A stretch of 64,000 bases of DNA from Longimicrobiales bacterium (GTDB taxonomy: Bacteria; Gemmatimonadota; Gemmatimonadetes; Longimicrobiales; Gaopeijiaceae), in the NCBI GenBank assembly GCA_965204735.1, contig OZ242008.1, positions 1,024,001 to 1,088,000 of the forward strand. Reading direction: 5' to 3'. Each line of letters opens with the position of its first letter. Within the stretch, counting starts at the first letter, position 1. This document shows positions 1 through 64,000 of this stretch, in pieces. The translations under genes were made by a program, and so were the position numbers. The notes under the pieces were generated by a model that saw nothing but the letters and a program-made list of their open reading frames with translations, was not told where the DNA came from and searched no databases.

Positions 1-1198
1 CCAGCAGCCGGTTGTAGCGGCTGCGACGCACCACCCGCCCAGCCTCGTCCTTCCGGTCGCGACCTTCGTTGCGGAAGTTGTGCGACTCGTCGATCACGAT
101 CAGGTCGAACGCGCCCCAGTTGAACTTCGCCAAGTCGATCGCGTCCGCCCTGCCCTGGTACCGGCTCAAGTCCGTGTGGGCCAGCACGGCGTAGCCGAGC
201 CGGTCCTCGACCAGCGGGTTGTTGTCGTACCCCGCCCACGACGTGTAGCGGACCCAGTTCTCCTTCAGCTTCTTGGGGCAGAGCACCAGCACGCGCTCGT
301 TGCGCATCTCGAAGAACTTCACGACCGCCAAGGCCGTCCACGTCTTCCCCAGCCCCACGCTGTCGGCAAGAATGCACCCGTTGTGCTCGAGCAACCGGTT
401 GATCGCGCTCACCGCGCCGTCCTTCTGAAAGCGGTAGAGCGCCTGCCAAACGGCCGTGTCGTGCAGGTGAACGTCCTGCACAAGTCCGTCTCGATGCCCC
501 CGCTCGTCCACCCTGTCCTTCAGGACGTGAAAGAGCGTCTTGTAGTAGACGAACTCGGGCGAGTAGTCCTTGCCCAGGCGCTCCAGCGCCGCCAGCACTT
601 CCTCTTTCGCATCTCGAGTGAGCCGCTCGTCGTGCCAGAGCGCGTCGAACCACTGAATCAACCGGGTCCGGTCGGCGCCGTCGCGAACCTCCAGGTTGAG
701 CTCGATGTTGGGGTTGGCGCCGAAGCCCAGGCCGCCCCGCGTGAAGTTGGAGCTGCCCACAAGTGCACCGGTGCCGCCGCCGGCGTGCTCGACATGATAC
801 ATCTTGCCGTGCAGAAAGTTGGCCTTGCGCACGGTGCGCACCTCCACCTTCTCCTTGATCCAATCAGCGCACGCGCGCGCAAGCGGCTTCTGCGTCAGTG
901 CGCCGCGCAGCTCCAAGGCGCCGTCGCGAGTCAGGCGGTAGGCCTTGTCCTCTCCCTCCGCCGGGTCCACCGACGCCGCGCCCGCCGGCTGGCCGTAGAG
1001 GAAGCGAAGGCGCCGGAGTCCCTCCAGCTCGGCCCGCAAGTCTCCATAGGCGTAGATCGTGAAGTAGGCCGACACGGCGGAGAGCGCGGCGTCGGCCTGG
1101 AGGCGGCCCCGCAGGAACTCGCCCACGGTGCGCACGCGGTTGTCCACGATGGCGTGCCCGTCGCGAACCGACCCGGTCGACCCCGGTTCCGTGCTCAT
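1..1198 (-). CDS. PLD-nuclease/SNF2-family helicase, N-terminal part (runs off the window)
   Basis: Own translation from ATG 1198 (MSTEPGSTG...). PLD-like LHGKMY...VGSSNFT, Walker A DSVGLGKT, and DExH motif IVIDESHNFR. Absent from the ORF track because it has no stop in the window. Confidence 0.85.
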   Translation of the reverse strand, partial: MSTEPGSTGSVRDGHAIVDNRVRTVGEFLRGRLQADAALSAVSAYFTIYAYGDLRAELEGLRRLRFLYGQPAGAASVDPAEGEDKAYRLTRDGALELRGALTQKPLARACADWIKEKVEVRTVRKANFLHGKMYHVEHAGGGTGALVGSSNFTRGGLGFGANPNIELNLEVRDGADRTRLIQWFDALWHDERLTRDAKEEVLAALERLGKDYSPEFVYYKTLFHVLKDRVDERGHRDGLVQDVHLHDTAVWQALYRFQKDGAVSAINRLLEHNGCILADSVGLGKTWTALAVVKFFEMRNERVLVLCPKKLKENWVRYTSWAGYDNNPLVEDRLGYAVLAHTDLSRYQGRADAIDLAKFNWGAFDLIVIDESHNFRNEGRDRKDEAGRVVRRSRYNRLL

Positions 1199-1311
1199 CG
1201 GTCCAAGCTACCCGCTTCCCGTCTGCCATGCAACGCACGGCGGCCCGTCGGAGGTGGACCTGGAAGCTCTCTTCGCGGAGACGGAGACCCGGCCCTGAGA
1301 CTGGCCTCTCA

Positions 1312-1541
1312 AAATGCTCGCCGTTCCCGTTCTCCCGAGCATTTCCGCGCAATGAGCCCCCGAAATGCTCGCGAGTCCACGTCTTCCGAACATTTCCCCG
1401 GAAAATCGGCGTTTTCTGCAAGGAAGCTCGCCCGGCAAGGACCTTCGGATTCCCCAGAAATGCTCGCTGCTCCCGTTCTTCCGATCATTTCCGCGCAATA
1501 GACGTCAGAAATGATCGCGGACCCGGAGGTCCCCATCATTT
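1312..1541. repeat. Array of four imperfect palindromes AAATGCTCG-N15-CGAGCATTT
   Basis: Units at 1312-1344, 1363-1395, 1458-1490 and 1509-1541. The period is 51 bp within each pair and 146 bp between pairs. Confidence 0.85.
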
Positions 1542-1608
1542 GCCGGGGATGCCGCTGACGGCAGAGTCCGCCATTCTGATGTCAGCAGCTTCGCTGTCAT
1601 CCGATTTG

Positions 1609-1637
1609 TTGACAATGAACCAAGACACGGCTATCCT
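1609..1637 (+). promoter_or_regulatory. sigma70-type promoter for the ATPase pair
   Basis: TTGACA (1609-1614), 17 bp, TATCCT (1632-1637), about 80 bp upstream of ATG 1719. Confidence 0.6.
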
Positions 1638-1718
1638 TCTGATTCACGGCAGTTCTGGTCCGGCTCACGGCCGAGCTGGCTCCCAGCGAGACTGACCCTG
1701 CCCAAGGCGAATCCACCA

Positions 1719-2953
1719 ATGAAGTCATCCACTGGCCGCTGGGTAACCGGCGACAACTTCTTCGATCGGACCGACGAGCTGGATCAGCTGGAGGCGTTGG
1801 TCCGGGAGGGCAATCACGTCTCCTCACCGGTCAGCGACGGATCGGCAAGACCAGCGTGGCCCGAGAGCTGGCCGCTCGGCTCGAGCGCGATCGGTGGAAG
1901 GTGATCTTCACCAGCATAGAAGGCTCAAGAGACGAGGAGGATGTGATCACCTCCATGGCTTCGGCGGCCCACGGCTTGATTCCCACTTGGTCGCGATTGG
2001 CGAAGCAGATGAGCCGATGGATCGGCGAACAGAGCGGCAAGATCAAGGAGATCGGCGCACGCGACTTCCACGTCAGGCTTCGCGCCAGGACTACCAAGGA
2101 TACTTGGCGACGCCAGGGCCACGAACTCGTGACGGCGTGCGCAGATCACTCCACCCCCGTCCTCCTGGTCGTAGACGAACTTCCGATCTTCCTGGCCAAA
2201 CTCCTCCAACGCGACCACGGCACCGAACGAGTGGACGGCTTCCTCACTTGGTTGCGCGAGGCGTTTCAGCTGGTCGAGAGACGCTCGCCCGCGTTGCTTG
2301 TTTCGGGAAGCATCGGGTTGGCTCCGCTGGTGCGCAGGCTACGCATCCCAGACCGAATCAACTATCTTCACACCGTGCGCCTGGGGCCGTGGAGCCGCGA
2401 AGTCAGCGTGGAGTGCTTGCACGCTCTCGCAGCCGAATACGACCTGCGGATGGAGGACCGAGCGGCAGACGCCTTGTACGACCGGCTGGGGATCGGCATT
2501 CCGCAGCACGTCCAGTCGTTCTTTGCGCGACTACGGCATTTCCCCGCCACGAGAGCGAAAGGAAGAGTTGCGATTGCCGATGTGGATGCGGTATATCGTA
2601 CGGAAATGCTCGGACCGGTTGGGCAAGACGAGCTGTCCCACTACGAGACGCGCCTACGGGAGGCGTTGGCGGACGAAACAAGCCACGAGATAGCAAGCAC
2701 GATCCTCGCTGAGACGGCTGCCACGGGAGCGTTTGTCGCCGGCTCTCGCAGTGCGCTCGAACGCTTGTACTCGAACCGGGTGGACGACGTGGCCGCTCGC
2801 ATCAGTGATGTTCTGGACATCCTGGTCCACGACGGCTACCTGGAGCACAGTACCGAGGGCCATCGCTTCTTGTCCAACTGGCTGAAGGACTGGTGGTCCA
2901 TGCGCTCGCGGGAATGCTACGTGACACTGGAACGCCGCAGGATTGGGTATTAG
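1719..2953 (+). CDS. P-loop/AAA (STAND-related) ATPase with C-terminal winged helix; 1-bp frameshift near 1820
   Basis: Starts MKSSTGRWVTGDNFFDR...GNHV. Restoring one C in gtctcctc gives LLTGQRRIGKTS (Walker A), which joins ORF 1856-2953 with Walker B LLVVDE. Confidence 0.8.
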
Positions 2954-2955
2954 CG

Positions 2956-5586
2956 ATGTCTGCCGTCGAGCGCACGATTCGGAAGTTCAACCCGGGAACG
3001 TTTCAGTCCGACCAGGATGTGATGGAGCAGTTCGTCGTGCGAAACCACGACCTGGCCCTGGCGCTGGAGGTTCTGCGCGACAACATCGACGCTCCCTCCT
3101 GCCAGCATGTCTTGGTCCTCGCCCCTCGTGGGCGCGGGAAGACAATGCTGCTCGCTCGGGTTGCCGCCGAGCTTCGCACGAACGCCGCGTACTCCGAAAA
3201 GCTCCTGCCCGTGCGGTTCATGGAAGAGTGCCATGAGGTGTTTGACATCGCGGATTTCTGGCTGGAGGCCCTCTACTACCTGGCCAAGGAATGCGCATCG
3301 CATACACCTGAACTGGCACGTGAGCTTGCAGGCGCGCACGGCTCCTTGGCCAGCGAGTGGCGGGATCCCAGGCTGCGCGACCGGGCTCGGGCGACCGTAC
3401 TTGATGCGGCCGACAGGATCGGAAAGCAGTTGGTCCTGATGGTCGAGAACCTCCAATCTCTGTGCTCGCATACCGGCGAAGACTTCGGCTGGGAACTCCG
3501 GGAAACTCTGCAAATGGAGCCTGGGGTGATGCTCTTCGGTACTGCGACAACTCGATTTGCAGCGTTGGACGATGCGCGCGAGGCGTTCTTCGAGTTGTTT
3601 CGAGAGATCACATTGGGTCCGCTCGACACGGAAGAATGCGGCCGACTCTGGCAGGCCGTGACCGGCGAGCAGGTCGAGCATCATCAAGCGCGACCCTTGG
3701 AAGTACTGACTGGCGGGAGCCCGCGCCTCTTGGTCCTCGTGGCGGACTTCGCCAGCCACCGCTCGTTTCGCCAGTTGCTGGAGGAGCTGGTCACCCTGAT
3801 CGACGACCACACAGAGTACTTTCGCGGTCATCTGGAGGCGCTTCCCAGGACTGAGCGCCGCGTGTACCTGGCGACGATCAGCCTGTGGCGGCCGTCGTCC
3901 ACGAGCGAGATCGCCGCTCGCGCCCGCATGGGAGTCCGAAACACCTCTTCCATGCTTGGCCGGTTGGTCGACCGCGGCGCCCTAAGCGTGCAGGGAACGG
4001 CGAGGAAGAGGCGTTACGCTGCGGCGGAACGCCTGTACTGCATCTACTACAAGCTTCGGCGCGAGCGAGACGAGGCGGCCGTCGTGCAGAGCCTGATTCG
4101 GTTCATGTCTCTGTATTACAACGGCAGCCGCACGGCGAAGGAGATGCGTCTGGCTCTGGCCGACGAGGTCGAGAAAAATCCCAACGTGCTGGCTGGCATG
4201 ATTCGAGCGTTGCAAAAAGACTTCAACGTCGGCCTCCTTGATCCCGAGGCGGCCGTCGTTGCGTACGACAAGATGATCGACGACCAGGTCGGACAGTCCG
4301 ATCCCGACAGCCAGGGCGCTGTGGCCCGCATTATGTCGAACAAGGCGGCGATGTTGTTTCACGCTGGCAACGCTCAGGGTGGTCGCATCGCCTACGACCA
4401 ACTCGTCGCACAATTCGGACAGAGCAGTGCACCAGAGATACGGGCGACCGTAGCCAGGGCGTCTTTCAACTTGGGGCTGGCGATGCAGAAATCCAACGAC
4501 TTGGAGGCAGCGATCAACGCATATGAGGACGTCGAAGCCCGATGCGGCCGCCTAGATGTCGTATTGCAGCACGACAGCGCCGCTTCCGTGTCGATGAGCG
4601 AAATCGTCGTGCAGGCTCTCTCGAACAAGGCTGGTGTCCTTATTCTGCGAGGAAAGGAAGAATCGGCTATGTCGATCTACGACGACATCGCTCGATACAT
4701 ACGGGACGCGAAGGCGTCGAAACTGCGTGTGCACATGGCGAGAGCCCTCGTCAACAAGGGCAGCATGCAGGCAGAGCTCGGCCTCTGGCCAGACGCGGTG
4801 GAGACGTGGAATCAGGTAGAGCGAGAGTTTCGCAACGACGATGGAGCAGCGGTTCAGCTCGAGGTTGCGCGGGCGTTGCATCGCATGTCTGCGTCTCAAC
4901 TGGTGCTACCCGGCGGATCGGCGGAATCGGCAATCAGGATCAGCGATCAAGTTGTCGTTCGATTTGGAAAGCGCTCGGACTTGGAGATGCGGACAGTGCT
5001 CGCGGAGTGTCTCGATGTGAAGGGCTCTGCGCTGGAAAGGCTGGGGCGCAAGCCAGAAGCACTTGACGTGTATCGTGATATGGAAACGAAGTTCGGGGAC
5101 GTCGTCGACTCTTCCGGAACGTCGGTCAGATGGGAGTCGATTTCGGCGCAGACCCGCATCCTGTACGAGACCGGCGACGTCGTAGCAGCACGGCAATCCC
5201 TCCAGACACTGTGTACGGCGACCGACACGACAAGCGACAGGAACGTCGTCGACATGTATGTGCTGGCGGTCACTCTTGCCGCTTCCGATCTCGTGAGCCC
5301 GGGCGAGCTGGCGGATGCGCTGGCGGCGGATCCTCAGATGGCAGCGACGTTCCAGCCCCTTCTGGTCGCCCTGCGTCGGCTGGCCGGGCAGCCGGTGCGC
5401 GCTCCGATTGAAGTGACGGAGGTCGCGCGGGACATCCGGGAGGAGATAGAAGGGCTGAAGGCCGTGCTGCGCGACGTGCGGGCGGGTACGGCCGAACCGT
5501 CCTCGCTGAACCGGTCGCTTGCCGAGAACCTGCCTCGCCTCGCCGTCCGTGCGCGCGGCCTTGCTCCCGAGCCGCCGGAAGCCTAA
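2956..5586 (+). CDS. STAND-like NTPase + winged HTH + TPR-like repeats
   Basis: ATG 2956, 2 bp after the previous stop. Walker A APRGRGKT, atypical Walker B LVLMVENL, TGGSPR (GxP), HTH TSEIAARARMGVRNTSSMLGRLVDRG, and repeated A-x-A-L-x-N-K-G/A helical units. Confidence 0.8.
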   Translation: MSAVERTIRKFNPGTFQSDQDVMEQFVVRNHDLALALEVLRDNIDAPSCQHVLVLAPRGRGKTMLLARVAAELRTNAAYSEKLLPVRFMEECHEVFDIADFWLEALYYLAKECASHTPELARELAGAHGSLASEWRDPRLRDRARATVLDAADRIGKQLVLMVENLQSLCSHTGEDFGWELRETLQMEPGVMLFGTATTRFAALDDAREAFFELFREITLGPLDTEECGRLWQAVTGEQVEHHQARPLEVLTGGSPRLLVLVADFASHRSFRQLLEELVTLIDDHTEYFRGHLEALPRTERRVYLATISLWRPSSTSEIAARARMGVRNTSSMLGRLVDRGALSVQGTARKRRYAAAERLYCIYYKLRRERDEAAVVQSLIRFMSLYYNGSRTAKEMRLALADEVEKNPNVLAGMIRALQKDFNVGLLDPEAAVVAYDKMIDDQVGQSDPDSQGAVARIMSNKAAMLFHAGNAQGGRIAYDQLVAQFGQSSAPEIRATVARASFNLGLAMQKSNDLEAAINAYEDVEARCGRLDVVLQHDSAASVSMSEIVVQALSNKAGVLILRGKEESAMSIYDDIARYIRDAKASKLRVHMARALVNKGSMQAELGLWPDAVETWNQVEREFRNDDGAAVQLEVARALHRMSASQLVLPGGSAESAIRISDQVVVRFGKRSDLEMRTVLAECLDVKGSALERLGRKPEALDVYRDMETKFGDVVDSSGTSVRWESISAQTRILYETGDVVAARQSLQTLCTATDTTSDRNVVDMYVLAVTLAASDLVSPGELADALAADPQMAATFQPLLVALRRLAGQPVRAPIEVTEVARDIREEIEGLKAVLRDVRAGTAEPSSLNRSLAENLPRLAVRARGLAPEPPEA

Positions 5587-5596
5587 CGTCGCCTTC

Positions 5597-6439
5597 ATGA
5601 ACAAGTTGTCGCGCCGGGACGGAGGGCTCGCGCAGCCGGCGCCAAGGATCGCTGTCCGTTCGGTCGAGGACATGGAAGGGTTCCGGGCCTGCGTCGAGCT
5701 TCAGCGCGGAACGTGGGGCCGGACGTTTTCGGAGGTGGTGCCGGCGAGCATGTTGCAGATCACGTCCAAGATGGGAGGCGTGACGTTGGGCGCCTTCGAC
5801 GGCGACGGCGGGCTGGTCGGCTTCGTCTACGGGATCACCGGCTTTCGCCACGGGGCGCCGGCCCACTGGTCCCACATGCTGGCGGTGCGGCCGGAGGCGA
5901 GGAACATGGGCGTCGGCCGACGCCTCAAGCTGGGCCAGAAGGAGGCGCTCCTGGCCGCCGGCGTGAAGACGATGTACTGGACCTTCGACCCCCTGGTCTC
6001 GCGCAACGCCCACCTCAACCTGAACCGGCTGGGGGCCCAAGTCGCCGAGTACGTCCCGGAGATGTACGGCGCCTCGGACAGCGACCTGCACGACCTGGGA
6101 ACCGACCGGTTCGTCGTCGAATGGCGGCTGGACGAGGAGCGGAGCGCAGTCGAGCGCGCCGACGCGACAGACACGTCGGGCGCCGGACCGGCGACGGCCG
6201 TCTCCAGCCCTGGATCGGCGCCGGCCCGGACGCTTCCCCCCGACGCCGTCGAAGTCCCGATCCCCGCCGACATCGAGGCCGTGAAGCGCCGATCCATGGA
6301 AGAAGCCACGGAGTGGCGGGCATCGACCCGGCAAGCGTTCACCCGCCTGCTGGCGGAAGGTCGCAAGGTCTGCGCCTTCGTCCCCGGCGCCGAGCAGTCC
6401 AAGTACGTAGTCGCCCCCAAAGGAGTCCAGCCGAAATGA
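5597..6439 (+). CDS. GNAT-superfamily acetyltransferase
   Basis: HWSHMLAVRPEARNMGVGRRLK acetyl-CoA motif and WTFDPLVSRNAHLN. Confidence 0.8.
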   Translation: MNKLSRRDGGLAQPAPRIAVRSVEDMEGFRACVELQRGTWGRTFSEVVPASMLQITSKMGGVTLGAFDGDGGLVGFVYGITGFRHGAPAHWSHMLAVRPEARNMGVGRRLKLGQKEALLAAGVKTMYWTFDPLVSRNAHLNLNRLGAQVAEYVPEMYGASDSDLHDLGTDRFVVEWRLDEERSAVERADATDTSGAGPATAVSSPGSAPARTLPPDAVEVPIPADIEAVKRRSMEEATEWRASTRQAFTRLLAEGRKVCAFVPGAEQSKYVVAPKGVQPK

Positions 6440-8592
6440 AGCCCCCGCAAACGACCGCTCACCCCCTTCTCGCCGCGTTCGCCGTCCTCGCACTCGGCCC
6501 ATCCCTCGCGACGCCGACCCCGGCCGCCTCCCAGCAGGACCCGGACCTCCTCACCGCCCACGACGTCTTCGACCTGGAGTACGTGGCGGACCCGCAGATC
6601 TCCCCCGACGGCGAGCGGATCGTCTTCGTTCGCCGATGGGCCGACGTGAACACGGACCGGCGCTACTCGAACCTGTGGATCATGGACCGGGACGGCGACG
6701 ACCAGCGGCCCCTCACCACGGGCAAGAGGCGCGACAGCTGGCCTCGGTGGTCGCCCAGCGGGGACCGGCTCCTGTACCTCTCCGACGCCGTCGGCCCGGG
6801 AGCAGAAGGTCCCGCGGCCGGCGCTGGCGGCCCGCCTCAGCTCCACGTCCGGTGGATGGACAGCGGCCACACGACCCGCCTCACCGACACGCCCCGCGGC
6901 CCCCGGGTCCCGTCGTGGTCGCCCGACGGCTCGACGATCGCGTTCTCGGCGTTCGTGCCCGATCCCGGACTTCAGCTGATCGCCATGCCCGAGCCGCCGG
7001 AGGGCGCCGAGTGGGCCGAGCCGGCACGGGTCATCGACGAGCTTGTGCACCGCTTCGACGGCGCGGGAGACCTGGAGCACGGCCATACCCACGTCTTCGT
7101 CCTGCCCGCGTCGGGCGGAACGCCTCGGCAGATCACCAGCGGCGACTTCCACCACGGAGGATACGTGGGACGGGCGGGAAGCGGGCGGCCCGTGTGGTCC
7201 GCCGACGGCCGGTCGGTGCTGATCTCGGCCAACCGTCACGCCGACTGGGAGCTGGAGAACCGCAACACCGAGGTGTACGAGGCGACGCTGGACGGCCGCA
7301 TCCGCGCCCTCACCGACCGCAAGGGGCCAGACGGGGGCGTGGCCGCCTCTCCGGACGGACGATGGATCGCGTACACGGGCTTCGACGACCGCTACCAGGG
7401 GTATCAGGTCGCCGGGCTCTGGCTGGCCGAAAGGGACGGGTCGGGCGCGCGGGCGGTGGCGGCGCAGCTGGACCGAAGCGTGGGCGGACTGACGTGGTCG
7501 GCGGACTCGGAGCGGCTGTACTTCAGCTACGCGGACCAGGGCAACACCAAGGTCGCCTACGTGGAGCCGGGCCGCTCCGGAGACGGGGCCGACGAGGTGC
7601 ACGTGGTGGCCGGCAACATGGGCGGCACCGGGTCGGCCTACGGCGGCGGAAGCTTCTCGGTGGGTCCCCGGGGGACGGTCGCGTACACGTACTCGACGCC
7701 TTCGATCCTCAGCGAGATCGCGGTGGCGGGCGGAGGCGGCTCGGCCGAAGGCGAATCCCGCGTCCTCACCGCGGTCAACGACGACGTGCTGGGGTACAAA
7801 ACCCTGGGCGAAGTGGAAGAGCTGTGGTGGCCCTCGTCCCACGACGGACGGCAGATCCACGGCTGGGTCGTCAAGCCGCCGGGGTTCGACCCGTCGCGGC
7901 GCTACCCGCTGATCCTGGAGATTCACGGCGGCCCCTTCGCCAACTACGGAGACCGCTTCGACGTGGAGAAGCAGGCGATGGCCTCGGCGGGCTACGTGGT
8001 GCTGTACACCAACCCGCGAGGCAGCACCTCCTACGGCGAAGAGTTCGGCAACCTGATCCACCACGTCTACCCCGAGAACGACTACTACGACTTGGACTCG
8101 GGCGTGGACGCCGTGCTCGAGCTGGGCTACGTGGACCCGGACCGCCTCTTCATCACCGGCGGAAGCGGGGGCGGCGTCCTCTCCTCGTGGACGATCGGCA
8201 AGACGGACCGCTACAAGGCGGCGGCGGTGCTGTACCCGGTGATCAACTGGTACAGCTTCGCGGTGTCGTCGGACATACCGATCACGGTGGCCAAGTACTG
8301 GTTCCGCGCGATGCCTTGGGAAGACCCGGAGCACTACCTTTCGCGCTCGCCGATCTCCCTGGTCGGCAACGTGACCACGCCCACGATGGTGATGACGGGC
8401 GTGGAGGACTACCGCACGCCCATGTCCGAGTCGGACCAGTACTACCAGGCCCTCAAGCTGCGGGGCGTGGACGCGGCGCTGGTCAAGGTGCCGGGCGAGC
8501 CCCACGGCATCCGGGTGCGCCCCAGCCACTTCATGCAGAAGATCATGTACATCCTGGGCTGGTTCGACCGGTACCGGACCGGAATCTCGTAG
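6436..8592 (+). CDS. S9 family peptidase (acylaminoacyl/dipeptidyl peptidase) with signal peptide
   Basis: WSP beta-propeller repeats, IHGGP, nucleophile GGSGGG, Asp in EDYRTP and His in EPHGI. Confidence 0.92.
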   Translation: MKPPQTTAHPLLAAFAVLALGPSLATPTPAASQQDPDLLTAHDVFDLEYVADPQISPDGERIVFVRRWADVNTDRRYSNLWIMDRDGDDQRPLTTGKRRDSWPRWSPSGDRLLYLSDAVGPGAEGPAAGAGGPPQLHVRWMDSGHTTRLTDTPRGPRVPSWSPDGSTIAFSAFVPDPGLQLIAMPEPPEGAEWAEPARVIDELVHRFDGAGDLEHGHTHVFVLPASGGTPRQITSGDFHHGGYVGRAGSGRPVWSADGRSVLISANRHADWELENRNTEVYEATLDGRIRALTDRKGPDGGVAASPDGRWIAYTGFDDRYQGYQVAGLWLAERDGSGARAVAAQLDRSVGGLTWSADSERLYFSYADQGNTKVAYVEPGRSGDGADEVHVVAGNMGGTGSAYGGGSFSVGPRGTVAYTYSTPSILSEIAVAGGGGSAEGESRVLTAVNDDVLGYKTLGEVEELWWPSSHDGRQIHGWVVKPPGFDPSRRYPLILEIHGGPFANYGDRFDVEKQAMASAGYVVLYTNPRGSTSYGEEFGNLIHHVYPENDYYDLDSGVDAVLELGYVDPDRLFITGGSGGGVLSSWTIGKTDRYKAAAVLYPVINWYSFAVSSDIPITVAKYWFRAMPWEDPEHYLSRSPISLVGNVTTPTMVMTGVEDYRTPMSESDQYYQALKLRGVDAALVKVPGEPHGIRVRPSHFMQKIMYILGWFDRYRTGIS

Positions 8593-8610
8593 GCGGGAAG
8601 GGGCCCTTGC

Positions 8611-8720
8611 CGGAGCTCGAGCGCCGGAACCGAGGCCGACCGCTACGCCAGCCCAAGTCCCGTCGCGGGCGATAGCCGTCCAGCGGAGCTCGAGCGCCGG
8701 CACCGAGGCCGACCGCTACG
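8611..8720. repeat. 37-bp direct repeat, two copies, 36-bp spacer
   Basis: CGGAGCTCGAGCGCCGG(A/C)ACCGAGGCCGACCGCTACG at 8611-8647 and 8684-8720. Confidence 0.85.
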
Positions 8721-9138
8721 GGTCGCCGCGAGCGTCGTCGCCGAGCCGCTCTTTCGCTCGCCGGACGAAGGCTTCCGCGCTCTCCACCGCCTCTCGCGCC
8801 TGCTGCTCGGTGAAGGACCTGAAGGGCACCCCTCCCGGCAGTCCGTTGGGGTAGCGGGAGGGGACGTAGTAGAGGTCCAGCACGCTCGCCGAACCCCGGA
8901 GGTCGGCCAACTCCGGCGCCTTGCCCGCGTAGCGGTCCACCAGCACGGTCACCGAATGCCCGAGGATCGTTCGGTCGCCCAGGTGGTACCCGATTGACTT
9001 GACGGCCTTCTCGGCGGCCTGCTGGGCGATGAAGCAGGCCTGGTGGTAGTACGCTTCGCGAAGCGCGAGACGGGCGAAGCCGAGATCGTTATCCGCCTGG
9101 AGCCACCACCGCCGCGCCTCGGCGGCGCCGTCCCACAT
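8716..9138 (-). CDS. HEPN domain protein (MNT-HEPN pair)
   Basis: ACFIAQQAAEKAVK, GHSV and YVPSRYPN motifs typical of the COG2250-type HEPN family. Confidence 0.88.
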   Translation of the reverse strand: MWDGAAEARRWWLQADNDLGFARLALREAYYHQACFIAQQAAEKAVKSIGYHLGDRTILGHSVTVLVDRYAGKAPELADLRGSASVLDLYYVPSRYPNGLPGGVPFRSFTEQQAREAVESAEAFVRRAKERLGDDARGDP

Positions 9139-9146
9139 GGGCGACG

Positions 9147-9484
9147 CTATCCTGCCTCGGCGGCGCTGCCCGCACCGCTCTGCTTCCAGCGAATGGGCTT
9201 GGCCGTGGCCAGAGCGTCCACGAGAAAGGGCCGCGCTTCGGCCTTGAGGCGCTCGAACTCCTCCGGCGTGTAGACCAGAAGGTCGACGCCCCCGCCTGCG
9301 GCGAGCACCGCCGGCAGGTAGTCCTTGGGGCGTTCCACGACGGGCCGGTCGCTGGGCGCCACGACGATCACGTCGATGTCGCTCTCCGGTCCGGCGGCAC
9401 CGGTGGCTTGGGAGCCGAACACCCAGGCGGCCACCGCTCCGTTCCTGGCCAGAAGGGGACGCAGGGCCGCCAGGAACGCCTCCA

Positions 9485-9485
<1 letters not shown>
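9147..9485 (-). CDS. Minimal nucleotidyltransferase (MNT)
   Basis: VFGSQATG...SDIDVIVV...VDLLVYTPEE. Its ATG overlaps the sucA stop (TGATG). Confidence 0.88.
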
Positions 9486-12628
<3,143 letters not shown>

Positions 12629-12788
12629 GACTTGCCGCTGCTTGCGTGGCCGGGGCGCCTGCGTGGCCGGCAGAGGGTCGGCGCGGGCCGTGGACGCCTT
12701 CTATAATTCGACGATCTTTCTGCGTCGTGGCAACCCTTCCCCCGACCAGCCTTCCCGCAATGGACATCGCGATGCGGCGGTGCGCTTG

Positions 12789-13802
12789 ATGGACGGACGC
12801 GGTTCGCCCGCGACGACGGCCCGTCCCGTCGGTTGGACCACGCCGGTGCCCGGCTGGAGCGAGACCTTCCCCTGGCTGCGCGCCGGAACGACTCGACGGG
12901 CGCCGAAGTCGAGCGCGAGCGTCGCCGCCGACCGTGCCGGGCCCACCAGCCGTCCAGCGGATCCGGCGCCCCCGGCCCTCGGCTTTCCCGGCGAGTGGGC
13001 GGGACGGCGCATTCCCGCCGAGAGCGTTCACGCCTTGAACGGCTCCGGGCCTTGGCGCTCCGTCGTGCGCAGCCGACAGGTCCACGGGACGAGAGTTCGA
13101 GTCCACGGCTCGGTTCCCCGAGGCTTCTTCCTGGCCGCCGAGTGCGACGGACACGCCACATGCGCGCCCGGTCTGCTTCTCACCGCGACTCTGGCCGACT
13201 GCGTTCCCGTCTTCCTGGCGGACCCGGCCGCCCGGGCGGTCGCGCTCCTTCACGCGGGCTGGCGAGGCGCCGCCGGAGGCGTGGTCGAGTCCGGGATCGC
13301 CGCCATGGCCGACGCTTTCGGAAGCGACCCGGCGCGCCTCTCGGTCCACGCGGGTCCTGCCATCTGCGGACGATGCTACGAGGTGGGCCCCGAAGTCTTC
13401 GCGGCCCTGGGGTTGCCGCCCCCTTCCGGCCCCGCCCTTCTGGACCTGCGGGAGAGGGTCCGGCGGCGAGCGGTGTCCGCCGGCGTCCCTTCGGCCAACG
13501 TGACGACCAGCGACGAGTGCACGCGCTGCGGAGACGGCCGCTACTTCTCGCACCGGGGCGGCGACCGGTGGCGGCACTTGGCGTTCGCGGGAGTCTTGCC
13601 ACGGGAAGGCGGCGCGGCCAAGGGCGACCCTCGGACCTTCCGCGCCGTCGGGCTCTGTCGGCGATGCAAGTGGTCGAGGACGGTGGAGACTCGCCGAGGC
13701 TCCGTCTTCCGCCTCTGCCGGCGCCACCAGGAGGACTCCTCCTTCCCCAAGTACCCAACCCTGCCCGTCCGCCTCTGCCGGGGGTTCGCGGCTCGGCCGT
13801 GA
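12789..13802 (+). CDS. pgeF: YfiH/PgeF-family (laccase-domain/purine nucleoside phosphorylase) protein with C-terminal Cys-rich extension
   Basis: QVHG, ADCVPV, HAGWRG, GPAICGRCYEVG and CTRC...YFSHR. Start codon uncertain. Confidence 0.8.
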   Translation: MDGRGSPATTARPVGWTTPVPGWSETFPWLRAGTTRRAPKSSASVAADRAGPTSRPADPAPPALGFPGEWAGRRIPAESVHALNGSGPWRSVVRSRQVHGTRVRVHGSVPRGFFLAAECDGHATCAPGLLLTATLADCVPVFLADPAARAVALLHAGWRGAAGGVVESGIAAMADAFGSDPARLSVHAGPAICGRCYEVGPEVFAALGLPPPSGPALLDLRERVRRRAVSAGVPSANVTTSDECTRCGDGRYFSHRGGDRWRHLAFAGVLPREGGAAKGDPRTFRAVGLCRRCKWSRTVETRRGSVFRLCRRHQEDSSFPKYPTLPVRLCRGFAARP

Positions 13803-15364
13803 CGGATGCGCTCGCCGTGGCCGCCGTCGCCCTCCACGGCGTCGTGCTGGCCCTGCTGCTGCCGTTCGCGTGCCACCGAACGCTTCTGCTCCTGCTGTCG
13901 CGAAGGGGCCCGCCGCCCCCCTCGCCGTCGCCGGCGAGCCACCCCGAGCCACGGGTGACGGTTCAGCTCCCCGTCTTCAACGAGAGGCGGGTCGTGGAGC
14001 GGCTGATCGACGCGGCGTGCCGCTTGTCCTATCCCCGGGACCGCCTTCAGGTCCAGGTCCTCGACGACTCCACCGACGAGACCACGGCCCTTGCCGAAGG
14101 GCGCGCCCGCTTCTGGCGCCGGAGAGGGGTGGACGTGGCGGTGCTCCGTCGACCGGTTCGCACGGGCTACAAGGCCGGAGCGCTGGCCGCCGGGCTGGAG
14201 CGGGCCGCGGGCGAGTTCCTTCTCGTCCTGGACGCGGACTTCCTGCCCCGGCCGGACCTCCTCCGCCGACTGCTGCCGGCCATGTCGGATTCGGGCGTGG
14301 GGATGGTCCAGGCCCGCTGGGACCACTTGAACGAGCACGACTCCTGGCTGACCAGGGCCCAGGCGCTGCTTCTCGACGGTCACTTCTTCTTCGAGCAGGC
14401 CGGACGGTACCGGGGGCGGCGCTTCTTCAACTTCAACGGGACGGCCGGGCTGTGGCGGCGGCAGGCGCTGGAGGACGCGGGAGGCTGGCACTTCGACACC
14501 CTGACCGAGGACCTGGACGTCAGCTACCGGGCCCAGATGGCCGGGTGGCGCTTCGTCTTCTTGGAAGACGTGGGGGTGGGGGCGGAGCTTCCCCAAACCG
14601 CCCGAGCGTTCCTGATCCAGCAGCGACGGTGGGCGCAAGGCGGCGTGCAGACGGCCCGGAAGGTCCTTCCCCGACTGGTTCGGGGGCCTTTTCCGGCAAC
14701 GGTGAAGATGGAGGCCTTCGTCCACCTCTGCGGCCACTTGGCCCACCCGCTGGCCTTCGTCCTTTCACTGCTCGTCGTCCCGGCCGCGTTCGCCCGACGG
14801 ACGCTGGGACTGGACGGGCTGTGGTGGGTGGACGGGGCCGTCTTCCTGGCCGCCGCGGGGCCGTTCGTCGCCTTCTACCTGGCGGCTGCGCGGAAGCGGG
14901 GTCGGAGCTGGAGCGCCTCGCTGCGCGGCGCGGGCGCCGTGCTGGCCCTCGGGGCCGGGTTGTCGCTGCTTCTCTGCCGGTCGGCGCTGCGCGGCCTTCG
15001 CCGGCGTCGCGACCCCTTCCAGCGCACGCCGAAGCGGGGCGCCGCCGCGCCGTCGGCCGTCGGTCCGGCGTCGGGCGACTTCCCGGGCCGGGGCGCGGCC
15101 CGAGCGGCGGGGGCGATCATGGTCGCGGCTGCTGCCGGGGCGCTGGCCTCAGGGTTCTGGGCGTCGCTTCCCCTGTTGGCCCTCTTCGCCTCGGGACACT
15201 TGGCGCTGGGCGGCGTGACGCCGGACGCCCTTCGCGGCCTCCGTCAGCAGAAGCGCCCACACCGGAAGCCAGATGGCGACCAGGGTCCACGTCGGCTGCG
15301 GCCAGCCGTTGCCGGCCTGGTGCGACGCAAGGCCCCAGTAGCCGAGGAATGCGAGCCCGCTTAG
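13799..15364 (+). CDS. Processive GT2 glycosyltransferase (cellulose-synthase-like)
   Basis: VQLPVFNE, DDSTD, GYKAGAL, DADF, LTED, QQRRW and C-terminal TM helices. The GTG start overlaps the previous stop. Confidence 0.9.
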   Translation: MTDALAVAAVALHGVVLALLLPFACHRTLLLLLSRRGPPPPSPSPASHPEPRVTVQLPVFNERRVVERLIDAACRLSYPRDRLQVQVLDDSTDETTALAEGRARFWRRRGVDVAVLRRPVRTGYKAGALAAGLERAAGEFLLVLDADFLPRPDLLRRLLPAMSDSGVGMVQARWDHLNEHDSWLTRAQALLLDGHFFFEQAGRYRGRRFFNFNGTAGLWRRQALEDAGGWHFDTLTEDLDVSYRAQMAGWRFVFLEDVGVGAELPQTARAFLIQQRRWAQGGVQTARKVLPRLVRGPFPATVKMEAFVHLCGHLAHPLAFVLSLLVVPAAFARRTLGLDGLWWVDGAVFLAAAGPFVAFYLAAARKRGRSWSASLRGAGAVLALGAGLSLLLCRSALRGLRRRRDPFQRTPKRGAAAPSAVGPASGDFPGRGAARAAGAIMVAAAAGALASGFWASLPLLALFASGHLALGGVTPDALRGLRQQKRPHRKPDGDQGPRRLRPAVAGLVRRKAPVAEECEPA

Positions 15365-16519
15365 CAGGAGGAACGGCCGGGAACCTCGGAGCGCCGCCGC
15401 CGGAAGCGTCCACAACGCGTACCAAGGGTGGACCGTGGGCGACATGAGCAGCCCGGCGCCGACGATCCACAGCATGGCGCGCTCCAGGGAGAACCGACGC
15501 CGCGCGGCGTAGAGGGCGGTTCCCAGCACGGCGGCGGCGGCCAGCACGCGGGCGGTCGCGGCGTCGCCGACCGCGGCCTCCACCAGGGCGAAGGCGCCGG
15601 GGTTGGCCGACCAGTGCTCGGCGTAGGTGCGAAGACCCGCCGCGACCCGACCGACTCCCGGGCCCGGAAGGGCGGCGCCGGCGCCGGTGAAGGGGAGGCA
15701 GAACGCGACGCACGTCGCCGCGAAGGCGAGCCCGGCCCAGACGCCGTGACGGCGCAGCAAGGGCGGGAGGAGCGCCGCCGGGGCCACCTTGACCAGCGTC
15801 GCCAGGGCGAGAACGGCGCCCATGGCAGCGGGCCGGGCCCGAGGGGCGCGGGGCGATCCCCTGCCCGCCGCGAGCCACAGAAGCGCGGCCATGAGGAAGA
15901 GGCCGGCGGCGTCGAAGTGGGCGCTCCATCCGGTCTCCACCACCAGAAGGGGCGACCACAGGTACCACAACAGGACGGGGGCGGGCCGGCGGCCGGTGCG
16001 GACCGCCACCCGCTGGAGCAGGAGGCCGCACCCCAGGTCCAGCACGAGCCAGAGCGCCTTGGCCGCCAGGACCGTGCCGCCGACGGCGGACGCCAGGGCG
16101 AAGAGGAGCTGGGCGACCGGCGGGTAGATCGTCGGCACGTCCGGGTGGTTGATTCGGTCGTGCCACGGGGCGCGCAGCGCCGTCAGGGCGTCGTCGGCCG
16201 GCGCGTGGGAGTACGGGTTCGTTCCCTCCGACAGCACGCGGCCGTCCCACAGGTAGCGGTACACGTCGTCGGAGAGCTCGGGCGCCAGGGGGAGCAGCGA
16301 GACGCGGGCCAAGACGGCGACCCCCCATACGGCGTCGGTCGCGGCGGCGTCGGTCTCGTCCCTTCCGTCCCGGTTCCGGGTCATGGTCCAGCCCGCAATC
16401 CCGTAGCATAGAAGGGCGCCGGCGGGCAGGAGCAGGCGGGGCAGCGGCAGGGCGACCCCGTCCAGCCATCCGAAGGCGGCCAGGAAGGCGGCTTCCGCCA
16501 GACCCAGGAGGACGATCAT
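15149..16519 (-). CDS. GT-C fold membrane glycosyltransferase (DUF2029/GT87-like)
   Basis: LSDDVYRYLWDG, TIYPP and PTVHPWY in a multi-TM protein. Confidence 0.8.
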   Translation of the reverse strand: MIVLLGLAEAAFLAAFGWLDGVALPLPRLLLPAGALLCYGIAGWTMTRNRDGRDETDAAATDAVWGVAVLARVSLLPLAPELSDDVYRYLWDGRVLSEGTNPYSHAPADDALTALRAPWHDRINHPDVPTIYPPVAQLLFALASAVGGTVLAAKALWLVLDLGCGLLLQRVAVRTGRRPAPVLLWYLWSPLLVVETGWSAHFDAAGLFLMAALLWLAAGRGSPRAPRARPAAMGAVLALATLVKVAPAALLPPLLRRHGVWAGLAFAATCVAFCLPFTGAGAALPGPGVGRVAAGLRTYAEHWSANPGAFALVEAAVGDAATARVLAAAAVLGTALYAARRRFSLERAMLWIVGAGLLMSPTVHPWYALWTLPAAALRGSRPFLLLSGLAFLGYWGLASHQAGNGWPQPTWTLVAIWLPVWALLLTEAAKGVRRHAAQRQVSRGEEGQQGKRRPEP

Positions 16520-16571
16520 TCGACCGGACGACGCGCGGGACGGCGACTTCACCGAGCCGCTCCAGCGCCTC

Positions 16572-17327
16572 TTGGCCCGCACGGCGGTCCTGATCCCGGC
16601 CCTGAACGAGGAGGAAGCGCTCCCGGCGGTCCTGCGGGCGCTGCCTCGGGACCGGCTGCTTGCGGTGGTCGTGGTCGACAACGGGTCCACGGACCGCACC
16701 GCCGCGGTTGCCCGGGCGGAGGGCGCCGTCGTCGTCGCGGAGGCCGAACGCGGATACGGGGCCGCGTGCCTCGCCGGCATCGCCCGCCTCTCCGCGCTGG
16801 ACCCGCTTCCCGAGGCCGTCGTCTTCTTGGACGCGGACCACCCGGAGAGCGCGGAAGGCATCCCGCTGCTGCTCGGTGCGCTGTCCCGGGGCGCCGACTT
16901 GGCCCTGGGCGTCCGCGCCGGACCTCGGGGCGAGACCGGAAACCTTCGCGCCCACGCCCGATGGGGAAACCGAGTCGTCCTGGCATGCGCCCGCCTCCTC
17001 TTCGGCCGCCGCTTTCGGGACCTGCCCCCGTTTCGCGCCGTCGGCTTCCCGGTGCTCGACCGCCTGGCCATGGACGACCGCAGCTGGGGGTGGACCCTTC
17101 AGATGCAGCTGCGCGCCGCGCGCCTCGGCTTGTCGGTGGCGGAGGTGGAGGTGCCCCACCGTCCACGCTCCCAAGGGCGGTCCAAGATATCCGGCCGCCT
17201 GGGCGCGTCGCTCCGGGTGGGCGCCAAGATGGCCGCCACCCTGCTCCGCGAGCGGGTCAGCGCTCCAAGGGAAGGACCGCGGCGCCCCGGTCCTCCAGCT
17301 CCGCCGCCATCGCCGGGTGGCAGGTGA
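16572..17327 (+). CDS. GT2 glycosyltransferase (Dol-P-Man synthase-like)
   Basis: IPALNEE, VVDNGSTDRT, GYGAAC, FLDAD and GRSKISG. Confidence 0.9.
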   Translation: MARTAVLIPALNEEEALPAVLRALPRDRLLAVVVVDNGSTDRTAAVARAEGAVVVAEAERGYGAACLAGIARLSALDPLPEAVVFLDADHPESAEGIPLLLGALSRGADLALGVRAGPRGETGNLRAHARWGNRVVLACARLLFGRRFRDLPPFRAVGFPVLDRLAMDDRSWGWTLQMQLRAARLGLSVAEVEVPHRPRSQGRSKISGRLGASLRVGAKMAATLLRERVSAPREGPRRPGPPAPPPSPGGR

Positions 17328-20046
17328 AGAAGAAGACCTGCCGCGTCTTCGACACCTGCTCGAGCAGGTCAAGGGCCCGGTCCCTCCGGACCGCGTCCCA
17401 GTTGACCAGGACCTCGTCCATGAAGAGGGGAAGGCTCTCTTCGCCGGCGTCCAGGTGGTCCACGATGGCGAGTCTCAAGGCCAAGTAGACCTGTTCCCTG
17501 GTTCCCTGGGAAACGCTGCCGTCCACTTCCCTCGACGTCGCTTCGGTCGGCCCGCCGAGCTGGAACGACCCTCCTCCTCTCTCGTCGGCCAGCTCGATCT
17601 GGTCGTAGCGCCCGCCGGTGACGGCCCGCATGTGCTCGCCGGCGCGACGCAGCAGCTCCGGCTGGTTCTCGTCGCGGAACCGCCGGTCCGCCTCCTGGAC
17701 CAGGCGGCCCAGAAGGAACGCCCGGTCCCGCCGCCGCTTCGCGTCGCGGATGCGCTCCTCCACTCGGCCGATGCGGCCGCTCGTCCGATCCGCCGTTTCC
17801 CCCTGCCGCGCGTGCTGCACCCTGGCGTCCAAGCGGGCGACTTCGCGCTGGAGCCGACGGAGTTCCTCGCCCAGCTTCCGCACTCGCTCGTCCCCGGCCG
17901 CCAGTGCTTCTTCCAGCCCGTCCCAGCGCTCGCCCTCCGCTTCCGCTTGCCGGACCTCGTCCAGGAGTTGATCCAGCTCCGGATGCTCCAGTCGAAGCTC
18001 CTCCTCCAGCCGGTCGGCCCGCTCCCGGGCATCGAGCATCTTCGCAGCCGCTTCGGCGCCCTGCTGCGGGTCGCCGTCTCCCAGCGCGGCGAGGCGGGCG
18101 TTCAGATCCCGAAGCGAGGCCTCGGCCGCGTCGCGGTCCTCGACCGCCATCGAGCGCTCCCCTTCCGCCCTGTCCAGCTCCCGCTGCGCGGCCTCGGCCC
18201 CCCTGCGGGCCTGCACCGCCTCGTCCAACCGACGGAGAAGCGCGTCCGCGTCGGCGCCCGTCGCCGGCGCCGTCGATTCCAGCCCGGCCGCCTCGAGGGT
18301 CCGGGCGATCTCCTGGCGCGCCTCCTCCAGTCGCTCCCGGCGTTCCTCGAGAGCCCGTTTCCGTTCGGCGAGCGCGTCCGCCGCCTCCGCCGCCTCCTCC
18401 ATCGCCGCCGCCAGCCGGGCTTGGGGCTCGTTCAGCAGCCCGGGCAGGACGGGAAGGTCCGCCACCAGCTCGGCCACCTCCCGGCGCGCCGCTTCCGCCT
18501 TCGCCCCGACCCCTTCGATCCTGCTCGCGCCTCTGCGACCGGCGTCGGCGGAGTCCTTCTCCCTCCCCTTGGCTCGCCGGCGGTCCTGGACCCAAGTCGC
18601 GATCAAGAGCGCACCGCAGAACGCGACGACGGCGGAGACGCCCAGGGCCGTCTCTGCCCCGAAGCGTGCGAGGAAAGCGGCCCACGGCGGCACGGCGTCG
18701 GGGAAGTACACGATCGAGAAGGCCGCGGCTGCTCCGAGCGTCGTCGGCACGCCCGCCGCCAACCGCAGCCAGCCGGGCCGGTCGGCGTCCCGCAGGCCGG
18801 CCAGCTCGTCCTGGATACCTTCCTCCACGCTTCGCCGCTTCTGCACCAAGTGTCGGTACGCCTCCACCCGCGACCCGAGCTCCGCCACCGGCAAGGTCCT
18901 CAGCGCGCCGACCTGCGCCTCTTCCCACTCGCCCCACGGCGCCGAGAAGAGGCCCTGCGCCCGCTCGTCGCACAGCCGAGACGCGTCGCGGACCTCCTGC
19001 TTCGCCTTCGCCTCCTTCTTCTCCAGCTCCGGCAGCCCCGCGATCCGCCGCGCCGCCTCCTGCAGCCGGCCCGCCGCCTCCGCGACCCGCTGGTGACGCT
19101 CCTCGTACGTTCCGATCCGGTCTCGGGCGCCCGCCGCCTTCGCGTCGCATTTGGCGATCCGTCCTTCGGCCTCCTGCCGCTTCCGCTGCACCTCGACCAA
19201 GCGGTCCGCCGGGTCCGGGGGCACGCCGTCGAGGGCCGCCCCGTCGCCGGCCCGCTCGCGCAGCGCCGCGACCCTGGCCCGCGTCCGCGCCACGGGCCGC
19301 AACCGGTTCATCCGGCGCTCCAGAACCCGTCTTCGCTCTTCCAGGCGCGCATGATCCGCCAGAACGGCGGCAAGCTCCGCCTCCGCCTCGGCCTGCCGCC
19401 CCACCAGCCGACGAAGCTCGCGATCCGACTCCAGGGCCTTCCGGCGCTGGTCCTGGAGCGCCCGCAGCTCTTCCGACAGCATCCGCGCCAGGGGCTTGCC
19501 CCGCTGGTCGGGGCGCCAGAGCGCGTTGGCGTCGGCAAGGAACTCGGCGGCGACCGCCCGGGCCGGTCGCAAGTCGGGGGCGCCCATGGCGCCCGTCAGC
19601 CGGTCCTGCACGCGCTCCCAGCTCTCGCTCTTCAGCGCCGCCAGCTCGGGAAGAGATATGGCGTACACCTGCCGAAAGACCTTCCGCGACACGTGCCGCG
19701 CAAAGGGCAGGGGCCGGTTGCGCAGGTCGTCGGTGCGCCCCGCCGCCGTCGTCCGCCCCCAGCCCGCCGAGGGCAGGAGCCGTCGATGAACCTCCAGCTC
19801 GCTGCCGTCGTCCAGGCGGACGCGGGCCTTCGCCTCGGGCGGCCCGCCGTCCCAGGGCGCGTAGGGGTGCTTCGCGGCGAGGGCCGGTCGGAAGCCGTAG
19901 AGGAGGGTGGTCAACAGGGAAAAGAAGGTGGACTTGCCGCTCTCGTTGGGTCCCAGCACCACGACGACGGAGGGCAGCGGCGCGTCGCCCGTGCGCACTC
20001 CTTCGAGCCGACCGTAGCGCGCGACCTCCACGGAGTCGAACCTCAT
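17257..20046 (-). CDS. YhaN-like AAA_27 / SMC-like coiled-coil ATPase
   Basis: GPNESGKST, long coiled coil with central TM helices, SQGTREQVYLALRLA, MDEVLVNWD and FFTCH. Confidence 0.88.
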   Translation of the reverse strand: MRFDSVEVARYGRLEGVRTGDAPLPSVVVVLGPNESGKSTFFSLLTTLLYGFRPALAAKHPYAPWDGGPPEAKARVRLDDGSELEVHRRLLPSAGWGRTTAAGRTDDLRNRPLPFARHVSRKVFRQVYAISLPELAALKSESWERVQDRLTGAMGAPDLRPARAVAAEFLADANALWRPDQRGKPLARMLSEELRALQDQRRKALESDRELRRLVGRQAEAEAELAAVLADHARLEERRRVLERRMNRLRPVARTRARVAALRERAGDGAALDGVPPDPADRLVEVQRKRQEAEGRIAKCDAKAAGARDRIGTYEERHQRVAEAAGRLQEAARRIAGLPELEKKEAKAKQEVRDASRLCDERAQGLFSAPWGEWEEAQVGALRTLPVAELGSRVEAYRHLVQKRRSVEEGIQDELAGLRDADRPGWLRLAAGVPTTLGAAAAFSIVYFPDAVPPWAAFLARFGAETALGVSAVVAFCGALLIATWVQDRRRAKGREKDSADAGRRGASRIEGVGAKAEAARREVAELVADLPVLPGLLNEPQARLAAAMEEAAEAADALAERKRALEERRERLEEARQEIARTLEAAGLESTAPATGADADALLRRLDEAVQARRGAEAAQRELDRAEGERSMAVEDRDAAEASLRDLNARLAALGDGDPQQGAEAAAKMLDARERADRLEEELRLEHPELDQLLDEVRQAEAEGERWDGLEEALAAGDERVRKLGEELRRLQREVARLDARVQHARQGETADRTSGRIGRVEERIRDAKRRRDRAFLLGRLVQEADRRFRDENQPELLRRAGEHMRAVTGGRYDQIELADERGGGSFQLGGPTEATSREVDGSVSQGTREQVYLALRLAIVDHLDAGEESLPLFMDEVLVNWDAVRRDRALDLLEQVSKTRQVFFFTCHPAMAAELEDRGAAVLPLER

Positions 20047-21299
20047 GTTCCGCCCTGCTCCGCATCGAGCATCCGGGAGGCGGCTTCCTCGGGCGCTCCC
20101 TTCATCAGCTCCCGGAAGTAGTCGCCCACGGAGCCGTGCTGCTCGGCGCTGTACCCCGCCAACTCCCCTTCGGACACCCCCAACTCCTCTTCGCCGGCGG
20201 ACACCTGGGCGGCGAGACGCAGAACCGCGCCCAGCACGTCGCGACGCTGGACGTGATCGGCGACCCGCACCGGCGGATGCAGCCTCTCCGCCCGCACTTC
20301 GACGCCCAGAGCCCCCAGCCGGCGGGCGATCTCGTCCTCCAGCGTCGCCGCTTCGTCCGGCCTTCGGAGCTCCGCCCAGAGGGGGGAAGGTCCTTCCAGC
20401 TCGAACGTCGCCATCCACTCGACGCCCGTCCCCGGGTCGTCCTTCCTGGCGGCTTCCCACGACCGCACCGCCGCCGCCGCCAGCCGCCGCAGCGTCGAAG
20501 CCTCTTTCAAGGCGGACACGGACGCCTTCTCCCACCGGATGGGGGCGAACTCCCGGAACTCCACGGCGGGCCGCTCCGGTTCGCTCAGATCCACCAGCAG
20601 GCCGCCCTTGGGCCCGGTCTCTCCCGGGTTTCGGCCCTGAAGATTGCCCGGGTACCAGATCGGCGGCTCGTCGGAGAGGGCTTGCCGGATGTGGACATGT
20701 CCCAGCGCCCAGTAGTGGAACCCGGCGGCCTGAAGGTCGGCGATACGGGAGGGCGCGTAGGGCCGGTGCACGCCGGCGTCGCCGGCCGCCGACGCAAGGG
20801 TGTGGAGCAGGGCCGCCTGAGGAAGGCGGGTGTCCGCCTTCGGACGCATCCGCCGCGAGAGGTTCTCGGTTTCCTCGGCGGTGGCGTGGCCGGCCCCGGT
20901 CACGTATCCGGCGACTTCGCCGCCGCGTCCCCGGACGGCCACCGTCTCCGGCTGTCCGCCGCAGATCACGGCGGCGTTGGCGGGCCACTCCAATGCGCCT
21001 TCTCGCGGGGCCGCGCCCGGATCATGGTTGCCCGCCGCGTAGACGAACTGGACCTCGGCTTCCTCGAGGCGCGCGACCTGCTGGAGCAGGAAGCGCTCGG
21101 TTTCGAGGGAGAGGCGACCGCCGTCGAAGAGGTCTCCCGCCACCAGCACGGCGTCCACCTTCTCGGCGACGGCGGCCTCGACGCAGCGGCCGAACGCTTC
21201 CCGCGAGGCCTGCCGCAGTCGGGTCCGCACCTCCTCGGATCGGCCCGAGAAGGTCGTGTCCAGGTGAACGTCCGCAATGTGAAGGAAGCGCAAGCGCAA
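20043..21299 (-). CDS. YhaO/SbcD-like metallophosphoesterase (DNA repair exonuclease)
   Basis: ADVHLD, AGDLFD, GNHD, ALGHVH and YPGNLQGR. Confidence 0.92.
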   Translation of the reverse strand: MRLRFLHIADVHLDTTFSGRSEEVRTRLRQASREAFGRCVEAAVAEKVDAVLVAGDLFDGGRLSLETERFLLQQVARLEEAEVQFVYAAGNHDPGAAPREGALEWPANAAVICGGQPETVAVRGRGGEVAGYVTGAGHATAEETENLSRRMRPKADTRLPQAALLHTLASAAGDAGVHRPYAPSRIADLQAAGFHYWALGHVHIRQALSDEPPIWYPGNLQGRNPGETGPKGGLLVDLSEPERPAVEFREFAPIRWEKASVSALKEASTLRRLAAAAVRSWEAARKDDPGTGVEWMATFELEGPSPLWAELRRPDEAATLEDEIARRLGALGVEVRAERLHPPVRVADHVQRRDVLGAVLRLAAQVSAGEEELGVSEGELAGYSAEQHGSVGDYFRELMKGAPEEAASRMLDAEQGGT

Positions 21300-21367
21300 T
21301 CTCCGTTGGATGACGTCCTTTGCCGCCCGGGAAGGCGTCGACGACGCCTTGGAGGGCTTCGGAAAGC

Positions 21368-21396
21368 TTGTAAATAGTAACCTTCGTTGCTAGACT
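21368..21396 (+). promoter_or_regulatory. Putative sigma70 promoter for gdh
   Basis: TTGTAA, 17 bp, TAGACT. Preceded by the inverted repeat AAGGCGTCG-A-CGACGCCTT (21332-21350). Confidence 0.45.
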
Positions 21397-21451
21397 TGTC
21401 CGAAAGCATTCCGAGGATCGGACGGCTCACCTTTCGAGGAGTTGCTCCCCA

Positions 21452-24400
21452 ATGAGCTCGCCAGAGGACGTCCAAGAAGTCCTCTCTTGCCTTCGGACCT
21501 CGCTGGACGACGAGCGCTTCCGACTGGCCCGGCAGTTCGTCCCCATCTTCCTCGGCAAGGCCCCGCTGGACTTGCTCGAGGAGCGGACCTCGGAAGAGCT
21601 GGGCCGCATGTGCATGGACTCCCTCCGCTTTCTGGAGGCGAGTCGCCCCGACCGGGTGGACGCCGAGGTCGTCAACCCCGACGAGGACAGGACCGGGTGG
21701 TACGCCCCCGTCACGGTCGTGCGGACCAACATCTCCGAGCGGCCCTTCATCGTGGACACGATCCGCGAGTACCTGTCCTCCCAGGACCTGCGGATCCGCC
21801 ACTTCGTCTACCCCCTCATGACCGTCGAGCGCGACGAAGAGGGCCGGGTTGCAAGGGTGGGCCCCGCCGACCGCAGCGGCCGCTCCGAGTCCGTCGTCCA
21901 CGCCGAAGTGGGACGGGTCACCAGCGCCGAGACCCTCGACACCCTTCGCCACGAGATCGCCCGCCGCCTCGGCGACGTGGTCAGGGCCACCGACGACTTC
22001 GAGTTCATGATCGACAAGATCAACGACGTGGTGGCGGAGCTGCGCTTCCTTTCCCGCGAGGTGCAGGAGCGCCGGGACGAGCTGCGGGAGATACAGGCGT
22101 TCCTCCGCTGGCTGCGGGACGACGGCTTGGTCTTCCTGGGCTACCGCGAGTACAACTTCGAGGAGATGGAGGACGAGGAGACGGGCGAGGCGGAGACGGT
22201 GGTGCGGGTGGAGGCGGGCTCCGGGCTGGGCATTCTCCAGGACGAGGGGAGCTCCACCTTCGCCCGCCCGGTGCCGTTCAGCCGTCTACCCGACGAGATG
22301 CGCCGGAGAGCCCTCCACGGCCCGACGCTCATCATCAGCAAGACCAACGCCGAGTCCACGATCCACCGCCGGGCGCGGATGGACTACGTCGGCGTCAAGA
22401 AGCTGCGATCCGACGGCTCGGTGGCCGGCGAGCACCGCTTCCTGGGCCTCTTCACCTCCAAGGCGTACGCCGAGCCTGCAAGGGACATCCCCATCCTTCG
22501 GGAGAAGCTGAAGACGATCCTGGGCCGCTCCGGCGTGGCGGAACGCTCCCACGACTACAAGGAGATCATCACGATCTTCGACTCCCTGCCCAAGGAAGAG
22601 CTCTTCCTGGCGTCGGAAGAGGAGATCGAGAGGGACATCCGCACGATCCTGACCCGGTACAACACGAAGGGCGTGATCGTGTCGGTGCGGCGCGACGCCC
22701 TGGGCCGAGGCGTGTCGATCATGGTGGTGCTTCCCCGGAACCGCTTCTCGGGCGAGTTCCGACGGGAGCTGGAGGAGCGGCTGACCACTCGCTACGACGC
22801 CCAGATCCTCAACTACCACTTGGCGATGAGCACCGGCGACCAAGCTCGCCTGCACTTCTACCTGGGGGGACCCGACGCCCGCCTGGACGAGGTGACCGCA
22901 GGGGAGCTGGAAGAGACGGTGGCCAAGCTGGCCCGCTCGTGGCGGGACGAGGTGCGGGAGCGGTTGGGAGAGGTCCGTCCTCCCGACGACGCCCACAGAC
23001 TGGCCAACCGCTACGCCGCCGCCTTCGCCCCCGAGTACAAGGCCGCCACCGACCCGGGCGCCGCGGTCCGCGACGTCCTCGAGCTGGAGGAGATGAAGGC
23101 TGCGGGGACCAGGGAGTCGGCCCGGTTCTACGACGACCCCGGGGGAGAGGGCGAGCGCGAACTGAAGATATACGTCCGGGGCCGGCGGATCGTGCTCTCG
23201 GACTTCATGCCGGTGCTGGAGAACTGCGGCCTGCGCGTGGTCGGGGTGTCGCCCTTCGAGCTTCGGCCCAACGGGGGCGAAGAGGGCTCCGTCATCTACA
23301 GCTTCGCCGTGCAGGCGTCGGCCGGAGAGGGACTGGACGTGAGGGGCCGAGGCCGGGTCCTCTCCGAGGCGATCCTGGCGGTCCGGGCGGGCGACGCGAG
23401 CAACGACGCCTTCAACCGGTTGGTCCAGCGCACCGGAATGGCGTGGAGGGAGGCCGACGTGCTCCGGGCCTACGCCGGCTACGCGTTCCAGATCGGCGCC
23501 GTCCCCAGCCGCCAGGTCCTGGTCTCGGCGCTGGAGGCGCACCCGGAGATGGCGTTGCTTCTCTTCCGGCTCTTCGAGGCCCGGTTCGACCCGGCCCTGG
23601 GCCCCGCCGCCGACGGAGTCCTGCTCGGCGACGGCGTCTCGGGCGGCGACGGCGGTTCCGGCGGCACGGACAGGCGCGGCGCGGCCGGCGACGGCGTCTC
23701 GGGCGACCGAGAGGTCCGCGTGGCCGCGGCCCGCTCGCGCATCCCGGACGCGCTGGCGGCCGTGCAGTCCCTGGCCTTCGACCGGGCGCTCCGGGCGCTG
23801 TGGACCGTCGTCGAGTCCACGGTCCGCACCAACTACTACCGAGGCGGAGGCCGGAGCCCCGTCGTCAGGTCGGGGGGCGTGCCCTACGTCTCGTTCAAGT
23901 TCGACTGCGCCCGTCTCCAGGAAGTCTCCAAGAACCGGCTGGAGTTCGAGGTGTGGGTCCGCTCGTCTCGGATGGAGGGGATACACCTCCGGGGGGCCCG
24001 CGTGGCCCGGGGCGGAGTGCGCTACTCGGACCGTCCCGACGACTTCCGCACGGAGATCCTCGGGCTGGTCTACACCCAGATGGTCAAGAACGTGGTGATC
24101 GTTCCCAGCGGCTCCAAGGGGGGGTTCGTGTGCCTGCGCTCCTTGCCCGCGCGGAGGCCATGGCCGGAGAGGTCAAGGAGCAGTACTGCACCCTCGTGCG
24201 GGGGCTGCTGGACGTGACCGACAACCTGAACCGCGACGCGGCCCTGCCCAAGGAAGTCGTCTGCTACGACGGCTTCGACCCCTACCTGGTCGTGGCCGCC
24301 GACAAGGGGACCGCGCGGTTCTCGGACGTGGCCAACGCCGTGGCGGCCGACTACGGCTTCTGGCTGGGAGACGCCTTCGCCTCGGGCGGCTCCAACGGCT

Positions 24401-26388
24401 ACGACCACAAGGAAGTGGGGATCACCGCCGGAGGGGCCTGGGAGTCGGTCAAGCGGCACTTCCGCGAGATGGGCAAGGACGTGGCGACCGAACCCTTCAC
24501 GGCGGCCGGCATCGGCGACATGAGCGGCGACGTGTTCGGCAACGGCATGCTCCTCTCCAAGGCGGTCCGACTGGTGGCGGCGTTCGACCACCGCCACGTC
24601 TTCATCGATCCGGACCCCGACCCGGAGAGCTCTTGGCAGGAGCGCAAGCGCCTCTTCGACCTGGGCGGCTCGTCGTGGGACGACTACGACCGGAGCAAGC
24701 TGTCCAAGGGGGGGACGATCGTCTCCCGCAGCCTCAAGTCGGTCGAGCTCGCCCCCGAGGCCGAAGCAGCGCTGGGGCTGACTCCCGCCTCCGGTCCCCT
24801 GGACGGCGAGAGCCTCATCCGGGCCGTCCTGGCCGCGCCGGTGGAGCTGCTCTGGAACGGCGGAATCGGCACCTACGTGAAGGGCGTCCACGAAACCCAC
24901 GCCGACGCCGGCGACCCCGCCAACGACGCGGTGCGGATCAACGCCAACCGGCTCCGCGCGAAGGTCGTGGGCGAAGGCGGCAACCTGGGGTTCACCCAGG
25001 CCGCCCGCGTGGAGTATGCGCTGGAGGGGGGACGGCTCAACACCGACGCCCTGGACAACTCGGGCGGCGTGAACCTGTCCGACCGCGAGGTCAACCTCAA
25101 GATCCTCCTCAACGAACCGCTCCGGCACGGCGAGGCCACGCTGGAGGAGCGCAACGAGCTGCTGCGAAGGCTCAAGGCCACGGTCGCGGCCCAGGTGCTC
25201 CAGGACAACGAGTCCAACAGCCGCGCCGTGTCCCTGGACGAGTACCGGGCCCGCATGGGGGTGGACCACTTCTGGGCCCTGATGGGCGACCTGACCCGTG
25301 CCGGCGTGCTGGACCGGGACGCGGAGGGACTCCCCTCGTGGGACGTCCTGGCGACCCGGCGCAAGGCCCATCAGTCCCTGACCCGTCCCGAGCTCGCCGT
25401 CCTCCTTTCCTACGCCAAGCTGCACCTGACGTCGGCGTTGCTGGCGTCGGACCTTCCCGACGACCCCGCCGCCGCGGCCTACTTCTACGACTACTTCCCG
25501 CCCGAGGCCATGGAGTTCGCCGGCCGCGACCGGGCGGCGAAGCACAGGCTGCGGCGCGAGATCGTGGCCAGCCAGCTCACCAACGACCTGGTGGACATCA
25601 TGGGCGCGGCGTTCGTGGCGCGGGTGGCGCGGGAGACCGGGCACGAGCCCGAGGAGGTGGCCCGGGCGTGGCTGGTGGCGGCCCGCCTGACCGGCCACGG
25701 CGCCCTGGTGGCGGAGATCCGGGCTCGGGAAGGCGCCGTCTCCGCCGGGGTGGCCTACCGCTGGACCCGGGGACTTGCCCGCGTCCTCGACCGCACGACC
25801 CGCTGGGTCCTCTCCAGCTGCGACCCGGAAGACTCGACCACCGAGCTGGTGGAGCGGAACCTGGAGGGGTTGGAGTCGCTGCGGGGCCGGTTCGACGAGA
25901 TCGTGTCCGGCGAGGATCGCCGCGTCTACGTCTCCCTGCTGAGCGAGACGCGGAAGCAGGGCGTGGACCAGGAGTTCGCCCGCCGGTTCCTGACCCTCCG
26001 CTTCTTGGACGGCCTGCTGGAGATCCTGCGCATCTCCCGCACCACCTCGGCCGATCCGGTGGAGGCGGCGCGCACCTACTACTTGGTCACCGAGGAGCTG
26101 CGGCTCCCTTGGCTGATGCGCGGCATCGAGAAGGCGGGGAGGCAGGGGAAGTGGGAGCGGCGCTGGGCTCTGGGCCTCGCCCACGACCTGGGCGCCGTCC
26201 GGCGCCGCCTGACCAAGGACGCCCTGACCGGCCGGGTCGCGCCGACCGACGGCCTGGGCTTCGCCGACCGCGAGGGCCGTCTGGACCGCTTCCACGACCT
26301 CCTGGAGGAGATGCAGGGCGAAGAGGCGACCTCCCTGGCGAGCCTCTCGGCGGCGGTCCAGGAGATCCGGCACCTGGGGGAGGGGTAG
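21452..26388 (+). CDS. gdhB: Large NAD-specific glutamate dehydrogenase; frameshift near 24145-24155
   Basis: First frame has EGIHLRGARVARGGVRYSDR...KGGFV. Second frame has DPYLVVAADKGTA, GYDHK, GIGDMSGDVFGNGML and NTDALDNSGGV. Confidence 0.92.
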
Positions 26389-26647
26389 GTGTGGGAGGGG
26401 CAGGCTTGCCCGACCGCCTGGACGAGACGGGCGGAACTCCTCGGCACACCGCGCGGGCCCGCCGGGCCGTGCGGCAAAGACCAGCTCCTGGGGGTCGGCG
26501 CATCTTCCTTTGCATTCCGGCTGAGGCAGGGATATCGTCATGATGCGGTGGCGAATCGGCCGCCGCTGCGGTGACCTTTAGCATGGCCGTGCAAACTGCC
26601 TTTGGCGACCTGACGGCCCGCCCCGCCGTCCAACAGGAGTCCTCGCG

Positions 26648-28673
26648 ATGAAGCCCGTGTCCCTGGACGTACTCTTCAACAACAAGATCTTCCGCATCCC
26701 GGACTACCAGCGTGGATTCGCGTGGCAGACGGAGCAGCTCCGCCAGTTCTGGGACGACTTGGTCAACCTCGCCGAAGGCCGTTCGCACTACACGGGCCTC
26801 ATCACCATGCGGGAAATTGCCACCGACAACACCGACCGGTACGGGAAGGAACAGTGGCTCATCAGGGATTTCTCCCATCGCGCCTACCACATCGTGGACG
26901 GCCAGCAGCGCCTGACCACTCTTGTAGTCCTTCTCCAGGCGTTCGTCGAATTGAAGAGAAGTCTTTGCAAAGACGAGTCCGACAGGGAGATCTACGTCTC
27001 CGAGAGTCTCACCATAGACGACGTCGTCGAGAAGTACATCGTCAGGAAGCATCCGAAGGGCATCTACCGGACATACAAGTTCGGCTACGACGCCGACAAC
27101 CCCAGCGACAAGTTCTTCCGCCACAAGATCGTTGGAGAACCGGACAGGGGCGCGGTCGACGAAACCTTCTACACGCTGAACTTGACTCGAGCCAAGGAGT
27201 ACTTCGCCAAGCGCCTGAGGCAGCTCTACGAGTCGGCTGGGATCCCTGGACTTCAGGAGATGTACTCGAAGGTCACCCGGTCGCTGCTGTTCAACGAATA
27301 CGTCATCGAGGACGAATTCGACGTCTACGTCGCCTTCGAGACGATGAACAACCGGGGAAAGCCGCTGTCGAACTTGGAGCTTCTCAAGAATCGGCTCATC
27401 TACCTCGTGACGCTCTACCCCAACGACTGCTTGGACGCCGTAAGCCGAGAGGATCTCCGGCAGCGCATCAACAAGGTCTGGAAGGGAGTCTACCACCAGC
27501 TGGGACGCAACAAGGCACACCCGTTGAACGACGACGAGTTCTTGCGTGCCCACTGGATCATGTACTTCGGCTTCGATTCTAAAGCGAACTACAGCCACTT
27601 CCTCCTGGACGACTACTTCTTCCCTCGGCGGGTACAAGATCCCGCCGCCGCGACGGTCCACCCCCAGGGGCTTCTTGGAACCTGCCGAGATCGACAAGTA
27701 TGTGGTCAGCTTGGGCGCCTCGGCGCCTCATTGGTTCAACCTTCACTTCCCTCGCAAGTCATACCCACCTCTGAAAGGCGCGGAGGTCGTAGCTCTGCTC
27801 AAGCTGCAGCGGGCGGGCGTCCGATACTTCAAGCCCCTAGTCATGGCCGTGCTCAAGAACGAGGCCGAATCGGCGAAGCGCACGGAAGCCTTCAAGGGCA
27901 TGGAGCGATTCGTCTTCCTCGCGTTCCACGTGCACGGAATGCAATGGAACTACGCTCGGCCCGAATTCCTGAGGGCGGCTCGCCAAGTGGACCGCGAGGA
28001 GATCGGCCTGGCCACGGTCCACAAGAAGCTGTCAGGTCGTCTGTCCGTAATGCTCGGAGAGGACGGGACGCTCAAGCAGCGTTGGTTCCGAAACCTCATG
28101 GCAAGAAAGTTCGCCGACGGCGGCTACGGCTACTACGCATGGAGCGGCCTGCGTCACTTGCTCTTCGAGTACGAACTGCACCTTCAGGGCCGACGCCTAA
28201 GCAAGGTGTCGTGGGAGCACCTCAAGAAGTCCAAGCGCGACATGGTAACCGTGGAGCACATCGCGCCGCAAGGCCCGAACAAACATTGGCGACCGGCGTT
28301 CAAGAAACACCACGCCTTTCGGGACCTGGATGGGCAGGAAGGCGACGCGACGTTCCGCGAACTGTACCACAGGCACGTCAACTCCCTCGGCAACCTGCTC
28401 CTGCTGTCCCGCTCCGTGAACTCGGCGCTTCAGGACCATTCCTTCGAGCGGAAGAAGAAAGCGTGGCGCGATTCCGAGGGCAACACGTTGCGGGACGGAT
28501 ACGCCAACGGTTCCCACTCCGAACTCGAGGTCGCCATGCAAGAATCGTGGGGTCCCGAAGAGATCCGCAAGCGCGGCATGAAGCTGCTGACCTTCTTCGA
28601 GGACCGCTGGCAGGTGCGGTTTCGGAGCGAGGAAGAGAAGGAGCGCCTCTTGATGCTCTCCGTCGACTCGTAG
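26648..28673 (+). CDS. GmrSD-like DUF262 + DUF1524 (HNH) modification-dependent restriction nuclease; +1 frameshift at about 27660
   Basis: IPDYQRGFAW, VDGQQRLTT and FETMNNRGKPL, then TVEHIAPQ and LGNLLLLSRSVNS in the second frame. Removing one C in the run at 27661-27665 joins the frames. Confidence 0.88.
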
Positions 28674-28705
28674 TCCCGACGCGCTTCCCACGCCGCGTAA
28701 GCGAG

Positions 28706-29665
28706 TCAGCCTCGGTCGCCTGGAGCGCGACCAACGACGCTGACGCTGCCGGTCGCGACTTCCAGCAGCACTCCCTCCTTGAGTCCGACCGCGGGAACCA
28801 CGATCCGATCCGCCTGGGCAAGCTTCGCGAAATAGCGGTACACCAACGCCGCGGGAAGGATTACGTCGGCGCGGTCGGGGCGGAGCCTCAGGTCGCGGAT
28901 CCGCTCGGCCACCGACATGGACGAGAGCATCTGGATTACGGCTTCGAGGCGACGGAGCGAGAGCACGGCGATCTTCAGAGGGTCCACATAGGCGAGGGCA
29001 AGCTGGGCGATCGACTCGACGTTGCCTCCGGTGGCTGCCAACGCCACTGGAACCCTGCGGTTGCCGGGGTGCGGGACGACCAGCGGCTCCAGCTGCCGGG
29101 CAACCCACTGCCGCAGCGTGTCGTGACAGCCCTCGGCCGCTTCCAGCGTTTCCAGCAAGCGGACGGTGCCGACGCGGTGGGATTGGCTCCAGAGAATCCG
29201 CTCGTGGTCCACTAGCGACACCTCCACGCTGCCTCCTCCCAGGTCCACGAGCATCCAGCACCCGCGGGAGAGGTCGATCCGCCGACCCACGGCCAGGTGG
29301 ACCAGGCGCGCCTCCTCGTCCCCCGTGATCGGCTCCAGCTCGATGTCGGATTCTGCCCGGATTCTGTTCAGGAATCTGTCGCGGTTGGCGGCCTCCCTCG
29401 TGGCGCTGGTCGCCACCGCTCGATAGCGCTCCACGCCCAGGGCGTCCATCTCCGCTCGGAAGCCCCGGAACGCAGCCGCCCCCTGGGCCAGCGTCTCGTC
29501 GTCCAGCTCGCCTTCCGTGAAGACCCGGTGCCCAAGCCGCACGGACACCCGCCTGCGGACCACAACCTCGTAGCTGGCCGGACCGCTAAAGTCCGCAACC
29601 ATCAGCCGGATCGCGTTGGACCCTGCGTCGACGGCTGCGACCCGAACCGGGAAGGAAGCGCTCAA
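28706..29665 (-). CDS. ppx: Ppx/GppA exopolyphosphatase
   Basis: AVDAGSNAIR, ATSATREAAN, GDEEARL, DLGGGSVE, DRADVI and GLKEG. Start uncertain. Confidence 0.9.
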   Translation of the reverse strand: MSASFPVRVAAVDAGSNAIRLMVADFSGPASYEVVVRRRVSVRLGHRVFTEGELDDETLAQGAAAFRGFRAEMDALGVERYRAVATSATREAANRDRFLNRIRAESDIELEPITGDEEARLVHLAVGRRIDLSRGCWMLVDLGGGSVEVSLVDHERILWSQSHRVGTVRLLETLEAAEGCHDTLRQWVARQLEPLVVPHPGNRRVPVALAATGGNVESIAQLALAYVDPLKIAVLSLRRLEAVIQMLSSMSVAERIRDLRLRPDRADVILPAALVYRYFAKLAQADRIVVPAVGLKEGVLLEVATGSVSVVGRAPGDRG

Positions 29666-29687
29666 CCGGCGGGTTCCGCGACGCCGA

Positions 29688-30221
29688 CTACTCGCTCTTC
29701 CTTCCGAACGCCTTGACCCACCCCGGAAGGCGGCCAAGCGCGAAGATCGCAGCCAAGCTGATCACGGTCGAGCCCCCGAGGGTCGTAGCGAAGGATTCGT
29801 AGCCCGCGTAGAGCGCGATCATCGAGCAGGCCAGCACGGCGAGGACGACCACGAAGCCAAGCCGTCGACCTTGCTTGGTGTTCGAAATGGCGGCCGCCAA
29901 AGCGGTGCGGCCGAACTCGATCTCATGATCTGCCGCCTTCTCGGCCATCCGAACCACGCGCTCCGCGCCACCGGGCACCACGTCGTCGTACTGCTTCAGC
30001 ATGAGGGGCGGAGGCAGAGGACCCGTCACCTCGCGAAACGCAGTCCAGCAGGCCGCGGAAACCCTCTTCGTGCTCCGGCGCATGATGTCGTCGGCCTTGT
30101 GGGCGCCGACATCCTCGTAATCGACCACAGGCCACAGATCGAGAAGAGAACCCAACCCGGCGATGAAGGGCCGTACTCGAGGGTGCCGACCCGCGGCCAC
30201 CGAGTCATGCCTCTGTTCCAT
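29688..30221 (-). CDS. DUF2335-like membrane protein
   Basis: GPLPPP..LKQYDDVVPGGAERVVRMAE followed by two TM helices. Start uncertain. Confidence 0.75.
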   Translation of the reverse strand: MEQRHDSVAAGRHPRVRPFIAGLGSLLDLWPVVDYEDVGAHKADDIMRRSTKRVSAACWTAFREVTGPLPPPLMLKQYDDVVPGGAERVVRMAEKAADHEIEFGRTALAAAISNTKQGRRLGFVVVLAVLACSMIALYAGYESFATTLGGSTVISLAAIFALGRLPGWVKAFGRKSE

Positions 30222-30372
30222 CAACACCGGTTCTCCCTTCGCCAGCTGGATGTCCCTCCATGACATGCTGCCCGAATACTAACACGGTTCTCTCCGGCCT
30301 GCTGGCTGCTGGAGTCAGGCAAGGCGCAGCGGTGCCCGGGCCGCCGCCGTCCCCGGTCCGTCGCCTTGTCTC

Positions 30373-31842
30373 GTGTCGGCAGCTGGTGTATGTATGGTGG
30401 CACGAGACCATGAGGTTCTGTGTGTCCATGAGCAACCCGCAGCAAGAGACGCAACCTTGCCCGCCGATCCGCCCAGCAGCCGGATTCCCGTCGGAACCCA
30501 GTTCTCGCCTGGGCTGATCTCCCTTGCCGACTTCATTGCCGCAGTCGTCCGGCATTCCGGCGACAAGGCGTCGATGGAGGAGGCGGTGTGGTCGCCCCCC
30601 GTAAGAACCGAGTCGGTTGCCAGGCCACCGACCAAGAGGCGAGCCAGCTTGCCCCTCGAGGCGGCTGTCCAGTACGGTCTCCTGACCCCCGGCAACTACT
30701 GCGCAACCGATTTGGCGCGGGAGCTGCACCGTCTGGAGGGCCAGTCGCTCTTCGACCGGTTCGCCAGGCATGTCCTGCTGAACTGCGGCGGCCTGCGCGT
30801 CGTTGAAGCCGTTCAGCAGATGCAGGCCGACGACATGAGGGTCACGGGAGACGGCTTGGCCGAGTATCTCACGGCACAAGGGTTCCGGGTGAGCGTGCAC
30901 AACACCGCAGTCAACACTCTGCGATTGTGGCTTTCTCGGGCCGGGATCTTCCCTGTTGGGCGTTCCCGCGCCTGGACCGTCGACGAATCGGCCAAAAAGC
31001 GCGTTCTCGGTCTTGACGACGATCAGATCCTGACGCTGGCAGGACTGTCGCCCGCGCAAGTGGCCTTCGTGGAGGGCCTGTGCGTCCTTCGTCCAGAGGG
31101 ATGGGTGCGCGCCAGCGAAGTACGCGACTGGGCGGAGACGTTCCGAGGAGTCTCGATTGGACGCGGTTCGCTGCCAAAGGAGGTGCTCAACGCACTCCAG
31201 GAATCGGGACTCGTCGAGTATCGGACCGGTGGGACCAGGGGCGGCAAGGCGTCGCAGACCAGGGTGACCGACAAGTTCGACCGGGAAGTCTTGCTGCCGT
31301 TCGTCACGAAGGCGATTCGCGACCTGGACGCGTCGGTCAGCGCCTACTACAAGAAGCGCCCGGAGGACATATACGCGGGTCTGGAATCCCAAGACGGACA
31401 CGTGAAGGGACAAGCCCTCGAAGCGTTCGCCATATTCGTCATGCGGCTCATGGGCCTTCGTTTCGCCGGCTGGCGGAAGCGCGCCGAGGCCGAGGTGGAC
31501 GCCCTGTTGGAAGGCGTCCTTGGTCCCGTGGCCACGCGTTGGCAGGTCCAGTGCAAGAACACGCCGAGCACTGCCGTTCGGCTGGAAGAGGTCGCCAAGG
31601 AGGTGGGCCTGCTGCCGCTGACGCGGGCAACCCACGTCCTGTTCGTCGCCAACTCGACGTTCTCCGACGATGCCAGGCGATACGCACGCAACGTGATGAA
31701 GACCATGCCGGTCGGCATCTACTTCCTGGATCGGCGCGACTTCCAAGCTCTGCGGTCAAGTCCCGAAAAGATCACGGCAATCTTGAAGGAGCAATCCGCC
31801 TCCATGCTTGCGGCTGGTCGACCGGCCATCTTCAAGGGTTGA
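30373..31842 (+). CDS. Restriction endonuclease with C-terminal Mrr-like PD-(D/E)xK domain
   Basis: KGQALE...EVDALL...WQVQCKN (QxK variant)...FSDDARRYA. The true start is probably downstream (about 30490). Confidence 0.78.
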   Translation: MSAAGVCMVARDHEVLCVHEQPAARDATLPADPPSSRIPVGTQFSPGLISLADFIAAVVRHSGDKASMEEAVWSPPVRTESVARPPTKRRASLPLEAAVQYGLLTPGNYCATDLARELHRLEGQSLFDRFARHVLLNCGGLRVVEAVQQMQADDMRVTGDGLAEYLTAQGFRVSVHNTAVNTLRLWLSRAGIFPVGRSRAWTVDESAKKRVLGLDDDQILTLAGLSPAQVAFVEGLCVLRPEGWVRASEVRDWAETFRGVSIGRGSLPKEVLNALQESGLVEYRTGGTRGGKASQTRVTDKFDREVLLPFVTKAIRDLDASVSAYYKKRPEDIYAGLESQDGHVKGQALEAFAIFVMRLMGLRFAGWRKRAEAEVDALLEGVLGPVATRWQVQCKNTPSTAVRLEEVAKEVGLLPLTRATHVLFVANSTFSDDARRYARNVMKTMPVGIYFLDRRDFQALRSSPEKITAILKEQSASMLAAGRPAIFKG

Positions 31843-31867
31843 GTGGTCGGCCCGCCGAGAGCCGCGC

Positions 31868-32995
31868 CTACGGCTCCAGCTTCAAGAGATCACGTTGCGA
31901 CGGCAGAGGATTGGTGGATTCCTCCAGACGCTTCGACATGGGAGGGCGTTCTTTCCCGCCGTCGGCGGCAAGAGGCTCCGTGGGCGGGCCGTCCCAAAGC
32001 AGGTCGGGTCTGGGTATCCTGTAGTAGTTGCCCGGATCCTTGACGTCTTTGGTTTCCCGCGGAACAACGGGTCGCGCAAAGCGTCCTTTGGCGCCTTCCA
32101 GGTACTCCTCGATCATCTCCACGCAAGTCCACCTGCGACCAAGCCGTTCGCACACTTCGCCAGTCATGCAGGAGCCGCCAAAGGGATCCAACACGGAATC
32201 ACCTTGGTCCGTGAGCATGCGGACGAAGAACTCCGGTATCTCCGCTGGAAAGCGCGCGGGATGGGGCTTGATGCCGCGCTGCTTGCAGTAACGCTGGTAG
32301 AAGGAGTTGCTTTCCGTATGCGCTACTGCAATGAGGTTGGGTGGAATTGCCGCCCCATTGTCGCGAGCGAACTTCTCGCTGATGTTGTGTCCGCTGGGTC
32401 TTCTCTGGGCTTTGTACCCCATGCGCAGCAGGCTCCGCATGCTCTTGCTGTACGGGTGCAGCACGCGCCGGTTCGTCGCCTTCGGCCACTCGCTGGGCGA
32501 CAACCAGTAGACCGAATTCACAGCGTCCTTGACCCGGACCCGCCTTATGTTCACCCATTCCGCAGGCGTAGGCAGCTTGGACGGGTTCCACCAGTAGAAC
32601 TCCTGGGCCAAGTGGAACCCCAGTCGCTCGCACAACATGATCAGCAGCTTGAAGTGATAGAGGCTCCGGGTCGGAGCGCCCTTCTTCCAGGCGCCTCCGA
32701 TATCGATGACCAAGCTGCCCTGCGGCTTGAGGATGCGCTTGAACTGTTTGCCGAAGGCGTAGAACCAGTCCACGTAGCGATCCGCGTCTTCGTTGCCGTA
32801 GTCCTTCTTGCGAACCAGCCCGAACGGAGGACTTGTGACCACCAAGTCCAGGCATCGGTCGTCCATGGCCGTCATGTAGGCAAGGGAGTCCCCAAGCACT
32901 GCACGGCCCAGTGGGGTCCGAATCGGGACTTGGGCGTTCAGCTCGCCGTTCAACGTGAGCCTCCCTGGGACGGGCTGGGCCTGACTCGAACTCAT
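31868..32995 (-). CDS. Site-specific DNA methyltransferase, beta class (N4-C/N6-A), PvuII-like
   Basis: VVTSPPF precedes HPARFP and VLDPFGGS. ATG at 32995. Confidence 0.92.
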   Translation of the reverse strand: MSSSQAQPVPGRLTLNGELNAQVPIRTPLGRAVLGDSLAYMTAMDDRCLDLVVTSPPFGLVRKKDYGNEDADRYVDWFYAFGKQFKRILKPQGSLVIDIGGAWKKGAPTRSLYHFKLLIMLCERLGFHLAQEFYWWNPSKLPTPAEWVNIRRVRVKDAVNSVYWLSPSEWPKATNRRVLHPYSKSMRSLLRMGYKAQRRPSGHNISEKFARDNGAAIPPNLIAVAHTESNSFYQRYCKQRGIKPHPARFPAEIPEFFVRMLTDQGDSVLDPFGGSCMTGEVCERLGRRWTCVEMIEEYLEGAKGRFARPVVPRETKDVKDPGNYYRIPRPDLLWDGPPTEPLAADGGKERPPMSKRLEESTNPLPSQRDLLKLEP

Positions 32996-33228
32996 GGGAT
33001 CGTACCTTTCTCCGGTCTGCCCTGCAACCCGGTTCGGATTGGAGCCCCCGGGAGTCGGCCCCGGAGAGCTGGAACTGGAAAGGTCGCCCTGGAGCCGCTG
33101 CACGCGAATGGCTGAACGGGACAGGCGCATTGCCGGATGGGACACGACACCTGTATCCCCTGTTTCCCGCACCGTCTCTTCGTCAGCGTCCGTCGATCGA
33201 TCCGCGTGCGCCGACTCCTCGGCCCCCC

Positions 33229-35988
33229 TCAGCTCGCCGGCCGTCGCCGCTCTGCCGCGCCGTAGTGGATGCCGTTGAAGAGCAGGGTGAAGGTGCCGTG
33301 GGGCTGGGCCCGGAAGGTGACCTTGGGGCCGAAGAGGAAGAGCTTCCCGTCGCCGACGTCGGCCTCGACCATGCTCGTGCCGCCTTCCAGGCGCTCCTGC
33401 CCCCAGGCCCATCCGCTCACCAGCGGCGTCGGCGAGTCGTACCACGCCAGGCGGCGAACCCCTTCGGCGCCCTCGCCGATGCGGAAGACCGGGCTGTGGC
33501 TGTGGAGGACGTGGACCCGCTCGCCCAAGCCGTGGGTGACCGGGCTGCCGTGCTCGACCTGGATGTCGTGGATCGACCCGGGAGTGAAGTAGTCGTCGCG
33601 GCTCAAGGGGCGCCCCTCTTCGTCCACCAGGTAGTTCTCCAGCGGCAGGCCCAGCTCGGCGCCCAGAGCGGTGGACGTGCCGACCGCGATCACCGCGCCG
33701 CCGTTCTCCATGAACTCGCGGAGCGCCGGGACGCTCGCCTCCGCCGACAGCGCCCCCAGCCGCGCCCGCAGGGAGTCGGGGAGCGTGGCCGCGAACTCCC
33801 CGCCGGCGCCGCCGCGGCCCCCTCCGAAGCCGCCGCCCCGGCCGGCCTGCATCGCCCCGTCGGGCAGCACGATCACGTCGAAACGGTCGCGCAGCCCGCC
33901 CGCGTCGATCTCGGGCGGGTAGACCACCTCGAAGTCGAACTCGAAGCTCTCCAGCACCAAGCGGGTCCACCCCGACGGCATCGAACCTCCGTACCGATCC
34001 CACAGGCCGACCCGAGCGCTGGACAGCTCCAGCGCGGCCCCCGTCGGCGCCTCCGCCACCCCGTGGAACGCGACGCCGCTCTCCTCCGCCCATGTCTCCA
34101 GCGTCTTCCGGTCCACGGCGTCGGCGGGGAAGTAGAACGCTCCGGCGGGGAACGACGCACCGTCCGAGCCCGACGCGCCAGGCGCCTCCTGGGCGTCCTC
34201 CAGCCACAGCGCCCGCCCGCCCGCCGCCAGCACGCGGTTGACGGCCACGAAGGCGTCGTTCACGTGGTCGGCCAACCAACCGGCGGGCGACTCGGGGCCG
34301 GTCACGGCGGCGGCCACGGTCTCGGCCGTCCAGGCAATCGGCTCGAAGGGGCCGTCGAAGCCGTCCAGCACCCGGTCGAACTCGACGCCCATCTGGAGGG
34401 CCAGCGTCCACCCGGCGTTGTCGTAGGGAGCGATCGGCGGCCCGCCCGGGTACTGGAAGTCGTTGGGGTGGTTCTGCGGCTCGAACATGTCGATCACGTG
34501 GGGCCGAAACGCCTGCGCCGTCTTCACCACGTAGGAGCCCGCCGGGTAGCTCGTGCCGCCGGCCTCGAACGCCGCCGAGGCCCGGTGGACCGTCACGCCG
34601 TTCTTGAGGAGCACGTTGACGAACTTGGTGGCGGTGGGAAAGTCCCACTGGTCCGACGGCAGGACGTAGCCCCGAGCGTCCCGCTTCGCCGGGTCCCGCA
34701 GGTAGGAGTCGTAGTCGTCCATGGAGCCCCTGGGGCCCAGCGCGTCGGTCGCCTCGTCGATCCACTTTGGCAGGACCGTCCACGAGTCGCGGCTGCCCCG
34801 CTCGATGGAGTTGGTCCCCATGCGCCAGATGTTGTACAGCAGGTGCTCCCGGTTGCGGGCGGCGTAGTCCAGCACGGCCCGGTTGGCGGTCTGGGAGTAG
34901 TCCACCGACTGGCGGAAGCGCCAGACGCCGGGCTCCACCGGCAGCGGCAGGTCGCCGTGGGTGATCTGGCGGGCGGGCAGGAAGGGGATCTCGATCGGCG
35001 TCGGGTGGCCGATCGTCTCGGTCAAGAGGCCGATCATGTTGTGGAAGTACGGGGTCGTGCGCAGGCCGCCGTTCCACCACGTGGAGTAGCTGGCGCCCCG
35101 GCGCATCGTCGTGCCCCCCTTGCCCTCGGCGACCATCCGGTGGTGCATCGCCGAGCCCACTTGGTCCAGGCTGGTGAGGATCAGCGGGTCCAGGTTGTGG
35201 TTCGGCGGGTCGCGGAACGGCGGCGCGAACATGACCGTGCCCTGCGGCCCCGTCTGGTGGTGGTTGTACACGATCTGCGGGAACCACTCCCGGTACACCA
35301 CGCGGTTCATGTTCTCGGTCTCGGCCAGCGCCGACATGTAGAAGTCCCGGTTGTTGTCGTGTCCCGCGTACTTCTGGTACAGGACCGGCACGCCCCGGGT
35401 GGAGCGCTCCATGGGGTCGTCGTGGCGCATGTACCAGTCGGCCACCAAGTCGTGGCCGTCCGGGTTGGCGTGGGCCGCCAGCAGAATCACTTCGTCCAGG
35501 AAGCGCAGCGTCTCGGCGTCGTCGCGGCTTGTCATCTGCCACACCAGCTCCATCAGCTGCTGGGCGCCCAGGATCTCGGTCGCGTGCAGTCCGCCGTCGA
35601 TCCAGACGACCGCCTTCCCCTCCGCCGCCATCGTCCGCGCTTCCTCTTCGGTCACGTCCTCGGCCAGCGCGAGCCGCCGCGCGATCTCCTTGTAGCGGTC
35701 CAGGTGGGGCCGGTTGGCGGGAGACGTGATCGTGGCCATCCACTGCTCCCGCCCCTCGGAAGTCCTCCCGATCGACTCCACCGTCATGCGGTCGGACTGC
35801 TCCGCCAGCAGGCGCCAGTACTCGGTCAGGCCCTCGTAGTTCACCAGCACGTAGTCCGCGCCCAGGGCGTGGCCGAACTGCTCTTCGGGGGACGTGAGCT
35901 GGGCTGCGGCGGGGCCGGCGGCCGGAACGAGGCCGGCGGCCGCTCCAAGGAAGGCCCATGCGAAGGCGGAACGGCGGGAACGTGTCAT
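33229..35988 (-). CDS. Secreted M14 zinc carboxypeptidase-family protein
   Basis: Signal peptide, GLHATE, NPDG, DNNRD, YNHHQ and a C-terminal GATase-like domain. Confidence 0.88.
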   Translation of the reverse strand: MTRSRRSAFAWAFLGAAAGLVPAAGPAAAQLTSPEEQFGHALGADYVLVNYEGLTEYWRLLAEQSDRMTVESIGRTSEGREQWMATITSPANRPHLDRYKEIARRLALAEDVTEEEARTMAAEGKAVVWIDGGLHATEILGAQQLMELVWQMTSRDDAETLRFLDEVILLAAHANPDGHDLVADWYMRHDDPMERSTRGVPVLYQKYAGHDNNRDFYMSALAETENMNRVVYREWFPQIVYNHHQTGPQGTVMFAPPFRDPPNHNLDPLILTSLDQVGSAMHHRMVAEGKGGTTMRRGASYSTWWNGGLRTTPYFHNMIGLLTETIGHPTPIEIPFLPARQITHGDLPLPVEPGVWRFRQSVDYSQTANRAVLDYAARNREHLLYNIWRMGTNSIERGSRDSWTVLPKWIDEATDALGPRGSMDDYDSYLRDPAKRDARGYVLPSDQWDFPTATKFVNVLLKNGVTVHRASAAFEAGGTSYPAGSYVVKTAQAFRPHVIDMFEPQNHPNDFQYPGGPPIAPYDNAGWTLALQMGVEFDRVLDGFDGPFEPIAWTAETVAAAVTGPESPAGWLADHVNDAFVAVNRVLAAGGRALWLEDAQEAPGASGSDGASFPAGAFYFPADAVDRKTLETWAEESGVAFHGVAEAPTGAALELSSARVGLWDRYGGSMPSGWTRLVLESFEFDFEVVYPPEIDAGGLRDRFDVIVLPDGAMQAGRGGGFGGGRGGAGGEFAATLPDSLRARLGALSAEASVPALREFMENGGAVIAVGTSTALGAELGLPLENYLVDEEGRPLSRDDYFTPGSIHDIQVEHGSPVTHGLGERVHVLHSHSPVFRIGEGAEGVRRLAWYDSPTPLVSGWAWGQERLEGGTSMVEADVGDGKLFLFGPKVTFRAQPHGTFTLLFNGIHYGAAERRRPAS

Positions 35989-36476
35989 CTGGCGATCTCT
36001 TGTCGGTCGGGAGTGGGGGAAGCCGTGGGTCGTGCAAGCGTCGTCGGGGCGCTCCGGAGCGCTGCCTCCAGCGCGTCGAAGGGCAAGATGGCGCAACGTA
36101 CCCGGCTGGGGAAGCGGCCGACGCCGGCGAGGGCTCGGAGGTCGCCCAGCGACTTGGGCAGCGGCGCCCCTTCGGGCGAGAGTCCGTCGACGAACGCCTG
36201 CCGGAGGTCGGCCAGGGACGCCGTGGAGACGCCGTGGACCGCGACCGTCAGCATCGAGGCGGCGGCCTGGGAGATCGAGCAGCCGCGCCCGTCGAAGGTG
36301 ACTTCGTCGAAGGCGCCGTCCTCGACACGGGCCCAGATGCGGACCGTGTCGCCGCAGAAGGGGTTGTGGGCCTTGCCGGAGATGGCGTCGCCGCCGAGGG
36401 CGCCCCGGTTGCGAGGACGCCGGAAGTGATCTCGGATCAGGGCTTGGTGGAGTTCGCCAGTGCGACTGCCTGCCAA
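35985..36476 (-). CDS. sufU: SufU/IscU-family Fe-S scaffold (NifU N-terminal domain)
   Basis: PRNRG, NPFCGD, GCSISQAAAS and RVRCAILP. Confidence 0.88.
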   Translation of the reverse strand: MAGSRTGELHQALIRDHFRRPRNRGALGGDAISGKAHNPFCGDTVRIWARVEDGAFDEVTFDGRGCSISQAAASMLTVAVHGVSTASLADLRQAFVDGLSPEGAPLPKSLGDLRALAGVGRFPSRVRCAILPFDALEAALRSAPTTLARPTASPTPDRQEIAR

Positions 36477-36514
36477 GGTTGCGCGCCTTCCGCGGAAGAT
36501 TCACTGTCGGGTCC

Positions 36515-37699
36515 ATGGACCAGCCCAGCCTGTACAGGAACGCCGACCCGGCGCTTGCGCAAGCCGTCCGTTGGGCCGACGCGGGACGACGGGTGGCCCT
36601 GGCGACCGTCGTCCGCACCTGGGGATCGGCGCCTAGGCGCGCCGGAGCCCACATGGCCGTGACGGACAGCGGGGAGTTCGCCGGGTCCGTGTCCGGCGGA
36701 TGCATCGAGGGCGCGGTGGTCCAGGCCGCGATGGAGGTGATCGACTCGGGCGCGCCCCGGTCGCTGGAGTTCGGGGTCGCCAACGAGGTGGCGTGGGAGG
36801 TCGGGCTGGCGTGCGGGGGCAAGGTCCAGCTTCTGGTCGAGCGCGCGTCGTCGGGGCGAACTGCCGAGCGCTTCCGCGCGGAGGCGGGCGGGAGGTCCGT
36901 GGCGACCGGCGAGCGCGCAGCGGACGACGAGCCCGTCGAGCTCCTCCGCTGGGTGGTGCGCGCGCAGCGAGATCGGAAGGACATCGTGCTGGCGACGCGG
37001 CTGTCCGACGGCGCCAAGCGCCTGCTGGACGGGGTCGGGCGCCCCTTCGCCGGAGGTCGCCGGCGTCGGCCGCAGTGGAGCTGGCCTCCCATCGAAGGGA
37101 TACTGGCGCCGGGGGCCGCTGCGGGGGCGGCTTCTCTGGGAGTGGGCGGCGACATGGTGGAACGGGTCGTCCGGTCCGGGGAGCCGCTGACCGTGGATGC
37201 GCCCGCCGGCCCCGTCTTCCTGCGTCCCTACGTCCGACCTCCCCGCCTCGTGATCGTCGGCGCGGTCCACATCGCCCAGGCGCTGGCCCCCATGGCGACG
37301 GCGACCGGTTTCCGAACAACGGTGGTCGACCCCCGCGAAGGCTTCGCCGCAAACGACCGGTTCCCCGGCTCGACGGTGGTGCGGGATTGGCCCGACCAAG
37401 CCCTGAAGCGCATGAGACTCGACCACCGCTCCGCCGTGGCCGCCCTCACCCACGACCCCAAGATCGACGACCCCGCGCTGCTCGCGGCCCTGGCCGGCGA
37501 CGCCTTCTACGTCGGCGCTCTGGGAAGCCGCAAGACGCAGGCGGCGCGCAGGAAGCGCTTGGCCGCGACAGGCTGCACGCCGGAGGCGCTGGACCGGATT
37601 CGGGGCCCCATCGGGCTGCCGATCGGTGCCGCCACGCCGGAAGAGATCGCGCTGGCCACGCTGGCGGAGGTGGTCGCGGCCCTGCGGCTGGGGAGCTAG
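36515..37699 (+). CDS. xdhC: XdhC/CoxI family molybdoenzyme maturation factor
   Basis: TWGSAPR, GSVSGGCIE, GLACGG, THDPKIDD, YVGALGSR and GPIGL. Confidence 0.92.
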   Translation: MDQPSLYRNADPALAQAVRWADAGRRVALATVVRTWGSAPRRAGAHMAVTDSGEFAGSVSGGCIEGAVVQAAMEVIDSGAPRSLEFGVANEVAWEVGLACGGKVQLLVERASSGRTAERFRAEAGGRSVATGERAADDEPVELLRWVVRAQRDRKDIVLATRLSDGAKRLLDGVGRPFAGGRRRRPQWSWPPIEGILAPGAAAGAASLGVGGDMVERVVRSGEPLTVDAPAGPVFLRPYVRPPRLVIVGAVHIAQALAPMATATGFRTTVVDPREGFAANDRFPGSTVVRDWPDQALKRMRLDHRSAVAALTHDPKIDDPALLAALAGDAFYVGALGSRKTQAARRKRLAATGCTPEALDRIRGPIGLPIGAATPEEIALATLAEVVAALRLGS

Positions 37700-37745
37700 G
37701 CCAAGCTAAGAGGCTAGGGGGGAGGCGGCGCCCTACAAAGCAGCC

Positions 37746-40676
37746 TTAGCCCGCAACCGGCTTGCCCGCTCGCACGCTGGGTTCGGCGCACCACTTCCTT
37801 CGCAACACCTCCAGCGGCCCTTCCAGCGCCTCCCAGTCGAGCCCCAGCACGTCGCGCAGCACCCGGGCGTCCAACTCCTTGCGCACCGCGTCCCGCTCTG
37901 CCAGATACGCCGGCCGCAACTCGCGGTGCTTCATCTCCGCGAACACGGCCTCGGCGACGTCGAGCTGCTTCGGCGCCAAGGAAGTCACGTCGAGAAACGG
38001 CATCCGATCGATCGCCGTGACGGGCATCAGGCCCCGGCCGATCTGCTGCTTGCTCGCATGACACCAGTACTGGACCAGTCCCAAGGTCGTGTTGCCCCAC
38101 AGGCAGTAGGCCTTCTCGTGAGCTTGGCTCGGGAGCTGCACGTTCGGCCATCCCCGTCCGCCGATCGTGCGCCCAACCGTGAACGCCGCCCCCAGGGACT
38201 GCGAAGTGAAGCTGAAGTCCCGGGTGTGGTGAACCCAGCTTCGCGCCGCCCAGATGTCGCGCGCCTTGGCGTCCCGGCCCTCGCGCACAAGTCCGTGCAC
38301 GTCCGCCTCGACCACCATCTTCCGCTGAACGGCGCTGCGGTTGCGCCACAGCATCGGGTAGGCCGGCTCGCCGGAGATCGGATGGCGGTCGAACGGAGCC
38401 GACCTGTTGTTGGCGATGTTGTTGTCGGCCCATCCGACTATGGCGAACTCGCCGACCGGCCTTACGGGGACCGAAGGCGCCTGCTCGGGATCCGCTGTGG
38501 GCAACCACAACGAGCCCTGGGCGAGCTGCCATCCGGTCTGCACCACCATGGCGTCCAGCACCGGACAACACCACCAGGGGTTCGGGCCCAACGGGGCGCC
38601 GACCGCCCCGCCGACGACTTCTCCTCCAACGGCGAGCACGGTCCCTCCCACAGGTCCGTCCTCGACCCGGCGCAGGCGTTGCGGACCGGAAAGGACCCGC
38701 CTGATCGCCCTGGCCACCTCCGTCGCTTCCATGGCGTTGGCCGGCCGTCGTCGCAGCGTGACGAAGGCGCCGCGGCCGCCTCTGCGACCCCCCGGGGCCC
38801 GCTTCCGCGCGACGATCAGCGCTTCCGCCATCTTGGTGTCCGCCGACCACGATTGGTCGATCGGCCGGGGGCCCGCCAAGCTTATCACAGTCACGTCCTG
38901 GTAGTCCACGGTGAAGAGCGCCCGCGCGCGCGCCCAGCTCATCCCCGAAATCGCCGTCAACGGCAACACGAACGCCACCGTGCCTCCGGCTCTGCACATC
39001 TTGTCGGCAACCGCCACGAACGCCGAAGCGATGCCGGCCGATCCGTGATAGCAGAAGGTGCGCCGGCCGAGTTCCTTCATCCGATCGTCCATCTTCTTCT
39101 GGACCTGCTTGCTCGTCCCCAGCCCCCGGTACTGCTTCCAACTGCCCTCGGCGCCCGCCTCCCAGTCGGACATGGCTCGAGTGAAGGGCGGGTTCATGAT
39201 CACCAAGTCCTGGCTCTCCGGCCGCGTTTCGACTGCGAACTCGCCCGTCCTGCCCGACTTGGCCGCGACGGCTTCGGGGGCGCTCATGGGAAAGAGCGAG
39301 GGCAGGGCGGCGCTGTCGCTCAGCAGGTCGAGCGACCCGACGGCCGTGCTCCTGTCGAGACGCTCCCCGTACTCCGCGATGAGAACCCGCGCCTTGTCGT
39401 AAAGGACGTTGGGGTGGACGGACGAAAGCATGGCCGCCGTCAGGTGAGCCGCCGACGGCACGATGTCGCACGCCGTGAGCGCCTCCTCGATCATCGTCTT
39501 GTGAAGGCGCGCGGGGTCGCCGCCGGCGAGTTCGTGCAGCTGGTTGAGACGATGGTACGCCGCGTGAATCAGCGTTCCCGTGCCGCAAGCGTAGTCGGCC
39601 GCGCGAAACGTCGTCATCCGCTCCGCGCTCCCCCACTCGCCTTCCGGCACGGCCAAGTGGGCCAGCAAGGCGGCGGACTCGGGACGGGTGTAGAACGACG
39701 CCAAGTACTTGCGGTCGCCGATGAAGCGCTGAAAGACGATGCCCGCCAGGTCGTGGGAGCGCGCCACGCCCAGCTCCACCAGCGCCGCGGCCGTGACTGC
39801 CGCCGCCCGGAGCGCGTCGTTGGCGTCCTTCGGGGGCGTGACGCCTGCCAGCAGTTCGCGCGCCAAGTGAAAGATCGACCAGTAGTTGATCTGCAGAATC
39901 CTGTCCCATTCGGCCAGGACGCCGGCTTGGCTCAAGTCGCGAGCGCCCTGCATCTGGGCAAGGCTGCGCACTCCTCGATTTCCTGCCAAGCCCTCCTGGA
40001 AGACCATCGCGTTCACGAGGACCGTGGCGGCGATCCCCAGCATCTGGTCCAACTTCGACTCGTCGTAGTCTTGGCGAAGGGCCGCCGCGATCCGCGCTTT
40101 CCAGTCCTCGCTTCTCGACGCCGCGCCGCGCAGCCGCCCGACGAGCTCGGCGACGCCGCGCTCGAGCACGTCGGTGGCGTCTCGGAGCGCGTCGGCGGAC
40201 ACTCCGGCGTGATCCACGAACACCGCCAAGTCGGCCACCGTGCCCGAGATGAAGCCCGAAGCTGGGAAGCGGCTGCACCCGTCGGCGGAGCGGCCGGCGA
40301 GGAGCGCGTACTCCAAGTGCGTTTCCGGTTTACGAAGGGCGCCGGCCACTTCCCCGGGCGTGTTGCATTGATCGAGGCCGAGACGAGGTGTCCGCAACGC
40401 GATCGACGACCGAACCGCTCCAGCGTGCTCGATCGCCGTCGAGTCCAAAACCTCGCCCAGGCGGGAACGCGCTTCGGCTTCCACTTGGCGTGCGGGCCGC
40501 CACTCGTTCTCGATCACCACGGGCTGCCTGCCGAAGCTCGTGACGACGATGTCGGGACACCGCTGATTGCCGACAAAGCACGGCTGCTCCGCGTACACCC
40601 GCCAGCGCGGGTTCATGCTCTGCAGCAAGTCCGCGAAGCTGCCGTTGACCAACTGCTCGGAGATGCGGGGGTTCAT
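37746..40676 (-). CDS. Type IIG-like fused restriction-modification enzyme / N6-adenine methyltransferase
   Basis: N-terminal PD...ENE, FYTRP, DYACGTG, MNPPF (gamma order) and a C-terminal TRD-like region. Confidence 0.8.
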   Translation of the reverse strand: MNPRISEQLVNGSFADLLQSMNPRWRVYAEQPCFVGNQRCPDIVVTSFGRQPVVIENEWRPARQVEAEARSRLGEVLDSTAIEHAGAVRSSIALRTPRLGLDQCNTPGEVAGALRKPETHLEYALLAGRSADGCSRFPASGFISGTVADLAVFVDHAGVSADALRDATDVLERGVAELVGRLRGAASRSEDWKARIAAALRQDYDESKLDQMLGIAATVLVNAMVFQEGLAGNRGVRSLAQMQGARDLSQAGVLAEWDRILQINYWSIFHLARELLAGVTPPKDANDALRAAAVTAAALVELGVARSHDLAGIVFQRFIGDRKYLASFYTRPESAALLAHLAVPEGEWGSAERMTTFRAADYACGTGTLIHAAYHRLNQLHELAGGDPARLHKTMIEEALTACDIVPSAAHLTAAMLSSVHPNVLYDKARVLIAEYGERLDRSTAVGSLDLLSDSAALPSLFPMSAPEAVAAKSGRTGEFAVETRPESQDLVIMNPPFTRAMSDWEAGAEGSWKQYRGLGTSKQVQKKMDDRMKELGRRTFCYHGSAGIASAFVAVADKMCRAGGTVAFVLPLTAISGMSWARARALFTVDYQDVTVISLAGPRPIDQSWSADTKMAEALIVARKRAPGGRRGGRGAFVTLRRRPANAMEATEVARAIRRVLSGPQRLRRVEDGPVGGTVLAVGGEVVGGAVGAPLGPNPWWCCPVLDAMVVQTGWQLAQGSLWLPTADPEQAPSVPVRPVGEFAIVGWADNNIANNRSAPFDRHPISGEPAYPMLWRNRSAVQRKMVVEADVHGLVREGRDAKARDIWAARSWVHHTRDFSFTSQSLGAAFTVGRTIGGRGWPNVQLPSQAHEKAYCLWGNTTLGLVQYWCHASKQQIGRGLMPVTAIDRMPFLDVTSLAPKQLDVAEAVFAEMKHRELRPAYLAERDAVRKELDARVLRDVLGLDWEALEGPLEVLRRKWCAEPSVRAGKPVAG

Positions 40677-40865
40677 GGGTCCTAACCTACGACGCCCCAC
40701 AACCCCAGCGGTGGCGCGGCCGCCGTCCCAGGTCTACGTTTTGCCAACGGCGCGCCTCGGAACGACGCATCCCCCCGCAACGGTCCATGCATTGAAGCGA
40801 ATCCCCTGCAAGCCAGCAGGCCCTCCGAAGGGGCCTGCGCCGCCCGCGACCGCCGCGACGGCCCT

Positions 40866-42116
40866 GTGACGACGCCTGTCGCCCGCCGCAACGAGGCCCG
40901 CGCCGCCCCCGACGACGCCCGAGTCCCCTGCGACCAAGCCCGGCGCCCCGACCGCCGAACCGCCCTCAAGTCCGCGGTCGCCGGAGCCTTCGCCCTGGGC
41001 GCCTCCTTTCCGGCCCCGTTCGTCGCCTTGCGGCGCCACCGACTCTTCGGATGGTCCGCCCAGGAGTACTCCTCCCGCTGCATCGATCTGGCGACCGGGT
41101 CGCTGGTGATCGACATGCTGTTGCCCCTCGCGATCTCCAGATCGGTCCGGGAGCGCTGGGGCCCGGACCTGGAAGGCATGACGGCGCAGGAGGAGCAGGA
41201 CTTCCGAGACTCGGAGATCGACGTCTTCCACATCGCCGTCGGGATCGGCGGACGCGACTTCGACGACCACTTCCGCAGAGCGCTGGCGTTCGTGGCGCAG
41301 CACAACTCGATCGTCGCCCAGCGGCCCGACCTCTTCGCTCGGATCGACTCCGCCGCCGACCTGGCTTCGATCCACGGCTCCGGGCGCGTCGGCATCCTCA
41401 TCGGCACCCAGACCTCGTCCCACTTCCGCACCCCCGACGACGTGGACGCCTTCCACGGCCTGGGCCAGCGCGTCTCCCAGCTCACCTACAACTCCCGCAA
41501 CCTGATCGGCAACGGGGCGACGGAGCGGATCGACGGCGGCATCTCCGACTTCGGCGCGTCGATCGTCGAGCGCATGAACCAGGTCGGCATGGCGGTGGAC
41601 GTGTCCCACTGCGGCGACCGGACCACGCTGGACGCCTGCGAGCTGTCGTCGCGCCCGGTGCTCTTCACCCACTCCAACAGCCGCGTTCTTTCCGGCGGGC
41701 ACCCCCGAACGAAGACCGACGAGGCGATCCGGGCGATGGCCCAAACCGGCGGCGTCATGGGGATCACGGGCGTCCGAATGTTCGTGCGCGACCGGGAGCC
41801 GACCACGATCGAGCACTGCGTGGACCACTTCGACCACGTGCGGGAGTTGGTCGGGATCGAGCACCTGGGCATCGGCAGCGACACGGATCTGCACGGCTAC
41901 GACGACATGCCGCCGGACGAATACGCAGCGCTCAAGTCGGCGTACAAGGATTCCTACGCCTTCCGAGAGAAGCTGGACATCGAAGGCCTGGACCATCCCA
42001 AGCGCGTCTTCGACCTTGCGGAGGCGCTGATCCGCCGGGGCTGGACCGACGACCACGTTCGGGGAGTCCTCGGCGGCAACTTCCAACGAGTTCTGGGCGA
42101 GATATGGCAAGCGTGA
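40866..42116 (+). CDS. M19 membrane (renal-type) dipeptidase with probable Tat signal
   Basis: DRRTALK, QLTYN, VDVSH, THSN, GIGSD and LGGNF. Confidence 0.9.
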   Translation: MTTPVARRNEARAAPDDARVPCDQARRPDRRTALKSAVAGAFALGASFPAPFVALRRHRLFGWSAQEYSSRCIDLATGSLVIDMLLPLAISRSVRERWGPDLEGMTAQEEQDFRDSEIDVFHIAVGIGGRDFDDHFRRALAFVAQHNSIVAQRPDLFARIDSAADLASIHGSGRVGILIGTQTSSHFRTPDDVDAFHGLGQRVSQLTYNSRNLIGNGATERIDGGISDFGASIVERMNQVGMAVDVSHCGDRTTLDACELSSRPVLFTHSNSRVLSGGHPRTKTDEAIRAMAQTGGVMGITGVRMFVRDREPTTIEHCVDHFDHVRELVGIEHLGIGSDTDLHGYDDMPPDEYAALKSAYKDSYAFREKLDIEGLDHPKRVFDLAEALIRRGWTDDHVRGVLGGNFQRVLGEIWQA

Positions 42117-43966
42117 GGCGAAAGACAAGCGTAGGGCCAGCAAGCACAGGGCGGGGAACAAGCATGAGGCAAGGGACGAGCATGAGGCGAAAGACGAGCA
42201 CGAGGCGAGGGACGGGCGGCGGGCGACGGCGGGCGGGGCGCGCGCGGGCGCCGGGACTCGGGCTGGGGGGCGTCCTCCTGCTCGGCCTCGGGTTGCCGGG
42301 CGGCGGGCTCGAAGCCCAGCGCTCCATGGACGCCGTGATCGCCAACGGTCGGATCGCCGACGGCACGGGCGGCGCCTGGTTCTACGGCGACGTGGGCATT
42401 CAGGGCGGCCGGATCGTCGCCGTGACGCCCGCCGGCGGCCTGGACGACGCCGACGCCCCGGTGCGGATCGACGCCACCGGCAAGGTCGTGGCGCCCGGCT
42501 TCATCGACATCCTGTCCCACGCCCGGGCTCCCCTGCTGGCCGGGGACGGCCGCCTGATCGGCAAGATCACGCAGGGGATCACCACCGAGATCATGGGCGA
42601 GAGCACGACCAACGCTCCTGCCAACGCCAACACGTGGCGCGCGCAGGGAGTGGACCCGGCGAGTCTGGCGGAAGGACTCGACTTCTCCGGCGCGCGGGGG
42701 TTCGACCGCTGGCTCCACGCCATGCTGGAGAACGGCGCGTCGCCCAACTTCGGCTCCTTCATCGGCGCCACGACGGTGCGCATCTACGGGAAGGGCGAAG
42801 CGGAAGGGGCGGCGACGGGGGCGGAGCTGGACACGATGCGCGCCGCGGTGGGCAGGGCAATGGCGGACGGGGCCTTCGGCGTGGCCAGCGCCCTGGTCTA
42901 CCCGCCGGGCGCCTTCGCCTCCACCGACGAGCTGGTCGAGGTGGTCGCCGCCACCGCGCCCTACGGCGGGCTGTACATCACCCACATGCGCTCCGAGGGC
43001 GACCGGCTTCTGGAAGCCATGGACGAGGCGATCGAGATCGGGAGCCGCGCCGGCGTGCCGGTGGAGATATACCACCTGAAGGCGGCGGGGATCCGCAATC
43101 ACCACAAGGCGGGCCTGGCCATAGCCAAGATCGACTCGGCCCGGGCCGCCGGCATGGACGTGCAGGCGAACATGTACCCCTACGTGGCCGGGGGCACGGG
43201 GCTTGCCGCCCTGCTGCCGCCCTGGGCTTCGGCCGGCGGACGCCTCCTGCGACGGCTCCGCGACCCGGAGACCCGCCAGCGCATCCACGACGAGGTGCTC
43301 TCCGCAGACGTGGACTGGGAGAACTTCGGCGCCCTGGCCACACCCGAGGGCGTGCTGATCACCGCGGTTTCCGCCACCGGCCCGGACGGCGAGCCCAGCA
43401 ACGCCGAGCGCTACGTGGGGATGCGGCTCTCGGAGGTGGCCCAGGAGATGGGAGTGGACTGGGTGGACGCCGCGATCGAGCTGACGCTGATGACCGGCGC
43501 CGGCGCCGGGATGGTCGTCTACATGATGTCCGAAGAGAACGTGGCGCTCCAGCTTCGCCAGCCGTGGATCAAGATCGGAACCGACGCTTCCGGCTTCAAC
43601 CCGAGGACCGCCCGCGGGATGACTCATCCTCGGGCCTACGGAACCTATCCGCGCATCCTTGGGAAGTACGTCCGGGACGAGCGCGTGATTTCGCTGGAGG
43701 ACGCGGTGCGCAAGATGACTTCTGCCGTCGCGACCCGTCTCTCGATCCACGACCGGGGCCTGATCAAGCCCGGGATGCACGCGGACGTGGTGGTCTTCGA
43801 CCCGACGGTCGTCGCGGACCGGGCCACCTTCCAGCGGCCCCACCAGCTCTCGGTGGGCGTCGAGGAAGTGTTCGTCAACGGAGTTCAAGTGCTGAGCGGG
43901 GGCCGCCACACCGGCGCTGCTCCAGGCCAGATCGTGCGCGGTCCGGGCTACCGACCGACGGGGTGA
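42104..43966 (+). CDS. N-acyl-D-amino acid deacylase (D-aminoacylase)
   Basis: VAPGFIDILSH, YITHMRSEG, IYHLK, HPRAYGTYPR and ADVVVFDP. Start uncertain (42104, 42164 or 42182). Confidence 0.92.
   Translation: MASVRRKTSVGPASTGRGTSMRQGTSMRRKTSTRRGTGGGRRRAGRARAPGLGLGGVLLLGLGLPGGGLEAQRSMDAVIANGRIADGTGGAWFYGDVGIQGGRIVAVTPAGGLDDADAPVRIDATGKVVAPGFIDILSHARAPLLAGDGRLIGKITQGITTEIMGESTTNAPANANTWRAQGVDPASLAEGLDFSGARGFDRWLHAMLENGASPNFGSFIGATTVRIYGKGEAEGAATGAELDTMRAAVGRAMADGAFGVASALVYPPGAFASTDELVEVVAATAPYGGLYITHMRSEGDRLLEAMDEAIEIGSRAGVPVEIYHLKAAGIRNHHKAGLAIAKIDSARAAGMDVQANMYPYVAGGTGLAALLPPWASAGGRLLRRLRDPETRQRIHDEVLSADVDWENFGALATPEGVLITAVSATGPDGEPSNAERYVGMRLSEVAQEMGVDWVDAAIELTLMTGAGAGMVVYMMSEENVALQLRQPWIKIGTDASGFNPRTARGMTHPRAYGTYPRILGKYVRDERVISLEDAVRKMTSAVATRLSIHDRGLIKPGMHADVVVFDPTVVADRATFQRPHQLSVGVEEVFVNGVQVLSGGRHTGAAPGQIVRGPGYRPTG
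42110..42214 (+). repeat. Degenerate 18-bp tandem repeat, about six units
   Basis: AGCATGAGGCGAAAGACG-like units encoding SVRRKT/STGRGT/SMRQGT/SMRRKT/STRRGT. Confidence 0.75.
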
Positions 43967-43979
43967 CTCGGGCGGCGCA

Positions 43980-45254
43980 ATGCGCGTAGCGGTCGTCGGC
44001 GGCGGCGTGGTCGGCCTCGCCACGGCTTGGCGCCTGGGGCGCATGGGGGCCTATCCGTTCATTGTCGAGTCCCGCGCCGTCGGCGAAGGATGCTCATGGG
44101 GCAACGGCGGCTGGGTTTGCCCGTCGATCTCCACGCCGCTGCCGAACCCGGCCCTGACTTGGCGCTCGCTGCTGGCGACGATGCGGCCCGACGGTCCCCT
44201 GTACATCAAGCCTGCCGCGGCGCCGGGGCTGATGCCCTGGCTGGTTCGCTTCCGGTCCCTCTGCTCGAAGGCCGCCTTCCGGCACGGCGTCCGGGCGCTG
44301 GCGTCCCTCAACGCCGCGACCACGAAGCGCTTCGACGAGATGGCTGCGAGCGGGGTCGACTTCGAGTTCGCCCGCGCGGGCATCCTCTTCGCCTTTCGGG
44401 ACCCCGCCAAGGCCGCCGCGATGCAGGCCGAGATCGCCCAGGTGGCCGAGGCGGCCCAGGCCGCCGATGCGGAAGCCGCGACCGACGGCTCGGGTTCCCT
44501 CGTGCCCCGAGCGCTGGACCGGACGGAGACGCGCGAGCGCGAACCTCTGCTGCGCCCCGGCTTCCAGCGCGGGATCTTCGTGGAGTCGAACCGCCACCTC
44601 CGCCCCGAGACCCTGACCGCGGGCTTGGCCCGGTCGCTGCGCGCCGCCGGCGCCGAGATCGTCGAAGGCGTGTCCGTCACCGGCTTCGAGACCGACGGCC
44701 GCGCCGTGCGCGCTCTGGTCACGACCGCCGGAGCGATCGACGCCGACGCCGTGGTGCTGGCGGCGGGCGCCGAGACGGGAGCGCTTGCGGCCAAGGCCGG
44801 TTCCGCCATTCCCCTGACCGCGGGGAAGGGCTACTCGGTGACCGTGGACGGTCCCCGCAACCAGCTCCGCCAGCCCCTCTACCTGGGCGACGCGAAGGTT
44901 GGAGCCAGCCCCTTCGACGGTGCGCTGCGCTTCTTCGGCACGATGGAGCTCTCCGGAGTCAACAGCCGGCTGGATCCCAAGCGAATCCAGGCGATCCGGC
45001 GGGCCGTCGCCCGAGACGTGAAGATTCCCGAGGCCCGGAGCGGGGGCAGGGAGTGGGTCGGAATGCGCCCGATGGTCCCCGACACCCTGCCGGTCGTGGG
45101 CAAGCTGCCGAGCCGCGACAACGTCTACGTCAACACCGGCCACCAGATGCTGGGCGTGACCCTTTCGGCCAGCACGGCATGGGCAACGGCCCAGCTGGTC
45201 GTGGAGGGACGCTCGGAGATCGACCTTGCACCGTTCTCGCCGTCCCGCTTCTGA
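43980..45254 (+). CDS. dadA: FAD-dependent D-amino acid dehydrogenase (DadA family)
   Basis: GGGVVG, SWGNGG, GKGYS, WVGMRP and NTGHQMLG. Confidence 0.85.
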   Translation: MRVAVVGGGVVGLATAWRLGRMGAYPFIVESRAVGEGCSWGNGGWVCPSISTPLPNPALTWRSLLATMRPDGPLYIKPAAAPGLMPWLVRFRSLCSKAAFRHGVRALASLNAATTKRFDEMAASGVDFEFARAGILFAFRDPAKAAAMQAEIAQVAEAAQAADAEAATDGSGSLVPRALDRTETREREPLLRPGFQRGIFVESNRHLRPETLTAGLARSLRAAGAEIVEGVSVTGFETDGRAVRALVTTAGAIDADAVVLAAGAETGALAAKAGSAIPLTAGKGYSVTVDGPRNQLRQPLYLGDAKVGASPFDGALRFFGTMELSGVNSRLDPKRIQAIRRAVARDVKIPEARSGGREWVGMRPMVPDTLPVVGKLPSRDNVYVNTGHQMLGVTLSASTAWATAQLVVEGRSEIDLAPFSPSRF

Positions 45255-45333
45255 CGAGGCTCGCCGGCGTGGTCTTGCCGGCGCTGAAGGTTCCAGGGCG
45301 CCCCGCAGCGACGATCGGCGCCGTTCCGACGCC

Positions 45334-47109
45334 ATGACCGGAAGACCCGCCGCCGCCGTTCTTGCGCTCGCCTGCGCCGCCTGCGACGCCCCATCCCCCG
45401 ACGCAGTCCTCCTGGCCACCGCCCACCAGATGGGTCCGGTCGGCTACCGGGACCCGGCGGGCGCGGTTTCGCCCGACGGTCGCCGCCTGGCGTACTCCGA
45501 AGGCCGTCACGTCGTCGTGCAGGAGCTGGACGGCGCCGGCCGCCGCACCCTCGGGCCCGCCCCCAGCCAAGTCCGCTACCTGACGTGGCGCCCCGACGGC
45601 CAGGCCGTGCTGGTGCACGAGCGCTCCTTCGACCGGCGCCGGCAGGACTGGTTCGTCTACGACGCCGACACCGGCGGCAAGGTCTCCCTGTGGGGCGGCG
45701 GCCCCTTCCCCGACCACGTGCCCAGGAGCGCGGAGCTGCTGGAGCTGAGCTGGTCCCCGGACGGGGATTGGCTCGTGGGCGCGCGCCGCAGGGGAGGGCG
45801 GTCCCAGGTCTGGCGCCTCGCCGCCGACGGCCGGGACGGAGAGCTGTTGGCGGAAGGCGGTCGCCTTTCCCATCCCGTGGTCTCGCCCTCCGGGGACGTG
45901 GCGTGCGTCGAGCGCCGGGCTGGCGTCCAGCGGCTGCGGCTGCCCTGCCGGGAAGGACCCGTGCCGTGGATGGAGGCCCATCAGCCCTACGGCCAAGTCG
46001 CCTTCTCCCCCGGGGGCGGGTCGATCTACTACGCCGCCCCCGGCGACGACGGCGCCCTCGAGCTCTGGAGCCGTCCCGTGGGCGGCGGCAAGGCCAGGCG
46101 GCTGGCCACGGCCGAGCGCGACGCCTACGGCCCCACAGTCACCCGCGAAGGCGACGTCGTCTACCGAACGCAGCACTACGGGGTGTCGATCTCGGCGGTG
46201 CCGGCCCGCGGGGGCGAACCGACGCGAATCACGACCTTCCAGTCCGAAACCCCTTCGTGGAGTCCGTCGGGCGACGAGCTTTCGTTCACTTTCGGCGGCT
46301 GGCGGCTGGCGACCGACGACGTCGAGTACCCGGACATCGACCAGCAGATCGGCATCGTGGACGCGACGTCTCGAAGGCCCAAGTCGGCGCCGGACCGGGT
46401 CGTGCGCGACTCGTACTCCGAAGACCAGGGAATGCACTGGTCGCCCAACGGCCGCTGGATCGCCTACCACAGCCACGTCGACGACACCGACGACATCTAC
46501 GTCGTCGCTGCCGGGGACTCGTCGGCAGCCCCCAGGATGATCTCGTCGGGCGGGCGCGAGACGGGCTGGCCCCGCTGGTCGCCGGACGGTCGTTGGATCG
46601 CGTTCCCCACCTACGTCCACGCGCTCTCCGGGGCCCGGCGCAGCGTCCTGCACCTGATCCCCGCCGACCAAGAGACGGGCGCGACGCAGCCCCAGCGCCG
46701 GCTGGCAATGGGGGAGTTCGGCCACGACGCTCTGCAAGCGGAATGGATGCCGGATTCGCGGCGACTCGTCTTCGAGGCGGCGGAGGGGGCCGGCCGGAAG
46801 GCCCTGTACTGGGCGCCGACGGAGGGCGCGACGCCGACCCGCTTCCACGAGTGGGAATCGGACCAGGTGCATTCGGGGATCGCAGTGTCCCCCGACGGCG
46901 CCTGGATCGCCTACGTGGGTCCCGGCCGCAACGGCTTCTTCCAGATTCACCGCGTCCCGTTCGGCGGCGGCCGGGCGGAGCAGCTGACCATGGACCCGTC
47001 TCACAAGACCCAGCCCGCCTACGACCCCGCGGGCGCTCGTCTGGCCTACGCCGTCTTCGAGTACGAAGCGCGCTTCTGGATGCTTACCGGCGACGAAAGC
47101 CCCCGGTGA
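45334..47109 (+). CDS. TolB-like (PD40) beta-propeller lipoprotein
   Basis: Lipobox-like ACAAC and multiple WSPDG/SPDG repeats. Confidence 0.8.
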   Translation: MTGRPAAAVLALACAACDAPSPDAVLLATAHQMGPVGYRDPAGAVSPDGRRLAYSEGRHVVVQELDGAGRRTLGPAPSQVRYLTWRPDGQAVLVHERSFDRRRQDWFVYDADTGGKVSLWGGGPFPDHVPRSAELLELSWSPDGDWLVGARRRGGRSQVWRLAADGRDGELLAEGGRLSHPVVSPSGDVACVERRAGVQRLRLPCREGPVPWMEAHQPYGQVAFSPGGGSIYYAAPGDDGALELWSRPVGGGKARRLATAERDAYGPTVTREGDVVYRTQHYGVSISAVPARGGEPTRITTFQSETPSWSPSGDELSFTFGGWRLATDDVEYPDIDQQIGIVDATSRRPKSAPDRVVRDSYSEDQGMHWSPNGRWIAYHSHVDDTDDIYVVAAGDSSAAPRMISSGGRETGWPRWSPDGRWIAFPTYVHALSGARRSVLHLIPADQETGATQPQRRLAMGEFGHDALQAEWMPDSRRLVFEAAEGAGRKALYWAPTEGATPTRFHEWESDQVHSGIAVSPDGAWIAYVGPGRNGFFQIHRVPFGGGRAEQLTMDPSHKTQPAYDPAGARLAYAVFEYEARFWMLTGDESPR

Positions 47110-47308
47110 CCTCCACGACCACCGGGCAGCCGGCGGCGGAGCGGGGCACCTGCGACCGCAACGCCGGGTCGTCCCTCTCCAGGTAGACCTTGATGCAGGG
47201 CTTCCCGGCGTGCACTCCCACCGCCGTGCCCGCCACTCCGTCCAGGCCGATCACGCGACGGGTGATCTGGGCCTGCGCGTCTTCCATCGAGGCGGGTTCG
47301 CGGGCCAT
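47084..47308 (-). CDS. Small protein homologous to the N-terminal domain of the upstream protease
   Basis: GVAGTAVG...KV...VEVTGGFR matches GVAGTAVG...KV...VEVTGAFR of the protease. Confidence 0.75.
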   Translation of the reverse strand: MAREPASMEDAQAQITRRVIGLDGVAGTAVGVHAGKPCIKVYLERDDPALRSQVPRSAAGCPVVVEVTGGFRRR

Positions 47309-47312
47309 CGCC

Positions 47313-48353
47313 TCAGTTCCCGTCGATCTCGACGCCAAAGTGGTCGAGCACCAGCCCGATCGGATTGGCCAGCGTGCTGGTCTGGCTGCCGGCGAAGAGC
47401 AGTCCCACGGGCTGTCGCGCGTCCTTCTCCGGGCCCGCCGTGACTATGAGCGAGCCCGAGTCCCCGGGACCGGAGAACCCGACCTTGTCGATCACGATCT
47501 GGCCGGCGAAGCGGGCGGTCCCGTCCCGGAAGCCGACGTTGACGGTGGCGTTCAGGCCGCTGACCCGGCCGGTGGTGTGGCCTGTGGTGCGCCCGTACTT
47601 CTGCACCGCCATCCCCAGCTTGGCCGCCGCGGTGCGCCGTTGCGGCGTGCCGTAGCCGTTGGACGGCGTGCCGTTGCCCAATCGGGCGACGTCGGTGGCA
47701 GCGATCGCCGCGTCGATCTCGTTGGCCGGGCACATGGGGAAGGGAGAGCAGAACTTGATGGGCTTGAAGGCGTGCAGCGTCCCGATCACGTCCGCCGGAT
47801 CCCGCCCGCCGTCCACTCTGCCGGGCTGGAGGATGTTGTCGCCGACGTTGGCGTCGTTCTTGTTGGCGTAGACGTGGTTGTTGCTGAGGGCGAAGACCTC
47901 TCCACCCCGGACGACGCGGGCCCCGATCGTGCCTGCGGTCACGTCCACCTGTCCCGTGGACACTCCGATGGGAACGGGGCGGGAGAAGGGGGCGCGGGGG
48001 TTCGTGCCGTCGTCGCCGTCCAAGGCCCGGAACGCGCCCGTGACTTCCACCGCCAGCGCGTGGCCGTCGAGCCGCACCGGGAGTCCCGTCACGTGGGCGC
48101 CGGTGACGAAGACCTTGACCACCGGTCGACCGTCCACGCCCAGGCCCACGGCGGTTCCCGCGACCCCTGGCATCGCCAGGAGGTCGTCGTCGTAGCGCTC
48201 TTGAACCGCCATTGCGGCGGCGAAGTCTCCCTGGGCGAAGACCAGCGGGTCCCCTGGCGCCCTCGGGACGCCGATCAGCCCCGGCCCGCCCCCGGGTCGG
48301 AAGAAGAGCACGTCGAACGCCACGGCAGCCGCCAGCGTCGCCGCCCGAACCAT
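47313..48353 (-). CDS. Trypsin-like (chymotrypsin-fold) serine protease with N-terminal pro-like domain
   Basis: Catalytic triad LSNNHV / DAAIA / GDSGS, plus KYGRTTG and a hydrophobic N-terminus. Start uncertain. Confidence 0.85.
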   Translation of the reverse strand: MVRAATLAAAVAFDVLFFRPGGGPGLIGVPRAPGDPLVFAQGDFAAAMAVQERYDDDLLAMPGVAGTAVGLGVDGRPVVKVFVTGAHVTGLPVRLDGHALAVEVTGAFRALDGDDGTNPRAPFSRPVPIGVSTGQVDVTAGTIGARVVRGGEVFALSNNHVYANKNDANVGDNILQPGRVDGGRDPADVIGTLHAFKPIKFCSPFPMCPANEIDAAIAATDVARLGNGTPSNGYGTPQRRTAAAKLGMAVQKYGRTTGHTTGRVSGLNATVNVGFRDGTARFAGQIVIDKVGFSGPGDSGSLIVTAGPEKDARQPVGLLFAGSQTSTLANPIGLVLDHFGVEIDGN

Positions 48354-48432
48354 TCCCCTGCGCGACACGCGCCTTGATCCCCGCGCCGGAGTTCCCCGCG
48401 TCGGCGAAGCCGAAGCCGCCCGGACCAGTCCT

Positions 48433-48636
48433 CTATGCGACATGCGCCTCCTCCCGCGCCCGAGCGCCGCGCTCTGCGCCGAGACGTTCAGCAGGTTCCA
48501 TGGACTTGATACGCCCCGCTGCACCGAAAGGTTCCACGCCCGCCGGATCGGCGCCAGGGCCGCCGATATCCTTCGGGCGCCTCCCGCACTGTTGATGAGC
48601 CGAGTCTTCCACAAACAGCGCAACTCTATGCGTCAA
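48433..48636 (-). pseudogene. Remnant of a TOPRIM-like partner of the AAA ATPase
   Basis: The TTG start overlaps the ATPase end. MTHRVALFVEDSAHQQ resembles the TOPRIM hhhVE motif, but the rest of this 67-aa ORF shows no domain-like sequence. Confidence 0.45.
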
Positions 48637-49933
48637 AGTCGCCTCTCATGATTCTCTCTGCCAGCGACGGGCCGGCGTTCTCGTCCGAGAACACGTCGTC
48701 GACGTATTCTCGATGTGCCAGGGGTCCCCAGGTCTTCAGCGGGTCGATCCGTGTCCGTCCCTGCTCCCGCCGGACGGCGAAGAGGGACTCGCTGGGCAGC
48801 AGTTCCACCAGGAGTGGCGAGTGAGTCGTAACGATGTGCTGGCTCTGGCCCAGGTGCTCGCGCGTGTGGAACATCTTCGCGACCGACTCGATCCGGCGAG
48901 GATGCACGCCGTTCTCCGGTTCTTCCAGCCCGACCAGGGCAGGCGGCTTGCCGACCCCGGCCAGCGCCAGCAGTCCCAGCAGCCGGAGCGTGCCTTCCGA
49001 GAGTACCCTGGCGGGCACGGAAACGCCGCCCTCTCGAAGACGAAGTTCTACTTCGCCCAGGTCTGTCACGTCCACGTCGATGCCGTCGATGTTCGGGACC
49101 AGCATTCCCAACGCCCGTTGAATCCCTCGAAACTGTCGAGGGTCGGCAGTCTTCAGCGTGTTCAAGAATGCCGCCAAGTCCTCGCCCATCAGTCCCATGT
49201 GTCTCGTTTCCTTGACGGGACCGGCGGCGCGCATTCGTTCGCGCGGCTCGAAGTAGAAGAACAGCCAGCTTGCCAACTCCCGCTGAGCAGCCGCGACATG
49301 GGGGTAGTGCGGGGTGTAGTGCGGCATGGACAAGATGCTGTGGTCGAGCAGGCACTCGAAGTATCTTGGGTGCGCCTGCCTTTCCAGCCGAAGACGGAGC
49401 TTGTCGTCGTGGCGTTCCAGAAACGGCTTGCGGCTCCGACTGGGCTCGCCTTTGCGCGTCAGGGCGGCCAAGTACTCGTCGGCCACGCGGAGGACTCCCG
49501 ACTTCGGCAGCATCTCCACGACAATCCGGTACCGCAGGTGTCGCTCCCGCACCTTGGCCCGGCCGTTGGCCGCTTCGGACGATCGGTCGCCGCTCGGCTG
49601 CCGCATGTCGCGGATCTCTCGCTCCACGCTCTTGACGACGGCATCCGACAGCAGCAGGTCGGCCTCGATCGAGAAGTGCAGGTGATCTTGCTCGACCAGT
49701 CCCTTGAGCCCAGCGCCGCCAAAGCTGAACGACTCCAGCGGCTTGCCCCGATACGGCGGATCGAAAGCCTCCTTGAGGGTGCGGCTCGTGGCCATCCTGG
49801 AAAGAAGCTGCAGGGCGTCGAGGAAGTTGCTCTTCCCCGAGGCGTTGGGGCCGAAGAGCACGGTCAGGGGCTCCAGCGTCGCCTCGACGTCGCCGAGGGA
49901 CTTGTAGCCCTTGATGCGAATGCGCTTCAGCAC
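48626..49933 (-). CDS. AAA_15/AAA_21 ABC-type ATPase (OLD/AbiEii/PARIS-like)
   Basis: IKGYKSL, GPNASGKSN, LSEGTLR, EEPENGVHP and TTHSP. Confidence 0.9.
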   Translation of the reverse strand: MLKRIRIKGYKSLGDVEATLEPLTVLFGPNASGKSNFLDALQLLSRMATSRTLKEAFDPPYRGKPLESFSFGGAGLKGLVEQDHLHFSIEADLLLSDAVVKSVEREIRDMRQPSGDRSSEAANGRAKVRERHLRYRIVVEMLPKSGVLRVADEYLAALTRKGEPSRSRKPFLERHDDKLRLRLERQAHPRYFECLLDHSILSMPHYTPHYPHVAAAQRELASWLFFYFEPRERMRAAGPVKETRHMGLMGEDLAAFLNTLKTADPRQFRGIQRALGMLVPNIDGIDVDVTDLGEVELRLREGGVSVPARVLSEGTLRLLGLLALAGVGKPPALVGLEEPENGVHPRRIESVAKMFHTREHLGQSQHIVTTHSPLLVELLPSESLFAVRREQGRTRIDPLKTWGPLAHREYVDDVFSDENAGPSLAERIMRGDFDA

Positions 49934-52035
49934 GATGCCTTCTCCCGGCGACTTCGGCGCCAGCTGTTCCACGTCATTGCGGCCGAAGTTGCCGCCTCTT
50001 CGCCGTCGCGTCCAGCCGACCGGGCAACCGCGCAGCCGGCCAGCACGGCAGCCTCCACCTCCCGAGCCGACGCGCCCGTCTCCAGCGCGCCCCGCAGGTG
50101 GGCTCGCAGCTGGGGACCGGCGCGCCAGGGCACAAGCATGGCCACGAGGCACAGCTCCCGGGTCGACAACGGCAGTCCGGGGCGGCTCATCAGAGCTCCG
50201 TAGCCGTAATCGACCACCAGCCCCGGCAACTCGGGGTGCAGTCCCGAAAGGTGGGCCATGAGGGCCTCGTAGCGCGGTCCGTACACGGCTCGGCACGCCG
50301 CTTCGCCCCTGCGGACCCTTGCCTCCGGGTCGCCGGCCTCGCCGCTGGAACCGTCCGACCCGCAACAACCGACGGCCTTGCCGGCGGCGTCCTCTTCGCC
50401 GTCGCCTTCGTCCGGGCCTCCCGTGTCCGCACGTCGCAGGTCCGCCCACGCGCGCAGCGCGGCCAGGCCCGCCGGAAACCCCGTGACGAAGCACGACATG
50501 AGGAGAAGTTCGTCCACCTCCGCCGGATCGCACCGGGAGGCGGCGACGGCCAGCGACTCGCCCACGAGCTCCGGGTCTCGCGTGCCCAGCGCGGCCGCCG
50601 TCGCCACCAACTGCCCGACCGCCTCGGTGCGGAAGCTCCGCGGCCAAGCCTGCGGCGCGCTCGCCCGCTCGCCCGGACCGGCCGCGGCCCGCGAGACGGC
50701 ATGAACACGCCCGGCGTCCGACGAAGTGGCCCCTTCGTCCCCGGTCCCGCGCTCGTCCGCCGGCCAGCCTTCGTCCCCTTCCAGCACCTCCGCCTGGTGC
50801 TCGCCAATCCGGGGCGGGAACCGGCGCAGGGCCGCCCTGGACCCGTCCCATCGCAGCGGAAGGGCAACGTCCACGTACTCGTCGATGCGAGGATGGCCGG
50901 TCCTTCTCAACATGCCAGTGGCGAGCGTCTGAGGGTCCGCGGCCGCGGCCGACACCGTGTGGATCGGCGCCGCGGGCACCCGGCGCTCCCTAAGCCGCGC
51001 CAACAGGGCGTCCGCCGACATGCGCCGGGTCCGCTCGGATATCGCCGCCGCGAGTCGATCCCGGTCGGCCACTCTCCCGGCGTTCTCGGCGTACTCGGGC
51101 CGCGCCGCCAAGTCGTCCACTCCCAGCGCCTTGCAGAGACGAACGAACACGCGGTCGTTGCCGCCCGCGATCATCACGGCGCCGCCGTCCCCGCACGGGA
51201 ACGCCTGGTACGGCGCGATCATGCCGATCCCCGTGCCCATCCGAGGGGGGTCTTCGCCCGTCGCCAGGCATCCGGTCATCTGGTAGGACACCAGCGCCAG
51301 GGCCGTGTCCAGGAGCGCGGCGGTCACGTGCCTGCCCTTCCCGGTCCGCTCCCGCTCCATCAGCGCGCCCATGACGCCGGCGGCGGCCCACACCCCGGTC
51401 CCCAGGTCCACCACCGAGCCCCCGACCCGCACCGGTCCGCCCTCCGGCTCGCCGGTCAGCGACATCAGACCCGAGCGGGCCTGGAAGAGGGGGTCGTACC
51501 CGGGATCGTTCCGCAGCGGCCCCGTCGGCCCGTGGGACGTCACGGACAGGTACACCACCGCCGGATTGGCCGCCCGCACGGTCCCGTACCCGATCCCCAG
51601 CCGCTCCGCCACGCCGCGCCTGTACGCTTCCACCACCACGTCGGCTTCGGCGGCGAGCCCCAGCGCCCGCCTGCGATGGCCGGGGCGCTTCAGGTCCAGG
51701 GCCACGGCCCGCTTGTTGCGGTTCGCGATCTGGAAGAGAGGACTCTCGCCCCCGACCCAGGGCGGCCCCCAGGCTCGAGCCGAGTCGCCCTCCGGCGGCT
51801 CCACCTTGATCACGTCGGCGCCCAGGTCCCCTAGAATCTGGGTTGCGTAGGGACCCGCCACGTTCTGGGAAAAGTCCAGCACGCGCACGCCCGCAAGGGG
51901 GGCGAAGGGGCCGGCGGGGACCCCGTCGGGCGACTTCTCCTCCGGCGCGCCGGGCAGCCGCTCGCCCGCTGCCGCCGGGGCGGTCTCCGCGTCCGGTTCC
52001 TTCGACGATTCGCGCTGCGGCCCCTCTGGCTGCAC
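49927..52035 (-). CDS. CaiB/BaiF family III CoA-transferase fused to a CMD/AhpD-like domain
   Basis: PLAGVRVLDFSQNVAGP...GADVIKVE, NRNKR and GYD. C-terminal YGALMSRPGLPLSTRELC...QLRAHLRGA. Start uncertain. Confidence 0.82.
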   Translation of the reverse strand: MQPEGPQRESSKEPDAETAPAAAGERLPGAPEEKSPDGVPAGPFAPLAGVRVLDFSQNVAGPYATQILGDLGADVIKVEPPEGDSARAWGPPWVGGESPLFQIANRNKRAVALDLKRPGHRRRALGLAAEADVVVEAYRRGVAERLGIGYGTVRAANPAVVYLSVTSHGPTGPLRNDPGYDPLFQARSGLMSLTGEPEGGPVRVGGSVVDLGTGVWAAAGVMGALMERERTGKGRHVTAALLDTALALVSYQMTGCLATGEDPPRMGTGIGMIAPYQAFPCGDGGAVMIAGGNDRVFVRLCKALGVDDLAARPEYAENAGRVADRDRLAAAISERTRRMSADALLARLRERRVPAAPIHTVSAAAADPQTLATGMLRRTGHPRIDEYVDVALPLRWDGSRAALRRFPPRIGEHQAEVLEGDEGWPADERGTGDEGATSSDAGRVHAVSRAAAGPGERASAPQAWPRSFRTEAVGQLVATAAALGTRDPELVGESLAVAASRCDPAEVDELLLMSCFVTGFPAGLAALRAWADLRRADTGGPDEGDGEEDAAGKAVGCCGSDGSSGEAGDPEARVRRGEAACRAVYGPRYEALMAHLSGLHPELPGLVVDYGYGALMSRPGLPLSTRELCLVAMLVPWRAGPQLRAHLRGALETGASAREVEAAVLAGCAVARSAGRDGEEAATSAAMTWNSWRRSRREKASC

Positions 52036-52146
52036 AGGACCCTCGACACTTGCTGGGGTGGAAATCGCGTAGCTTCTTTGGAAGCATCCGGGCACACGCC
52101 CGGCGCACGCGCCCAATGGAGACCGGCGACAGGGGACCAAGCCCCA

Positions 52147-53070
52147 ATGGATACGATCCGAATCCCGAACAGCGCAACCTACTCCCCGGTGGCCCTGGCC
52201 GACCTGATCTTCGCGGCCCCCCTGGCCTCTCGGCTGCTGCTGGGGGCGACGCTCCCCGGCCGGCTTGTCCAGGCCGCCGCCTTCGGCGCCTACGCCGGCA
52301 GCGCCCTCGGCGACTGGGCCAGCCGCAGGGGCATGCGGAAGATCGACTTCCTCGAGACGTACTCGGCGGACGTGCGCCACATGGAGGAGATGCCCGAGTC
52401 CCGGCGGATCGACGATGCGCGGCGCTTCTCCGAAGAGCTGATGGCGACCCCAGCCCCGACGGACGCCCGGAACCGAGCCGCTCTCGCCGCCGACGTGAAC
52501 GAGCGCCTGACCTCGTACATCGCCGGCGTCACCGGCCAACGGGTGGAGACCAGCAGCTCGGTGCGGGAGATGACGCTGGCCCGCCTCCTCATGCCCTTCG
52601 CCGTCGGAAGCTGCGACATCCTCTCCGGCGACGTGGCCGTCTTCCGGGACACGGGCGTCTTCGAGCCCCACGTGCTGGCCCACGAGTTCTGCCACCGCAA
52701 GGGGTACCTGAAGGAGCTGGAAGCCCAGGCGCTTGCCTACCTGGCCTTGTCCGGCTCCCGAGACCCTCGGCTCCGGCGCGCGGCCTTGGCGGAGCGGGTG
52801 TACCGCAACCTGCGGGTGCTGGACGGCGAGGACCCCGAACGCTACGGCCGGCTCCTGGACGAGACCGCCCTTGCGGGCAGCGTGCTGGAGGACTTCCGGC
52901 GGCTCCGTCCCCCGGACCGTCGCGAAGGCGTCGTCTCCAGCGCCATGCGCGAGATGTACGACGCCCGCATGAAGCTCACCGGCCAGAACGGCCTCTCGGA
53001 CTACGACCGCGGCTTCACCAACTTCCTGTACACGTACGAGAAGTCGGTCGCCCGGGGCTGCGCCGCGTGA
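52147..53070 (+). CDS. Zinc metalloprotease-like protein (DUF3810-like)
   Basis: HEFCHRKGYLKELEA (HExxH...E). Confidence 0.65.
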   Translation: MDTIRIPNSATYSPVALADLIFAAPLASRLLLGATLPGRLVQAAAFGAYAGSALGDWASRRGMRKIDFLETYSADVRHMEEMPESRRIDDARRFSEELMATPAPTDARNRAALAADVNERLTSYIAGVTGQRVETSSSVREMTLARLLMPFAVGSCDILSGDVAVFRDTGVFEPHVLAHEFCHRKGYLKELEAQALAYLALSGSRDPRLRRAALAERVYRNLRVLDGEDPERYGRLLDETALAGSVLEDFRRLRPPDRREGVVSSAMREMYDARMKLTGQNGLSDYDRGFTNFLYTYEKSVARGCAA

Positions 53071-53651
53071 GCCGTCTCCTTGCCGTGCAGGGCAAGGCTG
53101 CCAGCGACCTTGCCTACATCCGCGACACCATGGACCGCTCCAGCCGGTTCACGGCCGTCTCGGGCTGGGGAGGCGTGGGGCAGGCGGCGGTGGCGTTCGC
53201 TGCCGCGCCGCTGGCCCGCGCCCAGCCGGACCCCGGCGGATGGCTCGCCGTCTGGCTGGCGGCGGCGGCGCTGGGCTTCGCGGTCGGGACCGCGTCGATC
53301 TTCCTCAAGTCCCGGAGCGCCGGGGAACCCCTTGCTCGCGGCGCCGGCCGTCGGTTCGCGCTGGGGCTGGGGCCGCCGGTCTTCGTCGGGGGACTGCTGA
53401 CCGTCGCCCTTCACTCGGCCGGCGCGACCGGCCTTCTGCCGGCGACGTGGCTGCTGGTGTTCGGCGCAGGCCTCGCCACCGCCGGAGCGTGGTCGGTTCC
53501 CACGATCCCGGTCATGGGCGTCGCCTTCCTGGCGACCGGCGCGGCGGCCGTCGTCGCCGGTCCAGCGTGGGGCGACCACTTCATGGCCCTGGGCTTCGGC
53601 GGCATCAACCTCGCCGGCGGCGTCTTCGTCGTCCGCAAGTACGGTGGCTGA
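53067..53651 (+). CDS. Integral membrane protein
   Basis: DLAYIRDTMDRSSRFTAVSGWGG followed by about six TM helices. Coupled to the downstream regulator. Confidence 0.75.
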   Translation: MSRLLAVQGKAASDLAYIRDTMDRSSRFTAVSGWGGVGQAAVAFAAAPLARAQPDPGGWLAVWLAAAALGFAVGTASIFLKSRSAGEPLARGAGRRFALGLGPPVFVGGLLTVALHSAGATGLLPATWLLVFGAGLATAGAWSVPTIPVMGVAFLATGAAAVVAGPAWGDHFMALGFGGINLAGGVFVVRKYGG

Positions 53652-54174
53652 AGGGAGCCGGGCCGTCGTGCCGCGTTCGCCGCCGCGTCAGCCGAAGGGA
53701 CTCGAAAGCACGAGGGGGAAGAAGGGGGCTCCGAAGCCCGGTTCGGCGGAGACGCCGGTGGAAGCGCGCCAGCCGCATCCGCCAACCCGGCGCCGCAAGC
53801 ATCCGGAGCCCGTTTCGGCGGGGACGCCGGTGGAAGCGCTGGTCCGGGGCGGTCGGGCGGCGAGCAGCCTGGACAACGTGATCCACCAACGGGTCCGGCT
53901 GGGGGTCGCAGCTGCGCTGGCGGCGGCGGAGCGCCTCGCCTTCACCGACCTGAAGCGCCTGCTGGACGTGACCGACGGCAACCTCTCGGTCCACCTGCGC
54001 AAGCTGGAGGACGCGGGCTACGTCTCGTGCGACAAGAGCTTCCGCCGCCGTAGGCCCGTGACGCGCTACCGCCTGACCCGCACCGGTCGCCGGGCGCTGG
54101 AGGAGTACCTCTCCCACATGGAGTCGCTCATCGGAGCCGCGCGCGCGCCTCGCGAGCCGCAAACGCGCACCTGA
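53644..54174 (+). CDS. Winged-helix transcriptional regulator (HTH_34/MarR-like)
   Basis: LDNVIHQRVRLGV...FTDLK...TDGNLSVHLRKLEDAGYV. Confidence 0.88.
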   Translation: MAEGSRAVVPRSPPRQPKGLESTRGKKGAPKPGSAETPVEARQPHPPTRRRKHPEPVSAGTPVEALVRGGRAASSLDNVIHQRVRLGVAAALAAAERLAFTDLKRLLDVTDGNLSVHLRKLEDAGYVSCDKSFRRRRPVTRYRLTRTGRRALEEYLSHMESLIGAARAPREPQTRT

Positions 54175-54295
54175 CGGGCCTCAGCCCGGCCGAGCGGCGG
54201 CCCCTTGCGTCCTCTGGCGGGGGGGGGCATCTTGACGGGGATGCAAGGACGCCGCCATGAAGAATCGCATCTAGAGGCTTGTCGGGAGGGTGTTC

Positions 54296-55510
54296 ATGTC
54301 CGCCAATCGCACCGAGTTGCCGCTTCCCGCGACCGTGGTCGTGCTGCTGCCCTGCCTGCTGGCAGCTGCCTGTGGTCCCACTTCCGACGCCGGCGGTGCA
54401 GCCGGGAGCCACGGTTCGCAAGCATGACCGGAAGCCGCACTCCGGCTGGCGGAAGAGCCCGCGCTGCTGATCGGCGTGCAGGAAGGTCCGGACGAGTACA
54501 TTCTGCACAACATCGACGGAGCGGCTGCTCTGACCGACGGGAGCGTGGCCGCAGCCGTCACTGGATCGCATGAGATTCGCAAGTACGACTCGCAGGGGAG
54601 GCACCTGTGGAGCCGGGGGCGGTACGGCGAGGGACCGGGGGAGTACCAAGGCGTCATGCTGCTGCGCGGGTGCACCAGCGACGAGTCCATAGTCGCATAC
54701 GACATCTACAATCGCCGGGTCACCAAGCTCGACGAGCGCGGGGACCTGATCGCCGACTTCCCTCTTGAGTTCGAAGGGGGACGGCCCTACGTGCTGGAAT
54801 GCTCTCCGAGCGGGCGGTTCGTCTTCTCCGCGTGGGGCGAGCTGCGGGCCGAGAGCCCTGGACCACACCGCTGGGAGGTTCCCGTCGCGTTCACCGACAG
54901 CGCCGAGTCCGACATCGTGTTGCTCCGCGACAACGTTCCCGGCCAAGACCGGGTTCAGTACTTCGAGGACGACCAGATGACGACCAACGGGCCGCGGGTG
55001 TGGGCCCGGCGCATCGTCTTGGGCGCGACCGACTCGGGGGCGTGGCTGGGCACGGGAGACGACTACGAGCTCGAGTTCCTCGGATGGGACGGCGCCACGT
55101 TGCGGCGGCTCCGATGGGAGGGACCGGAGCTGGACGTGACCGCGGGGGACGTAGACCGGCGTCGTGAGAGTCTGCGCACCCAGTACAGCGCTCGCGACGA
55201 TCCGAACTGGAGGCCCGCCTTCCAGCGCCGGTGGGACAGCGAGAAGGAACTGCTGCCGTCGGTCTTCCCGGCGTACTCGAGGGCTCTGGTGCCCAGGGGC
55301 GGCGGTGTTTGGGTGGAGGACTTTCGGCGGCCGGGACAGGCAGAGCGCGAATGGCTCCTCTTCGACGCCGACGGAGCATGGACGGCCACTTTGTCGGTGC
55401 CCGCGCGAACAGTCGTCCTGGACGCAGGCGTCGACTGGGCGCTGGTGCGGGAAACGGACGACGTAGGGGTACAGCGGATCGCCAAGTACGGGCTGGTCGC
55501 CTCGTCCTGA
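54296..55510 (+). pseudogene. Six-bladed beta-propeller lipoprotein interrupted by in-frame TGA (54425-54427)
   Basis: MSANRTELPLPATVVVLLPCLLAAAC (lipobox)...SQA*PEAALRLAEEPALLIG is in frame with ORF 54476-55510, which contains GEGPGEY. Confidence 0.65.
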
Positions 55511-57667
55511 CTAGAGGTACGGGCGCAGCCAGGGGGCGACGGAGACCACCAGCTCGAAGCGACCCCGCGGGAGCCCCCATGCTCCGTCTACGCGCACGAT
55601 CTCGTGAAGCGTGGCGAGCCCTACTCCCGCGTAGCCCAGCAAGCCGCCGGTGGCAGCGACGCTCCCCTTCCGGCCGGCAGCCTCCGCAGCGTTCCCTGTC
55701 GCCCCGGCGCCCGCCAGCGCTCGCACCGCCAGCCATCCCGTCACCAAGCTCGCGGACGCCTCCGCTTGCGCCAAGAGCAGCGCCCGACCGCCGTACTCGC
55801 GGAAGCGGTGGCCCGGCAGCGTTCCCCGTCCCCCGACGAAGAAGAGACGCTGACGCGGCACGGCCCCCCAGGACCGGCCCGCCTCCAACCACGCCGAAGC
55901 CCGCCGGGAATAGTCCCCGGCCGCAACGTGCCCCACCAGGCGAGCGGCCAGCGTCGCCGTTCCGCTCCCCTCCCAGCGTCCGGCAGTCCCATTCGCCGCC
56001 AGCTGGACGCCCCACGCCCCGGACCCGCCCCACTTGCGCGACCAGCCTGCCTCGATCCCCGCAAGCACTCCGTCGTCGGCCCGCCGAAGCGGCCTTGGCG
56101 GCGGCGTCCGCCGACCGTCCAGGTCCCCGTCGCCCGCCGCCGGATGCTCCCGTCGGTCGGGCCACTCCCGCTCGAACCAGCTCTCGGCCGCGCCCGCGTG
56201 CCGCTCGCCGAACCCGGCGACCCAGGCCGTGCCGCCGTCGCTCCACCGCCGCGCCACCGTGGCCCGCGCGCCCGACGCGAAGTAGGGATCGGAGTAGTCC
56301 CACTGCCGCGCCAGGGCCGCCACGGTGTTGACCACGCCCGCCGCGACGGGCCGGTGACCGGCGTCGCGCAGCTGCCGCCCGAACGCCTCCACGGTCGCCG
56401 AGACCCGACCTTCGGCCAGCCGGCCGCTTGCCGCTCGCCCCCCGCCGAAGTCCCATCGGCCCCGAACCGTGCCGCTCCCCTTTCGGCTCCACGTTCCGTA
56501 GCCCCCCATCGCCTCGAGCCGAACGTCGGCGGAGGACCAGTAGGACGCCCCGATCCCCATGCGCACGCCCTCCGCGGCGTTGACCCGCACCACTGACGAC
56601 GCCCCGTCGGCGTACAGCCGAAGCCGCGGCAGCCCGCTCGCCGCCAGCGCCCGCGCACTCGCCCGCGCCTCGGCCTCCACTTCCGCCAGGCCGATCGGCG
56701 ACAACCCTTCCTCCGCCATTCGATCCGCGAGTCCGCCACTGAAGACTGCGGAGTCCGCCGCGCCGTAGGGCAGGCGCACCACCGAGGCGCCACGGAAGAA
56801 GTCGTCCTCGAGCTCCGGCTCGAAGTCGTACCCGGTCACTTCCAGCTTCGCCCGGATCACCGAGCCCACGGGCAGGTCCAGCTCCGGCGTCTCTCGCCTT
56901 ACCTCCACGGTCTGGCGGTAGGGCAGCCAGAACGCCTCCTCCCACAGGGCGTGCTCCAGCCTCACCGTCACCCGGTCGGTGCGCGGGTCCACGTAGGACG
57001 CCGGCGTGAAGGTGAAGTCCATCCGCACCAGCCCCCCGGCGTCCGCCTCCAGGAAGACGCTGCCGACGAAGCCGGGCAGGTCCGCCTCCTTCGGGCGCAC
57101 TTCCACCTCGTAGACCCTCACCGGGGAAGGCAGAGTCGGAACCTGGAGCCTCAGCGAGTCCACGATCCGGTAGTCGTATCGCACCGTCGCGCCCGAGCCC
57201 AGCGGGTGGGGCACGCCCCTCACGTCTCGTCCCTGGCCGACGACGATCTGGTCGCCGAAGCCGTTCTGCACGACGGTCAGGCGGTCGATGTAGTAGTCGA
57301 AGTCCCGCACCGGCAGGAACTCCCTGCGGCGCAAGCCGCGCATCACCTGCCGCGTCCGGCCCGTCTCGCTCCGGTACAGGTCCAGCGCCACTTGGTCCAC
57401 CCGCAAGGGCGCCGGAGCGCCGCCGTCTTCCCGGTCGAGGTAGAAGTAGACGTGCCCGTCCGCCGTTGCGCGGTACGGCGCTCCGAAGTGCGCCGTCAGC
57501 CGGGCCGCCTGGGCCGCCCGAACCAGCCGAAGCGCCGCAAGCGAGTCCGAGCCGGCGAGGCCGCTGGTCTGGCCCAGGACCGCCCCGGGCGAAGCGACGA
57601 GCGCTCCGCCGACCAGAAGAACGCCGACGAGCGCAAGGCCGCCGCCGAGGACGGCAGCAAGCCTCAG
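55511..57667 (-). CDS. Probable outer-membrane/secreted protein with C-terminal beta-barrel
   Basis: Signal-like LAAVLGGGLALVGVLLVGG, Omp85-like GGRGTLPGH and terminal beta-strands. Start uncertain. Confidence 0.6.
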   Translation of the reverse strand: MRLAAVLGGGLALVGVLLVGGALVASPGAVLGQTSGLAGSDSLAALRLVRAAQAARLTAHFGAPYRATADGHVYFYLDREDGGAPAPLRVDQVALDLYRSETGRTRQVMRGLRRREFLPVRDFDYYIDRLTVVQNGFGDQIVVGQGRDVRGVPHPLGSGATVRYDYRIVDSLRLQVPTLPSPVRVYEVEVRPKEADLPGFVGSVFLEADAGGLVRMDFTFTPASYVDPRTDRVTVRLEHALWEEAFWLPYRQTVEVRRETPELDLPVGSVIRAKLEVTGYDFEPELEDDFFRGASVVRLPYGAADSAVFSGGLADRMAEEGLSPIGLAEVEAEARASARALAASGLPRLRLYADGASSVVRVNAAEGVRMGIGASYWSSADVRLEAMGGYGTWSRKGSGTVRGRWDFGGGRAASGRLAEGRVSATVEAFGRQLRDAGHRPVAAGVVNTVAALARQWDYSDPYFASGARATVARRWSDGGTAWVAGFGERHAGAAESWFEREWPDRREHPAAGDGDLDGRRTPPPRPLRRADDGVLAGIEAGWSRKWGGSGAWGVQLAANGTAGRWEGSGTATLAARLVGHVAAGDYSRRASAWLEAGRSWGAVPRQRLFFVGGRGTLPGHRFREYGGRALLLAQAEASASLVTGWLAVRALAGAGATGNAAEAAGRKGSVAATGGLLGYAGVGLATLHEIVRVDGAWGLPRGRFELVVSVAPWLRPYL

Positions 57668-57903
57668 GTAATGTCCTGGAGCGTCAGCCCGTTCTTCCGC
57701 AGGAACCGATGCAGGCCCAGCTTGTCGATCGACCGGAGCGCCGAAGTCGACACCTTGATCCGGATCCACTTGCCCGCCTCGGGGTCGAATATCCGCTTCT
57801 TCTGAAGGTTCGGCAGCTGCCGCTTCTTCGTCTTGTTGTGGGCGTGAGAGACGTTGCAGCCCGTCAGGGGACGCTTTCCCGTGATCTCGCACCTGCGGGA
57901 CAT
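57664..57903 (-). CDS. rpmB: 50S ribosomal protein L28
   Basis: MSRRCEITGKRP..GCNVSHAHNKTKKRQLPNLQ. Confidence 0.97.
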   Translation of the reverse strand: MSRRCEITGKRPLTGCNVSHAHNKTKKRQLPNLQKKRIFDPEAGKWIRIKVSTSALRSIDKLGLHRFLRKNGLTLQDIT

Positions 57904-58074
57904 CTACTTCTCTTCCTTGAAGAGGACGTGGCGGCGGACAACGGGATCGTACCGCTTCAGCTGGAGCCGCTGCGGGTTGTTGCGCCGGTTCTTCGTGGTG
58001 GTGAAGCGGTACGGACTCTCCGAGCTGGACATCTTGATCGTGACTCGAGGGCCCTTTCCGGACTTCTTCGCCAT
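57904..58074 (-). CDS. rpmG: 50S ribosomal protein L33 (Cys-free form)
   Basis: [30 protein letters not shown]. Confidence 0.96.
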
Positions 58075-58169
58075 GCTTTCCTCCCTGCCGGCCCCACGGG
58101 GGTCCTCTTCCGGCGGTCCGTGGGGCAGAGACCGACCGACTCGCAACGACAGCCCAACAAGATAGCGAG

Positions 58170-58199
58170 TTGACCCGCCAAGTCCAGCGGGATTAGTCT
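58170..58199 (+). promoter_or_regulatory. Putative sigma70 promoter for rpmE2
   Basis: TTGACC, 18 bp, TAGTCT. Confidence 0.4.
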
Positions 58200-58262
58200 T
58201 CACGTTTCGCCTGCGACCAATGCCCGCGCGAACGAAGAGGCGCGGCCCCAGGAAGCCCGACC

Positions 58263-58511
58263 GTGAAGAAAGACATCCATCCCAGCTACCGACCCGTCGT
58301 CTTTCGGGACGTCTCGACGGGCTACGCCTTCCTTTCCCGGTCCACGGTGCGCACCGACCGGAAGACCAAGTGGGAGGACGGCAAGGAGTACCCCCTCGTC
58401 ACCTTGGAGATCTCCTCGTCGTCCCATCCCTTCTACACTGGAACGCAGCGCCTCCTCGACACCGCAGGCCGGGTCGAGCGCTTCAACAAGCGGTACGCCG
58501 GAGAGAAGTAG
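58263..58511 (+). CDS. rpmE2: 50S ribosomal protein L31 type B
   Basis: [16 protein letters not shown]...[12 protein letters not shown]...DTAGRVERF, with no Cys. Confidence 0.96.
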
Positions 58512-58514
58512 AGC

Positions 58515-59144
58515 GTGGCGGCCGGTCCTCTGGTCGACCACCTCGTCTTCGCCGTCCCCGACGTCTCGGCGGGCGTGGCGGAGATGGAGGCGCGGCTGGG
58601 GGTCTCCTTCTCGCCCGGCGGCAGCCACCCCGGCGCGGGAACCCGCAACGCCTTGCTGCGACTCGGCGACGGCGTCTACCTGGAAGTGGTGGGACCCGAC
58701 CCGGAGCAGCCGGCGCCTCCCGACGGGCTCTGGCTTGCCGACGGCGGCCCCGCCTTGCCGGCCCTGGTCACCTGGGCCTCCCGCTCCAGCGACCTGGGCG
58801 CCCTGACCCAGGGACCCGGGGGCCACCTGCTGGGTCCGGTTCGCTCCATGTCCCGCCAGAACGAAGACGGCAGCGTCCTCTCCTGGACCTTGACGATGCC
58901 GGTGCGACCTCTCCCAAGAGGCGGCGTCGTGCCCTTCTTCATCGACTGGGGCGAGTCCGTCCATCCTTCGGCGGCTCTTCCGCACACGGGGCTCCGGCTG
59001 GCCGGGCTCCGCGGCCGACACCCGGCGCCGGGCGCGGTGACCGACGAGCTGGCGGCCCTGGGCGTCGAGATGCGCATCGACCCGGGCGAGCCGGGAATCG
59101 AGGCAGCCTTGGAGCGCGCGGACGGCACGCGGATCGTGCTTTAG
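58515..59144 (+). CDS. VOC/glyoxalase-like family protein
   Basis: VDHLV...GGSHPGAGTRNALL...YLEVV...PFFIDW. Confidence 0.88.
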   Translation: MAAGPLVDHLVFAVPDVSAGVAEMEARLGVSFSPGGSHPGAGTRNALLRLGDGVYLEVVGPDPEQPAPPDGLWLADGGPALPALVTWASRSSDLGALTQGPGGHLLGPVRSMSRQNEDGSVLSWTLTMPVRPLPRGGVVPFFIDWGESVHPSAALPHTGLRLAGLRGRHPAPGAVTDELAALGVEMRIDPGEPGIEAALERADGTRIVL

Positions 59145-60457
59145 ATCGGAACCGCGCGCTGGCAGCCCTCCGGCGGCGTTCCCTCCTCGACCTGCGCGTA
59201 GGCGTCGTGCTCGTGGATCGACTCGAAGTTGACGACGTGCACGTGGAACCACGTCACCTGCGCCACGGCCCTTAGGCGAACGGTGATCTCGCGGACCAAG
59301 TCCTCCACGAAGCGGGGGTTGTCGTAGGCGCGCTCGGTGACCCACTTCTCGTCGGCGCGCTTGAGCACGGGGTAGAGGCCGCACGAGGCCGACTCCTCCA
59401 CCAGCTCGACGAGTTCCTCGATCCACAGCTCGCCCGTGAAGCGGGCCTGCAGCGAGACCAAGCCGCGCTGGTTGTGGGCGCCCCGGGCGCTGATCTCCCG
59501 GGAGCAAGGGCAGAGGGTGGCGACGGGCACCTTCACCGTGAGGACGAAGTCGTCCTCGGAACCGCTGGAGGCGTCGAAGGCGCAGTCGTACGAGACGAGG
59601 CCGGCTGCGCCCGTCACCGGCGCGCGCTTCTCCATGAAGTACGGAAAGGAAACGCGAAGGTGGGCGGTCTCGGCGTCGAGCCGCCGACGCATGGTGCGGA
59701 GGATTCCGGGGATCGCCTCCACCGAGACTTCGCCGTCGTGGGAGTTGAGGATCTCCATGAAGCGGCTCATGTGGGTGCCCTTGAAGTGATGGGGCAGGTC
59801 CACCGACATCTCGATCACTCCCACGGTGTGCTGAGCCGCCTTCCTCCGGTCGCGGACCGCGATGGGGAAGCGGATGTTCTTGACCCCGACCCTGGCGATG
59901 GGGACTTGGCGCCCGTCGGGGTTGGCCTGGACGTCGACGAGAGGGTCCGCGTCGCCGCGGGGCCTGGAGCCGCCCGGAACCGGACCGTCGTCGGGGGTCG
60001 AGCGGGCGCCGGGCGGCGTGCCGGCGTCGGGCGCCTTCAAGGGCCTTCCTCGGGTGAGCGCCGGCTCGGGCTCGGTTCGCCGCCGATCGTCGATCCGGCG
60101 CATCTTCTTCTCCACTGCGGCCGCCAAGTCGATCCCCCGGCTGTTGGCGAAGTTGAGCAGGGCGATGCACACGTCGGCGGCCTCGTCGGCGAGGTCGGCG
60201 GCGTCCACCTGCCGGCCCTTCCAGGCCTTCTTCTCCAGATTGGCCAGCTCGCCGGTCTCGCCGGCCAGCTCCAGCGCGAAGAAGCGGGGCGGGCGGCAGG
60301 GGAAGGCAGCCGCCTGATAGCGCCGAAACTCGCCTTGCAGGGCCCGGAGTCCGCCGTAGCCTCTGGGCAGGCGCGCTCGCGTTCCGGTCGCGTCCAGCGG
60401 GGAGGCGGCCGGCCGCCCGCCGTCGGAGCGTCTCGATGGGTCTTGAGTCGTGGACAA
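59141..60457 (-). CDS. folE2: MazG-like pyrophosphohydrolase fused to GTP cyclohydrolase IB (FolE2)
   Basis: GETGELAN...LADEAADV (MazG), then DVQ...RVGVK, KGTHMSRF, TLCPCS, AHNQR, LKRADEK, NPRFVED and ESIHEHDA. TTG start with a GGAGGA RBS. Confidence 0.88.
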   Translation of the reverse strand: MSTTQDPSRRSDGGRPAASPLDATGTRARLPRGYGGLRALQGEFRRYQAAAFPCRPPRFFALELAGETGELANLEKKAWKGRQVDAADLADEAADVCIALLNFANSRGIDLAAAVEKKMRRIDDRRRTEPEPALTRGRPLKAPDAGTPPGARSTPDDGPVPGGSRPRGDADPLVDVQANPDGRQVPIARVGVKNIRFPIAVRDRRKAAQHTVGVIEMSVDLPHHFKGTHMSRFMEILNSHDGEVSVEAIPGILRTMRRRLDAETAHLRVSFPYFMEKRAPVTGAAGLVSYDCAFDASSGSEDDFVLTVKVPVATLCPCSREISARGAHNQRGLVSLQARFTGELWIEELVELVEESASCGLYPVLKRADEKWVTERAYDNPRFVEDLVREITVRLRAVAQVTWFHVHVVNFESIHEHDAYAQVEEGTPPEGCQRAVPI

Positions 60458-60521
60458 GCCAGTCCTCCAAGTCCGGGTTGGATTCGTGAAAAACTCTAAC
60501 GGAGGGAGCATATTGTCGAAC

Positions 60522-61541
60522 ATGCGTTCTCCTCCCTCCTCCGCGCTCGCCGCCCGCGACGGCGCCTCGCTGGACCGGCTGCTGCGGGCCACCAGCCGCA
60601 CCTTCGCCCTGGGCATCGTCCTCCTGCCCCCTCCGCTGCGGACCCAGGTCCGCGTGGCCTACCTGGTGCTCCGGGTGTCGGACTACCTGGAGGACAACCG
60701 GGTCATGTCGCCGGCGGAGAAGGTGCGGATGTTGCGGCTGTGGCACGGGGTGCTCCACCGACGCGCGCCGGTGGAGGAGCTCGTCGCCGGACTCGACGAC
60801 CAGCCGGGCCAGGACCCGATCCCGGACCTGCTGGCGGCGCGCCAAGCAGGGGCGATCTTCGCGGAGCTGGACGCCGTGGACGGCCGTGCCAGGGCCGCGA
60901 TCGCCCGACACGCCGGCCGTTCGACGCTGGGAATGGCCAGATGGGTCCGCCGCGGCCCGCACTTCGAGGACGAGGCCGACCTGGACGACTACATGCACGA
61001 GGTGGCGGGTCGGGTCGGGCACCTCCTGACGGACCTCTTTGGGCAATGGTCTCCGCGGATCCGACGCCGCCGAGACGAGTTGATGCGGCTGGGGCGGGAG
61101 TTCGGCCTGGCCCTGCAGACCGTGAACGTGATCCGGGGCATGAGTTCCGACCGGCGCCGGGGGTGGATATTCGTGCCCCGGTCCTTCCTTCCGCCGGGGA
61201 TGGCGCCGGCGGCGCTCTTCGAGCCGGAGAACCGACCCGCCGCGATGGACGTGCTGGCCCGCCTCTCCGACAAGGCGGCCCGCCACTTGGAGGCTGCCGT
61301 GAAGTACGTGACCCTGCTGCCGAGGACCCACGCCAGGGTCCGACTCTTCTGCGAGCTCCCCCTCTTCTTCGGGGCGAGGACGCTGGCCGCCAGCCGGGGC
61401 AACCCGTCGGTGCTCACGGAAGAAGTGAAGATCGGCCGGCGGGACGTGCGGGCGATCGCCCGACGCGCCCGCGCGTTCGGGGGCTCCAACGCCTGGGTGC
61501 GCTGGTACGCCGGACGGCTGGGGGGGCCAAGCAATGGCTGA
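60522..61541 (+). CDS. Squalene/phytoene synthase family protein
   Basis: TSRTF, YLVLRVSDYLED, YMHEVAGRVG and FGLALQTVNVIRG. Confidence 0.88.
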   Translation: MRSPPSSALAARDGASLDRLLRATSRTFALGIVLLPPPLRTQVRVAYLVLRVSDYLEDNRVMSPAEKVRMLRLWHGVLHRRAPVEELVAGLDDQPGQDPIPDLLAARQAGAIFAELDAVDGRARAAIARHAGRSTLGMARWVRRGPHFEDEADLDDYMHEVAGRVGHLLTDLFGQWSPRIRRRRDELMRLGREFGLALQTVNVIRGMSSDRRRGWIFVPRSFLPPGMAPAALFEPENRPAAMDVLARLSDKAARHLEAAVKYVTLLPRTHARVRLFCELPLFFGARTLAASRGNPSVLTEEVKIGRRDVRAIARRARAFGGSNAWVRWYAGRLGGPSNG

Positions 61542-62121
61542 CGGGGCCGCAGCGACGCCCCCGGGGGTCGAGCCGATCGCCGCCGGCGAGCTTCCGCCCG
61601 CCCGCATCGGCATCCTCGTCGTGTCCGACCGGGCGTTCCAGGGCGTGTACGAGGACCGAGGCGGCCCCGCCGTGCGCGCCTACTTGGAGCGGGTGCTGGC
61701 CAGCCCCTGGGAGGCCGTCGCCCGGGTCGTGCCCGACGAGGAGCCCGTGATCCGCGAGGCGCTCGCGGCGCTGGTGGACGCCGACGAGTGCTGCCTGGTG
61801 GTCACCACGGGCGGCACCGGCCCCGCCCCTCGGGACGTGACCCCCGAGGCCACCCTGGCCGTGATCGAACGGGAGCTCCCCGGCTTCGGCGAGGCGATGC
61901 GCACCGCCTCCCTGCGCGCCGTGCCCACCGCCGTGCTCTCCCGCCAGACGGCCGGCGTGCGCGGGCGGGCGCTGATCGTCAACCTCCCGGGCTCGCCGAA
62001 GGCGGTGCCCGAGTGCCTGGACGCCGTGTTCGCCGCCGTGCCGGACTGCGTGGACCTGATCGGCGGTCCCCGCCTGGAGACCGACCCGTCCCAAGTGGCG
62101 GCTTGGCGGCCCCACGACTGA
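61534..62121 (+). CDS. mog: Molybdopterin adenylyltransferase Mog
   Basis: VSDRA, VPDE, TTGGTGPAPRDVTPEAT and NLPGSP. Confidence 0.93.
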   Translation: MADGAAATPPGVEPIAAGELPPARIGILVVSDRAFQGVYEDRGGPAVRAYLERVLASPWEAVARVVPDEEPVIREALAALVDADECCLVVTTGGTGPAPRDVTPEATLAVIERELPGFGEAMRTASLRAVPTAVLSRQTAGVRGRALIVNLPGSPKAVPECLDAVFAAVPDCVDLIGGPRLETDPSQVAAWRPHD

Positions 62122-62247
62122 AGTGGCGGCCCCGCGACCGAAGACGGCTTCTCGCGGCCCTCCGAGGCGCGCTTGCTTATATTTGGGCGGGCGAGCCCGA
62201 AGGGCGCGCGCCGATGGACTGCCGTACGTCCCTTGACGGAGTTGCGA

Positions 62248-63459
62248 GTGGCAAACGCGGCCACGACGCCTGTCGTTCTGAGCGGGGCCAGGACCCCAGT
62301 CGGTCGGTTTCTTGGCGGATTGAGTCCCATGTCGGCCCCCGAGCTGGGCGCCGTCGCCCTGCGGGAAGCGGTCTCCCGGGCGGGAGTCCCGGGGGCCGAG
62401 ATCGACGAAGTGATCATGGGGAACGTGGTGAGCGCCGGAGCGGGACAGGCGCCCGCCCGCCAAGCAGCCGTGAGCGGCGGGGTCCCCGCCCACGTGCCCG
62501 CCGTGACCGTCAACAAGGTGTGCGGATCGGGACTGAAGGCGGTCATGCTGGCCGCCCAGGCCGTGCGCGCCGGCGACGCCCGGCTGGTCGCGGCGGGCGG
62601 CTTCGAGTCCATGTCCAACGTCCCCCACTACCTCCGGGGCGTGCGGAGGGGAGTGAAGTTCGGCGACCAGACCGTGCAGGACGGGCTCGTCCACGACGGG
62701 CTCTGGTGTTCCTTCGGAATGTGCCACATGGGCGGCCACGCCGAGTACACCGCCGCCAAGGCGGGCGTCGCCCGGGAGGACGCCGACGCCTTCGCCCTTG
62801 CGTCCCACCAGAAGGCGACGGCCGCCATCGACGGCGGCGCGTTCGGCGAGGAGGTGGTTCCCGTGACCGTGGCCGGGCGCCGGGGCGTCCGCGAGGTGAG
62901 CGTCGACGAGTGCCCGCGCCGGGACACTTCCATGGAAGCCTTGGCCAAGCTGCGCCCGGCGTTCCCCAAGGACGCTCCCAAGGGCCTGAACGACCTGGTG
63001 GTGACCGCCGGCAACGCCCCGGGACTGAACGACGGCGCCGCCGCGGTGGTGGTGGCCAGCCGGGAGTACGCCGAGGTCCACGGGCTGGCCTGCCAAGCGG
63101 TGATCACCGGATACGCCGCGGCGGGCACCGAGCCCCGGGACCTCTTCTTCGCCCCCGTCCGCGCGGTCCGCGCCCTCATGGAACGCGAGGGGACCGAGAT
63201 CGGCGACTACGGACTGGCCGAGGTGAACGAGGCGTTCGCGGTCCAGGCGGTGGCCGACATGCGGGAGCTGCGGATGGACCCGGACCGGGTCAACGTCCAC
63301 GGCGGCGCGGTGGCCCTGGGCCATCCCATCGGCGCGTCGGGCGCCAGAATACTGGTGACGCTCCTGGCCGCCATGGCCCAGCGGGACGTCGAGAAGGGAG
63401 TGGCCACCCTGTGCCTCGGCGGGGGTTCCGCCGTCGCCTTGGCCGTAGAGCGGGAGTAG
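62248..63459 (+). CDS. Acetyl-CoA C-acetyltransferase (thiolase)
   Basis: NKVCGSG, NEAFA, GHPIGASG and CLGGG. Confidence 0.95.
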   Translation: MANAATTPVVLSGARTPVGRFLGGLSPMSAPELGAVALREAVSRAGVPGAEIDEVIMGNVVSAGAGQAPARQAAVSGGVPAHVPAVTVNKVCGSGLKAVMLAAQAVRAGDARLVAAGGFESMSNVPHYLRGVRRGVKFGDQTVQDGLVHDGLWCSFGMCHMGGHAEYTAAKAGVAREDADAFALASHQKATAAIDGGAFGEEVVPVTVAGRRGVREVSVDECPRRDTSMEALAKLRPAFPKDAPKGLNDLVVTAGNAPGLNDGAAAVVVASREYAEVHGLACQAVITGYAAAGTEPRDLFFAPVRAVRALMEREGTEIGDYGLAEVNEAFAVQAVADMRELRMDPDRVNVHGGAVALGHPIGASGARILVTLLAAMAQRDVEKGVATLCLGGGSAVALAVERE

Positions 63460-63465
63460 ACCGAA

Positions 63466-64000
63466 ATGAATGCGAGAGCCGGAGCCCATCTCCCTGCCGT
63501 CGCCCTTCTCCGGCAGGCGGCGCACGCGGCCGCCTCGGCCGTGCCTCGGCCCGTCGCGCTTTCGGCCGGGGTCCTCCTCGTCGCGGCCGCGACCGCCTTG
63601 GGCGCGCGAGTGGCCGTGCCCCTGGGGTTCACGCCGGTCCCCATGACCCTCCAGACCCTGGTCGTTCTCCTTGCGGGCGCCCTGCTGGGTCCCGGCCGGG
63701 GCGCCGCGTCCCAGCTGGCGTACCTGGGCCTGGGCGCGGCGGGCGCCCCCGTCTTCGCCGCCGGGGGCACGGGCCTGCCGTGGCTCCTGGGGCCGACGGG
63801 AGGATACCTGCTGGCGTTCCCCCTGGCCGCCGCGGCCGTCGGCTGGATCGGCGGACCCGGGCGCGGAGCCCTGCGCTCGGCGGCGGGCTTGGCCGTCGGC
63901 ACGGCAACCGTCTTCGCGCTGGGGGCGGCGTGGCTGGCGGCGGCGACGGGCGCCGGCCCCCGAGAGGCCTTCGCGCTCGGGGTGCAGCCCTTCCTCGCCG
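63466..64000 (+). CDS. bioY: Biotin transporter BioY (runs off the window)
   Basis: Own translation: TPVPMTLQTLVVLLAGALLG...GAPVFA...GPTGGYLLAF. Confidence 0.9.
   Translation, partial: MNARAGAHLPAVALLRQAAHAAASAVPRPVALSAGVLLVAAATALGARVAVPLGFTPVPMTLQTLVVLLAGALLGPGRGAASQLAYLGLGAAGAPVFAAGGTGLPWLLGPTGGYLLAFPLAAAAVGWIGGPGRGALRSAAGLAVGTATVFALGAAWLAAATGAGPREAFALGVQPFLA

Follow-up and report, generated by a model that had tools for sequence, protein, structure and literature searches.

A damaged copy of a two-gene cassette, mobile, widespread and apparently undescribed, was identified at positions 1719 to 5586 of the window, that is, the whole 64,000-nucleotide stretch of Longimicrobiales DNA that was analysed. 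It encodes two ATPases, and gene 2 directly followed gene 1 in all of the 80 best loci, drawn from 192 confirmed relatives in many phyla, so that the co-occurrence of the two genes was upheld. The best explanation, with a rough probability of 0.45, is that protein 2 would serve as sensor, autorepressor and antitoxin, and that gene 1 would encode an executor that defends against invading DNA and is itself costly or toxic.

Cassette layout and the operator over its promoter

The 5' piece of gene 1 (1719 to 1820, plus strand; first 34 codons) corresponds to residues 1-35 of the intact paralogue and is out of frame with the remainder. The main frame (1820 to 2953, plus strand) encodes an ATPase_2/Orc1-Cdc6-like AAA+ ATPase with canonical Walker A (GQRRIGKTS, 1829-1855) and Walker B (LLVVDE, 2162-2179) motifs, a helical insertion and an acidic C-terminal winged helix. 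The sequence-only reading had taken gene 1 to be intact, but it is a pseudogene in this strain: the ATG at 1719 is followed by 61 codons and a stop, the ATPase frame changes near 1818-1820, and the next in-frame start (GTG 1856) falls downstream of Walker A. Comparison of the allele between assemblies makes an assembly error unlikely, and this cause was rejected because the frameshift was common, gap-free, to contigs of three studies (X1, X3 and X4, of which X1 is possibly the source itself and X3 and X4 have low depths of 2.8 and 4), and because the related strain X5 has one extra base at the shift site, giving an open gene 1 frame. Since gene 1 is frameshifted, this copy is probably inactive, and the cassette copy in this genome is likely to be disarmed.

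Gene 2 starts with an ATG at 2956, leaving a 2-bp gap after the gene 1 stop codon (2951-2953) and confirming the tight coupling read earlier; a 4-base overlap of the two genes was found in 48 of the 79 loci with an intact gene 1. The product of 876 aa has a STAND/ORC-like AAA+ core (2956 to 4125, plus strand), whose NTPase starts at about residue 25, with an intact Walker A (APRGRGKT, 3121-3144), a Walker B reading EN (LMVENLQ, 3436-3456), a GxP motif (TGGSPRLL, 3709-3732) and a basic MarR-like winged helix at about 3880-4062 (HTH, 3904-3978). The tail (4126 to 5586, plus strand), a predicted sensor, is a variable TPR-like array with TPR Pfam matches at residues 456-528 and a recurring C-terminal cap from 5356-5388 onward. 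The motifs of both genes and the long TPR-like array were therefore found where the sequence-only reading had placed them.

The operator (1582 to 1612, strand not given), found by pattern and matrix, consists of two tandem 16-bp palindromic boxes with a 15-bp period, in which the CAACA-N4-TGTTG pattern is varied to CAGC half-sites; a third, weak box lies at 1567-1582. The end of the second box forms the -35 of a sigma-70-like promoter, TTGACA-17-TATCCT (1609 to 1637, plus strand), which bears out the near-consensus promoter reported before with a 10/12 consensus match; two promoter-like sites were found compared to a shuffle mean of 0.1. The operator itself had been overlooked. Within 1150-1760, no structured RNA with an Rfam match at E 0.1 was found.

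Tandem CAACA-N4-TGTTG boxes were present over the promoter in 71 of 87 upstream regions, compared to 0 of 86 control regions and 0 of 1740 shuffles. With an operator matrix trained without this genome's copies, the operator of this locus was the third-best tandem site in the 4.14-Mb genome, ranks 1 and 2 being the promoters of the other two of its three cassettes. One of the further copies in this genome, copy B, has an intact gene 1 (C1:645820-647052). In five other whole genomes, boxes were found only at cassette promoters, at two orphan sites at most 9 kb from a cassette and at one weak site. Two orphan operators (G122 second site; G001) were considered as regulon members and rejected, being cassette remnants. 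When box variants were compared with recognition helices, the four CAGC-rich copies shared one helix variant, but they are kin and so say little on covariation. The suggestion of DNA-binding regulation was thus borne out by a conserved operator over the promoter. Judged from sequence features, the basic winged helix of gene 2 is likely the binder of the palindromes, and the gene 2 protein likely shuts off its own promoter.

Predicted folds, the variable tail and the neighborhood

Structure models suggest that both proteins fold like Orc1/Cdc6-STAND ATPases. For gene 1, the PDB entries 2qen and 2fna were the top matches by sequence and by fold. PF01637 was found on about two-thirds of the 120 gene 1 homologues listed (a count by eye), and the window's own broken frame matched only AAA_16 and AAA_22, both below cut-off. 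The gene 2 profile matched a MarR structure at residues 301-354 and also ORC4, a non-catalytic partner subunit. The Walker B of gene 2 is altered, as had been noted, but the description of it as degenerate did not stand: EN was conserved in 84 of 86 relatives, so that decay was rejected and EN is a family feature, and the Walker A pattern GxGK[TS] was kept in 85 of 86. The winged-helix segments of gene 2 and gene 1 have net charges of +5.1 and -4.6, respectively. Gene 1 has a conserved cationic amphipathic helix; against a part for it in cell arrest, it lies at the position where Orc1 proteins contact DNA, and the gene 2 HTH scored almost as high.

A Pfam search gave no nuclease, TIR, SIR2 or protease match in either protein, in agreement with the earlier reading. 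No effector domain was found in the 38 full-length gene 2 proteins scanned (of 82 extracted), and no toxic domain was recognisable in gene 1 by domain and profile searches or fold comparison; the latter counts against a toxic executor.

Among 44 pairs, dN/dS was 0.38 for the tail, 0.16 for the gene 2 core and 0.20 for gene 1, and whole-tail swaps occurred. The assignment of gene 2 as the sensor is consistent with this sensor-like, fast-changing tail. The copy in the window borders a defence island with PLD-SNF2 helicase, Eco57I-type methylase and Schlafen-domain genes, and a distant Segatella pair lies behind a WYL regulator, near DUF262. The expected defence-island enrichment was present as an excess but was weak (17 of 147 compared to 9 of 129 control ORFs, p = 0.22; 14 compared to 5 after our own filtering, p = 0.09).

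Lopsided gene loss and its possible explanations

Gene loss was surveyed in 301 genomes of one phylum sample, searched from both sides. In 24 of these genomes, 34 cassettes were found: 13 were intact, 2 had both genes broken, 1 lay at a contig end, 16 had gene 1 broken or deleted with an open gene 2 core, and 2 showed the reverse. Gene 2 stood alone in 12 of the 24 genomes, and none had an intact gene 1 while lacking an intact gene 2 core. The pattern was replicated in 20 genomes of other phyla, where 17 secondary cassettes showed 7 gene 1 losses and 0 gene 2 losses. The loss asymmetry of 15 compared to 2 gave p = 0.002; at least 8 separate gene 1 losses were read by eye on the tree, and with the 8 tree-independent losses alone the comparison was 8 to 2 and not significant (p = 0.11). 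The gene 1 remnants mostly still had dN/dS near 0.1, indicating that the losses are recent. Four counter-examples, in which gene 1 is open but gene 2 is broken, were found: two in the phylum sample, where both genomes hold another intact gene 2 and one of the two has an altered Walker A, one at L058 (locus only) and one on a Methylomonas plasmid (plasmid only).

This loss pattern is the one expected if a sensor restrains a harmful executor, and it fits a costly part restrained by gene 2 better than the mere catalytic partner that gene 1 had been proposed to be. The asymmetry may also be explained without toxicity, in either of two ways: a gene 1 frameshift may have a polar effect on gene 2, to which it is coupled, or the cell may pay for losing a repressor even when the product is harmless. 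According to the preferred reading, protein 2 dimers would bind the palindromes through the basic winged helix and block the -35, and the core with its EN Walker B would bind ATP, hydrolyse it poorly and keep protein 1 inactive in an ORC-like heteromer. Binding of a foreign protein to the TPR array would free both the promoter and protein 1, creating a positive feedback. Free protein 1 would then oligomerise and bring growth to a halt; ATP drain, or membrane damage as in PifA, would be the most likely means, possibly through its conserved cationic amphipathic helix; arrest is the weakest step of the scheme.

The alternative closest to the sequence-only reading, a heteromeric switch that does not kill, is somewhat improbable. 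Protein 1 would be an ATP-driven remodeller lifting protein 2 off its operator or target, the output would be a mass of TPR protein sequestering a phage or plasmid protein, and gene 1 would be lost first only since its loss leaves the cassette safely off. The lack of an effector in either gene favors it, as do the match of gene 2 to ORC4, the one gene 1-gene 2 fusion protein on record (possibly an artefact), the lack of a conserved third gene (best neighbor family in 8 of 80 loci) and downstream neighbors without strand bias (38 plus, 38 minus). Derepression alone, however, would be expected to carry a mild cost, yet none of the 24 genomes kept an intact gene 1 without the gene 2 core, and the tail can be cut short next to an intact gene 1 with the core still in place. 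It is unlikely that protein 2 is instead a stand-alone, ligand-responsive STAND transcription regulator following the logic of MalT, AfsR or GutR, which could do without protein 1, its modulator, and would have a few targets on the chromosome, such as the boxes inside an addA-like gene. Such a regulator would account for these tandem boxes (seen in three genomes out of four in the genus, homologous and in one reading frame), for gene 1 deletions that bring the operator up to gene 2, and for the gene 2 core dN/dS of 0.10-0.21 between copies lacking gene 1. This low value mostly predates gene 1 loss, as the losses are recent; moreover, no wide regulon was found in ten genomes scanned by pattern (G000 also by matrix), gene 2 also disappears later and leaves orphan operators behind, and wholesale tail swaps are more in keeping with an arms race than with metabolite sensing.

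A selfish addiction module conferring no defence benefit, with gene 1 as toxin, gene 2 as antitoxin and repressor, and a tail varying for cognate specificity, is quite unlikely. The order of loss and the operator are in line with a toxin-antitoxin layout, the spread is patchy over many phyla with several copies per genome, and the defence linkage is weak; but a cassette of 3.9 kb that includes a large repeat sensor would be costly for addiction alone, no close relatives were found in plasmid records (3 distant matches) or phage records (0 matches), and gene 1 stayed at least 90% identical across tail swaps, so the tail does not track its partner. Very improbable is a replication or transposition machine, with an Orc1- or TnsC-like heteromer bound to boxes that would be iterons or the ends of an element. 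The models of the two proteins are similar to Orc1/Cdc6, and that of gene 1 also, more weakly, to TnsC, but no recurring transposase or integrase neighbor was found among the 80 loci, the boxes overlap the -35/-10 on one side only, and the locus is vertically inherited in the genus.

Relation to described systems

The cassette had not been matched to a named system, and PADLOC, NCBIfam and PHROGs likewise gave no match. No description of the gene 1-gene 2 pair was found in the literature searched, though gene 2 could be listed in the family tables of the preprint 10.64898/2026.01.04.697583. With Avs/AVAST and bNACHT proteins, gene 2 shares a STAND-like NTPase, a winged helix and a variable C-terminal TPR array. 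Avs proteins are described in passages of PMC13001434 as tripartite with an N-terminal effector, whereas gene 2 has none, is paired with a second ATPase gene and has its own operator; membership was ruled out by the missing effector and by the lack of an Avs profile match in PADLOC 2023 and NCBIfam, the newer 90-family set of the same preprint lying outside this search. The cassette shares with nSTAND2 a mobile operon of two genes that each encode a STAND module; PMC8195603 (section 15) describes nSTAND2 in this way, with one module impaired in catalysis and a predicted hetero-multimer. In nSTAND2 the NTP-binding motifs of the inactive copy are eroded, and a GT4 or HEPN effector is attached to it (same source); in the cassette both Walker A motifs are intact, only Walker B is altered, the altered module is fused to a TPR array instead and no effector was found, and nSTAND2 membership was ruled out. 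MADS was also excluded, since the mad8 match was confined to residues 10-119 (E 1.7e-08), with no conserved neighbors and the other mad genes lacking.

ATPase_2 (PF01637; 2qen, 2fna) and Orc1/Cdc6-ORC proteins, with AAA+ plus winged helix, gave gene 1 its best matches and the gene 2 core some of its best. However, 2qen and 2fna are uncharacterised single proteins of 16-18% identity, and the literature searched mentions neither a paired TPR partner nor an operator for them. Type II toxin-antitoxin systems resemble the cassette in a palindromic operator over their own promoter, and may resemble it in a DNA-binding partner that is kept when the other gene is lost first (gene 1 lost compared to gene 2 lost, 16 to 2 and 7 to 0, with the four counter-examples and the polarity caveat); they differ in that the cassette consists of two large ATPase genes, with that of the putative toxin in first place. 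PifA has a separate autorepressor, PifC. This F-plasmid protein is, in passages of PMC13001434, a P-loop NTPase that lacks transmembrane helices and brings about abortive infection through leakage of the membrane; gene 1 is not of the KAP family by any profile match.

In plant NLR pairs, as passages of PMC13725568 describe them, the sensor represses an autoactive executor and the executor P-loop alone is needed. Paired NLRs of the RRS1/RPS4 type are a functional analogy, with linked sensor and executor, a DNA-binding domain in the sensor and a dispensable sensor P-loop (same passages); the plant executor signals through TIR, which gene 1 lacks, and the cassette sensor appears to repress transcription of the pair. 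It is possible, though doubtful, that the cassette is a bacterial counterpart: two Orc1/Cdc6-like ATPases, of which the sensor would be pattern receptor, autorepressor and antitoxin and the executor an effector-less killing or arresting protein, spread by horizontal transfer among many phyla in a single host-associated community, with TPR sensors that can be exchanged. If so, it would be an effector-less route to NLR-type immunity, would bring the sensor-represses-executor logic of plant pairs into bacteria, wired straight to transcription, and would give the uncharacterised ATPase_2 family a function. The family is large, with at least 1610 gene 1 clusters, and would offer a library of swappable TPR sensors.

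The window copy and its defence neighbourhood

In the window, the cassette occupies 1719..5586 (+), and the nucleotide-binding motifs, the 2-bp gap between its genes and the promoter-like site described by the sequence-only reading were all confirmed. Gene 1, which the same reading took to encode an intact AAA ATPase, was found to be broken, since the frame opened by the ATG at 1719 stops after 61 codons and the ATPase frame starts near 1820. The frameshifted allele was common to contigs of three studies (X1 is possibly the source contig; X3 and X4 are of low depth), and in a related strain one extra base at this site gave an open frame. These findings show that the window gene 1 is a true pseudogene, derived from a genuine gene. 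Gene 2 (2956-5586) was uninterrupted over 876 codons, and the domain search returned AAA and TPR matches and no others.

The window copy adjoins a defence island of lower GC with PLD-SNF2 helicase, Eco57I-type methylase and Schlafen-domain genes. In this island (window 1-1198, minus strand, and locus L003), the PLD-SNF2 helicase gene (PADLOC HKD+Snf2) and the methylase gene are followed by Schlafen/AlbA_2-RecG_C genes and an SbcC-like gene, and the island ends at the cassette. Across loci, enrichment of defence genes beside the cassette was weak. PADLOC profiles matched 17 of 147 first neighbours versus 9 of 129 control ORFs (p=0.22), or 14 versus 5 after removal of housekeeping-like rows, three from the test and four from the control set (p=0.09). 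A custom crude gene caller, a threshold of 1e-15 and proteins trimmed to 520 residues were used; of 152 neighbours, three were excluded as repeat copies of gene 2 and two as falling beyond the cap, which left 147, and the control ORFs were taken from seven carrier genomes, sampled at 40 regions with even spacing.

At window 1312-1547 lies a repeat rich in hairpins (GAAATGCTCG-type, with a period of 146 bases), and a second copy was observed at C1:1017879-1018083 of the bacterium's own genome. The two copies are 73% identical, lie about 7.3 kb apart on either side of the PLD-SNF2 and methylase operon, and may mark the two ends of a cassette; a search of Rfam gave no match to the repeat. A HEPN-domain gene at window 8716-9138 (-), next to an apparent small nucleotidyltransferase gene, probably forms with it an ordinary MNT-HEPN toxin-antitoxin pair.

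Coupling, spread and protein features

The tight coupling of the two genes extended well beyond the window. In a scan of species genomes, 192 gene 1 relatives were confirmed. The best 80 of these 192 were used for locus analysis, and gene 2 lay immediately downstream in 80/80; the genes overlapped by 4 bases in 48 of 79 loci. The own genome holds two additional complete pairs. Scoring of 8000 candidates gave at least 1610 gene 1 clusters. Carriers, by record title, include Latescibacterota, Acidobacteriota, Nitrospirales, Binatia, Gemmatimonadota, Gamma- and Alphaproteobacteria and others; within the window's phylum only four genera carried the cassette, with 24 of the 301 genomes positive. 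Most titled MAGs carrying it are probably, to judge from their naming, sponge symbionts, and 44-50% of the sampled words were present in runs labelled as sponge metagenomes. Distantly related pairs are present on plasmids of Segatella, with a WYL regulator ahead, and of Clostridium. Three more distant pairs (G045:C1:1870594-1872848, G346:C1:712104-714481 and G339:C1:4490427-4492795) show deeper subfamilies with the same layout. At four loci (L047, L056, L057 and L060), another gene 2 that has no gene 1 of its own was seen 3-4 kb further downstream, so that a single gene 1 may work with multiple sensors. One protein record, P0127, is a 1092-residue fusion of gene 2 with the greater part of gene 1, whose Walker A it lacks; this fusion may be a frameshift artefact.

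The gene 1 family conserves GQRRMGKTS and hhhhDE, and its predicted model (pLDDT 87) matches 2qen, 2fna and Orc1/Cdc6. Gene 2 retains Walker A, and in 84 of 86 proteins its Walker B reads EN, from which we infer slow hydrolysis. Its core model (pLDDT 89) matches Orc1, 2qen and CED-4, and its profile search matches ORC4 and a MarR protein. As the sequence-only reading had held for the window protein, none of the 38 gene 2 proteins scanned (of 82 extracted) had an effector domain, and all had AAA and/or repeat families. Among 44 close pairs, median identity and dN/dS were 0.68 and 0.38 for the gene 2 tail, against 0.86 and 0.16 for its core; gene 1 gave 0.89 and 0.20. Clear swaps of the entire tail were seen. 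In protein 1, an amphipathic-helix scoring formula predicted a cationic amphipathic helix at residues 87-104.

Operator and order of gene loss

Upstream of gene 1, tandem CAACA-N4-TGTTG palindromes with a 15-base period (window 1582..1612, there as a variant with CAGC half-sites) create TTGACA of the promoter (1609..1637, +) at the box junction, and an additional box is often present past the -10. Tandem boxes occurred in 71 of 87 upstream regions and were absent from all 86 control regions and all 1740 shuffles. With a matrix trained without the own genome's copies, its three cassette promoters took the top three ranks in 4.14 Mb; across five other genomes, the pattern was restricted to cassettes, two nearby orphan sites and one weak site. 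The motif moves with the cassette across phyla, so its binder is likely cassette-encoded. Gene 2 encodes a basic winged helix (+5.1) whose recognition helix is conserved, and gene 1 an acidic one (-4.6), which makes protein 2 the likely autorepressor.

Near-perfect orphan operators were observed at L034 position 485 and L092 position 16497, separated from a cassette by 7.5 and 8.5 kb; no gene 1 remnant was detected at either. Operator-like tandem boxes also lie within the variable linker of an AddA-like helicase-nuclease gene (own genome C1:836490-836550, L112; also L166 and L167). Three of four genus genomes carry them (scores 19.7, 18.6 and 26.1; fourth genome 4.5), in the same variant as the window operator, with arms conserved and spacers differing; they may be targeted in trans or stem from an old insertion.

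When both profiles were searched in the same 301 genomes, 34 cassettes were found: 13 intact, two with both genes broken and one cut by a contig end. In 16 of 34, the window copy included, gene 1 had suffered a frameshift, truncation or deletion and the gene 2 core was still open, versus the reverse in two, and both reverse genomes carry another intact gene 2. The loss targets are comparable, at about 1.2 kb each. In a replication sample of 20 genomes of other phyla, selected for one intact cassette, 17 further copies (10 inspected as DNA and seven from tables of hits, with one weak match to a distant ATPase disregarded) comprised 10 intact, seven without a whole gene 1 and none of the reverse. 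At least eight losses were separate on the tree, as judged by eye. Counting tree-separate losses only, 8 versus 2 was not significant (p=0.11); 15 versus 2 gave p=0.002, and 15 versus 3, with a Methylomonas counter-example added, p=0.008. L058 may be a further counter-example. Gene 1 remnants had dN/dS mostly near 0.1 (one pair 0.53), indicating recent losses, and operator-only end states were found. Loss begins with gene 1, proceeds to gene 2 and ends with the operator.

Proposed working and relation to known systems

Our leading reading, with a probability of roughly 0.45, is that protein 2 would repress the cassette promoter and, as the loss order suggests, hold protein 1 in check. A foreign ligand bound to the TPR array, a trigger to which the tail evolution points, would release both, and freed protein 1 would arrest the cell; this killing step is suggested by the cationic helix and by analogy with PifA (PMC13001434, in its available part). 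That the cassette acts instead as a non-lethal switch is possible but unlikely, and that it is a stand-alone regulator is doubtful. Pure addiction seems improbable, and a role in replication or transposition very improbable indeed.

On this leading reading, the cassette would work most like toxin-antitoxin operons and, from the available part of PMC13725568, plant paired NLRs. The cassette differs from Avs in having neither an effector, in the 38 gene 2 proteins scanned, nor a match to an Avs profile in PADLOC 2023 or NCBIfam, and so is not an Avs, nor does it belong to nSTAND2 as covered by the available part of PMC8195603. The pair was absent from the available parts of 10.64898/2026.01.04.697583, 10.64898/2026.10.19.760177, PMC13092281 and PMC13236601, and searches of open-access papers and preprint main texts found no description of it. 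The cassette is a real and widespread, though apparently undescribed, variant of paired STAND systems, of which the window cassette is probably a disarmed copy.
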